Shown: piece by piece, positions 1-64,000 of the stretch
Numbering within the stretch: position 1 is the first letter of the stretch
Layout of the letters: every line of letters starts with the position of its first letter
Source of the DNA: the human T2T-CHM13v2.0 reference genome, Homo sapiens
Direction: 5' to 3' (one strand)
NCBI RefSeq assembly: GCF_009914755.1
Contig: NC_060925.1
Length of the DNA stretch: 64,000 nucleotides
Position numbers and translations under genes: made by a program
Notes under the pieces: generated by a model
What the model was told of the DNA's origin: nothing
The model's database searches: none
The model's input: the letters and a program-made list of their open reading frames with translations, nothing else

Positions 1-838
1 ACTAGATGAGAGGAGAATAATAAGAGCTTGCATTCATCGAGTGCCTGCTGTTGCCAGGCACCTTGCATGGCCTCACTGATCATCACAAAAAACCTACAAG
101 GTAGAAGATGTTTCCAGATGAGGACGCCGAGGCTGGGAGGGATGACTGTCACAAGGGCAGAGCAGGGGCGCTGAGCACACAGTGGGCACTCAGGGACCCA
201 GGGCTGTGTAAGAGACATTGCCAAGGTCGCCTCTACTCCTGAAAACCCCATGATTGAGACCCTGTCCCTCTACTTTTCACAGTGACCAGGCCAGGGAGGA
301 GTGAGTTTTGCAGATGTTCAAAGACAGAACATAAAACCTGAAGGTGTCCCTCTTTATATTCTGAGTTTTCAAAAGGTGCATATTCCATTCATTAGATTAT
401 AGTTTATGATATTTGGTTCATAAGAGTATACTGATTTTTATTTACAAGTAAACCTATTTTTTTACTGTGTTGTATATGTGACATAGAAGTTACCATTTTA
501 ATCATTTTTAAGGGTATGGTTCAGCAGCATTGAGTAAATTCATGTTCTTGGGCAAACATCACCACCATCCATTTCCAGAAATTTTTCATCTTCCCAAACT
601 GAAACTCTGTACCCATTAAACAATAAATCCCCATTCTCTCCCTGGTCCCAGCTCCTGGAAACCACCATTCTACTTTCTGTCTCTGAATTTGACTCCTCTG
701 TGTGCTTCACATAAGCGGAATCATACAGTATTTGTCTTTTTGTGACTGGCTTATCTCACTTAACATAGCATCTTCAAGATTCATCAATTTTGTAGCACGT
801 GTTAGAATGTCCTTTCTTTTTAAGACTGAATAATATTC

Positions 839-840
<2 letters not shown>

Positions 841-875
<35 letters not shown>

Positions 876-888
876 GACATACACACAT
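841..888. repeat. (TA)n(CA)n microsatellite
   Basis: atatatatat acacacacac... seen directly. Confidence 0.95.
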
Positions 889-1183
889 ATGCCACATTTT
901 GTTTATCCATTCCTCTGCGGATGGACACTTGATCCTACCTTTTGGCTATTGTGCATAATGCTGCTACAAACATGGGTATACAAATATCTTTTTGGAACCC
1001 AGCTTTCAATTCATCTGAGTGAACTGAAGAATCCCACAAGTGGAATTATTGAATCATACAGTGTTCTACTTTTAATTTTTTGAGGAATTGCCATACTGTT
1101 TTCCATAGTGGCTGCACGATTTCACATGCATACCAGCAATATACAAGGTTTCCAGCTTCTCTAAGTATTTGCTAACACTCGTT

Positions 1184-1265
1184 TTCTCTCCCTTCCTTCC
1201 TTCCCTTCTTCCTTCCCTCCCTCCTTTTCCTTCCTTCCCTCCTCCCTTCCCTTCCTTCTTCCCCT
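1184..1265. repeat. CT-rich (CCTT)n simple repeat
   Basis: ccttccttccttcccttctt... pure pyrimidine tract. Confidence 0.9.
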
Positions 1266-1451
1266 ATTCCCTTCTTTTGATAGCAGCCATCCTAATGTGT
1301 GTGATGTGATATCTCATTGTAGTCTTGATTTGTATTTCCCTAATAATTAGTGATGTTGAGCATATTTTAATACGTTTCTTGGCCATTTGTATCTCTTCTT
1401 TGAAGAAATCACTTCTATTCAAGTCATTGGCCCATTTAAAAATCAAGTTAT

Positions 1452-1764
<313 letters not shown>

Positions 1765-2065
1765 TCAAGTTATTTGTTTTTTGTAGAAGTTCTTTACATA
1801 TTCTGGATATTAGCCCCTATCAGATATATGATTTGCAAACATTTTCCCCCATTCCATGGGTTGCCTTTTCACTTCGTTGATGTGTGTCATTTCATGCACA
1901 AAGGTTTTAAGTTTTGATGTAGTCCCATTTATCTATTTTTCCCTTTGTTTCTTGTGCTTTTGGTGTCATATCAAGGAGACCTCACCAAATCTAATATTAT
2001 GAAGATCTTAAACATTAAATTTTGAACCAGTTTTCCTTCCCAACTACTAAGCGATTCCTTACAAC

Positions 2066-2367
2066 TTTCTTTCTTTCTTTCGAGACAGGGTCTTGCTCTG
2101 TTGCCCAGGCTGGAGTGCAGTGGTGCTATCTTGGCTCACTGCAGCCTCTACTTCCCTGGCTCAAGCAATCCTCCCTCAGCCTCAGCCTCCTGAGTAGCTG
2201 GGATTACAGGCATGCACCACCACCCCTGGCTAATTTTTGTATTTTTTTCTGGAGACAGGGTCTCACCATGTTGCCCAGGCTGGTCTTGAACTCCTGGGCT
2301 CAAGTGATCCACCTGCCTCTGCCTCTGGAAGTGGTAGGATTACAGGTATGAGCCACAGTGCCCAGCA
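2066..2367 (-). mobile_element. AluJ
   Basis: gagacagggtcttgctctgttgcccaggctggagtgcagtgg...ctcaagcaatcc...gtgcccagc (J-type diagnostics). Confidence 0.92.
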
Positions 2368-3024
2368 CAAACTGTATTTACAAAGCAAATCAATCACGAT
2401 CTCAAGATGTGTGACCTGGTGCTAATGCCTCATTGTCCTGCAGAGGGCTCGTGTTCTGTATGTCCATCTTCGTCATCCCATTTTAGGACTGCCCTGTCCA
2501 GTCTTGGTGCCTAGGTATTGTGTGGTGGTGGGGACAGAGCTGGAAGGGACCTGTTTCCTACCAGAGAAACTTCTCACCCCATCCTCCTCTCTCCCACTCT
2601 GCTTTCCTCTTCTTTTTACCTCCCTACCTGAAAAATACTCTGAAATGGGATTTAGGACCTGTCTGCTAACCCCACTTCCCTGCAGCCCCCAGTGAATCTG
2701 GATCCATTTGCCTGTTTCCCGGGGCAGGGCCCTAGGCTGTGAGTAACCGGCTCTCTCCCTGTCTAGTTTCCACCTTCTTCCTCTGGACATGCGGGGTGGC
2801 ATGTGTCAAATTTATAAATATGGTTTTGGAGAGGCCTTTGGATTATCTCAATCTTTAAAATCTTTTTATTTAGACATAATTTCAAACTTGCAGAAAGAGT
2901 TCCTACATACCTTAACCCAAATATCAGAAATGTTGACACCTCACCACATTTGCATTATTTTTCTGTCCGCTATTCCTCCCTCTCCCCTTCCCCTCTGCTT
3001 TTCTCTCTCTCACTCTCTCTAGGT

Positions 3025-3526
<502 letters not shown>

Positions 3527-4024
3527 TGACATAATACTCTTTACTTCAGTATTCCCCCCAAATCAAGGACATTTTCTTGTAAATATTAACATGAAAATTG
3601 GTACAAATATCGAAGTCAGGAAATTAATATCAGAACAATACTATCATCTGATGTAGACTATTTTGCCAATTGTCCTAATCATGCCCTTTACAGCAAAAGG
3701 AACATTGTTTTGGATTCTCTCTTGACACACAGGCAAGGGTGGGCTAGAGCCATGGCCAGCAGCCAGGAGGCTGGGTAGCCTCGGTCTTCCTCCCCGTGGT
3801 GGAGTCCAGTGGAGGCTCTACACCGCACCCTGGGCGAGAGAGAAAAGCCTGCCTGGTCCCGCTGGCGGCTGCCCAGGAGGAAAGTAGCCTTCATCCCCTG
3901 CTTTCCACTCGGCACCTTCTCTGCTTCCAGACATCTGCCCCCATCTCCACGGTGCCTGCTGGGCACTGTAGCAACAAAAATGCAAGTGTCAGCTCCGGCT
4001 TTGTGTTGTCACCATCCAGGGCCC

Positions 4025-4255
4025 TCATTCTAGAGTCATGCTACCTGAGTCTGAATCCTGGGCCTGCCCCTTACTGACTGTGTGATCTTGGGCAGGTTAT
4101 TGAACTGATCTGTGCTTCGGTTCCCTTAAAATGAGACAGATAGTACCTCATTTACAGGATTGTGGTGGTGTGTGGCTGGGAAGAAGTGATTTTATACATG
4201 TAAAGGGCTTAGGATGCTGCCTGGTCAGTGGCCATGCTTGCCAACATTCATTGTT
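4025..4255 (+). mobile_element. MIR
   Basis: MIR core: ctgaatcctgg...actgtgtgatcttgggcaggttattgaac...ctgtgcttcggttccc. Confidence 0.75.
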
Positions 4256-4597
4256 ATGTGATCAAGCTTGATGCTTTGCTGAGGGGGCAGCTGGATCTCT
4301 CCTCACCACTTCCCAAATTATCTTGAAATGTTAGTGGCAGGAGCATCATGAAACTGATGTCTAGTCCTCTAGTTGGGAGCATCAAAGAGGGTCCAGACTA
4401 GGGGGAGGAGGATCTCCCAGGGGTCATCTCATCTCTCACTCTGTATCTAAGTCAGCATCTCAGTGTTACCTTGATCAGTGCAGCACCTGTCAGCTGAGTT
4501 TCCCGGCTAGATCTGCCTAGGGATGTGCTAGATGCTCCCCAGGACTAGCCCCATTATATCCCTTCTAGCCAGCTGTTCTGAAATTTATACCTGGGGT

Positions 4598-5145
4598 TTG
4601 TTTTAATTAGGTATGGTAGGACATGCAGACATGGACATGATTGTCATGAAGGAAGAAGTTTATACTTACAGACCCCTAGACATAGGAGGCATGTAGGGCC
4701 ACATTGGGAAGCACTGGGGTCAGTCAGGAGGTGGAGGTTGGGGAGGAGTTGTCTGGGGTGGTCAAGGGAAAGGAAATTGTGACATAGAGCCTTTATTGCA
4801 TTATTACATGAAGGAATGGGTGACACAGGGTAGGTATTCTGAGTAAGCTTAGAATTGTATAGTTTGAGTAATTTCAGCGGACTCTGGGCTGGAGGAGTGG
4901 TATTTGACCCTGGGGTGGTTTAGGGCAGGGAGAAAATTGGCTTGCTTTTTGAGAGTTTGATAAAGGAGAGGGTTGGGGGTGTGGGCTGTGGGTGGGTTGG
5001 TTCGTATATCAAAGACAGGCTCACAGGGGAGTCTTTCGCCATGCCTAGGAATTAGCTAGTCCTGTGAGGGCAGTCTCTCAAGGATCAAGGCCCCAGATGC
5101 CAGAGCATCAAGAATATGGAAAATCAGAGAACATGATCAATATAC
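4598..5145 (-). mobile_element. ERVL-class solo LTR (MER74/MER73/MER54 group)
   Basis: Reverse complement begins ...ttttccatattcttgatgctctggcatctggggccttg, as recalled for this LTR group; minus-strand AATAAA at ~4792. Confidence 0.6.
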
Positions 5146-5769
5146 CAGCTCATCCCTGGATGAAGCTCCCTGCCTTTCCTCATACAGGCGAGTGCTCTAC
5201 TCTCCCTTCCCCAGTAGCACTGGTCCGTAAGCCAAGGAAAGGACTCATGCATTGAATTATACTTAGTTGCCTACACGTTTGTGTGTTCCACTGGACTACA
5301 AGCTCCCTGAGGGCAGGGAGAGGAGCTTACTCACCTCTACATGCTCAGTGCTTGGCACAAGGGCCAAGTGACCTCATTGGCAGAGGAGGAGGTGCTGCTG
5401 TGGTGGGCCACAGGCCACTGACTGTCCATATGTGGGTCACGTGGGCACTTACTCCCTGATTTCAGCCACTGGAGACCTCTTTTGGGAAGGAAGTCCCATG
5501 GCCTCATTTGCTTACTTCTGTATATAGCTGTTGAGTGAATGGGAGGATGAATTTAACATTTACTGAGTGCTTATTTTAGGTCAGGCATTGTTCTAGGTGT
5601 TTAGAGTTACAGAGAAAATTCAGACAAAATTCCTGCCCTAGAGTTCTTAGTCCAGAGGGAGGCTGATGTGTAAGCCATCACTGAGCAGTGAGATAAGCAC
5701 TCTGAGAACATCCCAGACCGAGGAGCAAACTGCGCTGGTGGTGGAGTGGGTGGTTACTGCAGACAATGT

Positions 5770-6133
5770 GGGTGGGCTCAACAGAACCTGATTGTCTGCT
5801 TCCACTATACAGACAAAAAAGTGCAATCCTCAATTTTCCGGCCTACCTTGTAGCTGGGAGCTATAAAATGAAGTTCATCAGGCATGAGCGGTCTGCTGGT
5901 ACTGCTTCTTCCCGCTTCCCCTTCTTCTTGCTTTGGGATGGGATGCGATGTTTGCTGCTGTAACAGCCATTTGCAGCCATAAGGAAAAGGCCAAATGAAT
6001 TGCAGTGGTGTCCATTGAACCAATTCTGTATTTTTCTGGACTTCTTGTTTTGTGAGAAAAATAAACTGCTATTTAAACCACTGTAGTCAGATTTTCAATT
6101 ACTTGCAGCCAAACCCATTCCTAATTGATCTCA
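5770..6133 (+). mobile_element. Old MaLR LTR (MLT1J/K/L-like)
   Basis: 3' end ctggacttcttgttttgtgagaaaaataaac...tttaaaccactg...ttacttgcagccaaacccattcctaattga. Confidence 0.6.
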
Positions 6134-6170
6134 TAGGAGATATAAGAAAAGGCTTCACACAGGACATATC

Positions 6171-6327
6171 ATTTTCTAAAATTATTTCTTTATTTATTTA
6201 CAACAGAGATGGGGTCTCATTATGTTTCTCAGGCTGGTCTTGAACTCCTGGGCTCAAGTGATCCTCCTGCCTCAGTCTCTCAAATTGTTGGGATTACAGA
6301 TGTGAGCCACTGAGCCCATGCCCAGCC
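6171..6327 (-). mobile_element. Free left Alu monomer (FLAM-like)
   Basis: Single Alu arm (gagatggggtctc...gcccagcc); TSD aggacatatc at 6161 and 6331. Confidence 0.85.
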
Positions 6328-7477
6328 CATAGGACATATCTTTTGAGCAGAATCTTGAAGAAGATGGGTAGGCAGAAAATAGAGAGAAGGGCATTTGGGC
6401 AGAGGTATAGCATAGGTAAAAGCACAGTGAGGGGAGAAGTTGCATGTCACGTTGAAACACATCAAAAAGTATTAGGTAAGTTTCTCCAAGATGGAGAGAG
6501 GTGGGGAGGGTGTTCCAATCTCAATGAAGCACTGAGCAGAGTGTGGAGACAGGATCATGCATGTCATGATTGAGGCATGGTGAGTGTTTGTGCCTGGTTC
6601 CTGTTTGGGAAGCTGCAGAGATGAGGCTGGGAAAGTGGATGGGGCCAGACTCCTGGTGGTCAGGAGCTTGGTCTGCAGGTCTCTGCTGGTAAAGGCTCCT
6701 GAACTGGGAGTGGCCTGATGAGGTCCTGGTTGACCAGCCTATGGGCTTCTGTCTGCTGGGTGCCGCCCTCCCTGCCCAGAGGCCTGCATGGTAGTTGTGG
6801 TAATTGCCTCTTCTCCTTCCTTCTATCCCCCTCTCCCTTCCCATTCAGGAACCAGGAATAGGTTTCACTATTGCTGTTTCTCAGAACTAATAATATGCTC
6901 TTCCATGAGCAGGGTGGGGCCCACGCCCCATTCTTTCTCCCAAGAGGACCTGGCAATTCCATCATGCATTGGGCAGAGGTTTCCAGGACTCAGGCCACTT
7001 AATGCAGAACAAATAACTGTGCAGGTATGGAGGCTGGGAGTTATTCTCACCTAAATGTTCTGCTGACCTCAGCACGTGGACGGGCCATTACACCACGCAC
7101 AGTGGCCATTTTGTGGGGAGGAAGAAGAAGGGTGGGGATTTCTACAAATGTGCGGGGCGACGTTTGTTAGGTCTCCACCTCCTGGGGTCTCTTCCACTTG
7201 AGCAATTGCTCTCTATTTGTCCTACAGCAAATGCCCCAGGGCCCCTTAGTCTTCTTCAGGCTCTGGGGCTTTTCAAGTGTGGACATGATTCAGTCATCTT
7301 TTGCTGAATTGCAGAATTCTAAAAATTCTAAAAAGTGTTTAGAAAAGCCACGATAAGATTTCATCACTGGTTACCTGGTGCTGGAGGGGGATGACTCCCC
7401 TTGGTCTAGATTCCTTGAGCCTGGGGACTGACCCACAAAGTGGCTATAACAAATCAGTGCCCAGGGACACCCTGTTT

Positions 7478-7978
7478 TGTTAGCAGTGGTAGTTATCTGT
7501 ACAGGTCTGCAGCAACCTCAATTCTTGTCTACCCAGAAAAAAGAATTCAAGTGAGGGGCAAAAGAGCAGAAGGAGAGACCAAGGCAGTTTTAGAGTAGGA
7601 GTGAAAGTTTATTAAAAAGCTTTAGTGCCGTAAGGAAAGGAAGGAAAGTACTCTTGGAAGAGGGCCAAACAGGCGACTTGAGACCAAGTGCGTGGCTTGA
7701 CCTCGTGACTCGGGGTTTTATACATTGGCATACTTCTGGGATCTTGCATTATTTCTCCCGACTCCTGAGATCTTATTGGGAAGCTGCTGATCACCAGTTC
7801 CAGGTGTTTTCTATCTACTAGGAGACTGCCTTTTGCTGGTGCTGGCTGTGACCAATTATTACTTTAGAGAGACAGTTAACAACCGCCTGACCATCACCTG
7901 ATGGTCACCAAACACTCCTGACGTGTGTGTGGAGAGTCTTCTGCTGTACTCATACATGGCTAGCTACCTACTGTAACA
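7478..7978 (-). mobile_element. ERV1 solo LTR (MER31-like)
   Basis: TG..CA termini (tgttagca...ctgtaaca); minus strand starts tgttacagtaggtagctag; minus-strand AATAAA at 7608-7613. Confidence 0.75.
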
Positions 7979-10900
7979 CCTTGACATAAGCGTCTGATCT
8001 CCACTCAGATATGAGCATCAATAAAGATAATTCAAGTCAATTTATTGAGCATCTTCTATGCATTTGCTATGGACACAGAGACTAGGGAGCCCACCATCGG
8101 ATGGGAGATGGAAGGATCTAATGTGTGACCCCACTGTGAAAAGTACTTCAGGAGGAAGTCCAAAGGGATGATGCCGCATGCTGGAGGGGGCCAGGTGGCA
8201 GGGGAGTATAGCCCCTGGGAGTGCATGTGTGACCATCCTGGGCTCAAGTCCTGGGTCGACTGCAAAGCGGTGTGACCTTGAGCAAGTTACTTCTCCATGT
8301 CTCATTTTCCTCTTCCAAAGGCTTGAGGCAGAGATACTGAGAGGGTCATGTAAGGATCAAAGATAAGAGTATCAAGTGCTGGCATGTGTTTGGCTTTCTA
8401 CAAATGTGACTCACAGATGACTACAGTTGTGTGACTCTGAATGACTCAGTTCAATCCCTGGTTCTATTTCCTTATCTGTAAAATGTGAGATTTACAAGCT
8501 CATGGTGCTAGTCCAAATCTCAGGTGTGCACAGAGCAGCAGGTCTTTTCGTTTTCTGTAAATCAGTTGAATTTCTGCAGTGTGCCCCCATCTTTCAAGAG
8601 CACAGAAAGAGGTGGCTGAGTCTGGCATCCAGGGCCATTGTCCAGGAGAGTTCGCTGCTGAGTCAGGCTGGTGGTGCATCCCTCCCTTCCTCCCCCACTG
8701 GCCCTCCTGCCTATCCCTGCCTTCCTCCCTAAGGTTGAGAGGAAAATTAATCTTGGTCATTTTTGTCAATGCCCCATTGTTGTGCTTTGATCCAGGTGAC
8801 TCTCCAGCATGCCAGGTCTTTCTTGTCCCTGCCCCAGCCCCCGTTGCTTCCATGCCCTGTCTGGGCCAACCTAATCTTCTGGAAGCTGCCTTAGTCATAT
8901 TCCCCCAGACAGGCCACACAGCCACCCTTCTCTGGGCTTGCCACTTCCCGGGGCTACCACCAGGGAGCAGGGCTCAAGGCCCTGCCACTTGAGGCCTGCC
9001 TGTCTCTCTTGCTTCTTCCTTCTGCATCCTCCAAGGAGCCTTGGGTTCTCATATGGGCTTAGGTTTCAGGCAACAGTGCCCTGAAAACCCTGCAGGTGAC
9101 TTCTGTTTCTGCTCTGCACACACCTTTTGTGAGGCAAAGAAAGGCAGAGCAGGCTTTTCCTTTCATGAGATAAAGAGAAAGCAGAAAACAGACTTTCTAC
9201 ATACGTAACACTCTCAGAATATTATTCAGCCCACTAAAAATCTATAATATTTATGGTATATTTACTTAGTGTCAGACACTATGCATTTACTCCTTTAAAA
9301 ATCTCCATTTCACAGGTGAGCAAACAGAAGTTTAGAATGCTTAACTAAGTTTCCAAGGCACCCAGCTAATAAAAAGTGGAGCTGGAATATAAACTTGGGT
9401 CTCTTTGACTCTTTTTAATTCTATCACATGACCTACCCTCCACCCTAAAAGCTTTTTGCAGTTCTTGGCCTGCCGGGATAAGCTCTCCTAATGCTTCATG
9501 CCCTCTGGGTCAGGGTTCCTAATAGTGTGTACTTGAATGCTGTTAGACTGACTCCAATCTTGTGAACAAACACAGAGCAACCAGTGCTAAGGGATCTTTG
9601 ATTCTTGGCTTTGAGAGTCACCTTCCAGTGGAAGAGTTGGCTGAGCCTGATGTCCAGGGTCATTGTTCAGGAGACTTTGTTGCTGGGTTCAGGTTGGATC
9701 ACTGGTGACACGAGGCAAAGTGGTGCAGCCCTTCTTCCTCCTGATCTTGCTAATCCCAGAGAGCCCTAGCCCTAGATGCGGCAGACAGGGCCCATTGCAC
9801 ATGGATATTACTATCCTGAGGGGTGCCAAGAGGTGGGGAGGAGTGAGCTTGAAGCAGAGCTGCCTCCACACCTGATTTTGTAAACAACTGGGCCCTGTGG
9901 TGTAGTGTGCATTGTGTTAGACTAGGAGTCTCAGGATAGTTCCAAGCTCTGTCTTCATTACAGGCCAACCCTTTGACCTCTCTGAGCCTCCATCTCCTTG
10001 TCTGCAGGATATCATAAGGATGTCACTTGCTACTTCTCTGGCTGCTTCTCAAAAGTAGTGGCAAGGCCATGCACTCATTCATTTGCTTAACCAAACATTC
10101 CTTGAGCACCTACTATGCATTACGCTTGGTGCTGTGTGGCAGGAAGCACTGCTCAGAGGCAGGGCCATCAGCATGGGGCAGGGCGCAGCGCCTGGCAGGG
10201 CGGCCACCTCGGGGAAGAAATCAGGAAGCAAGTTGTGCTATTTAGCGTTGACTTTGATTTCTGCTCCCGGCATCTGGGGAGGGTGGGTGCCACAAGACAG
10301 CTGGATGTGTTTGTGGCCACTTCCCAGGGCATGAGGAGCGGCAGTGTCCTGGCCTTTTGGGGACCTGGCCTTCGGCTTTGTGAAGGGATGCGGCAGGGTG
10401 GGAGGCATTGCCATGGTGGGGATCAGATCTCACCACATTCCTCATTCTGTTACAAAACATCAGTTCTCTTTACTGGCCTTCTGAGGCTCCCTCCTGAGGT
10501 TCCCTCCTGAGGCCCCTGCAAATCAAATGTATGCAACTCCAGAGCCTGTCCCTCTCCATGGCACCGGTGTTTCTGCTGCCACCACATGCCAGCCTCTTTG
10601 GCTGCTCCTGCCTACCCTTTCTTACATCCCCACCAGGCCTCCTTCTCCACGTGGACATCTGTCCTGCCAGGCATTGGGCAGCTGGCACTCCCACTCTCCC
10701 ATGGACCTGAAGCCCTTGCCTTCCTATTTTGCCCACCTTACCCTTACACAGTCCTGATTTGCCAGCGTTAGCCTCCCCTGGTCCTTGGAACATGATCTTC
10801 TCCACCAGCTTCATGGCCACAGCCTTTGTTTTCCTTCTTATCCTGACTCTCTCTCTGGCTACAAGCCTCAGAGAATCTCTGGCCTAGACTCCAGGGGCCT

Positions 10901-11624
10901 CTACTCAACACATCCCCTGCACATGTGCTTCTGAGGGGCTGTCTCTGTACACTCCAATGGGACTCAGAGGCTGAGTCCTGGCCTAAGCTGTTCCCTACCG
11001 TATCACTGCCATATTTCCCTTCTTCTTCTATGTGGGGGCACTTGTCTGCCTTCCTGGTTCAGCCCTGCCCCGTTCTTCCAATGCCAGTGTGATCTGGCAT
11101 CGATTTACCCCTCCCCTCCTCAGCACCCTTCCACCGTGGAACAGGGCCTATGTCCCTAGGGGTGCATGTGCCTTGGGCCTGCCTTCTCTCTTAGACTGTG
11201 CTCTGTAGGAGTGGAGGGCACACCTGCTCTGTGCTCTAAACCCCAAGCTCCACTCACGGGGATGACAGAATGAACAATTCCTCTCTGCCGCAGATGCCAC
11301 TTTGAGGGAAGACCGAGTACCCCTGCCACTAGAAAATTGGGCTGGGGGCAGATTCATGGATAGGGCAGGCTATCAGCTTCCAGTGGAGTCAGATCACGGG
11401 AGGGGAGGCAGATAAGGTTGGAGTGGGATCTGTGGGGAACAGGCCTCTTACAGTGCATAAGGTGGAACATGGAACACATTTCTGGCAGTGCCTCCCCTGT
11501 GTTGGCTCGAGAAGTCCCGTCTGCAAGTGGGGAGCAGGTCAGAGAGGCCTATGTTGACATTTCTCAGGCTGAAGACCAGGCATGTATATCCTTCAACTTT
11601 GAAGTCCCTGGAATACAGATATTC

Positions 11625-11737
11625 TGAGACAACACTCAGGATACCTAAGCCCCATGCTGATAAGGGCCACAGATGGCCTCACTCGGTGTGAGTGGTCCTT
11701 ATCAGCATGGGTCTTAGGTATCCTGAGTGTTGTCTCA
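11625..11737. repeat. Long inverted repeat: 46-bp arms, 21-bp spacer
   Basis: 11625-11670 tgagacaacactcaggatacctaagccccatgctgataagggccac versus 11692-11737, whose reverse complement matches at 44/46 positions. Confidence 0.97.
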
Positions 11738-11815
11738 CTGTATTTGTGGAGTGACCTACAGTCAGGAGCTATCTCTGAAGTCTGGGCTTCCAGCCACAGG
11801 ACACCTGGCTCCCTC

Positions 11816-11822
11816 TATAAAG
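11816..11822 (+). promoter_or_regulatory. TATA box of the chymosin pseudogene
   Basis: TATAAAG 55 nt upstream of the signal-peptide ATG (11871). Confidence 0.8.
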
Positions 11823-11870
11823 GCTGTGGAGTGGGCTCTGGCTGGAGCAGTGGCCAGTCTGCAGTCCAGG

Positions 11871-11932
11871 ATGAGGGGCCTTGTGGTATTCCTTGCAGTC
11901 TTTGCTCTCTCTGAGGTCAATGCCATCACCAG
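11871..11932 (+). pseudogene. CYMP: CYMP exon 1 (signal peptide MRGLVVFLAVFALSEVNAIT)
   Basis: Similar to bovine MRCLVVLLAVFALSQGAEITR; donor AG|gtgagt. Confidence 0.95.
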
Positions 11933-12169
11933 GTGAGTGTCAGAGCCCAGGGGAGGGCAAGGGCATCTCATCGTCCTCTCTGGGAGGTCTGTCCTTGGTC
12001 TTCCAGCCATTGGTCCCCCAGGGAGTCTTGGGAGAAGTGCTGCAAGTTCCCAGGGTAACAGCTCCCTGTCAGTCTTGCCTTTGCATGCTGGGACCTTTGC
12101 TTCTGTTTACCCCAGCACTTCACAGTGTGGTGAAAAGAACAGGGAGCCAGATGGGCAACTGGGAGGATA

Positions 12170-12385
12170 GGGCATGGCTCTGGAGTCAAACTACCTGGGG
12201 TTTGATCCCCAGCTCCATCACTAACTTAACTCTCTGTGCCTCAGTTTCCTCCTCTGTTCATAAAATTTGAATAATGGTAGTGTCCATCTCATAGGGATGT
12301 TGTGAGGATTATAGGAGTTAATATTTAAAAAATGCTTCAAACGATGCACACTGTAAGAGCTATGTATGCATTTGTTAAACAAAAT
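12170..12385 (+). mobile_element. MIR in CYMP intron 1
   Basis: ggctctggagtcaaactacctgg...ctctgtgcctcagtttcctcctctg...gttgtgaggatt. Confidence 0.8.
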
Positions 12386-13533
12386 AAAGTTCCCTATTGT
12401 ACTAATCCTTTGTGGGTGAAGATCTCAGGTTCTCCTCCCAAAGTAATAACTGACATTGATTGAGCTGTTTGCTCCTAGGTGCTAGGCACTCCACTAAGCC
12501 ACTAATCCTCATGGATTAAGTACATATTATCATTTGCAATTTACAGATGAGACACTGTTGTTTAGGAAGGGTTCCTAAGGAGGGTCCCTGAGCTGTCCGA
12601 GGCTGCATGGCTAGTAATGGAGGAGCTAGGACTTGGCCTCCGTGGATTTGCACTCTTGCCATCACATCACGTGGTAATCTACAGGTGCTCAGGTTTGAGT
12701 CTGGTCAAGCCCTGAGCACAGAGAAGCCCCGATTACTCCCTGGGAAAGCTGGATCCCAGAAAAGGGGTCAGGGTGCTTTCAACTGGCCCGGAATCTTTGT
12801 GGCAGTCCTGAAAATAAAGTTCCTCCAGGTCCCAGGTGCGCTATCTGCCCCAGCACTTGGGATGTGAACAGCCTGCGAAAATCCATTCTCTCTGTGAGTT
12901 TTAACACTGCTGCCATTTATGGCTCTCAAAGCACATCTCAACAGTCTCACAGAGGAGGACCACGTGATTCTTAGAGGTAAAAGGGACTGTGGGAATCACT
13001 GAGTTCTACTTCTGTCTATAGGAGAGGAAACTAAGGACCAGAGAGGTTAAGCCATAGGGCTAGTCAAACGCAGGGCCAGGAGAATGGCTGGAAAGGAAGG
13101 GGTTAACCTAAGGGAGTTGAAACTCAGAGGGCTTTGGGGAGCCACCCAAGTTGACACAGACAGGGCAGTGCCAGGTCTAGAACCAGTTTCTGCATTTCCT
13201 CTCTTGATCTCTTCACTGTTGATCTGCCTCCATCATCTAAAACTCGAGCTCCCTCAGGAGGCCCCTGTGAGACCAGGCTCTGTGCTGAGAAACCGTTTGA
13301 GAATTTTCCACTCGTCTTAGGGAAAAAGCTATCCAGAGAGCGGAGAAAGGGTATTGACAGAGGGCAGGATCATTGTCGTAGCATTTGTCAGCTTGTGGGA
13401 GACACCGTTTTTCACTGCAGACAGTGGGCTCCCGGCGGGCAGAGACGGTGTCCTTTCCAGTGTTGTGTCCCCTGTGCCCTGTACAGTATCTGGCACAGCA
13501 AGAATTTGGTGACTGAATGAGTGATAATGTGCT

Positions 13534-13738
13534 TAGTGCTTTTCAAACCACGGGTTTCGAAACTTATTAGTGGGTTGCAAAATGCCTCTAATGGGTCTCC
13601 ACCAGCATTAGAAAAAGAGAAAGCAATATAAAATATGAGAGTGCATTGCAGTTAGCAAGGATAGGCATTGATTTTTGAACCGATATAAAATACATTTCTT
13701 ACTTTGAGTTATGATTTAAAAAAAGTTTGAAAGCCCTT
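13534..13738. mobile_element. hAT-Charlie-type non-autonomous DNA element
   Basis: Degenerate TIRs tagtgcttttcaaac ... gtttgaaagccct; internal ttagtgggttgc/ctaatgggtc motifs. Confidence 0.6.
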
Positions 13739-13879
13739 GACCTGGGGTCAGTGGGCCATTGATCAGAAGGCTGGCTGGGAACAGAGTGTACCGAGTGGTT
13801 TATGGAGCCCACTTCTGGGAGGCTGGGCAGCCTGCGGGAGATGCACACCCTCCTTACAAATTCTTCCCCATCTCCTCAG

Positions 13880-14030
13880 GGTTCCTCTGCACAAAGGGAA
13901 GTCGCTGAGGAGGGCCCTGAAGGAGCGCAGGCTCCTGGAGGACTTCCTGAGGAATCACCATTATGCAGTCAGCAGGAAGCACTCCAGCTCTGGGGTGGTG
14001 GCCAGCGAGTCTCTGACCAACTACCTGGAT
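13880..14030 (+). pseudogene. CYMP: CYMP exon 2 (prosegment, VPLHKGKSLRRALKE...LTNYLD)
   Basis: ctcag| acceptor, |gtgagt donor, 151 nt. Confidence 0.95.
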
Positions 14031-14997
14031 GTGAGTGGCTCTGCCAGCCTTTCCACTAACGAAGTGGAAAGCGCCCCTCGGCCCCTGCCTCACCACAGCT
14101 GTTTCTCTTCGAGAAATCTTGGAGTCTGTGGTAGAGGCAGTCTCCCTGCCCTCAGTCAGCTCCACGAGGGGCTGGTCGACCCAGAAAAGACAGTGCTCCT
14201 GCCTGCCAGCTCTGAATGCCACCACCAGGAGGGTCTGAGCTCAGGCGCCTTCCTCACACAACATCCCCCAAGAGTGCATGAACTGCCCCCCTCCCCAACG
14301 CCGCCTACCATCCCAACCCTGCACCTGCCTTCCGGGCTGGGGAAGTTCTGTCTTAGTCTGGCTCAGCAGGGATGGAGACAGCGGGTGCCATTCTGCAGCT
14401 GCCCAGGACGCGGCTGCCAGCTTGCTCTTCCTCCCACCCAGGACCCAGGCAGGAGCGCCCCTGGTACCTGTTCTTTCCTGGAGCTTGTCTTTCTCTCAGC
14501 CGTCACTCTTGCCAGTAAACAACCAGCCTTTTTTCTCTTCTGTGCTCTCATTTTCTTATCTAGGTCATCTTCGCCACCCGCCCCCAGCCTCTGCTCTGAC
14601 AGTGGGGAGAGCTGGCGAGGAGGCGCGCGTGGCAGGGGCCACTTGGGCCGGAACATGGAGCCCACACCTAGCTGATGCCCCACCTCTCTGTCCAGATTCT
14701 TTTTGCCCTGGCAGGGGTGGCCCATGTCCCACCCAGGCAGGATTTAAGTTTAGGACCCAGGTCTGCTTCTGAGGCTGATTCCAGCAGTGGTTGTAGGACT
14801 TGTGGAAGGATGAGGCCAAGTGTGTCTGGGGGTGGGAGCCCAGGTGAGGGCTGGAGGTCAAGAACCCTCTTCAGTATCTTCCCCCTCCTTGAGACACCCA
14901 GGTCTCTGGGCAGAAAGCACAGGGGCTCCACAAGTGCCCCTGCTCCCCGCCCACCGTTAATCCACACCCTCCTGCCCCCTGATGCTCCCACCTCTGA

Positions 14998-15141
<144 letters not shown>

Positions 15142-15931
15142 TGACCGCCCTCTCCTGACCCAGCCCCTCATGCTTGGATGCCCTGGCCTAGTGGCCAGGG
15201 TGGTCAGGGTGGCTGGGGGGAAACGTGGGGTGGCAGGACAGCTGGCTCTGACCTTCCCAGCCTCCTAGTTGTGGTCGATCTCCTCACTCATCCTCCCAAC
15301 TGGCCACAGACTGGGAAGATTTGAAAATCACGGGTTTTAGTTAAAAATTAGGGACCTTTATTTTATTTTTTGTCTCTACTGGGAGCCAAGGCAACCTGCT
15401 TACCCTTTTGGATGCTGAATTTTCCTTTCTATAAAATGGGGCTATGATGTGCCAGTGAGTGCTGGGAGAGTAAAGTGAGAAGGTCTATTACAAATAATGA
15501 ATACATGCTTAACACACATTAATTATTTATTTCTCCACCAATCCTGGGAGATTGGTGCTCTTTTTATCCCCATTTGACAGATGGGGAAATTAAGGTTTGA
15601 AGAGGAAAAGGGACTTGGCTAAGATTACTCAGCTGATAAAAGCAAAACATCCACGGAATCTTCAGCGGGGCTTTTCCCTTTCATTTTTGTGTAGAAGCTA
15701 CGTAGGTAGCACTGAAAGTCAGAGAGGTAGGGCAAGCAACAAAGAATCATGTTCTTTTTTAAACTGTGGGACCAAGGCTTTAGAAAGAATGGGCTGCTTA
15801 TTCTCTATAGAGAGAATTGCCAGTATTGAGGCCATATTCTTACAAGGCCTGCTGAGGGGTTCGGCCCTGGCTGGCACCGTGAGTGGTGAGAAGATTCTAA
15901 GGGCCCCACTAACTCTGGGTCTGTGTTTCAG

Positions 15932-16049
15932 AAAACCACCAACGCTTCGATCCGTCCAAGTCCTCCACCCACAGAACATGGGCAAGTCCCTGTCCATCCA
16001 GTATGGCACAGGCAGCATGCGGGGCTTGCTGGGCTATGACACTGTCACC
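15932..16049 (+). pseudogene. CYMP: CYMP exon 4 with 1-bp deletion frameshift
   Basis: NHQRFDPSKSST [ca] QNMGKSLSIQYGTGSMRGLLGYDTVT; only 2 nt (15970-15971) where one codon is expected. Confidence 0.95.
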
Positions 16050-17990
16050 GTAAGTGGTGCTGCGCCGGCCAGTGCTCACTGTGCCTTTCCCACCAGCCAC
16101 TCTCTGCCCACACGGTCCGGTGGGCCACACCTCCACTGTGCTGAGAAGCCCTTTAGGTGCTGCCTGCCCTGGTGGCTCAGGAGGTAAGGAGAGGGATTTT
16201 AGCCAGCAGCCAGCTGTCGGCTGTCCCTTCCTCCCGCCTCTTCTTCCTGTGGCAGCACCCAGAGCCCCACCTGAGGGCACTCTCAGGTCCAGGTTCCCGT
16301 CTCCCTGATCCTTTTCCATGCATCCTTGACACAGTTAGTTCCGAATTCTGAGCTGGTGCCAGGACTGAGCTCTTCAGTGTCCTATGTATAGTCTTGTTTT
16401 TAAATTTTGTTTTTCCAACAGCCCTTTGAGGAAGATGTCATTATCCTCGTTGTTCAAATGAGGAAACCGAGGCTTGTAGTTGATAACTTACCTGAAGTCA
16501 CACAGCTGGTGCCTGGGGGAGCTGAGTGTGGGACCTCGCCTCTGGCTCTCAGGGCAGTGCTCTTGGTTTGACCTCATGCTTTATAAGTCAGAGCAGCATC
16601 TTCTTTCAGGTCCGAGAGCACCTGTCCCTCTAGGATAAGGGTTCCCCTTTCCCTTGACTCTTTTTGGCCTCCAAAGTACCTAATACAGTGATGGGCACAT
16701 AGTAGGTACCCAGTGGATGTTTGCCTCTTTCTTTCTTTCTGCATGCACCATCTGACGTGAAAACTCTGGTGGTGTCTCTCAGTGCTGACCACCTTGACTT
16801 TCCTTGGTCTCTTCCTTGGGTCTGGCTGAAACCTTTCTTGCTTTGAGTCCAGAAGGGCACAGTCCTTCTCTGTGGACAGTATTTTCCTCACTGGGCAGGT
16901 GCCCACCAGGGTGCTCTGCTCAGGCCTCCTCGGGATTCCATGCCAGACAGCAGAGGCCTCAGGGCTGCTTGCTGAGCTGGCCAGCAGTCAGGCCTTTGAC
17001 AGCCAATTCCCCTGCCCAGTCCTATTTCCTCTGCTGGCCTGAGCCATTCACTTTCTTCCCTGCTATTTTCAGTGCATCTTCACTGGAGAGCTGGCCCAGT
17101 GCCTGGAACCTCAGCAGTGCTGCAGTGGGCTGCTATCACTCACTACCTTGGGCAGGGGGTCGGGGAAAGCTTCCCTCAGGGGTCTCATGTGGAAGCAGGA
17201 GAGGTGTCCTGACCACTTTGGGACAAGAGGCAGTAGTGGTCAGAGTAGGCTGGTGGATACATTGGGCATCTGAAGAAGTGGGCAGATTAAGAAAATATTT
17301 TGGAGTTAGCACTTTCTTAGCATAGTGCTGATCCATATTCAATAATCACTTAGTAAATGTCAATAAATGTTCAGTGTTAGTATTATTTAGTCAAAGCCCT
17401 GCCTTGAGATGTGAGATGTAGGTATTACTATTCCCTTAAACAGATAAGGGGATTGAGGTTGGGCAGGTACTTGTCCAAGGTCACACAGTTAGCACATGGC
17501 AGAACAGGAGCCTACACCTGGGTCTTGGAGACATAAAGCGTGTGCATGTTCTTTTTGGACTTCCTGCTGCTTCTATGGCTTTTTGCTGGGAGGTGTTCCA
17601 GACATAGCTGGTGGGAGGGCTGCAGGCCTGCAGAGGGCCTTGGAGCATCCCTCATTCTGCCCCCTTCTTTGAGCTCAGTCCCAACTTTTGCACAATGAGC
17701 ACCAGGGTCTGTGTCCACCTTGTCCTCTGTTCCCCTCCTCCCCTGCCTCATTAGAACAATTCCTCAAGATCATTGCACTAACTGCCGGGAAAGGAGAGGT
17801 GGGTTTTTTTTGTTGCTGTTTTTTGTTTTTGTTTTTTTCTGTCTCTTAAGGGCAAATAACTATGTTGCCTATAAGAGGAAAGGAACTGGAACTGCGATAC
17901 TGGCTCCTGACCTGGGACTGGCTGCCCTCATGCCTGGGATGTTTCTGTCTCTGGCTGCAGGACCTAGTGGAGGTCATGATTCTCTTGCAG

Positions 17991-18190
17991 GTCTCCAACA
18001 TTGTGGACCCCCACCAGACTGTGGGTCTGAGCACCCAGGAACCTGGCGACGTCTTCACCTACTCCGAGTTTGATGGGATCCTGGGGCTGGCCTATCCCTC
18101 TCTTGCCTCTGAGTAGTCAGTGCCAGTGTTTGACAACACGATGCAGAGGCACCTGGTGGCCCAAGACCTGTTCTCAGTCTACATGAGTAG
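17991..18190 (+). pseudogene. CYMP: CYMP exon 5 with nonsense codon
   Basis: [47 protein letters not shown]...; TAG 18114-18116 replaces Tyr. Confidence 0.95.
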
Positions 18191-18789
18191 GTAAGAGCTG
18201 TGCCCAGCCGGGGCCTAAGTTTGATGTCCTTGTAAGGACTGTCCACTCCTTGGGGACACTCAAGGGTAGTCACCAGCATCCAAGCAAACCTTCTCCTTTC
18301 CAGGCACATCCAACCTCTTGTCCAAAGGCCCATGATACAGTCATTTGTACAGCCAGAGTTCACTGGATCAAAATTTGACTTTCCTTTCTGGCACTCAAAA
18401 AACAAAGCCCGATTCCACCTCTGCACAGGGGCTTTCAAGTTCTTTTTCCCAAAGTGGCAGGGCCTCAATAACCGTTTGCTAATGTCACTGAGATGCACAG
18501 ACTTTTAGAGCTGACTCCAAAGGAGTCCAACCTACTCCTTTCACTAGGGAGGAAGCTGAGGCTTGGGGAGGGACCAACACCCTGAGTGGTGGCGGCTGAG
18601 CCAGGCCTGGAGCCTGGGGCTCCTGCTCCCAGGCCTGTGCTTCCTACTCTACCTCCCTGCACCCCGTGATGATGCAGCTTGGCTCAGAAAGAGGGGAGGA
18701 TGGCAGGGAGGAGAGAAAGAGACCCTCCCCAGGAGAAGTTGCTGGATGGCCGAGGCAGGAGAATGCAGTTAGGGGGCTAATTAGTGCAT

Positions 18790-19000
18790 TCACTCATGCA
18801 TTTATTCACCCAGTAGATACTTACTGGGCCCTTACTATGTGCAGAGGCTCTGCCAGAGATGGGGACACATCAGCAGATAAGACAAACTGGCAGTTAACAT
18901 TTTAGCAGGAGAAGCAGACAGCACACCATTACATACACTATTGTAATCAAACAGTGTGATAAGGGTGCAGCAGGGGAGATTTGGGTGTGTCAGAGGCTGA
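18790..19000 (-). mobile_element. L2 3'-end fragment in CYMP intron 5
   Basis: cattcactcatgcatttattcacccagtagatacttactgggcccttactatgtgcag. Confidence 0.6.
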
Positions 19001-19627
19001 GTAACAGGGGAAGGCCCAGCCGAGGGCAGCCAGGGCAGTCTTTGCTGAGGGAGGAGTGGGTGCCGTCTGGGGAGAAAGCGTGTACCAGAGCCGGGAGCTG
19101 GGATGGGCTGGATGAGTTCTAGGAGCCCAAGGCAGTGCTCCGGAAGTGGGTGGGTACAGTGTATGTTTCCCAGCCATGTGTGAGACACGGCCCCACGAGG
19201 AACAGAGGGGATTTGCGTTTGGGTGGCAGTTTCAATCCAAAGTGTAGATTTTGTTGAAGACCCCCTTTCCTACTAAAGGCAGAAAGCCCTGGGTGGCGGC
19301 TGACAGGGAGTAGGAGCCTAGGGAGACAGCTGGGCACACTCAAGGGTGGCTGGGGCACAGCCTGGCAGTCCCAGGACCTGTGGGGTGGGTTACTTCCTCT
19401 GGGGTTGGGGTGGGGGCTGCAGCGCTCAGGAGAAAGGATGCTGCCGCTGACTTCAGAGAAAGCCCAGCGGAGGAGGAGCCAGAGGGGGCTGGAGACCTCA
19501 TCTGAAGCGTGGGGTAGGGGTGGGGCGGAGGAGGGTGGGCTGGATCTCAGTGGTGTCTGCCCCAGGGTGGGGCTGGGCACCGCTTTTCTGAGCCTCGCTG
19601 AAACAGCGCGCTGCGCCTTGGTTTCAG

Positions 19628-19739
19628 GAATGACCAGGGGAGCATGCTCACGCTGAGGGCCATTGATCTGTCGTACTACACAGGCTCCCTGCACTGGATA
19701 CCCATGACTGCAAGAATACTGGCAGTTCACTGTGGACAG
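19628..19739 (+). pseudogene. CYMP: CYMP exon 6 with 2-bp deletion
   Basis: NDQGSMLTLRAIDLSYYTGSLHWIPMT [g] QEYWQFTVD; a single G at 19710 where a Val codon is expected. Confidence 0.95.
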
Positions 19740-20531
19740 GTGGGTGAGCGGCCACACTGTGTGGGCCTCAGCCAGAGGCTGATCCAGCTGTGGGGATGTG
19801 AGGGCCCGGGCGTCAGCCCACCACACTCTGAGGACTGCAGCACAGTAGCTGGTAAGACCACCCATGAGAAGCTGAACTAGACACTTCCAAGGTTGGTGAC
19901 CTTTGTCGGTGCTAGTGCCACATATTCTACCTGTGCTTTATGAACAAGACCAGCTGCCTTTCTGGGGCATCTACTGCCTGCTAGGCGCTGTGCTGAATGA
20001 TTATATGACTGTCTCATTTATTCCTCACTGAGACACCATGAGGTGGGTGCTACTATTACCCCACTTTATAATGGACTAACATTGAGTTTGAACCTCAGGA
20101 CCACCTCTTGAGGGAGTCAAAGAAGGGGTTATTAATGTACCCATTTTGTAGATGGGAAGCCTGAGTACACAAAGGTTGGGTAACTTGCTGGAGACACACA
20201 GCAAGTAAATGGCAGAGCAAAAACTTGAAACCAGATCTCAGGCAACCAGTATGCTACTCGCTCTACTCCTTAATGTGGGTGAATTTGTTGTTTTATTGAA
20301 GTTTCTGTCCCATGGAAAGTGGGATGTCCTCAATTTAGCCACTGAATTGGAAGAAAATGGTTTTAGGTTTTTTCTCTGGGCTCAGAAAGTACTGGGGCCT
20401 CCAGGAAGGGGCCCCAGGGAAGGGGCTGAGGGCTGGGGGCCTTCCCTCCCTACTGCGGATCCTGGCAGGGGAGGGTAGGAAGGACCTGGGGAGGGAGGGC
20501 TGGATGAGGCCATCTTGCATACCCTTGGAAG

Positions 20532-20676
20532 TGTCATCATTGACGGCGTGGTGGTGGCCTGTGACGGTGGCTGTCAGGCCATCCTGGACACCAGCACCTC
20601 CCTGCTGGTGGGGCCTGGCGGCAACATCCTCAACATCCCGCAGGCCATTGGAGCCACTGCGGGCCAGTACAATGAG
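20532..20676 (+). pseudogene. CYMP: CYMP exon 7 (second catalytic motif reads DTS)
   Basis: VIIDGVVVACDGGCQAILDTSTSLLVGP...QYNE; weak ggaag| acceptor, |gtgagg donor. Confidence 0.93.
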
Positions 20677-21276
20677 GTGAGGTCAGGCCCCACCGCCCCA
20701 CAAGGTTGCCTTGAAGTGGGGGCCCCTTCACACAAACGAGATGATGCAGGGGTGGTTAGGGAGCCCGTTTCCCAGCCGAGGTTGGGGTTTCTCCGGAGGC
20801 CTCTGCTGGGGCCTTTGGCTTTGGCTTCATTGCCGTGGGAGCCTCCATGCCTCAGGTAGCGGCTGCCGTCTGACCTCCTGTTCCTCTGGGAGTGGTGCCC
20901 TCCCTGACGCGCTGGACTGTGCTGTGCCCCTTCTTCCTCCTCCACCCCCGAGTCTGTTCTTCTCCCCTTGACAGCCAAATGCTCCCAGCATCCCTGTGAG
21001 CTCTGGCTGGGCCTAGATGGGGAGACACAGAGGCAACCCCCTTGGGTCCCAAGCTTGGGTCTGTCCCTGGGTTGATGACAGCTATGACTCTTTTGAGAAC
21101 CATGTCTCAGGACCAGGCCTCACCCTGAGAGCCTCCCTGTGGTCCTAGGTGTAGGCAGGGCCCTCTCCCCACCCCATGGCTCATGGGGTGGCAGGAGGGG
21201 TTCTGGGCCCTTCCGGAACCCCTTCAGTCAGCTTACTTACTCGCCGCTTCTAAGAGGGCCTCCCTTGGTTCTTTAG

Positions 21277-21375
21277 TTTGACATCGACTGCGGGCGCCTG
21301 AGCAGCATTCCCACGGCTGTCTTCGAGATCCACGGCAAGAAGTACCCCCTGCCACCCTCCGCCTATACCAGCCAG
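21277..21375 (+). pseudogene. CYMP: CYMP exon 8
   Basis: FDIDCGRLSSIPTAVFEIHGKKYPLPPSAYTSQ; tttag| acceptor, |gtatga donor. Confidence 0.95.
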
Positions 21376-22138
21376 GTATGAGTCTCAGAGGGGAAGCCCG
21401 GGCTCCTCCTCCTCCTTCTTCTTCACCAGCTTCCTCCCCCACCCCCCAGTTGGGCCCCTGGTGAGGCAGTGATGGTGGTGATAAGAAGTGGTATGGACTC
21501 CACAGAGAATGGAGGGGCATGCGTTTGGACCAACCGGCCTTTCTGAGTGGGCCATGTTGTCCTGGGGCCTCATTTGTGGCCACTTCAGCCTCATCCTGGG
21601 AAAAATGGGGAACAGGAGGGGCGGTGTGCCAAGGTGTCAGGGAGGGTGGGGTAGGCAGGTCCACATCTCCCTATGGGAACCTCCCTCCGCTGCTCAAGCT
21701 TCTAAGTCCCGGGGCCTAGAGCTCTGTGCAGGGTTTGCTTAGCTAGCCTGGGCTTTGTGGGGCTCAGCCCTTGGCCCCACTGACCACTGACCTCCACCCC
21801 CCAGGCCTGCTCTGGCTGGTCATCAGGGCAGTAGGTGCTGAGAGCAGGAGGCAGGGGCTGGGGAGGACGAGAGATGGGGAGTGGAGTCCAGTGCAGAGGA
21901 CAGGACTCAGGATGCCAGAACCCCACCCGGTGATCCTAGATTATGTCATTTTATTTTTTGAATCTGAATTTCTTCATCTGTTGAGAGATGAATCCAATAC
22001 TTGTTTATCTGGGAAGGTCATTTCAAGGATAAAATGACGTCACAGAAGAGGAGGAGTTGTGGGTGAGGTATAAACGCCTATCTTTAGGCACAGCAAATGG
22101 GATTGGGACCAACGTCATCTCTGCCTTGCCTTCCCCAG

Positions 22139-22276
22139 GACCAGGGCTTCTGCACCAGTGGTTTCCAGGGTGACTATAGTTCCCAGCAGTGGATCCTGGG
22201 GAATGTCTTCATCTGGGAGTATTACAGTGTCTTTGACAGGACCAATAACCGTGTGGGGCTGGCGAAGGCTGTCTGA
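22139..22276 (+). pseudogene. CYMP: CYMP exon 9 coding part
   Basis: [45 protein letters not shown]; cccag| acceptor. Confidence 0.95.
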
Positions 22277-22354
22277 TTGCATCACTGGCCACGGACCTCA
22301 ATGTGACCAAACACACACGCGCACATAGATGAGATGTGCAGGCAGATGGTTCCC

Positions 22355-22360
22355 AATAAA
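22355..22360 (+). terminator. Polyadenylation signal of CYMP
   Basis: AATAAA 79 nt after the native stop, followed by a GT/T-rich downstream stretch (cccttgttgtc). Confidence 0.8.
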
Positions 22361-24641
22361 CACCGCATTTCTGCAAAGCCTGACTTCCCTTGTTGTCACT
22401 GGGGCTGAAGCTCTGCGCCGTTGTGGGGGTGGATGTGACTGCCAGGTGGTGTGTGGGCACAGCAGGAACTACATGGTGGGAAGGGTTGGTGGGTGGAGGC
22501 TACCTGGAGGGCAATGACTATTTCAAGCTCAGGTCAGGGAAGACCAAGGCGTGCCTTACCTACCTGTCCTTCACTCTAGAGCTTTCTGGGCAAAGGGCAC
22601 AAGAGGGGAGACCCTCGCACGATAAGACCCATTTGTTCCTGGGGAATGAGAGGTAAGGGCATGGTGGTGTGGGGATGTAAAGGGAACACTTGGCCCCTGG
22701 AGAGGAAGGTTCTGCTGTATTAAGAGAGGGGCCTCAGTGCTGTTGGAAGAAGCCAGATGAAAGAGTGAGCAGGGAGCATGGGGAAAGATCTGAGTCCTAG
22801 GCTGCCATCCACCCTGGGGGAGAGCCACAGTCCAGACTCCCATCCTCAGGCTCAGGGGCTCAGGCCCTGGCAGTGGTCAGAGCGGTGCCATTGCCGATGG
22901 CAGGTTCGTGTTAACCTGGCTTTCAGAGGCTGATGTGTCAAAGCCAGATGCCAGTGTTCAGAGTTCCTGTGAGAGCCCAGGCTCACAGAGCCCTGCACAT
23001 TCTCCTGGGAGAGAGCCACGCAGGAAATCCAAATATTACCGGGTCACACAAGGGGATTCAGGTGGCTTTAGGAAGTTTTTCTCAGTGATGCTACTCTAAG
23101 GCCCCTCAGCTACCTTGGGAGGGAGGTGGACAGCTCTTGGGGAGATCACAGTGCTTGGAGTCCTCTTGGCAGACTCCTTGGACAGTGCTCTGCTGGGAGC
23201 TGCATGCGTCTGCTCTCCAGCCCTCCTCCCTTTTTCTTTGCACCCCCTGCCTTAGATAGTCTTTTTCCCATCGGGGGAAGACAATTGACCAGGCCTTTGT
23301 TTTCTATGTCATAGCTAGCCTTGTCCCCTCTGCTTCACCCACCCCAAATATAGTGATCGGACTTTGTCACACCTTTATAGTAGTTCAACCCTCACAAGGC
23401 CTTGGGAAGGGGGTGGGGTCATCTTGCTATCTAGCCCCTGCCCCTACCTCAGGCTGACCACGGGCCTGCCCTGCAAACAGCTGGAGCAGGTGAGTAATGC
23501 CCATGTCTCCAGGAACCGGAAGCTGCAGGTTTGGCAGTGACACTTCACAAAGGAGACTGTCCTTCATGAGGAGTGAAGCGGGGGGCAGGAGCAGAGTGGG
23601 CTCTGGCTTCTTTCTCCCAGTGGCAGCTGCTAATGGGATCCGGTCGACAAGCCATCTGGGGGCATCTCCTGGGGCCTTTCTTAGTGGTACCCAAGAACAA
23701 AAGAGATGAGGGACCCAGTCAGTGGAGATGCTGCCTGTGGCGCCTGTCTGGGTTTGCGGCTGTGCAGCCAGCTTGGCCGCAGAGGCAGCCCATGGCTTCC
23801 TGCAGGGAAGAGACTGGGCTGTGGGGGTGAAATGGAGCAGGAAGGCTCAAGCTGCCTTTCCTGGGTGAGCCAAGGAGACTGGTGTGGGATGGTGCAGAGG
23901 CCACAGGAGAACATCCCAGGACTTCAAGGACAGAGGGTGGTGCCAGCAATGGGCAGGCCTTGGCGTTTGAATCTTACTGGGCCAGCGAGGTAAGCGAGGT
24001 GCCAAGGAGTCAGTCTGGCTTTGGGAGGCTTCTCTAAGCCTCGCTGTTCTTATCTAGGACCAATACTGCCTGTTTGCCAAGAACGAGACAGAATTGGGCC
24101 ACTTTCATTATTTTTACACTTCTTGTGTATTAAAAAAAATGCCAAATAGGCCTACAAAAATGGTTATAGATTTCAATGGTTTACATTTAGCAACTGTATT
24201 TTAAACACCCACATCCCAACTGGAGATAATGTAGAAAGTCTAAATATGATGACTTTCACAAATGTGAGGTTTGGACCAAATGGGTCCTGTCTCACCCCCT
24301 GCCCAGTTGGCCCTGGTGGTGACCCCTGTCCTGGGAGGGCAGTGAGGGCACAGCGAGGGCAGCTCCCCACTGGGGCTAACGCAGTGTTGCCACACAGCAC
24401 CCCTGTGGCCTCAGCAATGTTCCTGGCTGCAGAGAACTCTCTGCCTGGAATGTTCTCTACTCTCCAACTCCTCTCCAACTCCTCTGACTTTCAATCAACC
24501 TTCAAACCTCAACTCAGTCCACATCTCTTCAGGATGCTTCTGACGAGCCTGGGGGCTTAGTGTCATACCACTTATTTCCCTGTTGGTCTTCCTCATGGCC
24601 TCTGGGCTCACTGAGCACAGACATTGTGCACTTCTCATTTT

Positions 24642-24928
24642 CTTTTCTTTTTTTTTTTTTTTGAGACAGAGTCTTGCTCTGTTGCCCAGGCTGGAGTGCA
24701 GTGATGCAATCTCCGCTCGCTGCAACCTCTGCCTCCTGGGTTCAAGTAATTATCCTGCCTCAGCCTCCTGAGTAGCTGTTATTACAAGTATGTGCCACCA
24801 CACCCAGCTAATTTTTGTATTTTTAGTAGAGATGGGGTTTCACCGTGTTATCCAGGCTGGTCTTGAACTCCTGACCACGAGTGATCCGCTCACCTTAGCC
24901 TCCCAGGCAAGAGCCACCATGCCCAGCC
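24642..24928 (-). mobile_element. AluS with a short internal deletion
   Basis: Alu body lacking aagtgctgggattaca near the 5' end; TSD cac(t/c)tctcatttt at 24629 and 24930. Confidence 0.92.
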
Positions 24929-27279
24929 TCACCTCTCATTTTGATATCTTAGGTGCCCAATTCATGGAATGTCCCATCAAGTATTGTAGGGTGAATGAAT
25001 GAATGAGTCACTTGGTGAGGTCCTCAAGAGTCACACTGCTTTCTTTGTCTCCTCTTTCCTCTTGGATCTTTATATCCCCCCTTCCCAGCACACACTCAGG
25101 CCCACTCCCCATGTCTTCTCCCTCCCCTAGCTGGCCTAGAACACTCCCCATTCCCTTGCTGTCCCCCTGGAACTCCTCTGTGCATGTTAGAAGGACAAAC
25201 GGCCACCAGGGATTTATGGTTCTGGGACGGGGTCCACATTGGTCTCTGTGGTCAGGCCTTCTGAGGGCTGTGCCAGGTGGTGAATGAGGAGGCTTTGGGA
25301 AGGGGCCACTAGCACATCCGTGGTTTGCTTATGAAGAGGGCCTACCTGGAGGCCAGGGAGGAGCTGCAAGGCTAGAGGGGCCCCTTTGCAGGGCGGGGCT
25401 GACTTGTTTCTGGATATCCCACCAGCCCTATCTGCCAATAAGGTCCAGGCAGGGAGAGGGCAGCTGAGGAAGCCTTGGTGGCCATTCACGTCCACCCAGC
25501 AGGTGTTGCCTGCCGTCTGTCCTTCTGCCACAGCCACATCCAACACCTGCAGGGTTCGCCTCTGGGAGTTTGTGACCCCTGTTCCCTTTGCCTGCTATGC
25601 CCTTCCACCTTCTCTAATCTGTGAAGTGCTCCTTCTCCTTCAAGGCCAGCCTAAATGTCACCTCTTCTAGGGTCCCCACTCCTCCACTTTCTCATTGCGT
25701 TTATCCTGTCATAGTTGTTCACCGACACATTCGTCTCTCTGACTAAACTGCTGACGAACAGTGCCTGCGTCCTTCCTCCCTGAATCCTCAGCGCCCAGCA
25801 GAGTTCCTAGAATGCTGTGGAGGCTCGGCCAATGCCCGAGGGTGGCTTATGCTTTGTGATGCAGCACGAGTAATGAGTGCTGAGAGATGCGAACTCACAA
25901 AGACCAGGTGTGGATGTGTGCACAAGCACACACACGTGTACACACAAGTACATACATGCACACCCATGCCCTGCCCCTGAGTAGACACAGACCCAGGCCC
26001 CAGTTCTAGAGCCCTATTCCCAGCCCCTCTCCTCCCCTGTCACTCAACGCCTTGCCAGTTCTTATGCTAATGAGAGGAAGCGTTTGGGCAGAGAGAAGCT
26101 TGGAAAGGAAGTCTTTGAAATGGAAATGTTATGACAAAATGATGGATTGTTTTCCGAGCTGTGCAGTTTGTTTCTTTCTTGCAGCAGAAGGGAGAGTATA
26201 ACAGAGACAAGAGTGGCAGAGGCTGCCCATGTCAGCAAGCCCCAGATGGCAAGGAGTGCGGGTGAAACACTCCGGGACCATGGAGCGAGGGGAAACTGCA
26301 AAGCAGGCAGAGGGACACGGCCTAGCTACTGTCCAGAAGCCTTGGTCATGGCTGGGGCCCGACTGGCCAGAGCATACAACGGCTGTCTGGAGGAGGTGGG
26401 GTCTCTGAAGACCAGGAGGGACATCTGACCCGTCCTTCTGCCAAGGCTGCCATACTCAACACCCTGCAGGGCTCATCTCTGAGCCTCTGTGCATGCTGTT
26501 CCTTTGCCTGATATGACTCCACCTTCTCTAACCTGCAGACTGTTCTTCGTCCTTCAAGACCAGCTGATATGTTACCTCCACTGGGAAGACTCCTACTGTA
26601 CATGAGGCCTGCTTCACCCAAACTCCCTAAACCATAGGAGAACTCATTGGCTGATCCCTAGCTCCTTGATTGACTTGGGGCTAATTAGAATTGTTGCCTA
26701 TCTTACTCATTAAAAATATGCATTGCATACTTGCTGTGTGCAAAATGCTGTTCTAGGCACTGTGTCCATTGGTGAACACAAACAGACCCTCCGTCGTCAT
26801 GGGACTTATGTCCTGGGGGGACACAAACAATGAGATCATAGATGCATAAGTTACGTGGCTTCTGGGTGGTTATAAGCACATGGGAAAAGTGGAGTAATGA
26901 GGGAACACGCTTTGCTTTGAAATGAGGTAGGAAGGGCAGGCTCAGTGAGAAGGTGACATTTGAGCAAAGACATGAAAGATGGGTCAGCCATGCAGATATA
27001 GGGGCAGGGATGGTGTGTAAAGACTAAACACATCAGCATTTAATAAAGAGAAGCTACAGGTGGATACATATGGATACATTATTTTTTGCTTATGCCAGTT
27101 ATCTTTCTAATGAAAGATAAGTTGCATCTCAATTGTTTAGCATCCTTTATAGCACTTAGTGTTTGACACGGAATAACTGTTCAGTAGACGTATGTTGAAC
27201 GAACAAACAAGCTCCAAACTGTCTCCCTCTAAACCCCTTAGCCATGGTGAGGGCTGCCCAGGAGCCAGCTCTTGTCCTG

Positions 27280-27299
27280 GAGCGCCCTCTAGTGACCAA
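27280..27299 (-). promoter_or_regulatory. Candidate CTCF binding site
   Basis: Minus strand tggtcactagagggcgct closely matches the CTCF core tggCCAC(C/T)AG(A/G)GGGCGC. Confidence 0.65.
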
Positions 27300-29872
27300 A
27301 TCTCAGATGCCAGCTTTGTACACCTTGTTTATATCCTGTAACATTTCTCCTTCCCACCCCAGGAGAACTTAGGGACAGTGGCCAACCAATCAATAGAATT
27401 AACTAAGTGTCTCCTATGTGCAGGGCACAGTGGCAGCTTCTACACGAAGCACGCAGACTCAGGATATATGGTCCCTGCCCTCAAATCCCTCACTCACTGG
27501 ACATCTCTCTGGTTAACCATTTCCTTCTCAATCTTTGCTCTCCGATAATCCCCCCTTTCTGATCTTTCTGGATCATCTGTAATACTGGAATTACATTTTG
27601 AGCTAGGGCTGGCTGGGTGAGGATGTGCATGCTGTGTGTGCCTGAGGGGCTTGGGAATAGCATTAGCTTTCCAGGTCAGCAAATTAGCCCATCATTCCGT
27701 AGTAGTGGAGGGGTGGAAGACAGCTAGGATCTGGTCCACTAGGCACTCCATGGAGTTTCAGAGCTGAGGCTGATGCTGGCTGGATAACATGCAGACCAAA
27801 CTTGTCACCCCATTCTGGCTGGTGGAATTGTGCTTCCTTTTTAAGGACTTCTCATGGCCCTGGCCACCTTCTCTGTGCTGGTGGCCTTGGTATCCTCAAA
27901 GCCAAAGCTGAAGCTCCGTTCCTGGGCACTAAGCCTCCACCACCTTTTGTCCTTGCCCTCTCCTCTGACCCCATCCATGAAACTCGAGAGCCCCTTTCTT
28001 TCCCAGGGCTCTGTTTAACACTGAGGCCAGAATAACTGTGTCCTGGTAGCTTTATTTTTAGGGCCTGTAAGAGGGAATAAGGAGCCTCTGGAGACAGGCC
28101 TCCCATGTGTCAGGGAGGGTCCTGGGCCCACAGGTGCCAGCCACACCTCCTGCAGCTTTGGAAGTCCAGTGCCAAATCTCAGCCACACCCCCATATCTGC
28201 TCCCTGGGGTGCACATTTCTCATCGAGAGCATAGCTCTTATGCAATGAGGTGGCTGTGGGCAAACTGGCTGTCCAGATGCCTAGGCTTAAGTCAGTGCCC
28301 TGGGACCTCCCGAGTTATGCTGGTGGCCAGTCTCTTGGCCTCAGCTCCTGAGTTAGGAAGGTAGGTGGCCTCAAGCTGAAGGGATGCTTTGGCCTGACTT
28401 CCACCACCTGGGCTCATGCCCCTTGTAGAGTGGATGATACGCAAAGAGTAGAGAATCTCCAAGTGCTTTCCTGAGTCCGCGCTTTTCCTGGGAGTCCCAG
28501 ACGCAGACCAGTCAGGGTGAGAGTGGACTGGGAATCCGAGAATCTTCAGAAATTATTCTTCGGCTTGAAAGTCTGATGAATGAACTGATTACGGCTGGTG
28601 CAGAAAGTGCCCCGTGGACACTCTATCACTGGGTGGCAGCCTGGGTATGGATTTGGACTGGGCTTCAAAGATTTTATTTGGACCCAAGAGGGAGAAAAAT
28701 GGCTTTCTGCATCCCACAGAGTGCTTCCTGGCAAAGGGCAGTGGGCACTTGTGCATATGTCTCCCAAGCCACCTTCTCTCCTTTGACCACTTAGATCTGG
28801 ATCTTCCTTCTAGCCTTAAGCAGCGTCCTAAGAGTGGTGTCTTCTCTTCCTCTCTGTCATCCCCATGCTGCCCTGGTTCCCATTAGTCCTTACCTTCCCC
28901 AGGCCCTAAAAGTAGCTCTTTCCCAGGGCTGGAGTTGCCCCGGCCTTGGGAACACCCCAGCTTGGGGACTAGTGAGGCCCCAAGGGGTGCAGGTACTAGG
29001 TGGGACTTGATGTGTCTCTCCAACAGGAGCAGAGGGACACTGGAAAATCACTGGCCCCACTGGAGGTGCCTGAGCTAGGAAGATGAAAGAGGATGACACA
29101 GGGGACTGTCTTTTTTTCTCACACAGCTGGCAGCTCTGGCCTGGGGTCGGAGAGACAAATGTGTTGGGCGTGTGCCTTGTCAAATGAATTGTCTTTCTTT
29201 CTCTCTCATCAAATATTTACAGAGCATCCCTATCACCAGGTGCTGAAGCCACGATGGTGAGCAAAACATGCTCTTCATCCTCATAGAGCTTTATGGAGGT
29301 AAGAGTTATTGGGAGTTTGGTCTTGGTGAGATTTATTGGGAGGGACCATATTTTGGATTTGGATTTTCAATATTCTGTCCCATAGTTCCCTCAACTGATT
29401 GCAGTGTCCTAAAAAAAGCTGGTAATCCTGAAATCACACTGCATCAGTCAGACTGTTACTTACGCCAGCAAACATCACAAAAATCTTTTGTTAGGCCTCA
29501 CGTCCCAGTTTTTAGTCCAGAAGGTGTGATTCCCATTCAGCCGGGGCTTCCAAGCCCCTGACGTAGAGCAGGGATTTGAATGGAAAAGAGAGAAGCAGCT
29601 GCGGCCCCGTGCCTGGAAAGCCCAAGTGTGCTCTCCTCCTGTTTGTGAAAGCCTCTCCTTCCCCAGGTCAGGGCAGGGCCTGTGACCCACTCCTCTGTCT
29701 ACTGCTCCAGACAGGCCACCTGGACTTCACCAGTCTCCTAACAACCTACAAAGTCTCCCTGGATAACAGGATGTGACCTTTCTCATGTCAGCGAGGTTTG
29801 CTGGAGGATGTGAGAGCTGAAGCCAGAGGCAGTCCACAGCTGTGAGGTGATGGAAACTGGTAGGAAGGGGGA

Positions 29873-30236
29873 TGTTATGGACTGAATTGTGTCTCCTCAA
29901 ATTCACATGCTAAAGCCCCAACCCCGAAAGTGGCTGTGTTTAGAGATGGGGCTTTTGAAAAAGTAATTAAGGTTAACTGGGTCATATAGGTAGGCCCTCA
30001 TCTGATGTGACTGGTGTCCTTAGAAGGAGAGGAAGAGATGCCAGCGATGTGCATGCACAGAGGAAAGGCCATGGGAGGATGCAGTGGGAAGGTGGCCTTC
30101 TGCAAGCCAGGGAAAGAGGCCTCACCAGAAACCAGCTCTGATGGCACCTCGATCTTGGACTTCCAGCCTCCACAACTATCCTTTGAGCCACATGGCCTGT
30201 GGCCTTCTGTCATGGCAGCCTGGGTGGACTGAGACA
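29873..30236 (+). mobile_element. MaLR LTR (MLT1A/B-like)
   Basis: tgttatggactgaattgtgtc...ttggacttccagcctcca...ggcagcctgggtggactgagaca. Confidence 0.85.
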
Positions 30237-30838
30237 GGGAAGTTGCTGCAGGCTGATGGAAACAGAGGCTCAGCAGGGCTCCCATCTGAATCTGGATGAG
30301 GGAGGTGGGAGAGAGTCACCATCCCTGGGATTTGCTCTTGAAGGTTTTGGCAGCTCTGACCATCTCCTTAGGTTGATTGGTGGGCAGCCCCAATGTCTGC
30401 AGCCCTGAGGCCAAGGACTCTCCTATCAGGCCTCCTGGCCATTGCAGAGGATGTCAGGTGGTGGTGGTGGGGGGATGCCTAAAGGCCATGACTTCTTTCC
30501 TTAATGACATAAGACCTGATCCTCCAGGGCAGGCAATGCTCAGAAGCTCTCTCATTGGACAGCAGAGGCTGAAACTCGCAGGCAGGTCACGTCCTCTTGG
30601 AGGGTCTCTGATTAATCACTGCTGCCATCACCATGAGGTCCCTTGAGGGGTGCTGCTACCTTTAACTCTCTAACTCTCTGGTTCTAATGTGAGTGCACAA
30701 CTCTTACTGTCATTCTTGAGTGCATAGGCTATGGATGACCCAAAGGGGAAAAAAACATGCCCCCAGATGGTCCTGCTTAAGAGCTGTGGTGTTGACCCAG
30801 TCCATCTCCTGGCTAATTTCTTTATGACAGACATCATC

Positions 30839-31235
30839 TGTATTAGTTTCCTATTGCTACTGTAACAAATTACCACAAACTTCGTGGCTCAAAACACCAC
30901 ACATTTATTATCTTATGGTTGTGGAGGTTGGAAGTCCAAAATCAGTCTTACTGGGCCAGAATGTACAAGGCTGCATTCCTTACAGAGCTCCAGGAGATAA
31001 TCTGTTTCATTGCCTTTTCCAGTTTCTACAGGCCACCTGCATTCCCCGGCTTGTGGCCCCAACACTCGACCTCTGCTTCTGTGGTCGTAGCTCCTGACTC
31101 TGTCCTCCCACCATCTTCTTATAAATACCCTTGTGACTATAGGGGACCCATCCAGATAATCCAGATTAACCTCCCCATCTCAAGGTTCTGGGGATTAGGA
31201 TCTGGACATCTTTGGGGGGCAATATTCAGCCTTAT
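30839..31235 (-). mobile_element. MaLR LTR (MLT1C/D-like)
   Basis: tgtattagtttcctattgctactgtaacaaattaccacaaac... Confidence 0.8.
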
Positions 31236-31982
31236 TATTCAGCATTAATGCACTTTGCCATGAAGCTTATCTGCAGGCAGTTTACCTCTTTGAGATCTAG
31301 ATCTGAGAGAGGGAGGTTCAGGTAAGACAGGTGCTCCCCTCCATCTGCCCCAGGCTCCTTTCCTTGGATGACTGACACCAAGCATCCATTTCATTCACAG
31401 CACCCCCTTTCCTCATCCTCAGGGGGTGCCCTTTCTCTGTGGCTGCTGTGGGACAAGTTCATTAGAATACCACCCAGTACCCCCATCATCAGTACTCACC
31501 CCAAACCACAGCAGGCTGATCTCCTCACAAAAGCCAGAGAGCCAAGATTGGAAGCTAGGCCATCACAACTAGACACTCCTCCTCCCCACAAAATCCCATG
31601 ACCTGCCCACCAAGCCTCACCATTTCCTTTACTGAGAATTGTTTGTACAAAAGGAGAGAGAATATTTGGCTTTTAGATATCTAAGCCAGGGAGAGGGCAA
31701 GAGAAGGAAAGAGTCACCTTCAAAAACTGGAACTGTCCAAGCCGGTGGTGGCCCTGGAGTCCCAGCACTGGCATCTGAGTCCACCCTGGGGGCTTGATTC
31801 CACATGGGCAGGGGGTGTCTGGTCATCAAACCCAGTTGTCTGGGGAGGATGGCACTGCCTTGACACTAAGTTTTAGACAAATAAGTAAAAATGTTTTGTC
31901 CTTGCTGTAGGTGGTAGTTGTATGGAACTCTTGTCTGGATGTAGTGGTAGTCTGGATATGGAAATAAGTTTCTAAAAATTTA

Positions 31983-32247
<265 letters not shown>

Positions 32248-32729
32248 AAAAGTTTAGATAAATTTCAGGATGTCAGACTGGGTTCTTTTCCAGCCCTGTC
32301 ACTCATTAGGCCACGTGACCTTGGACTTTCTGGGTCTCAGTTTCCTCAACTTAAATTAGAATACACAAGAACTTCCCCCAGAGGACTGTCACAAGGAGTG
32401 AGATAATGAGTGTGAAAGTGCTTTGTACAAGATATGCTACGCAGGAGTAGTATTATTATTAGAGGAATGTGAGCGTGCTGAGAAACATTCAGCACCTGGG
32501 AGGGCGGGCCAGGGAGGACAATTGTACCTCCCTACAGCCTGTACCTTGGTGGTAGGAAACTAGGCTGGGTGGTCCAGGGGTTGACCCAGTGTGGGAGACC
32601 TTATATTTTCATGTGTGAAAAGGCTCACAGCTCTATTCCAATGTGCCCCTTTCATTTCACCCATGCCCTCTGCTGGTCCAGCTCCACACTGGCAAATTGA
32701 GATCACATCCTATAACATGCATTACCCCC

Positions 32730-33322
32730 TGTGGTTGATAACCTTCCAAAATGGCCTCCAGTAATCCCTGCTTCCTGGTCAGCATGCCCTTGTGTAACCC
32801 TCTCGTCTTGAGTGTGGGCTGGATTTTGTGACTTGCTTGTAACAAATAGAAGACACCAAAGCAATGCGTTTGGTTTGCAAAGCCCGTGGATTCTGTCTTG
32901 CTTGTACTCTCTCTTGCTTGCTGTAAGGAAGCAAGCTGCCATGTTGTGAGTGGCTCTATGAAGAGGTCCCTGGAGCAAGGACCTGAGGATGACTTTCAGC
33001 CAACAGCCAAAGAGGAATTTCCTCCGCCTCCAGTCCAATAGTCCAGGAGAGACCAAATCCTGCCAACAACCATGTGAGTGAGCTCAGAATCTCCCCTCTC
33101 CCGCTGCAGTGGAGTCTTGAGGTGACAGAAACCCTACCCAACATTTGGATTGCAGAGAGGCCGAGAGCTCTAGGAACCAGCTAACCTGTGCCTGTATTCA
33201 CTCCCAATTCACAGAAACTGTATTCACTCCTGATTCACAGAAACTGTGAGATGTAAATGTGTGTTGTTTTAAGCTATTAAGTGTAGGAGTAATTTGTTAC
33301 ATGGTGATAGATAACTAATGCA
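32730..33322 (+). mobile_element. MaLR LTR (MLT1F-like)
   Basis: tgtggttgataaccttccaaaatggcc...gctgccatgttgtgag...ttttaagctattaag...atagataactaatgca. Confidence 0.8.
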
Positions 33323-34219
33323 CACTGTAAAGTGTCATTTGACATTAAGGAACTGCAGCATCATTACAATCTCAGTTTACTAAATACAACTGAATATCAG
33401 CTCTGTGCCAAGCACATGGTGCCTTGGGGTTCTGAGGCCATGACGATGAACGAGGCAAGACCCCAGCCTCCAAGATCTCACAGAGGGCAGGTAGACACCA
33501 AATGGGCAAAGTGAAGAGCGGAGGAAGCAGAGCAAGCCTCATGCAGGAAGGGGTGTTTGGGGTATCTTGAGGGATGAATAGGATTTCAAAAGGCAGAAAT
33601 AAGGTGAAGGGTATTCCATGCGGGAAGAAATGTGGGTGGTGCAAAGCGTTTTCAAACATGTGACACTGAGCTGATCACAGATGAGAAAAAGTTGGACAGA
33701 TTCAGTTCCTCTTTTCTGCATGAGGTTAGCACTAGGCAAAATTGGGAAGCTGCATCTTTACACAGCTTGCAAGCAATGGTGAAATAGAACAGAATGGTCA
33801 GGCTAGTGTGGGACCTGTGGCATGTGGAGGCGGGGGGCCATAGAAAGGAAGGGGGACCCCATAACCTTTACCTGCCTGGGTAAAGTTACCTGGGCTCAAC
33901 CATCCTGGCTCTCCTGAGACAGCACTGCTAGTGGAGGTGGCTTCTGGCGGAGGAGCATGGAGACCTGCAGCCAAAACCCTCAGTTCGAATCCTGGCTCTG
34001 CCAAGTTGCTAGTTGTAGCATCTTGGGAAATTACTTTGACTGCTTTGTGACTCCATTGCCTCATCTGTGAAATGGAGCTAATTATAAATCCTGCCCCACA
34101 AGGTGTCATGAGACTAAGTTAGTTCATTTACATTAACTATTTTAGAATAGCGCATGGCATGCAATAAATATGTTACTGGTATTTTTTCAAGGGGCACAAT
34201 CTGATCTTTGTATCATCCC

Positions 34220-34575
34220 TTTTTCTTTTTCTTCTTCCTTTCCTTCCTTTATTCCACAAATACTTGTTGAGCAGCAGACACCGTAGTGGGATTATGCACC
34301 AGACACTGTGTGGGGATTATCACATTAAAGAGACACAACCATGACTCTCAAAGGGTTCACCACCTTCAGGCGGGTTTTTATCCTAGGCTTTAGCCACCTT
34401 TCACAGAGTGTGGGCTGAGCAGAAATCTTCCGTGGAAGGATCAGGCCACCGTCTACCTGCATTCTACTTTGCACAGCACCTTTTACAGTTTGCTAAGAAA
34501 TATCATGTATTATCTTATTTAATTCTCACAGTCATATTGGGAGCTTGGTATTGTTTGTCGTTGCTATTAACAAAT
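34220..34575 (+). repeat. Copy 1 of a diverged local direct duplication
   Basis: Shares long blocks with 38330-38652, e.g. agagtgtgggctgagcagaaatct and agcaccttttacagtttgctaag. Confidence 0.9.
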
Positions 34576-35656
34576 GGAGGAACCGAAGTGTAGAGTGGGT
34601 AAAATAATTGTCCAAGGTCATGAAGCCTTTGGTGGCAAATTAGACACAAATATTTCCCACGATGTCAACAGTTCTTTTAAACAGGCTGAGGGTGAGACAG
34701 ATACCTTGTGGAGGATTCAGGTCCACCAGGCAGGGAGGTCTGATTCCCCAAGTGGGGGCCTCCTGGGGTGCCGGTGTCTGGCTGGGCTGCCCGCTGGTTC
34801 TGGACTTGGAATTCAAACCATTTCAGAATTCTGAGGCATCAATAATCCATTTTAAAGTTAAACAAGATGCCACTGTAAGAAGACATTTTTAGTCTCAGAG
34901 GGTGGCAATCTGACTTCCAGATTCCAGTGAAGTCCTTTCTCCAGATGGACGTGTTTGTCCAATCCATGTCCATCATCCCCCTGCATGGTGGAAGGCACCA
35001 CAGGGCGTGGAGGAAGGGTGGAGGATGGCGAAGAGGGTGTGCATGTCGTGTGGTGGGGATTTAGTTCTTGACTTCAGGAGTCCTTTTCTGAGAGTGCAAA
35101 GCAGGAATCAGGACATTAAGAAATTCTAAAAGGTGACTCAAGCAGTTGAATAAAAGCAGCTTCATTTTATAAATCACCAGTGGGAGCCATTCCAGAACCT
35201 ACCCAGGTGCTCTCCTGATTGAAAACCAACCAGCTGGAAGAGGGGAGAGAGGGAGGGGAGTAGACCCCAGTGCTGGAGACTTGTGAGGCCTGCCCAACAC
35301 CACCACCCCCAACCCTGCTCTGCCCACCCACTCCTTGCCTGCCATGTCTTCCCCTCTGTCCTCATTGCAGGGAGACAGGGGGAGGTCAGGGAGGCTGGCT
35401 GGGAGCCCGGCTTCTGCTCCCCACTCTAACCTCTGCCACCGTCATAGGACAGCTCTGTGGTGGGGTGCCCTCTATGCCCATGGGCGGTGGTGGGTTCCAC
35501 TGAGGAGTCGCTGCTGCTAAGCCAGGGAACATGATGTCGTGGGGCCCACACAGGCTCTGACAGTGCTGGTGGCTGCTGCTTTTCCTAGCTGCATGACTTC
35601 AGGCATATGACAACGTCTCTGAGCCAGTTTCCTCATTTGGACAGGGACGATACTAA

Positions 35657-36121
35657 TGCTGTGGGTTAAATTTACACCCCATGCCCCCTCCAAAAAAGAT
35701 GCACTGGAGTCCTAACCCCCAGTACCTCAGAATGTGATCTCATTTAGAGACAGGGTCTTTACAGAGGTAATGAAGTTAAAATGAGGACATTACAGTGGGC
35801 CCTAATCCAATATGATAGGTGTTCTTATAAAAAGTAGAAATTTGCCACGCCTTTAATCCCAGCACTTTGAGAGGCCGAGGTGGATGGGTCACGAGGTCAG
35901 GAGATCGAGACCATCTTGGCCAACATGGTGAAACCCCGTCTCTACTAAAAATACAAAAAATTAGCCAGGTGTGGTGGTGCATGCCTGTAGTCCCAGCTAC
36001 TCAGGAGGCGGAGGCAGAAGAATCGCTTGAACCCGGGAGGCGGAGGTTGCAGTGAACCAGTGAACTGAGGTCGCGCCACTGCATTCCAGCCTGAGTGACA
36101 GAGCAAGACTCTGTCTCAAAA

Positions 36122-36183
<62 letters not shown>

Positions 36184-36399
36184 AAGAAAGAAATTTGGAC
36201 AGAGAAACAGACACATATAGAGGGAAAATGGTGTGAAGAGATACAGGGAGAAGATGGCCATCTACAAAACAAGGAGCCAACCCTGCTGGCACCTTGCTCT
36301 TGAACTTTCAGTTTCCAGAACTGGGAGACAATACATTTCTACTGTTGAACCCACCCAGTCTGTGGTACTGTGTTATGGCAGCTCTAGCGAGCCAACACA
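35657..36399 (+). mobile_element. MLT1B-like LTR interrupted by an Alu
   Basis: gtcctaacccccagtacctcagaatgtga...ggccctaatccaatatga [Alu] ...ctgtggtactgtgttatggcagc. Confidence 0.85.
35846..36188 (+). mobile_element. 5'-truncated AluSc-like element with (GAAA)n tail
   Basis: gagatcgagaccatcttggccaacatgg; TSD agaaatttg on both sides; (AAAG)n at 36118-36190. Confidence 0.92.
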
Positions 36400-37028
36400 G
36401 GAATACAACATCCGGCCCATAGGAAAGACTAATGTTCCTTGGGGTGGCAGGGAGGGGTCCTTCTCCTGTCCTGCCCCCATTTTCTCAGTTTCTGAGAAGC
36501 TGTTCTTGGCCAGGTCCTGCTCAGCGGGAGGCAGCTGTGGTGTCAGGGAAAGGCCTCAGGCTCGGGTCTCTGCTCCAGCACTGAGTAGACGGTGTGCTGG
36601 GGCAGGCATTGACCTTTTCAGAATTTCTGTTTTATCAACTCTAACCTGGGGCAAATATGAAACCTCCCTGAACAACTTGCAGGGTGGCTGTGTGGTTCAA
36701 ATGAGATAACCATATACATGAAATCATTTTATAAACCACATTGCATTAATTTCTGTGGCAGCTGTTTCTGTCATAGGAGAGAATTCTGAGATTGACAGAG
36801 AGGTGTCACAGAGGAGCTTGGGAACAGACATTCCTGCTTTGCTAGGAATTCGATGCTGCCCTAAGGGGCCCACGGTGGCAGAAGGCCAGTAGCCTTGCTC
36901 ACAAGTGTTGCTAGTACTGCCTCACCTTGGGTTCAGGTATGCTGCTACCAAGTGGCAACAGGAAGCCTGCTTACATTTTGAACCTTTTTCTTGAGATGCC
37001 ATATGTAGGAAAAATACTATTTATTTAG

Positions 37029-37466
<438 letters not shown>

Positions 37467-38329
37467 TAGAGCCTTGCTTCTTTCTCCACAATGCAACAAG
37501 GTTTCTACTTTCTCGACAATGAAGTCAGATGCCCCCTGCCCCCTCTCCAAAGGGAAGCATCTTGGCGCTTTGTTCTTCTGATCAATAGGGAGATGCCTTG
37601 TCTCTCTCTGGCCAGAACTGCCTCCCTGACTTGAATTTGTGTCCAGTGCTGGACTGACTTCCCTTCTGGGCTGCTAATTCTTTTCCAGTTGAATGTGACA
37701 ACATCTCCAAGTGGAGCAGAACACTAAGGTGGAAAATGAACTTCTTTAATCAAGCCCTCAGCACTCAGGCTCTGTCCCATGACTGGTCAGAGACTGCCCA
37801 CACAGGGCCAGTTTATCTTGGGCTTGAATAAGCCGGGGAGTGCGAGGGTTGGCTTGCTATTAACTCAGAAGGAGAAATCACGGAGTTGGAGGGTTTAAGC
37901 TGAGGCAGGCCTCAGACCCACCCACAAGGAGGGCGAGGGTTTCTGGCTGATCTGAGAAGCCCATTTCCACTCCTCAAGGGCAGAGAGCCCTCTCAGTTGG
38001 CTCTGTATCCCCAGAGCCAGCTTTGGCATCTGGCCCACGGCAGAAACATGGTGAATATTTGAGGAAAGAACAAGAGCATCATCTATACCCTGAGAAAGTT
38101 AATCATCCAGTGCACGGTGAATGTTAGTTATCTCCTCCTGCGTGGAGTCTCAGAAAAAAACAGAATGATTCAGGCCTGCACAGAAAATTCCGTGCCAAGA
38201 AATTACTTCAGCCCAAACTCTCCAGGTAGATAGGTCGCAATTATTGTCATTGTAGGGCATGTGAGGGAAGTCAGGGGAGCCTCTGATTTGGCTCTCCGGT
38301 GGCCTCGGTTCTCCTTTGGGTCGTCCGTC

Positions 38330-38652
38330 TTTCTTTCCCTTTTTCTGTTTCTTGCTTCATTTGTTGAGCATCTATTAAGCACCAGACACTGTGCTGGGAC
38401 TGTAATATTAAAGGGCACAGCCATGGCTCTGGCAGGGTTCACAGCCTTCAGGTGGGTGTATCCTGGCTTTATCCTTTCAAAGAGTGTGGGCTGAGCAGAA
38501 ATCTGCTGTGGAAGGGTCAGGCCACTGTCTACCTGCATCCTACTTTGTGTAGCACCTTTTACAGTTTGCTAAGGCATCTCAGGTGTTATTTTATTTAATT
38601 CCCACAATAATCTTGGAAGCCTGGTATTATTTATTGTTGCTGTTAACCATAG
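38330..38652 (+). repeat. Copy 2 of the diverged local direct duplication
   Basis: Colinear with 34220-34575. Confidence 0.9.
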
Positions 38653-40634
38653 AACAACAGGTAGGGGTGGGAGACATGGGGGATGAGAAGGAGATGGCAT
38701 AGCCACACCCTGAGTTCAGAAGAGCAGAAGATCCCATCTAAAATTCCCAATGATGGCAGCCATTCTCTCCCCAGGCATCTGACTGGCACCTCAGTGATGG
38801 GAGTGAAATAGCATTTATTATCTGGTGACATTTCGCAGGCAGCTTTTTACCTCCGCTTCCCCTGAGATGTGATAACAAAAGATTGTCTGATCTTCCTTTT
38901 ACCCATCTCCCCAGCTCCCTACCACCCCCAGTTCCCTTTCATCCCTGCGTTTGAGGGCAACTGTTCTTCTGTCTCGAGGTTGGGCTGGCCAGAGCAAACA
39001 TAGCTTTCCCGGGGGAGACCAGGCCATCTTTCTTCCTCTTACTTCAAAGGGGCTTTGGAACGCTCCACCCCATGGGCTGAACAGAATGTATTTCATTTTT
39101 TAGGAGGCTGGAATCAGCTGCCGAGAAGGGCAGGGGCACCTTGGGCTCTCCTTCCCTTCCCCATCTCCAGGACTCAGTAAGGAGGGAGGGCATGAAATCT
39201 CAGGCTCCTGGGCGGGGCTGGGGAGGCCGGCCTTGTCACAGGCAGGAGGGGCCGCATTCCTTCCTCAGCAGCTGGTGGAGCTGGGCCTGAGCAGGACTTC
39301 CCCAAAGGACTGAGAAGGAAGCCTCCACTCTGTCGTCGCTCTCTGGTGAGGGGCCTGCTGAGGTGGGGAGGCCCAGCAGAGTCAGGGTGTGGTGGGGAGG
39401 GGCTTCCCCATTGAATGTCCAGAAGAGCTGCCTTGAAGGTTCAGTTGCTCCACTGGAACTGAGACAGAGCCTTCTGAGAGACCTTCAGAGCTGGGGTTTC
39501 CCAGAGGAAGGCGTCTTGGGTCTCTTTGCCCTCCGGGAGCCCTGCCCACCAGGAAGAGCAGCCTGCAGGGAGGAAGGCAGGCAGCTTTCTCCTGAGCTGG
39601 AGAGGGACAGCCCTGAGGGCTTCTTCCCCTGTCAGAAAACCATCCCCCTCGCTTCTCAGATGGACGTTGGGGAGAAGACGGCAACAGACCAGATCTCAGC
39701 AGATCACTAAACAAACCAAAGCTCCTAATACAAAATCAGATTCTCCTCCCACCCCCATATATTCCCTGACCTCCCGGCAGGCTGGCAGGCCTCAGCGCTG
39801 GTTTGTCACCCTTAGGAGGGCAATGGTCACAAGCCCAGATGCCTTCTGGAGCTGGCAGGCCAAGTGTCAGGGACACCAGAGGGAGGGCAAAGAGGTTGGT
39901 GACCTGGAGAGCAGCCTCTGCTATTGTGGTCATCCAGGTTGGCCAAATCTTCTGATTTTCCAACGGAAGTCAGAAATACATTTTACAAAATTTCTGTGAT
40001 GAAAAATTTCAAGCATACATAAAAGTGGAGAGAATAGTAAAGTGAGCCCCCATAGACCCCACTACCTGGATTCGATGATTATCAAGATTTTGCTGCCCTT
40101 GTTTCATCTATCTCTTTAAAAAATAAGATTAAAAAAATGAGAACTCTCCAGGCTTTTAAATGTTGGCTCAAAATTTTGGAAAGCACATGTGAGTTTCATC
40201 CTGGGGGCAGCTGCAGGCAATGCTGCTCAGGGGAGCTGGGTTTCTACTGTGGGCCAGGAGCGTATGGGGGCCCTGGGCCAGGCCTCCCCCATGCCCCATC
40301 CCAGCTATGCCCCAGGCTTCAGGGCCCATGCCCATAAAGCCTCCAAGGGTCACTGCAGTCACACTTCTCTTGAAAGGGGAATAGGGATGGGAGACTAGGG
40401 GTGGGGCAGAGTGAAATCTTACTAGGCATATCGGTGGCTTAATTTTGTCTCTTTAGGGTATAGGGAGGGAGAGCTTAGAGGCGCTATTCTTTAATTCAAA
40501 AGATATTTATTGTGCACCTACTATGAGCTATGACGGGTTCTGGGAATATAGAAGCGGACAGACAAAAAATCCCTATCTTTTGGAGTTAACATTTTTATAA
40601 GAAATTATAGATAATTAGATACAAAAGTGATTAT

Positions 40635-40674
<40 letters not shown>

Positions 40675-40680
40675 ATATAT
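40635..40680. repeat. (TG)n microsatellite
   Basis: Seen directly. Confidence 0.95.
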
Positions 40681-40685
40681 TCCTA

Positions 40686-41188
40686 CAGGTTGAGCATCCC
40701 AAATCTAAAAATCTGAAATCCAAAATCTTAAAGTTTTTGATTCAGAACATGATGCCTCAAGAATAAAATTTCATACTTGACCCCATGTGACTGGTCACCA
40801 TAAAAATGCAGGTGCACGACACACAGTGGATTCAGTGTCCTCAAAGCAAAAAAGACCCTTCACCTGCAACACATCTTTTGTGCCCCTTTTCAGATGCACG
40901 GATGCCCACAGCGTAATAAAATGGCACGTGCGCAGGCCAGACATGCCAATGGCAGGTTCCCCACAATGCCCCACATGAGGCCAAGATTTACGTGCATTAC
41001 TCACTGTGTTGTTTTGTTTATTCTCTGCTCTGTGTAAAGATATTGTTGAAAATGTCAAAAAGGCCTGTATGATGCCCTTAGGGTAATGCAAATATTCCAA
41101 AATCTGAAACAAACAAACAAACAAACAAAATACCCAAATCAGAAACATTTCTGGTCCCAAGCATTTTGGATAAGGCATACCCAACCCA
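40686..41188. mobile_element. Tigger4/MER46 (TcMar-Tigger) DNA transposon derivative
   Basis: TIRs caggttgagcatccc...ggcatacccaaccca, flanked by TA (40684-85, 41189-90). Confidence 0.8.
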
Positions 41189-41189
41189 T

Positions 41190-41193
<4 letters not shown>

Positions 41194-41237
<44 letters not shown>

Positions 41238-41250
41238 GTATATATACATA
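41194..41250. repeat. (TG)n/(TA)n microsatellite
   Basis: Seen directly. Confidence 0.95.
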
Positions 41251-42043
41251 CCTGCCGCATGGAGGATGCCTGCCTCCAGGGGCACAAAGGCTGACCAGCA
41301 GAGGCAAGCTGAGGACAGTGGAGAGAGGTGACGCTGTGAGCTCTGAAGGTGGAGTTTGGATCTCCAGACTCACTGGACCTAGGATGATGACTGGCTCTGC
41401 TGCATTTCTCAGTCATGTGAGCCAATAAGGTCCTCTCTTCTGTTTCAGTTTGAGTTGGATTTCTTTGACCTGCAACCGAATGCGTCCTCCCTAATATATT
41501 CTTGCACCAGAGTGTACATCCTCAGTGAGTGCCTGAGGGAGTGTGGGGAGGGAATTCCTGCAAAGCAGAGTGAGGGCTATGCAAGCCCATCAGACCAGCT
41601 GCTGGCCAGCCTGTGAGAGCAGCGCAAGGGAACCTTGTGTGTGAGCAGCATTTTGGGCGGCCAAGGCTCCAGGCCACATTGCATTGGCAGGTCTGTGCCC
41701 ACAAGGTTGCCTCAGAGGTCCTGCTGAGCCTTCCACCTCAAGTGGCTTAACTCCTCTAAGTGGCCTCTGCGTAGTGTGTGCCAGAAAAAGCTTATACAGT
41801 GAGGGGTGGCTCAAACCTCAGCCACTCTGCTGTCCCAGAACCTCAGGGAATGATGCTGGCCTGTTTTATGGTATCAGCATCTTTGGTTTGGCTGTGAGTG
41901 AAGGTGAATTGAGGGTGACAATATAAAGGTTAGGTTCTTGACCAAGAAGGTGGGGCATAGGACAATTAGGGAACCATCTATGTATAATCATCACCTCAGT
42001 TTTGTGCCCCCTCCATTTGGGGTTCCTAGGATGACTTCCCCAC

Positions 42044-42406
42044 TGATATGGTTTGGCTGCGTCCCCACCCAAATCGCATCTTGAATTGTAGCTCCCATAA
42101 TTCCCACGTGTCATGGGAGAGACCCTGTGGGAGGTAATTGAATCATGGGGGTGGGTTTTTCCCATACTGTTCTCATGATAGTGAATACGTCTCATGAGAT
42201 CTGATGGTTTTATAAAGGGGAGTTCTCCTGCACACGCTCTCTTGCCTGCTGCCACTAAGATGTGACTTTGCTCCTTATTTGCCTTCCACCATGACTGTGG
42301 GGCCTCCCCAGCCATGTGGAATTGTGAGTTCATTAAACCTTTTTCCTTTATAAATTACCCAGTCTCTGGTGTGTCTTTATTGGCAGTGTGAGAACAGATT
42401 AATACA
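42044..42406 (+). mobile_element. THE1 (C/D-like) solo LTR
   Basis: tgatatggtttggctg...gaacagattaataca, 363 bp; perfect 5-bp TSD cccac (42039-43, 42407-11). Confidence 0.95.
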
Positions 42407-42508
42407 CCCACAATATGCCACAAAGAAATGTTACCTAACTTTTTGAAGCTTTGGTTTTCTTATCTGCTAATGGAAATAATCCTTACTTTATAGTGGTTGT
42501 TAAGATGA

Positions 42509-42928
<420 letters not shown>

Positions 42929-42931
42929 TAA

Positions 42932-42954
42932 CTCTCTCTCTCTCTCTCTATCTG

Positions 42955-42995
<41 letters not shown>
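42932..42995. repeat. (CT)n(TATC)n compound microsatellite
   Basis: ctctctctc...tatctatctatc; lies within the tail of the following Alu. Confidence 0.95.
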
Positions 42996-42996
42996 G

Positions 42997-43290
42997 TTTT
43001 TTTTTTTTTTTTGAGACGGTGTCTCACTGTCTCCCAGGCTGGACTGCACTGGTGTGATCTCGGCTCACTGCAACTCCGCCTCCCAGGTTCATGCCATTCT
43101 CCTGCCTCAGCCTCCTGAGTAGCTGGGACTACAGGTGCCCGCCACCATGCCTGGCTAATTTTTTGTATTTTTAGTAGAGATGGGGTTTCACCGCGTTAGC
43201 CAGGATGCTCTCGATCTTCTGACCTCATGATCCGCCCGCCTCGGCCTCCCAAAGTGCTGGGATTATGGGCATGAGCCACCGTGCCCGGCC
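42997..43290 (-). mobile_element. AluY
   Basis: ttcatgccattctcc, gttagccaggatg..ctcgatc diagnostics; TSD tattaa(c/t)tct. Confidence 0.9.
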
Positions 43291-43895
43291 TATTAATTCT
43301 ATATTTATACTGTCTTTGAAATCAGCTGCCTTCTGCTTAGGGTCATTCCCTGACTCAGATTGCAAAGGTAAGCCCTATACTTGTTTGGGTAGTGTTAATT
43401 GGTCCTCAGGAAAGCTTTTAAAGAATCATAGTTCCTTTCATTTGTGTAGTGCTTTACAGCCCTAAATTGCTTTTAGTAAAACTCCATCACTGAGTCCTCA
43501 GCCTGTGAGGCAGATGTAATTTTGTCCATTTTTCAGATTCGGAAGTAAGCTCAAGGAGGTTGAGCACAAGTATAAGAATCAGAGAAATAGGAATTCCAGC
43601 AGAGGGTGGGTCCTGAGCAGCCACTCTGGTGGGCTGTGGAGGGCCTGTGATCCCTATTATGCAGGTTGGGTGAGGGAGGACAACCGGTGGGGCCCGGAGC
43701 CTGCTCCTTGTTGGGGTGGAGTGGGTGGGGAGAACATTACCATGTTTGCTGCTGGTTAGGTAATTTTAAATCTCTATTTTCTACTTAAGGAAACTGAAGC
43801 TCATTGCTGCCCAAGTCATACAACTAATATGAACTTAGCCAGGTCCTTTGACTCCAAGTTTAGAAGGTTTTACCCTTAAGTTTCAAAATGCTTTA

Positions 43896-44312
<417 letters not shown>

Positions 44313-46260
44313 TTATGATGGAAAAGAAAACACAAGCTTTGAAAGCCCTTTGCTAATTGTACCACCCCTTGAAAATGTCTTCTTGTTTCTCTCACGTTAT
44401 TTGCTTATTTTTACTGTGAAAATTAAAAAGGGCCCTTTTGCTCTATCCAGCATCTTTATTCAGGGGCTATAAAGTGCCTGCCCCACAGTAGGAGCTCAGT
44501 AAATCTTAACTCACTGAATGAAGGCCTCAGGCCTTGCTCTGCTCCTCCTAAAGGCAGGGCTGCCCCAGCCTGGCTGCTGACAAGTCCTTTCTCCGCATGG
44601 GTCGAGGGTCCTCATGGGTCGAGGGAACATCTTCCTCTCTGTGCTCCACACTGCCCCTCGCAGCCCCGCTCTGCCTTCCCCGCCTCTCTCCTTTTTCTCT
44701 GTCAGTGAGTCATCTGGGTGCTCCTCTACAGACAACAGATCTCACTGCAGACAGGAGGCTGGGCAGATGTATGATGGGAGGGGCTCCCATAGCTCTTCTC
44801 CTGCCCTGGGTGGCTAAGAAACCGATGACCTAGTGTCGGTGCACAGAGACAGTGACACCTACCCCACTGGGAATGGAGGGCTTGCCTCTGCAGCTGCAGT
44901 CACTGGCACCAGCCTGAAGGCAGGGCCTGCTTCCTGGGTATCAGAATCTTATGATTGGGCCTTCTAAGGCTGTGAGGGTAACTAGATTAGCCAAAGAAGA
45001 AGTGGCTCCTCTCCGCCCTGCTCTGCCTGTACTCTTCCTGGCAGGGCCTCAGGAAGAGAAAGGCTAGGGCTGCAGGCCCTGGGACTCCATCTTGGCCTCT
45101 GGGGTCACTGGCCCAGCCTGTCCTGGGGTCTGATTATTCCACTGTGTTTGCAACATGAGATGGTGTAGGGCCAGCATGTGGCCCTGCTGCTGAACACAGA
45201 GTCAGTGGGAAGGAGAAGCCAGAGGCCCCCGGAGAAGCAGCCTCCCTGATCCCAGGAGAGAATCAAGCCTGTCTGCATGACCACAGCTGCAGCTTGCTTG
45301 CCCCAGTGGAGACCACTCTGGTTAGGAAGCATGAAGAGACACATTTTGGCATCAAAGAGACCTAGATTCAAATCCCTTCCCTATTGCTTCCTGGCTGTGT
45401 GCCCTTGGATCTCTCTAAACCAGTTCCTCACATGGCAAAGTGGGGGTGCTAATATTTACCTCAGAGGGCTGATGTGAGGGGCACAGGGGAGAGGTTTTGG
45501 TGTAAAGGATTGTGATGGCATATGCCTGCCAGAGGCTTGTATGTAGGCATGTGGGCTTCTGTGTTAAGGCCGCCCCTCAGGTACTTGAGGTCTTGGGCAA
45601 GTAGGTTTTGTAAGGGCATTGTACAGATACACGTTTGCATCACCCTAAATCAAAATGTTATCGTCATTCTGGCACCCAAGTTTGTGTGACTCTGTAAACT
45701 GACCAGTGAGGACAATCTGCTCACCAGGCCACCATCCTGGAACCAGAGCCTGGCATAAGGCCTCAGAGGACTCCATAGGTTTGAGGCCTGGAGCTCCATG
45801 GGGCATCTGGTCAGCCCTACTCACTTGGGCGAGAGGGGTGGGTGGAGAACTGGAGAGTGCCCTGAAAGGACACTGAAGGGGAAAAATGGGAAGGGAACTT
45901 AGAAAATTGTGGGGAAGACTTTCTGAAGTCTGGAACCCTCAGGCTCATGGGCTGGGACAGGAGCCTGCTTACCTAGGTCAAAGGGCAATAATGCCTTGTG
46001 TGAAGCCCAGGCTGGATCTTTGCATGACTGGTGCTTAATCAAAGCTTGGGGTTAAAGTGCAAGAAGCGATTTGAGATTATTAGGATGGAAAGGAGATTTA
46101 AAGATTACTAAATTCAGCTTTTTAGGAGATAAAGACAAAAGAAAAGAGAAGAGGCTTTCACCCACATCAGCTGGCTTATCATGAAGTGGAAGTTGTGTGG
46201 AGGCATCTGAGGTTGCAGCACTGTGTCTTGCAGGATTGTGTGGAGCTGGGTGGCTGTCTG

Positions 46261-46814
46261 TGTGATGACTAATTTTATGTGTCAACTTGACTGGGCCACA
46301 GGGTGCCCAGATATTTGTCAAACATTATTCTGGGTGTGTCTGTGGGGGTGTTTCTGAATGAGATTAACCTTTAAATCAGTAGACTAAGTAAAGCAGGCAG
46401 CCCTTCCTAATGTGTGTGGGCCCCATCCAATCAGTTGAAGGCCTGCATAGAACAAAAAGGCTGATTCTCTACCCCAAGCAAGGGGCCATTCCTTCTTACT
46501 GACTGCCTTTGAGCTGGGACATTGTTTTCTTCTTGCCTTCTGACTTGAAATGAAACATTGGCTCTTCCTGGGGCTTGAGCCTGCTGGCCTTCCTACCAGA
46601 ACTGCACCATGGTGCTCCTGAATCTCCAGCTTGCTGACTCACCCTGCGGACATGGGACTTTTCAGCCTTCATAAATGCGTGAGCCGGTTCCCTACAAGAA
46701 ATCTCTCTCTCTCTGTATATATATGTACACATATAAATATACACACATGCACACACACACACGCACACACACACCCTATTGGCTCTGTTTCTCTGGAGAA
46801 CCCTGACAGACACA
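46261..46814 (+). mobile_element. MLT2 (ERVL) solo LTR with internal (CT)/(TA)/(CA) repeat
   Basis: tgtgatgactaattttatgtgtcaacttgactgggcca...ctattggctctgtttctctggagaaccctga. Confidence 0.9.
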
Positions 46815-47845
46815 GCCAGGACAGTGTGTTGGGAGTTGTGTGAGGTGGAGCTGTGGCCCAGGGGCATTGTTCTGGTGTTGACACGTCTTTGAGTGGCCAC
46901 ATGTTGGGTGCTGGGACTGAGGACAGCACAAGGCCTCCTTATTTGACCGGGTAGATGGGGGAGGGACAGAGTGGAGGCTTCTTTCCCTGTCCTTTGGGGA
47001 ATCCCAATTCTACTCCCTCATTCTGGGAGTTTGGAGGACTGAGCAGCCTCCTTTCCTAGGAGGGCAGTCCTTAGGCCGGCCTGCTACAACCATCCTCCTT
47101 GAGTAAGCCTGGGGCCTGGGCACATGACGTGGAAGCCTGCTCTTCCCTTCCCAGCAGCTCCACAGGCTATTGGCCAATTCCTGATGACTCAATGGGAGCT
47201 GAACCTCGAGGCAGGTGGACAAGTGCACTTTCCTGGAGCAGTTCTCTAGGGCCCACAGTTCCCACACTCAGGACCCCCAGTCTTTGTGTAACTCCATGGA
47301 GATGAGCCAGGTGAAAACATCGAGGGATGTTTCTGCTTGTCCACTATCCAGAAAAGGGGCTGAGGAGCAAGGGGTCAGGGAGATGCTGCCTTCCCAGGCT
47401 GTGAGGAGATCCTGAAGCATCCGGGGAAGGGTGTCTCTGCCCAGAGGTTTGCTGCCTGGACCCTCTGAAAGTCCCCTCAAACTCCTCTCACCTTTCCCCC
47501 AATTCTGACACATCTTCTTCATTAGTGGAAAGGGCACTGGGCTAGTAGGTAGGAGATTTGACAGCATTGACTATATCACTGTTTCTGGGTGACCTTAGGT
47601 AAGTTGCTCTCCCCTGGTTTGTTCACCTGTAATGTGGGAATAATAATCAAATCAAATAATAATCAAATCTGATTATTCTAAGATGCAGTGAGATAATGTA
47701 GGTGAAAGTGTTTTTGGAAAATTTATGCAGTGCTACACAAGTACAAGGTATTATTATTATTGTAATTGAATAACTCTGAGCTCTTCCTCTTTGCTCACAG
47801 CAACCCTTGGTCTTTTCATATGCTTCCTCGTAGGAAGACAAAAAC

Positions 47846-47995
47846 CAGTGCTTTTAAATCTTTAATATGCAAACGAATCACTTGGGATCTTGTTAAACTG
47901 CAGATTCTGATTCAGTAGGTCAGAGTAGGCCTAGATTCTGCATTTTCATCCTCCCGGGTGATACCAGTATTTCTGGTCTGGGGACCTGAACTATC
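47846..47995. mobile_element. MER5-type hAT element
   Basis: gaatcacttgggatcttgttaaactgcagattctgattcagtaggtc...tctgcatttt. Confidence 0.75.
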
Positions 47996-48139
47996 CCTTC
48001 ATAGGAAAAGAGATCCAAATCTTTCTATAATGTATTGAAAAGAAACAGTTTAGAAAATACAGTAGAAGTATGGGCTTATTAAAATAGCTTGTAGTCAAAG
48101 ATAGTTATTGATCACAAAAGATACATTTTGATCTTTGGA

Positions 48140-48262
48140 AAGATGAAATGAGAGAAGGGAGAGGGAAAGAGGAAGGAATGAAGGGAGGAAGGGAAGGCAG
48201 AAGGAAGAGAGAGAGGAGGGGAGAAAGCGAGAGAGAGAGAGAGAGAGAAGAGAGAAGAGAGA
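48140..48262. repeat. GA-rich polypurine tract just 3' of the KCNA10 stop
   Basis: gagagaagggagagggaaagagg...gagagagaagagagaagagagac. Confidence 0.9.
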
Positions 48263-48291
48263 CAGGATGGACCCAAGAAGCCCTGGACTGA

Positions 48292-49827
48292 TCATTTCCT
48301 AGACTTCTCTGTGGAACAGCCACCATTGGTCTTATTAAGAGAGTCTGTGCTGCCCATTCTTGAGCCTACACTGTTGAGGATTCTTTCAATTTCTCCTGGG
48401 ATGTTCTGCTTTTCTTCATTCTCAGTCTCCCGGTGGTAGAAGTAATTGAAGTTGGAGACAATGACAGGCACAGGGAGGGCAATGGTGAGGACCCCTGCAA
48501 TGGCACACAGAGTGCCCACAATCTTCCCCCCTGGGGTGGTCGGGCACATGTCCCCATAGCCTACAGTTGTCATGGTGACCACTGCCCACCAGAAGCCATC
48601 AGGAATGCTAGAGAAATGGGACTCTGGCTCATCCACCTCAGCAAAGTAGACTGCACTGGAGAAGAGGATGACTCCAATGAAGAGAAAGAAGATGAGCAAC
48701 CCCAACTCCCGCATGGACGCCTTCAGTGTTTGCCCGAGGATCTGCAGCCCCTTGGAGTGGCGCGAGAGCTTGAAGATGCGGAAGACCCTCACCAGGCGGA
48801 TGATCCTCAGGATGGCCAGGGACATGTTCTGTTGGGCACTCGGCTCTGTCTCCTGGACTAGCTCTGTGATGAGAGTTGCAAAGTAGGGGATAATGGAGAT
48901 GATGTCAATGATGTTCATGATGTTCCTGAAGAAGTCAGTCTTGCTGGGGCAGACCACGAACCGGAGCACCAGCTCGAAGGTGAACCACACGATGCAGGTA
49001 GACTCCACCATGAAGAAAGGGTCGGTGAACATGGTCTGGGAGAGGACTGTCTTGCTCATGTTGAGATTGGGGTCTCTGACCACCTTCAGCTCCCTATCCT
49101 CCCGGAACTCTGGCAGTGTCTCCAGGCAGAAGATGGTGATGGAGATGACCACAACCAACACCGAGACCACGGCCACAGCACGGGCAGCGCTGGAACTTTC
49201 AGGGTACTCAAAGAGGAGCCAGAACTGACGGTGGATGTCATTGGTGGGTAGCAGTGTTTCAGGGTCTTTGATGAAGCCTTCATCCTCCCGGAACTGGTCC
49301 ATGGCCTCACTACCCAGCTCATAGAAGGAGATTTCATCAGCAAAGATATCAATGGGAACATTGGCTGGGCGCCGAATTTTCCCACCAGATTGGTAATAAT
49401 ATAGGATTCCATCAAAACTGGGCCGGTTCCGATCAAAGAAATACTCATTTCTCATGGAGTCAAAGAACTGCATCCTTTTCTCCCGGTCTCCCAGGAGAGT
49501 CTCTGGGAACTGACTAAGGGTTCTGAGCTGGGTCTCAAATCTCAGCCCAGCAATGTTGATGATCACCCGCTGGTTTCCTTCATTTAGGACCACTGGCTCA
49601 GGCCCTGGGGGGTCAGCATAGTCTCCCGGAAGCTTGGAGAAGGCCGTCTCATGGTTGGTGCTTTCGCTGATGAGGATCTTCCCGTTGGAGAAGGAGCTGC
49701 CCCCAGGCCGGCCTTTTGGGCTGGTTGAGTCGAAGTCTGTGGCATAGCCTGGCTCTTCTTGGATTTCATCTGAATTATCAAAATTGACCAGCGCAACCTC
49801 CATTTCTTTCCAGCCACACACATCCAT
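48292..49827 (-). CDS. KCNA10: Voltage-gated potassium channel Kv1.8 (Shaker family), 511 aa, intronless ORF
   Basis: T1 domain ([13 protein letters not shown]...[21 protein letters not shown]), S4 ([18 protein letters not shown]), pore TVGYGD, S6 PVP; N-terminus [17 protein letters not shown] recognised as KCNA10. Confidence 0.98.
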
Positions 49828-50730
49828 TCTAGGGGAGCCAGGGAAGAAGCATGAAGATCCTCAGCCTTCACTGCCTGCTGTGAGCTATGGAGAAGAAGAA
49901 GTTCATTATACAAGATCCAGGGCAGAATACAACTGGCCCTTGTTTATTGAGGTAAGGTACACCAATGGGCTAATCAATGACTTATTTGTAGCTTGGGAAG
50001 GAACGTCATGGTTATTTTGGCAGCATGCTTCCCTTAAAATCATTTTGTACCCCTGAGTTTGCATAAACTAATAACTAGGAGAAATTGCAAAAAAAGGATC
50101 CTGGCAAAGAAGGGGAGATTCTCCCCAGCAAAGGATGGTCTCCATATGTGATGGCAGAGGGGCCATACTAAAAGAGGAAGTTAACATTCCTTAATAATAA
50201 AAAGCATGATCTTGTATTTGCATGAAGCCTTCTGTCTCACCAAACACGTCTCCATGCCCAATCTCATTCGTAATGCCTCTCTTTCACACCAACAGCCAGT
50301 CCCTCACACATCCTTTTGGTCATGTCTTCAAAATATATCTAGAATTCAACCATTTTGCATCACTTCCACCCCTGCTTCTGGACCAAGTGGTGAAGGGTGG
50401 AACCAGATCTATGAACCCAATGGGGATTCTTTAGGGAAGGAAAAACAAGACGCTGGGTTGGCCAATCGACAATGTCCTCTAAATGACCCCTCACCTGGAA
50501 ATAACTCCTAGAGTTGTTTTGAAGGTACCTCAAATGAGATAACACGTATGGAATGCTTGGTGGAAAGAAAGATCACTATATTATAGCTATTGTTTTTTGT
50601 CAACTTTCCCACATAACAAGCACTTTAGAAACTACCAGCAATTGGAATTTTTTTTGGCCTGAGTCCAAGGTGTCCATAGGAAGTAATTTCATTTTGAGAA
50701 ATCATTTTAGGTGGGAAGGAAGTAAATAAT

Positions 50731-50740
50731 TGTGTGTGTC

Positions 50741-50789
<49 letters not shown>

Positions 50790-50797
50790 ACGCACGC
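50731..50797. repeat. (TG)n microsatellite upstream of KCNA10
   Basis: Seen directly, about 0.9 kb 5' of the ATG. Confidence 0.95.
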
Positions 50798-53359
50798 TGG
50801 AGGTGGGGTTAGGAAATCATGCCCAGTGGGCTTGGACATCTATACACATAGACTAATATTTCTTTCCTCAGGTTCTTTCTAGCTTCAGTTTCAATTTAAG
50901 AACACTGAACCCAGGCAGGCTGGGGGTGGGAGTGGGAGAGAAGTAAGGGACTTAACCTCAGGCAAAATCTGTAGTGGTCACAGCCTTGGAGAGGTTTCCT
51001 TTACAGGCGACAAGGCTATCCTGCAGTGTAGTGTTGTAGTCTTTTCAAAGTGATTCCACATTCACTTATCTCACTAGATGACAATAATCACGTGAGGTTA
51101 GATGTTATCTCTGTTTTGCAGATGCGGAAACCAAGTCACAGGGACAAAGTGACTTCCTAAGGTCACATAACTAGTGCTACAGAGTCCTGACCTAAACCTG
51201 GCCATGGCCTTCTGGCCCAGGGCCTTTCCCACTAGACCATGGAGTCCCTATATAGGAGCTGAGCCTTGTGGGGAGCTGTAGGCTAGGGCCACAGAATTGT
51301 CAGGGGTCCAGAGCTCTTTCCATCCCATGACCCCTTTTCTCAGTTCAGGTGCCATGTGTTGAATGATGAGCTCAAGTCTGGTTGGTCAGCACTGGTAGAG
51401 TACCCATTCTACCTCTCAGGAGTATGTGGCCATTGCAAACGGCCTAATTTCACGGAGCTGCTGCTTCCTCAGTTGTGGAATGAGGAAGGATGTACCCACT
51501 GCCAAGCATGCCAGGTGCCAGCCTGCTGTGCAAGGCTCGGTGAGCAGTAGGATGGCTGGGAGGCAGGATGGAATCTGAGAATAGAATCAGTCCACCCGAG
51601 TTCAAATCCTGGCTCTGTACATGGTAAAGCCCTGGAGAAATGTAGCTTCACAGTAATTCGCATGATGATTTGGGGGCCTTGTCCTGAACTGCTTGGCAGC
51701 TGGATGGCTGTGGGTGGGGGACTCCAGCTCTGTGTTGATCTCATGTCTTCGGAGCACCATTTTCTCCTTTGGGGTCTTGGACCGCAGATGGTGCTCCCTG
51801 ATGATTATCTTCCAGGTGTGAATCAGTCCCGCTTTCTGAGAGGAATGAGTACCATCAGTGAGCTTTGGGCAAGGTTTGGGAACCACTTCCATGGTTCTAG
51901 CCAAGGCTAGAGTGACCCTTATCAGGAACTTCTCTGGAGGCCAGCAGCAGAAAGCATTTGGGGATTAGGGAGAGCTTCTTTGGCCAAATAATTAACTTCC
52001 TTTTTTGGGAGCCAGGCCATTTCCCTTCTCCCTGCCTCCTAGGTTCCTCTTTGTCACTTCCACCCCCAGGTCAAGTGACAGGTAGGAGGGTGTTTGATGA
52101 GGGTCTGATGGTGAGGAGGTGGCAGACAGTGCCAAGGTCAAACAGCATATTCCGTGGTCTACAGAAGTGTGCTGTGCAGGCGGCTCCACCTGCCCCATTA
52201 GTAGCAAATGTTAATCATTAAAACAAAGAGAAAAGAGAACCGTCTTGAGGACAAGGACCTGGTGTGAGGCTCTGCCCCACCACTTAGGAGTGTATATTTT
52301 AAAGCAAATCATTGGATTTTATGACTCAGCTTTCTAATCTATAAAATGGGTAAAAATAATAGTAATTCCCATCTCAAAGATTATACTGAGAACTAAATAA
52401 GGTAGTAACAGTGAAAGCACTTTGTAAATTGTAATTGTAAATTGTAAAATGACAAAAATCTCCCTTTACGTTTTCCTCCCCTCTGCTCCACACATAAACC
52501 CAATATAACATGCTTGTAGAAAGCATGTTTCACGTAAAGAACTGCAGGAGGAATTCTCAGCTCACTATTCTCCCCTTCTGCTCAGCCCAGTCCTGACTCC
52601 ATGCCTTCATCCTTGTTTTGCTCTTGCTTCTCATATGCTTTTTACTCCCCCTCCCTTCCTCCATCATCTATTCCTCCCTGCCCATCTGGGAACTATTCAG
52701 ATCCTACCTTGTCCCAGGAGCCTGCCCTGGCCAGTGTCTGAGAGAGCCCTCTGTCTCCCTGTGCTGCTAGCCTGCTTGTGTAGATGCTCACTTTTGTCCT
52801 CAGTTTGGAGCACCAGCTTCCAGGGGATCAGCCTTCACTCTTCAGCTCTCTTGTAAGTTTTCAGGATGCATGACTGTGTTTTGCAGAGCTTTTCCTATCA
52901 GCCTGCTTGGTCTTGGAGGACAGGATTCCCCTACAATCCCACCTGCGTCACCCCAGTGTCCAGCTCAAAGTTGCATATAGGAGGGTGGCTGATGAGGGTC
53001 AGGGTGGTGTTGGAGGTAGTGGGGCAGTGCCAGTTTCAAACAGTGTATCCTGTGGATGTAGAGTGATTATTTGTTAAGCACCTGCTTGCTAAGTAGGTGA
53101 ATGGATGAATGAATGAAGAGTTGTAAGCTCATGAAGGCAGGGAACATGTCTGTCTTATGCACCACTTGGCTAGCCCACCTATGTGCGCAATTCATCTCTG
53201 GTGAGTGAGTGAATGAATGAGTGATGAATGAATGAGGGGTGGCGGTTGGTGCATGGGCTCAGGGCCAGGACACCTGCATTGCCTCTACAGTTCTGTGATT
53301 ACTGACTGCTTGCATTACCTCATCCAGACTCCATTTTTTCATCTGTAATAAGAAAATAT

Positions 53360-53660
53360 GCAGAGTCAAAGGAGCTAGATAAAAAGGATACACATATAGA
53401 ATAATTCTATTTATATGAAATTCTAGAAAATGCAAACTAATCTAGAATGACAGGAAGCAGATCAGCAATTGCCTGGGGATAAGGATGGAGAGGGTGAGGG
53501 CAGAGTTACAAAGGGGCTCAAGATTGTAGGGGTGAAGTTTATGCTTCTTATCTTGATTTTGTGATGGCTTCACAAGTCTATACACTAGTCAAAACTTATC
53601 AAGTAGCACACTCTAAGTTTAGTGTGCGTCATTGTATTTCAACAAATCTGTAAAAAAAAA
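53360..53660 (+). mobile_element. Old L1 (L1MB/ME) 3' end
   Basis: ttctatttatatgaaattctagaaaatgcaaactaatcta...gtcaaaacttatcaa...A-rich tail. Confidence 0.75.
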
Positions 53661-56600
53661 GGCAATCACACAAACAAAAGAAATAAAAGTGCATGGTTTG
53701 CCAATGATTCCTCAAGATTTCGGCAAGGACCAAAGGGGATGGTATGATGCTCTGTAAACTGCATGGGTCATGTGGAAAGAGGGGATTACTCTTGCATAGT
53801 GCTCACTACGGTGCCCAGCACCATGTCTGCTCATGTTGCAAGAGCTCAGCAAACTGTTTAGAAAGAATGAATGTACCCTGGAGCCCAGGGTCAGTCTTGG
53901 TGCCCAGAGACCACCCAGCAGTGCTGTATCCCTGCAGATCAGGCTGTGGGCACTTTACCCTCTCTCAGAGATGTGCACAATGTCAAGGACGCCCCGGGCC
54001 ATGGCAGGCTGGCTCTCTCAGCTTGGTGCTGGGCATTTTGTCTGTTTAGTGGTGGGAGAGAAGCCTCTATTTGCACTGGAAAATATCTGCTTCTCTGGAA
54101 GGGTTTCACTCTTTCAATAGGCTTTTGTACTATAATTAGTATTTCATAAGAGTCAAGATCAGAGTTGTTTCTGCCCCTTGGACTCACAGTCTGGGCTGCC
54201 CCCACTCTGTCCCACACTCTGGAAGGAGACGGACGCCTTGGGTGGGGTGAGTCACTTGATGAAGCTGTAACTTCAGAGCTGGGGTTATTTGGGGACTGGC
54301 TCCCATTGCAACAGGCAGGGGCCTGGAGTCTGCTCTGCGTGACACCCTTTGAGTCTTAGATCTTTTGATCTGCCCAGTGATCCAGGGCCTTGATGGAATT
54401 GCCATTACACCAGGCTGAACTCTCACCCATAGCTGAAATGATCATGACGTTCAAGAGTCTTCCATAACGTCCGATTCTACATGTAATCTCTGTGCTTGCC
54501 TGGCACAGTGCTGAGACAGTGCACCTGGCTGAAACAGATCTCTTTTCCTTGCTGAACATACTTGTACTTTCCTCCCTCCAGGCCACCATGTGGGCAGGTC
54601 CTGCCACCTGCATACTTCACTTCTAACCTCACCTGAAGGTGAAGCTTTCTCTAAGGACTCCAGGTGAAGGCACTCTTGCCCTTCTGAGCACCCCCTGGAA
54701 GTTGTCTACATTTCCTTCTCGGCATTTTATTTGATTCATGTTTTATCTCCTAGAACTTTGTCATCTTTGGGTCCCTCAGCATCTGGCATGTGGGAACAGG
54801 CTGGCCCCCTCACTGTCCCGGAGACCCCTATGCTTTCCCATCTTCTGACCTCTGCTCATTGCCCTTCCCTAACAGCCAGACAGGCTTGGGTTTGAATCCC
54901 ATCTTTTTACCCACTAGGTATGTGACCTTAGGCACATCACCACCTCTGTGAACTCTGCTTTCTTCCCCTCTAACTGGGTCTAATCATACCTTTCTTTTGG
55001 ATTCTTGGGGGAAAGAATGAGATAGTGTATAGAACTTTGCCTGGCATGCAGTAGGCATCCCATAGATGGGAGCTGATCTTTTTTGGGAAGCTTTCCCTGC
55101 CCACGTGACACAGACCTCAGCCATCCCAACTGCCCCTCCTGAGCCCTGTAGCTCTTCATGTTGGCAGCCAGACTGAGGATGAGGCTTTATGGTTCAGGTA
55201 ACCTCTTCTCTGACTGGACCAGGCACTTCCTGCAGGCAGGGCATGGGGAGGGGCTCAGCCCTGTGCTTCTCCCAGAACAGACCTGCAGACATCTGTGGCT
55301 AATGTCAGGGCTGTGGACCTGGCTTTTCAAGGTCACAGAGCTATACCAAGCAGGCAGTATCCAGAACCCATTCCATGGCCTTTCCCCATGGGTCAACTTT
55401 GGTTGCCTAGCAACTCCAACACCTCCTACACATTCAGGTGAGGCAGCAGCTGTTCCTTAGTCAGAGAATGGTTGAAATAAGTAATCATGCAAAGACAACA
55501 GTGTGTACTGCATCTCAGGGCCCCAAGGCCCCGGTGACAGGGAGCTCAGATGTCGCAGGGCTGGAAGCAGGTAGGAGGATGAGGGGGTGGGCAGGTGGGC
55601 CTGGCTCTCCGGTCCTTGAGCAAATGAGTGAAGGACTGAAGGAAGGTGGGGGTGAAACGCAAACCGTGACACCTCTTGTGACTGGACAGAAGAGGGCGCT
55701 GCTGTCCTGCTGGAAGCAATCCCTGGGCCATTCCGAGGACCCTTTACTTACCTCTTTGATGCCGCTTTTCTTTCACTTTAGGGTCGGCCAGGCCTCAGGT
55801 CTTGCAGATTCTCCCCAGTGAGTGGCTCTCAAACCTCACCCTTTCTGGTCTCTGCCCCTCTTAGAGCCAAGCCCCATCTCTTCGGCTCATGCTGAACCAC
55901 GGCCCGGCCGGAAGAGTGTGGATTCTGTACCTCTCTGTCTCACGTGGTCGGGATTATGTTGCCTCACTCTCCAAGAACCTCAGTTTCCCCAACCAGGGAA
56001 TGGTAAGATGGGGTCTTAGGCAAGACTCGCTGGCTCTGCTGCTCACTGTAGCCCCTCTGGTCCCTCGAGTGCCCAGCTCCTCCAGCCTTTCTGAGTGGAA
56101 AGCAGAGGTGGCGATGTCAGCCTTAGGGCCATGGAAAGGGTAGAGCTGGAAACTGAGAGCAGCGTCCGTCAGGAGACCTGAATTCAGTGGGGAGGTCAGC
56201 AGGCTGGGTGTGGGGGCTGCCCCTCATCCAGCCTGAGGCAGGCTCTCCATCCTGGTCAGGAGCACAGGCTCTGGGGGCAGACAGGAGGGCCAGCTCCCAA
56301 TCCTGGCTTGGCCACTTAGTGTCTGCGTGACAGAGAACAAGTTACTTATGCTCCCTTCACTTAGGGTTCTTCGTCTTTACAGTAGCCTTGCTAGCACCTC
56401 CCTGGAAAGGGTGTGGTGGGAAAGTGATGTCACATAGAAAGCACGCAGCGTGCAGTAGGCACTCAGCAAATGCTGGCAGCTGCTATCAGTTGGGCCCGGT
56501 CAGGGACCATGGGGGTGGGGATGGCCATTCCTCCTTTTCCTGTCCTGCCAACGGTAAAATGGGTGAGTTTCACCCTTACTAGTATGGCAGCCAGGCCCTT

Positions 56601-58964
56601 TCAGAGGCTGTCCATGCTGATGCTGAGCCTGCTGGGACAGGCATGGTCAGTAAGGGGAAGGCCTCGGGGACCGATGTGCCTGGGCCATCAGAGGCTGGGT
56701 AGAACTTGTACGGCCCGTGCTCTAAGCCCCTCTGTCTGTGGTGAAGCTGCTTCCTCCTGTCCTGCTGTGAGGGGTGAGGTGGTCACTCGGTTACCTACAC
56801 TCCTGCTGACCACACAGTTCCACACAGGATGTGAGCCTCACGATGCGCCCTAAGGAAGGTGGCGATTATTACCCCCATTTAGCAAATAAGACAACTGAGG
56901 TCCAGAAAGCTGTGTGATTGGCTCACAGTCCTTCAGTCACTACGTTATAAAGCTGTGACTCAAACTCACGTTTCTGTCACAGTCCCACAACAGCAGATCC
57001 ACTACCACGTGTGGCCTACTGTCATTCAGCCAGGGGCAGTGCCCACACACATACACAGAGACATGGAGACACACATGCAACACAAACATACAGACACACA
57101 AATAGCCACAACAGACACACTCAGGCACACACCAGCATGGCTATGTGAGTCTTCTCACACAGTCACGGACATATCCATGCTGCACATACAATTACCAAGA
57201 TACCTGAAGACAGAGATAGACACGTGCTGGCGTAAATATGCAGGCACGCATGAGAGGGTTCCCATGCACAAATTTGCACTCCCCAGTACCACCCACGTTG
57301 CACAGATGTTTCTGTTCCAGGTGTGCCCTGACACCCCCTTCTCCCATCTAGTCTCTCTGCCTCTCAGAACAGGAGAATGTTCTGTTACTTGGAGCAATTG
57401 AAAGAAGACAAGGAGGGCTGGAGGGGGCACAGAAAGCTGGTCACGTGACTCTCTTCCTTGTTAGAGTGTCGATGGGCACAGTGTGGGCAGTCTGTCTCTC
57501 TCCCTGCAGGGACTGCTCAAGGACAAATCTATCTTCCTAAAGGGATGAAATGATGCAAGCAAGAGTTCTTTCATTTAAAACCCGAGCAGCAGCAGCGATG
57601 CTGAAAAGAACAATCACGGAAGAATTCATTCCTGCAGGAATGTAAGAGCTTACAATTTAACTGCTATGAACCATGGAGACTGGAACAGCTGCCTCCCAAC
57701 ACTGGGTGAAATACTTTTGCTCTGGAAGCCAACTGGGAGGCAGGACTCCTGGGTTCTTTTTCCTGGACCTCTTGATTTTGTGCACCATCAAGTCCCCATA
57801 TTGCCTTCTTGTTTGCTCTGGAGAGAAGGGAGCATCTGCCTCTGATGGTAATAAATGCAGTTTCTGGATACTGGGAGAGACAACAAAGAAGTAATGGGTC
57901 TGGAAGCCTGAAGAACTTCCTACAGGTTCTGTCTATACATGGTGGTTGGTAGCTGAGGGGCTGGTTCCATCAGTACCTGCACCTTCAGCAATGCAGCTTC
58001 TGCTCAAGTCTATCGTGGGTATTTACCCTTCGGACTTTGGAAAGTGGGAAGCTCATTGCAGTTTTGGGCTGGCCTTCTGCAGAGTTCTGGGTGTCAGCCT
58101 TGCTAAGCAGGTCCTTGGGGAGGTGTGGAGCCAGGAGGGACACTGCAGAGAGCTGGGGCTGAGCTGAACACTCTCCATACACTCACCATGCCCTGTCCTC
58201 AACTAGGTCCCAGTTTCAGCCTCTCACCCTGTATCCAGCTGCTGCTCCCTGAGGGGGCTTCGACAGAGCCCCACCAAGCTTCCTTCTTGACCAGCTCAGC
58301 TCAGCTGTGGGGTATGGGATGGGGAAGGGCAGATTAGCAGTAGTGTGCTGGGGTTTTTGTTCCTGTGAAACCTCTCCTTCCCATCCCCTGAAATATGGGT
58401 TTGTTTTTACCCATTCCCAGGAATGTAAGAAGGAATTATTTTAGATGAAACTGTAAGGTAGGGGACATTTCTAATTAACACTCCACTCTTGCCACCTGGC
58501 CCTCAGCCACCAGTTTTCATGAAGCCAGTTTATCAGCTGGAGAGCATGGGATGTGGAGTCTGTGGACATGAGTTCAGGTTTGCCTCTGCTTCTTGCCGGC
58601 TGTGTAGCTTTAGGGGAGTCACGTTAGCTTGCTAGATCTTAGTTCCTTCATCTTTAAAACAGTCATGGAAACATCTGCCCTGCAGACTATCCCCTGATAC
58701 TCTGTATGGAAGGTTCTTAAAAACATCTGTGTTGAATGAATAGGTCTGAAGCCCATGTGAGATAACAGATGTCAGAATGCTCATGAAAACACAGGGGATA
58801 GATTCACCAGCCCTGAGCCAGGTTTGCCCACTGATGAGGAGCCTTTCTGAACCAAGGTGCTTCTCTGATTTTTCTCAATAACATGCTGCAATTCACCACT
58901 GATAAATTTACCTAAACTTGCCTCATCCCTTCCCAACATCCTCCCTTCACCCTCCCAGGAGGCA

Positions 58965-59195
58965 GTTTATTTAGCACGGTGTTAACAAACATTGACTCTG
59001 GAGACAGCAGGGTTTGCAATATCAGCTCTATAACCAGCTAGTCCTGTGGCCCTGTGCAAGACACTTAATCTTTGTGCCTCAGTTTCTTCATCTGTAAAAT
59101 GAGAATACCTATATCATAGGGCTGTCAAGATAATTAAAGGGGTGAATGTAAAACACAACAGCACCAGACACATGGCGAGCACGATGTAAAAGCTG
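58965..59195 (+). mobile_element. MIR
   Basis: gactctggag...acttaatctttgtgcctcagtttcttcatctgtaaaatg. Confidence 0.8.
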
Positions 59196-61807
59196 GTTAC
59201 AGTGTGTGTAGGAGCCCAGGCCTGGCTGCCCTGGGGAACAGCTGCCTTGCCTGGGCCAGGCTGTGAAAGCATAAGTGGAGCCTTCCTTTGGCGCCCCTGT
59301 GATTATCTGAGCTCACAGTGTCTTCTCCTGTCCCCAGGGTGTGCCCTGGTCTGGTTCTCTGCTCAGGTAAAGGCCTCTTTCTCCCAGACCTTCACACCCA
59401 TCAGTTTCCAAAACCTGTGGGATCTGCCTCCATGAGGTCCCATCTCTGCCCCACCTCTCCCCTTTCTCCGTCCTGTTGCCAGCCATTGTGCAGATGTCAC
59501 TCCTTGCCTGGATTGCTGCCATGGCCTCCTCAGTTCTTTTTGTCCTCCCTATGTGGCTACCAGAGTGCTCCTCCGCACAGCCAGGGTGGGTTAAGTCACT
59601 CCTGCGAAAGGCTTCCAGTGATTCCCTCCACACCCAGCCTGGCACACATCCTGTGTGTGTCTCTGTCTCCCAGGTTGTGGTGGGACCTTGGCCTCATCTG
59701 CTGTCTGCAGCCAACTTTAGCATCTGTGGACACATGTAGCATCCACCAGGGAACTGGAGTGGGGAGTGGACTTGGCCCCTACTCCACCTGGCTGTTGCCC
59801 ACCATACTTTCTTCCTTGCCTTTCTTTCCCTGAACAGCCAGCCCAGGGTGAGGCAAGCAAGCCCTGTGGCTAAGTGTTGACACTGACCAATAAAATGCCA
59901 AATGCCAGCCTCTCCTTTATTGTGAGCACCCCAATCTTGAGTTATTTTCTTGGGGTTACCTCCCTTAAGAACTACACTGTAGCTACGTTCCAGGATTAAT
60001 TAAGCTGCATGAGCTTGAGCATGCTGCTTAACCTCTTTGTGTCTCAATTCCTCATCCATAAAGTGGGGGAAATAATAATGAGTACAGAGAGATTTGGGGG
60101 AAAGATTCATATCTTTGTATCACCCCAGTACCTAATATGTTGCCTTGCACATAGAAGAACATCTGAAAATATTTGTCGAATAATTCATTGATTGGTGCAC
60201 AAAGGCATGAGCTACAGAACAAAGCATCCATGGTGGAATTGCAGGCATTTGCCTGTGGTGGGTGGGGTGGGCAGTGAGGCTGCCTGTGTGCCTGACAAAA
60301 TACCATGGAGGCCATTCTCTATTCTCCTGGCTAAAGTTCTGCTGTTGGCTTCTAAGCCTGTTCTTCTGTTGGGTCTTACATGGGGCTTTGAGCAGAGGAC
60401 TGATAGTGGGCCTCCTTAAATCCCAAGAAGGCTCCAGAATTTCTGGAGCAGAAAGGGGCATGGTGCTTGCGGTTGTGGGGGCAGCTCTGCTTTCTTCTTG
60501 TGGAAAGACAAAGTCCAGACATAGGTGGGGAACTGAAACTGGTGTTCTTAGAAGGCTCAGGACTAAACTAGGAATGTGGGCTGTAGAATAATGTGTCTCC
60601 CTGAGAGTGTGCTGGGAGATGAGCCGATCTGGCTAGCGTTTGCTTATTGCCATGCATGCAATCAAATTTCTGCAGGATGCTCCAGGAACTCCAGGAGAAA
60701 GATATTTGGGGCCCTTAGATATGGTGGTTAAGATCCAGGTGCAGAGATTGAAGTGTGGGGCAAAGGAAAAAAAACGTGTCCAAGAACTCACCAGCAGGAG
60801 CAATAGAAGGGAAGGTGTGTCTTCTTCAGCCTGAGTGAGCCATGGGTGCTCTGGCTGGGTCAGCTCTCCATGGGGAATCTGCTGTTCTCGAGGTAAAGAG
60901 GAGGATTGGCAAGAAGGAGCCTGCCCAGCTGGTGCCTGGGATTCAGAAATCCTATCCTTCTGTGAAACAGGATCTCCCTGGCTGTCTCTGTCTCTGGAGG
61001 AAGCTGGAGAGAGGATCCAGTCGTGGTCAGTGGGCAGGATACAGGGTGGCAGGGCTCCAGGGACAACTGGGCAAAGTGAACTCAGGAAAGTACAACCTCC
61101 AACGTCAGGGCTTAAGGTGCACAGGTCAGATACTGATGCACTCAGGGTTTGAGTTAGCTACTGACTAAGGGTGTTTCCTAAAGCCAGTGATAACATGCAG
61201 GCAGCAGAGGGTGGTGGTGGTGGTGGGCTTGTGTCTCCCAATCATTACCCCTGCTCATAGGAGACCTTGCGTGACTGGCTGATCAAGTCAGGCATCGCTT
61301 TCCTGGTCTCCTCAGTGACTGGCCCCTGCCTGGCACTGAAGAGTTTACGATGGGCCTCCGCCCACCTGCTGCGGGAAGGGTCAGGGTAGAGGATAAAAAA
61401 GGATGCTTGGTTCAGTCCCATGGGACCTGAGGGCTGGAACCTTGGCCTGACTGAGCTGATATACAGAGCTTTCTCCAACTCTAGCCAGACCCCTTCCGGT
61501 TCCCTGGGAGGGCTGCGGCCTGGAGGAGAGACAATGTTGGGAAGGGCTCCCTCCTCAGGGAGAGGACCCCTCCCCACTTACTTCCTTCATAAAACTGTCT
61601 AGTCCTGTGTCCCAGATCCTTGGGGGTGGAGAGGAAGGACACTGCCCCGGCTGTCTGACCTTACCATCCTGAGGGGGTGTATTTGGGTGATAGTATGAAG
61701 GCGAGGCAGAGAGGTGGGATAAGACTGTATGAGAGCTAGAAGACCTGGCATTGAGTTTATAGCATTTAATTGCTGGTGACCTTGAGCACATCCCTTAATC
61801 TCTCTGT

Positions 61808-62065
61808 GGCAGTACAGCACAATGGTTCAGCACATAGGCTCTGGAGGTGATTGTCTGGGTCCAGATCCAGGCTCAGCTACTAGCTGCATGACCTTGGACA
61901 AATTACCTAACCTCTCTGAGGCTCCATTTTCTTATCTATAAAGTGGGAATGAGAATAATAGTACATCCCTCAAAGTGTTGTGTGAGGTTTAACTGAATTA
62001 ATACATATAAAACACTTAGAACAATGCCTGGCCTGGTGAAATCACTCGGTAAACATAGCTGTCAT
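61808..62065 (+). mobile_element. MIR (near full length)
   Basis: ggcagtacagcacaatggttcagcacataggctctgga...accttggacaaattacctaacctctctga. Confidence 0.8.
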
Positions 62066-63504
62066 ATTTTTGAGTCAATGACCTCTATATGTTCTCCGTC
62101 TACTTTCATAGTCAAGAGACCATTATTAGATAATGGACTTAAAGTGCTTTGTAAACTATAAAGTGCTGAAGAGATTTAGGGACAAATGTTGCTATTAAAA
62201 ATAGGTAAAACTGTCTTTGGGGAGCACAGGCTGCACCTTCAGGGCCTCCCCATGTGTTAAGAGCTCCCTGCTCCTCACTGGGTAGCCCTGGGGCTCTTCC
62301 TCTGGTACTGCTCTATCATCAGACCCCATCCCTTCCCCTTATTTCCTTTGTAAAACTATCCAGTCTGGCGTCCCAGGGCCCTGCAGCTGCTGGGTGAGGA
62401 TCAGCTGATCCCATGGAAATTGTGGGTTTTTTCTCGGGAACCTGGAGATGCACAGTGCCTTTTCTGCAGAAGGGGCTCTAATGGCAGGTGTTTTGGGCCA
62501 TGTTGGGATGAGAAACATTTTGCTGTTCCTCATGAAGGAAACTTTTGCTGTTCCCAGCCCATTTTCCTATGCACAGGGCAGCCTCTGTCTTAGAGAAGGG
62601 GTAGTACCCCAGAAAGCCTGGTGACCACCCCACTAATTCCTTGAGTTGAGGTCTAAATTCTGGCTCAGGAATTGTTTGTGGCCCACCATGATTGCTCAGA
62701 TCCCATCACAGCACAGCTCCCCAGGCCAGGCAATAGGGTGGCACAAAGGCCTTTCCTATCAATAGCTGATGAGTCCATTAGTAAATGGTGCACTGTCTTC
62801 CCGTGAGCAATGCCCTCCCTGCTCCCTTGGTCTTTCTCTTTTTTTTTTTTTTTTTTCCCCTCTTGTGACTCCTGTTTGCTGTTGCTTCCCCCTCAGGGTT
62901 ACTTGGTTGGTCATGTCCTATGAGGGGTGGATAAGAGACTAGATCCCAGGGGCAAGGGAGCCAGAACGCCTGGCACACTGCCACTGCCCAGAGGCAGGAG
63001 GCTGTGCCCAGGGACTGTGCCTGTCTTCCTTGCCCCAGGGAGGCCCTTCTTAGCAGGGACATGTATGTGCCAGGGGAGAGAGAGTTCTGGCACTGATCTA
63101 GGTTACCTCTTTGCTTGGGACCTATATTGGGGTTCTCTGAGGAGTGAGCATCTGAAGGGGCTGCCAGCAGGAGAAGAAGGGAGGAAGAAGCAGTGGGTTG
63201 AGGTGCACTCTGCTCACAGTTCCGCTTAGGTAGTTAACATGGATCCGTTTAATCATCCTAAAGCTGTGAGTGCTCTTCAGACATCTCAGTGGATGTGATC
63301 AAGCCAGGAGGAAAGGTTTCTCCTGGGCCAAATGAGTCAAATAGGACAATATCGATTTATTTACTAGGTTCAGCAACATTTGTTGTGCCCCTGTGTGCCT
63401 GGCACTGTGCTGGGTGCTGGGATACAGAGTGGAACCCATTGGCATAACTGAGGCTGTGCCCTGGACATAACTTTGCAATTGTTACTCCGACCTGATTTGT
63501 AGGA

Positions 63505-64000
63505 ATAGCTTTACTTAGATAAAATTGACATACAATAAACTGTACATATTAAAAGTGTACAATTTGATAAGTTTTGACATAAGTATATACCCATGAAGCC
63601 ACCACACCAATCAAGACAGTGGACATCCCTATCACCCTGAAAAGCTTTCTCAAGTCCCTTTATAATACCTGTCACTTCTCCCTCATTCCAATTCTCAGTT
63701 CACTACAGATCTGCTTTCTACAGATTGGATAAAATTTTCTAGGATTTTATATGAGTGGAATCATACAGCATGTATTCTTTTTTTGTCTGGTACCTTTCAT
63801 TCAGAAGAAATATTTTATGATTCATTAATGTTGTTGAATGTATCAATAGTTCATTCCTTTTTATTGTTGTGTAGTATTCCACTGAATGGATATAACACAA
63901 GTTGTTTATCTTTTCATTTGCTGCTGGACTTTTGGGTTGGTTGCAGTTTTTGGAAAGCTGCCGTGAACATTCATGCCTTAGTCTTTGTGTGGGGTTATGC
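63505..64000 (-). mobile_element. Old L1 (L1MB/MC) 3' end running off the window
   Basis: aattgacatacaataaactgtacatatt...tggaatcatacagcatgta...gtagtattccactgaatggata. Confidence 0.8.

What the first reader, a model, noticed from the sequence alone, without database searches (positions are those of the whole stretch)
11591..11744. Near-perfect 46-bp hairpin in the CYMP proximal promoter that duplicates a GATA site
Seen: arms 11625-11670 and 11692-11737 are reverse complements at 44/46 positions (one G.U-compatible pair, one C/T mismatch) around a 21-nt spacer. The stem extends a further 7 bp (aatacag/ctgtatt) past a 6-nt bulge and ends 79 nt before the TATA box. Each arm carries a GATA motif (TGATAA 11658-63, TTATCA 11699-704). 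The left arm is bracketed by tiny inverted repeats (gaata-caga-tattc; ggcca..tggcc), and cttcaa-ct-ttgaag lies just upstream. I do not recognise it as MADE1, MER5 or another MITE and see no TSD. Inference: the arms are far more similar than the decayed neighbouring old repeats, suggesting a relatively recent template-switch/fold-back duplication or ongoing arm-to-arm conversion. It could extrude a cruciform, alter GATA-factor control of a dying gastric gene, or fold into a pre-miRNA/endo-siRNA-sized stem (~110 nt) if transcribed from either strand.
Basis: partly seen in the sequence, partly recalled or inferred. Interest (0 to 1): 0.8.

Follow-up and report, generated by a model that had tools for sequence, protein, structure and literature searches.

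The report
Single-copy palindrome upstream of CYMP
A real, near-perfect inverted repeat sits just upstream of the dead human chymosin gene; it is most likely a harmless one-off copying error of DNA replication, not a mobile element or a known RNA gene.

Summary
Arms 11625-11670 and 11692-11737 are complementary at 44 of 46 positions around a 21-nt spacer. A further 7 bp pair beyond a 6-nt bulge. The fold is far beyond chance (z = -13.3, -11.7 and -13.3; 0 of 200 shuffles each). It is the only close inverted repeat of 30 nt or more in the 64-kb window. I found none in 200 kb of random human DNA.

Arms and flanks are single-copy in the T2T human genome, so a multi-copy palindromic transposon is effectively excluded. 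No Rfam family reaches its threshold, and no annotated transcript covers it.

The best reading is a local inverted duplication by replication template switching or fold-back priming. It was followed by two substitutions and one 6-nt indel, and the second GATA site is simply the copy. This is inference by exclusion, because no other mammalian genome could be searched. The age is loose, about 3-75 Myr at 1e-9 per site per year.

Cruciform, GATA-control and pre-miRNA roles have no support from anything I could reach. It is a new example of a known, common kind of mutation, and interest is low to moderate.

The parts
11612..11618 (.). Outer stem, left half (aatacag)
   Evidence: It pairs 7/7 with 11738-11744. 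Chance over 21 bulge registers is about 1.3e-3.
11619..11624 (.). 6-nt bulge (atattc), present in the left arm only. It is an indel that arose after the duplication or during it.
11625..11670 (.). Left arm of the inverted repeat (46 nt). It carries TGATAA at 11658-11663.
   Evidence: 44 of 46 positions are complementary to 11692-11737.
11671..11691 (.). 21-nt spacer. It holds the only CpG of the element (11684) and can form two 5-bp mini-hairpins with the inner arm ends (11665-11678 and 11678-11692).
   Evidence: The mini-hairpins appear in the folds (centroid).
11692..11737 (.). Right arm of the inverted repeat (46 nt). It carries TTATCA at 11699-11704.
11738..11744 (.). Outer stem, right half (ctgtatt)
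11816..11821 (+). TATAAA box of the CYMP promoter. It lies 71 nt beyond the extended stem and 50 nt before the annotated first base and ATG (11871).
   Evidence: One search gives the position. The transcript start is from the hub's gene table.
11871..11932 (+). CYMP exon 1 (context only). The palindrome lies upstream of it and is in no annotated transcript.
   Evidence: Hub gene table.

Best explanation
The element is a one-off local inverted duplication of unique promoter-proximal DNA. It is the product of a short-range template switch during replication, also called a fold-back or the '3-2-1-4 / 1-4-3-2' type of the four-point model.

Proposed steps (all inferred):
1. The nascent strand left its template and annealed nearby in reverse-complement orientation. 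It probably primed at a short pre-existing inverted repeat that is now hidden in the inner ends of the arms.
2. It copied at least 53 nt of the neighbouring sequence backwards and then returned to the original template.
3. This created a perfect hairpin-capable palindrome with a 21-nt spacer in a single event.
4. Two substitutions and one 6-nt indel followed.

The second GATA motif is a passenger of the copy. The element is most likely selectively neutral, sitting about 127-259 bp upstream of the ATG of a pseudogene.

Shown: the anatomy, the single-copy status, and the absence of any match to a known RNA family. Inferred: the mechanism, the direction of copying and the neutrality.
For: - Anatomy: arms 44/46 complementary plus a 7/7 outer extension, with a 21-nt spacer. 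This fits the requirement that the 2->3 fragment be a reverse-complement copy of adjacent sequence (PMC5453318, passages read).
- BLAST of the 141-nt element: it finds only its own locus in the 3.1-Gb T2T genome, with 1 candidate in the first look.
- Pattern scans allowing up to 3 mismatches:
  - 24-mer: own two arms plus 3 other hits, against 1.27 expected on a uniform model.
  - 23-mer: own two arms plus 3 other hits, against 4.4 expected.
  - 25-mer: own left arm only, against 0.36 expected.
- Extension test: none of the 6 foreign hits aligns beyond 25 nt of the 170-nt query.
- Flanks: both flanks (312 nt and 126 nt) are unique.
- Rarity: it is the only inverted repeat of 30 nt or more within 300 nt in the 64-kb window. 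My own scan found 0 in 200,000 random bases.
- Precedent: the literature shows this mutation type is common and makes whole hairpins in one step. The primate lineage to human has 53,666 putative events in genic regions. Of these, 31,007 create a new stem and 6,054 are of miRNA size. Fragments of 28 to 83 nt are described (PMC10710096, Results read).
Against: - The defining test, an outgroup that lacks one arm, could not be run. No other mammalian genome is held.
- No microhomology is visible at the present arm/spacer boundary: 11671 and 11691 are A and A.
- The 6-nt bulge needs a second event.
- The BED of significant human/chimp/gorilla template-switch events contains no coordinate beginning 1104 (PMC7954356, 2 of 7 supplementary files readable). 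The only '1104' match is an event ID. This fits an event older than the African-ape split, or one simply not called. My GRCh38 position (about chr1:110.48 Mb) is an estimate from a recalled KCNA10 coordinate. Only 2 of the 9 '1105' matches in file 1 were displayed.
- The ends read TA-CAG...CTG-TA (11614-11618 and 11738-11742), which resembles a Tc1/mariner terminus with a TA target duplication.
Confidence: 0.6

Rival explanations
1. An older, imperfect inverted repeat was already there. Its arms were later homogenised, either by the classic Ripley-type template switch that perfects a quasi-palindrome or by arm-to-arm gene conversion. The arm similarity would then date the last conversion, not the origin.
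For: - The classic mechanism is described as converting near-perfect repeats into perfect ones (PMC5453318, passages).
- The outer 7-bp stem beyond a bulge, and the mini-hairpins in the spacer, could be remnants of an older, more decayed palindrome.
Against: - Homology stops abruptly at 11611/11745, and there is no graded decay.
- Nothing here distinguishes this reading from a single de novo event.
- Template switching also occurs without pre-existing similarity (PMC10710096).
Confidence: 0.12
2. An ancient palindromic cis-regulatory element of the chymosin promoter, for example paired inverted GATA sites. It would have been kept nearly perfect by selection while the gene was functional and has been decaying only since pseudogenisation in primates.
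For: - It lies in the proximal promoter, 71 nt upstream of the TATA box.
- Each arm has a WGATAR motif.
- Two differences in 46 are compatible with neutral decay over 29-43 Myr: P(2 or fewer) is 0.25-0.85.
- Chymosin is reported inactivated 'in humans and other primates' (PMC2441467, passage).
Against: - Transcription-factor sites do not require 46-53 bp of perfect dyad symmetry. Selection on two 6-bp motifs would not preserve the other 40 bp of each arm.
- WGATAR is not enriched here: 1.84 per kb in the window gives about a 7% chance per arm.
- No RefSeq functional element is listed here in the hub's table.
- My literature searches found no study of the chymosin promoter.
Confidence: 0.1
3. 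A miniature inverted-repeat transposon of the Tc1/mariner (pogo-like) type, 125 bp long (11616-11740). It would have CAG...CTG termini and a TA target-site duplication that is hidden because TA is itself palindromic.
For: TA-CAG at 11614-11618 and CTG-TA at 11738-11742. The size and palindromic build are typical of such elements (recalled, not tested).
Against: - No other copy exists in 3.1 Gb. The BLAST search and three pattern scans with up to 3 mismatches returned only chance-level hits that do not extend.
- A copy 25% diverged from this one would pass each scan with probability 0.10-0.14. A family of even 50-100 such copies should therefore have shown up.
- Arms that differ by 4% imply a young insertion. 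By recall (Pace and Feschotte 2007, not read here), DNA transposons have been inactive in anthropoid primates for about 37 Myr.
Confidence: 0.03
4. Whatever its origin, the hairpin is now a working RNA gene. It would be transcribed, for example as an upstream antisense transcript of the CYMP promoter, and processed into miRNA or endo-siRNA.
For: - Both strands fold into very stable hairpins.
- 4 of 12 intergenic template-switch-born miRNAs lie within 1 kb of a gene promoter (PMC10710096).
Against: - None of the 18 Rfam matches at E of 10 or less in 11000-12400 reaches its gathering score.
- The whole-window scan at gathering scores finds only K_chan_RES, in KCNA10.
- No miRNA gene and no transcript is annotated over 11612-11744 (hub table).
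- The locus is not in the readable dataset of 111 template-switch miRNA loci.
- The stem is about 53 bp and near-perfect, against the preferred 35 bp. Only 0.9% (57/6,054) of suitable template-switch hairpins are annotated miRNAs (PMC10710096).
- Small-RNA data could not be consulted.
Confidence: 0.03

Closest known systems
Template-switch mutations that create hairpins (four-point model; Loytynoja and Goldman 2017, PMC5453318; Monttinen et al. 2023, PMC10710096)
   Same: - A reverse-complement copy of immediately adjacent unique sequence.
- A near-perfect stem made in one step.
- A few later point changes, as reported for 105 of 111 such loci.
- The fragment length of about 53 nt lies inside the 28-83 nt described.
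   Different: - The ancestral state is not observed here.
- The element is not in an intron or transcript but upstream of a pseudogene's start site.
- The stem is longer than the miRNA-sized class.
Palindromic miniature transposons of the human genome (Tc1/mariner- and hAT-derived MITEs)
   Same: A short palindromic unit of about 125-133 bp with CAG/CTG termini flanked by TA.
   Different: - It is single-copy in the genome.
- The arms are 96% alike, which a decayed old element would not show.
- There is no non-palindromic target duplication.
Cruciform-prone inverted repeats / non-B DNA motifs at promoters
   Same: A long inverted repeat near a transcription start. Single strands fold strongly.
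   Different: The 21-nt spacer is long. The review read here says short spacers favour structure formation and mutability (PMC12887540, passages). No structural data exist for this site.

Membership tests
Template-switch (four-point model) inverted duplication | One fragment is the reverse complement of nearby sequence on the same locus | tested here: met
   44/46 plus 7/7 complementary positions.
Template-switch (four-point model) inverted duplication | Source and copy lie within a few tens of bases (same replication fork) | tested here: met
   21-nt spacer. No other genomic source for an arm.
Template-switch (four-point model) inverted duplication | The ancestral or outgroup sequence lacks the copied arm, and one event explains the cluster of differences better than point changes | not testable with these tools
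   No non-human mammalian genome is held. The published great-ape event list has no entry at the estimated position.
MITE (Tc1/mariner-type) | Terminal inverted repeats | tested here: met
   Met trivially, because the whole unit is a palindrome.
MITE (Tc1/mariner-type) | TA target-site duplication | tested here: inconclusive
   TA flanks CAG/CTG on both sides. TA is self-complementary, though, so it cannot be told apart from an extension of the palindrome.
MITE (Tc1/mariner-type) | Multiple dispersed copies in the genome | tested here: not met
   Only the locus itself plus chance-level 23-24-mers that do not extend.
microRNA precursor | Match to a curated precursor family | tested here: not met
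   Best matches are mir-959 at 41.5 bits (gathering 85) and MIR7125 at 35.5 bits (gathering 100). Nothing at gathering score.
microRNA precursor | Stem of about 35 bp with an apical loop of 10 nt or more | tested here: inconclusive
   The loop criterion is met (21 nt). The stem is 46+7 bp and almost without mismatches. The criterion is taken from PMC10710096.
microRNA precursor | Transcribed and processed into about 22-nt products | not testable with these tools
   No small-RNA data are reachable. No annotated transcript covers the site (hub table).
Functional GATA-factor promoter element | Bound by GATA4/6 in gastric cells and needed for promoter activity | not testable with these tools
   Only the motif is present. 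The motif density is ordinary at 1.84 per kb.

The most novel reading that the evidence does not exclude
The inverted duplication is a lineage-specific template-switch event with consequences. Either it overwrote an upstream element of the chymosin promoter and so took part in silencing the gene in catarrhine primates, or it produced a still unannotated small-RNA hairpin that is transcribed by upstream-antisense activity of the CYMP promoter.
Probability: 0.05. Interest if true: 0.55.

Novelty: new member of a known kind. Interest (0 to 1): 0.25.

Why it matters
If dated with primate orthologues, this would be a clean and unusually long example (about 53 nt) of a template-switch mutation building a complete hairpin in one step, inside a promoter rather than an intron. 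It could be placed in time against the death of the chymosin gene. On its own it changes nothing that is known. Such events number in the tens of thousands along the human lineage, and fewer than 1% of the suitable hairpins become annotated RNA genes (PMC10710096).

Tried and rejected
- Transposon family. BLAST of the element, three pattern scans with up to 3 mismatches and an extension test of the 6 foreign hits gave chance-level results only. One foreign hit (L007) is an 18-nt match repeated at 55-nt spacing in an unrelated tandem array.\n- Known RNA family. Rfam was scanned at E of 10 or less over 11000-12400 and at gathering scores over the whole window. I saw only listings. No listed title or abstract deals with the promoter or its inverted repeat. 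The CYMP hits are mostly lncRNA cancer signatures.\n- Lopes-Marques et al. 2017 on chymosin loss is not held. I saw only its reference line.\n- Published template-switch event lists. The locus is not in the two readable files of PMC7954356 or in the one readable file of PMC10710096. The PDFs and one large text file of these papers could not be read and may bear on this.\n- Base-rate sampling. The first batch of 20 random 10-kb stretches worked. The estimate of 0 in 200 kb therefore only bounds the density loosely.\n- GAP-Seq paper (PMC4057610). It gave nothing on short palindromes.\n- Microhomology at the arm/spacer boundary: none is visible. This is uninformative, because a priming repeat would now be part of the arms.

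Full report
**What is there**

A script shows that arm 11625-11670 and the reverse complement of 11692-11737 agree at 44 of 46 positions. The exceptions are C11650/T11712 and G11666/T11696. The spacer is the 21 nt 11671-11691.

Beyond a 6-nt bulge in the left arm (atattc, 11619-11624), seven more bases pair: 11612-11618 with 11738-11744. Homology then stops. Such a 7/7 extension has a chance of about 1.3e-3 over 21 bulge registers, so the repeat is really about 53 nt per arm with one indel.

Other features checked:
- TGATAA is at 11658-11663 and TTATCA at 11699-11704, as stated.
- The only CpG of the element is in the spacer, at 11684.
- TATAAA is at 11816. From the extended stem there are 71 nt in between.
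- The annotated CYMP transcript starts at its ATG, 11871 (hub table).

**Is it more than chance?**

Yes.
- The + strand RNA folds at -102.9 kcal/mol (z = -13.28).
- The - strand RNA folds at -95.9 kcal/mol (z = -11.70).
- The DNA strand folds at -56.2 kcal/mol (z = -13.28).
- In each case 0 of 200 dinucleotide shuffles did as well.
- It is the only inverted repeat of 30 nt or more with arms within 300 nt in the whole 64-kb window.
- My own ungapped scan (arms of 30 nt or more, at least 90% identity, spacer of 100 nt or less) found this one in the window and 0 in 200,000 bases from 20 random 10-kb stretches of the same genome. That sample is small.

**Is it a repeat family?**

No evidence for one.

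BLAST of the 141-nt element against the 3.1-Gb assembly returns only its own locus, once as itself and once as its own complement. There was a single candidate in the first look.

Three pattern scans of the arm, allowing up to 3 mismatches, gave these results:

| Pattern | Own locus | Other hits | Expected on a uniform model |
|---|---|---|---|
| 24-mer | both arms | 3 | 1.27 |
| 23-mer | both arms | 3 | 4.4 |
| 25-mer spanning the bulge | left arm only | 0 | 0.36 |

The reversed-pattern controls gave 0 in every scan. When the 170-nt region is aligned to the six foreign loci, no alignment exceeds 25 nt. Both flanks (11300-11611 and 11745-11870) are also unique.

A family member 25% diverged from this copy would pass a scan with probability 0.10-0.14. 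A family of some tens to hundreds of copies would therefore have been seen.

The termini do read TA-CAG...CTG-TA, which recalls Tc1/mariner ends with a TA duplication. TA is self-complementary, however, so this cannot be told apart from the palindrome itself. The defining multi-copy feature is not met.

**Is it a known RNA?**

No.
- Of 18 Rfam matches at E of 10 or less in 11000-12400, none reaches its gathering score.
- The two matches on the palindrome (mir-959, 41.5 bits against 85; MIR7125, 35.5 bits against 100) are generic long-hairpin matches to unrelated insect and plant families.
- At gathering scores the whole window has a single hit, elsewhere.
- The hub's gene table has no gene or transcript over 11612-11744.

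**Most likely origin and mechanism**

The structure is single-copy, sharply bounded and near-perfect, and one arm can only have been copied from the other. That is what short-range template switching in replication produces.

In the four-point model the fragment between switch points 2 and 3 is copied in reverse complement. When it overlaps the flanking fragment it creates a new inverted repeat. Types 3-2-1-4 and 1-4-3-2 make up 31% of high-confidence human-chimp events (PMC5453318, passages).

Monttinen et al. give the scale of the process (PMC10710096, abstract and the whole Results section):
- 31,007 of them make a new stem.
- 6,054 are of miRNA size.
- Only 57 of those 6,054 (0.9%) are annotated miRNA loci.
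- Fragments of 28 and up to 83 nt are described.
- 105 of 111 loci gained mutations after the event.

The present element fits that picture, with about 53 nt copied, a 21-nt spacer, and two substitutions and one indel since. A short pre-existing inverted repeat that primed the fold-back would now be indistinguishable from the inner ends of the arms. The absence of visible microhomology at 11671/11691 is therefore not informative.

The mechanism is inference by exclusion. The decisive comparison with other primates and mammals could not be made, because no such genome is available to the tools.

**Age**

Two differences in 46 give 4.3% divergence between arms (95% interval 0.5-14.8%). With recalled neutral rates this is:
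- about 22 Myr (range 3-74) at 1e-9 per site per year;
- about 43 Myr (range 5-148) at 0.5e-9 per site per year.

So 'recent' is not established.

The list of significant human/chimp/gorilla template-switch events (PMC7954356, 2 of 7 supplementary files readable) has no coordinate beginning 1104. This is consistent with an event older than the African apes, or with a missed call. My GRCh38 position is an estimate from a recalled coordinate.

**Function**

Nothing I could reach supports one.
- WGATAR occurs 118 times in the window, or 1.84 per kb. One in a 46-nt arm is unremarkable, and the second is the copy.
- A review states that short spacers favour structure formation at inverted repeats (PMC12887540, passages). 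Here the spacer is 21 nt, although it can itself form two 5-bp mini-hairpins.
- The stem is longer and more perfect than the 35-bp optimum quoted for pri-miRNAs, and the site lies upstream of the transcription start.
- Chymosin is reported as inactivated in humans and other primates (PMC2441467, passage). A regulatory role would therefore serve a pseudogene.
- Literature searches for the chymosin promoter and CYMP (listings only) turned up no title or abstract on this element.

**Verdict**

A template-switch or fold-back origin is the best reading (0.6). The rivals are:
- homogenisation of an older repeat (0.12);
- an ancient selected promoter palindrome (0.10);
- a transposon (0.03);
- a working small-RNA gene (0.03).

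It is a new example of a known and common kind of mutation, and its interest is low to moderate.

Noticed in passing
window 48451-48564 (-): Rfam RF00485 K_chan_RES (potassium-channel RNA editing signal) matches the KCNA10 coding exon at 115.1 bits (gathering 51). The match is full-length (1-114 of 114), and no pair is flagged as non-standard. I did not check whether KCNA10 is actually edited, or whether the score only reflects coding conservation among Kv1 genes.
   Followed up: partly
L007:1508-1632 (G000:C13 near 58,999,550): An 18-nt exact match to the arm recurs at 55-nt spacing (1508, 1563 and, weaker, 1618). This is an unrelated tandem array that shares a short word with the palindrome by chance.
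   Followed up: no
window 11419-11442 and 11827-11850: A 24-nt direct repeat at 79% identity (TGGAGTGGG...) brackets the promoter, 408 nt apart. It is a two-copy short family and probably chance.
   Followed up: no
window 11398-11453 (+): A weak sub-threshold Rfam match to HOTTIP_1 (20.8 bits against gathering 50, E = 0.098) in a G-rich stretch upstream of the palindrome. It looks like a chance composition match.
   Followed up: no
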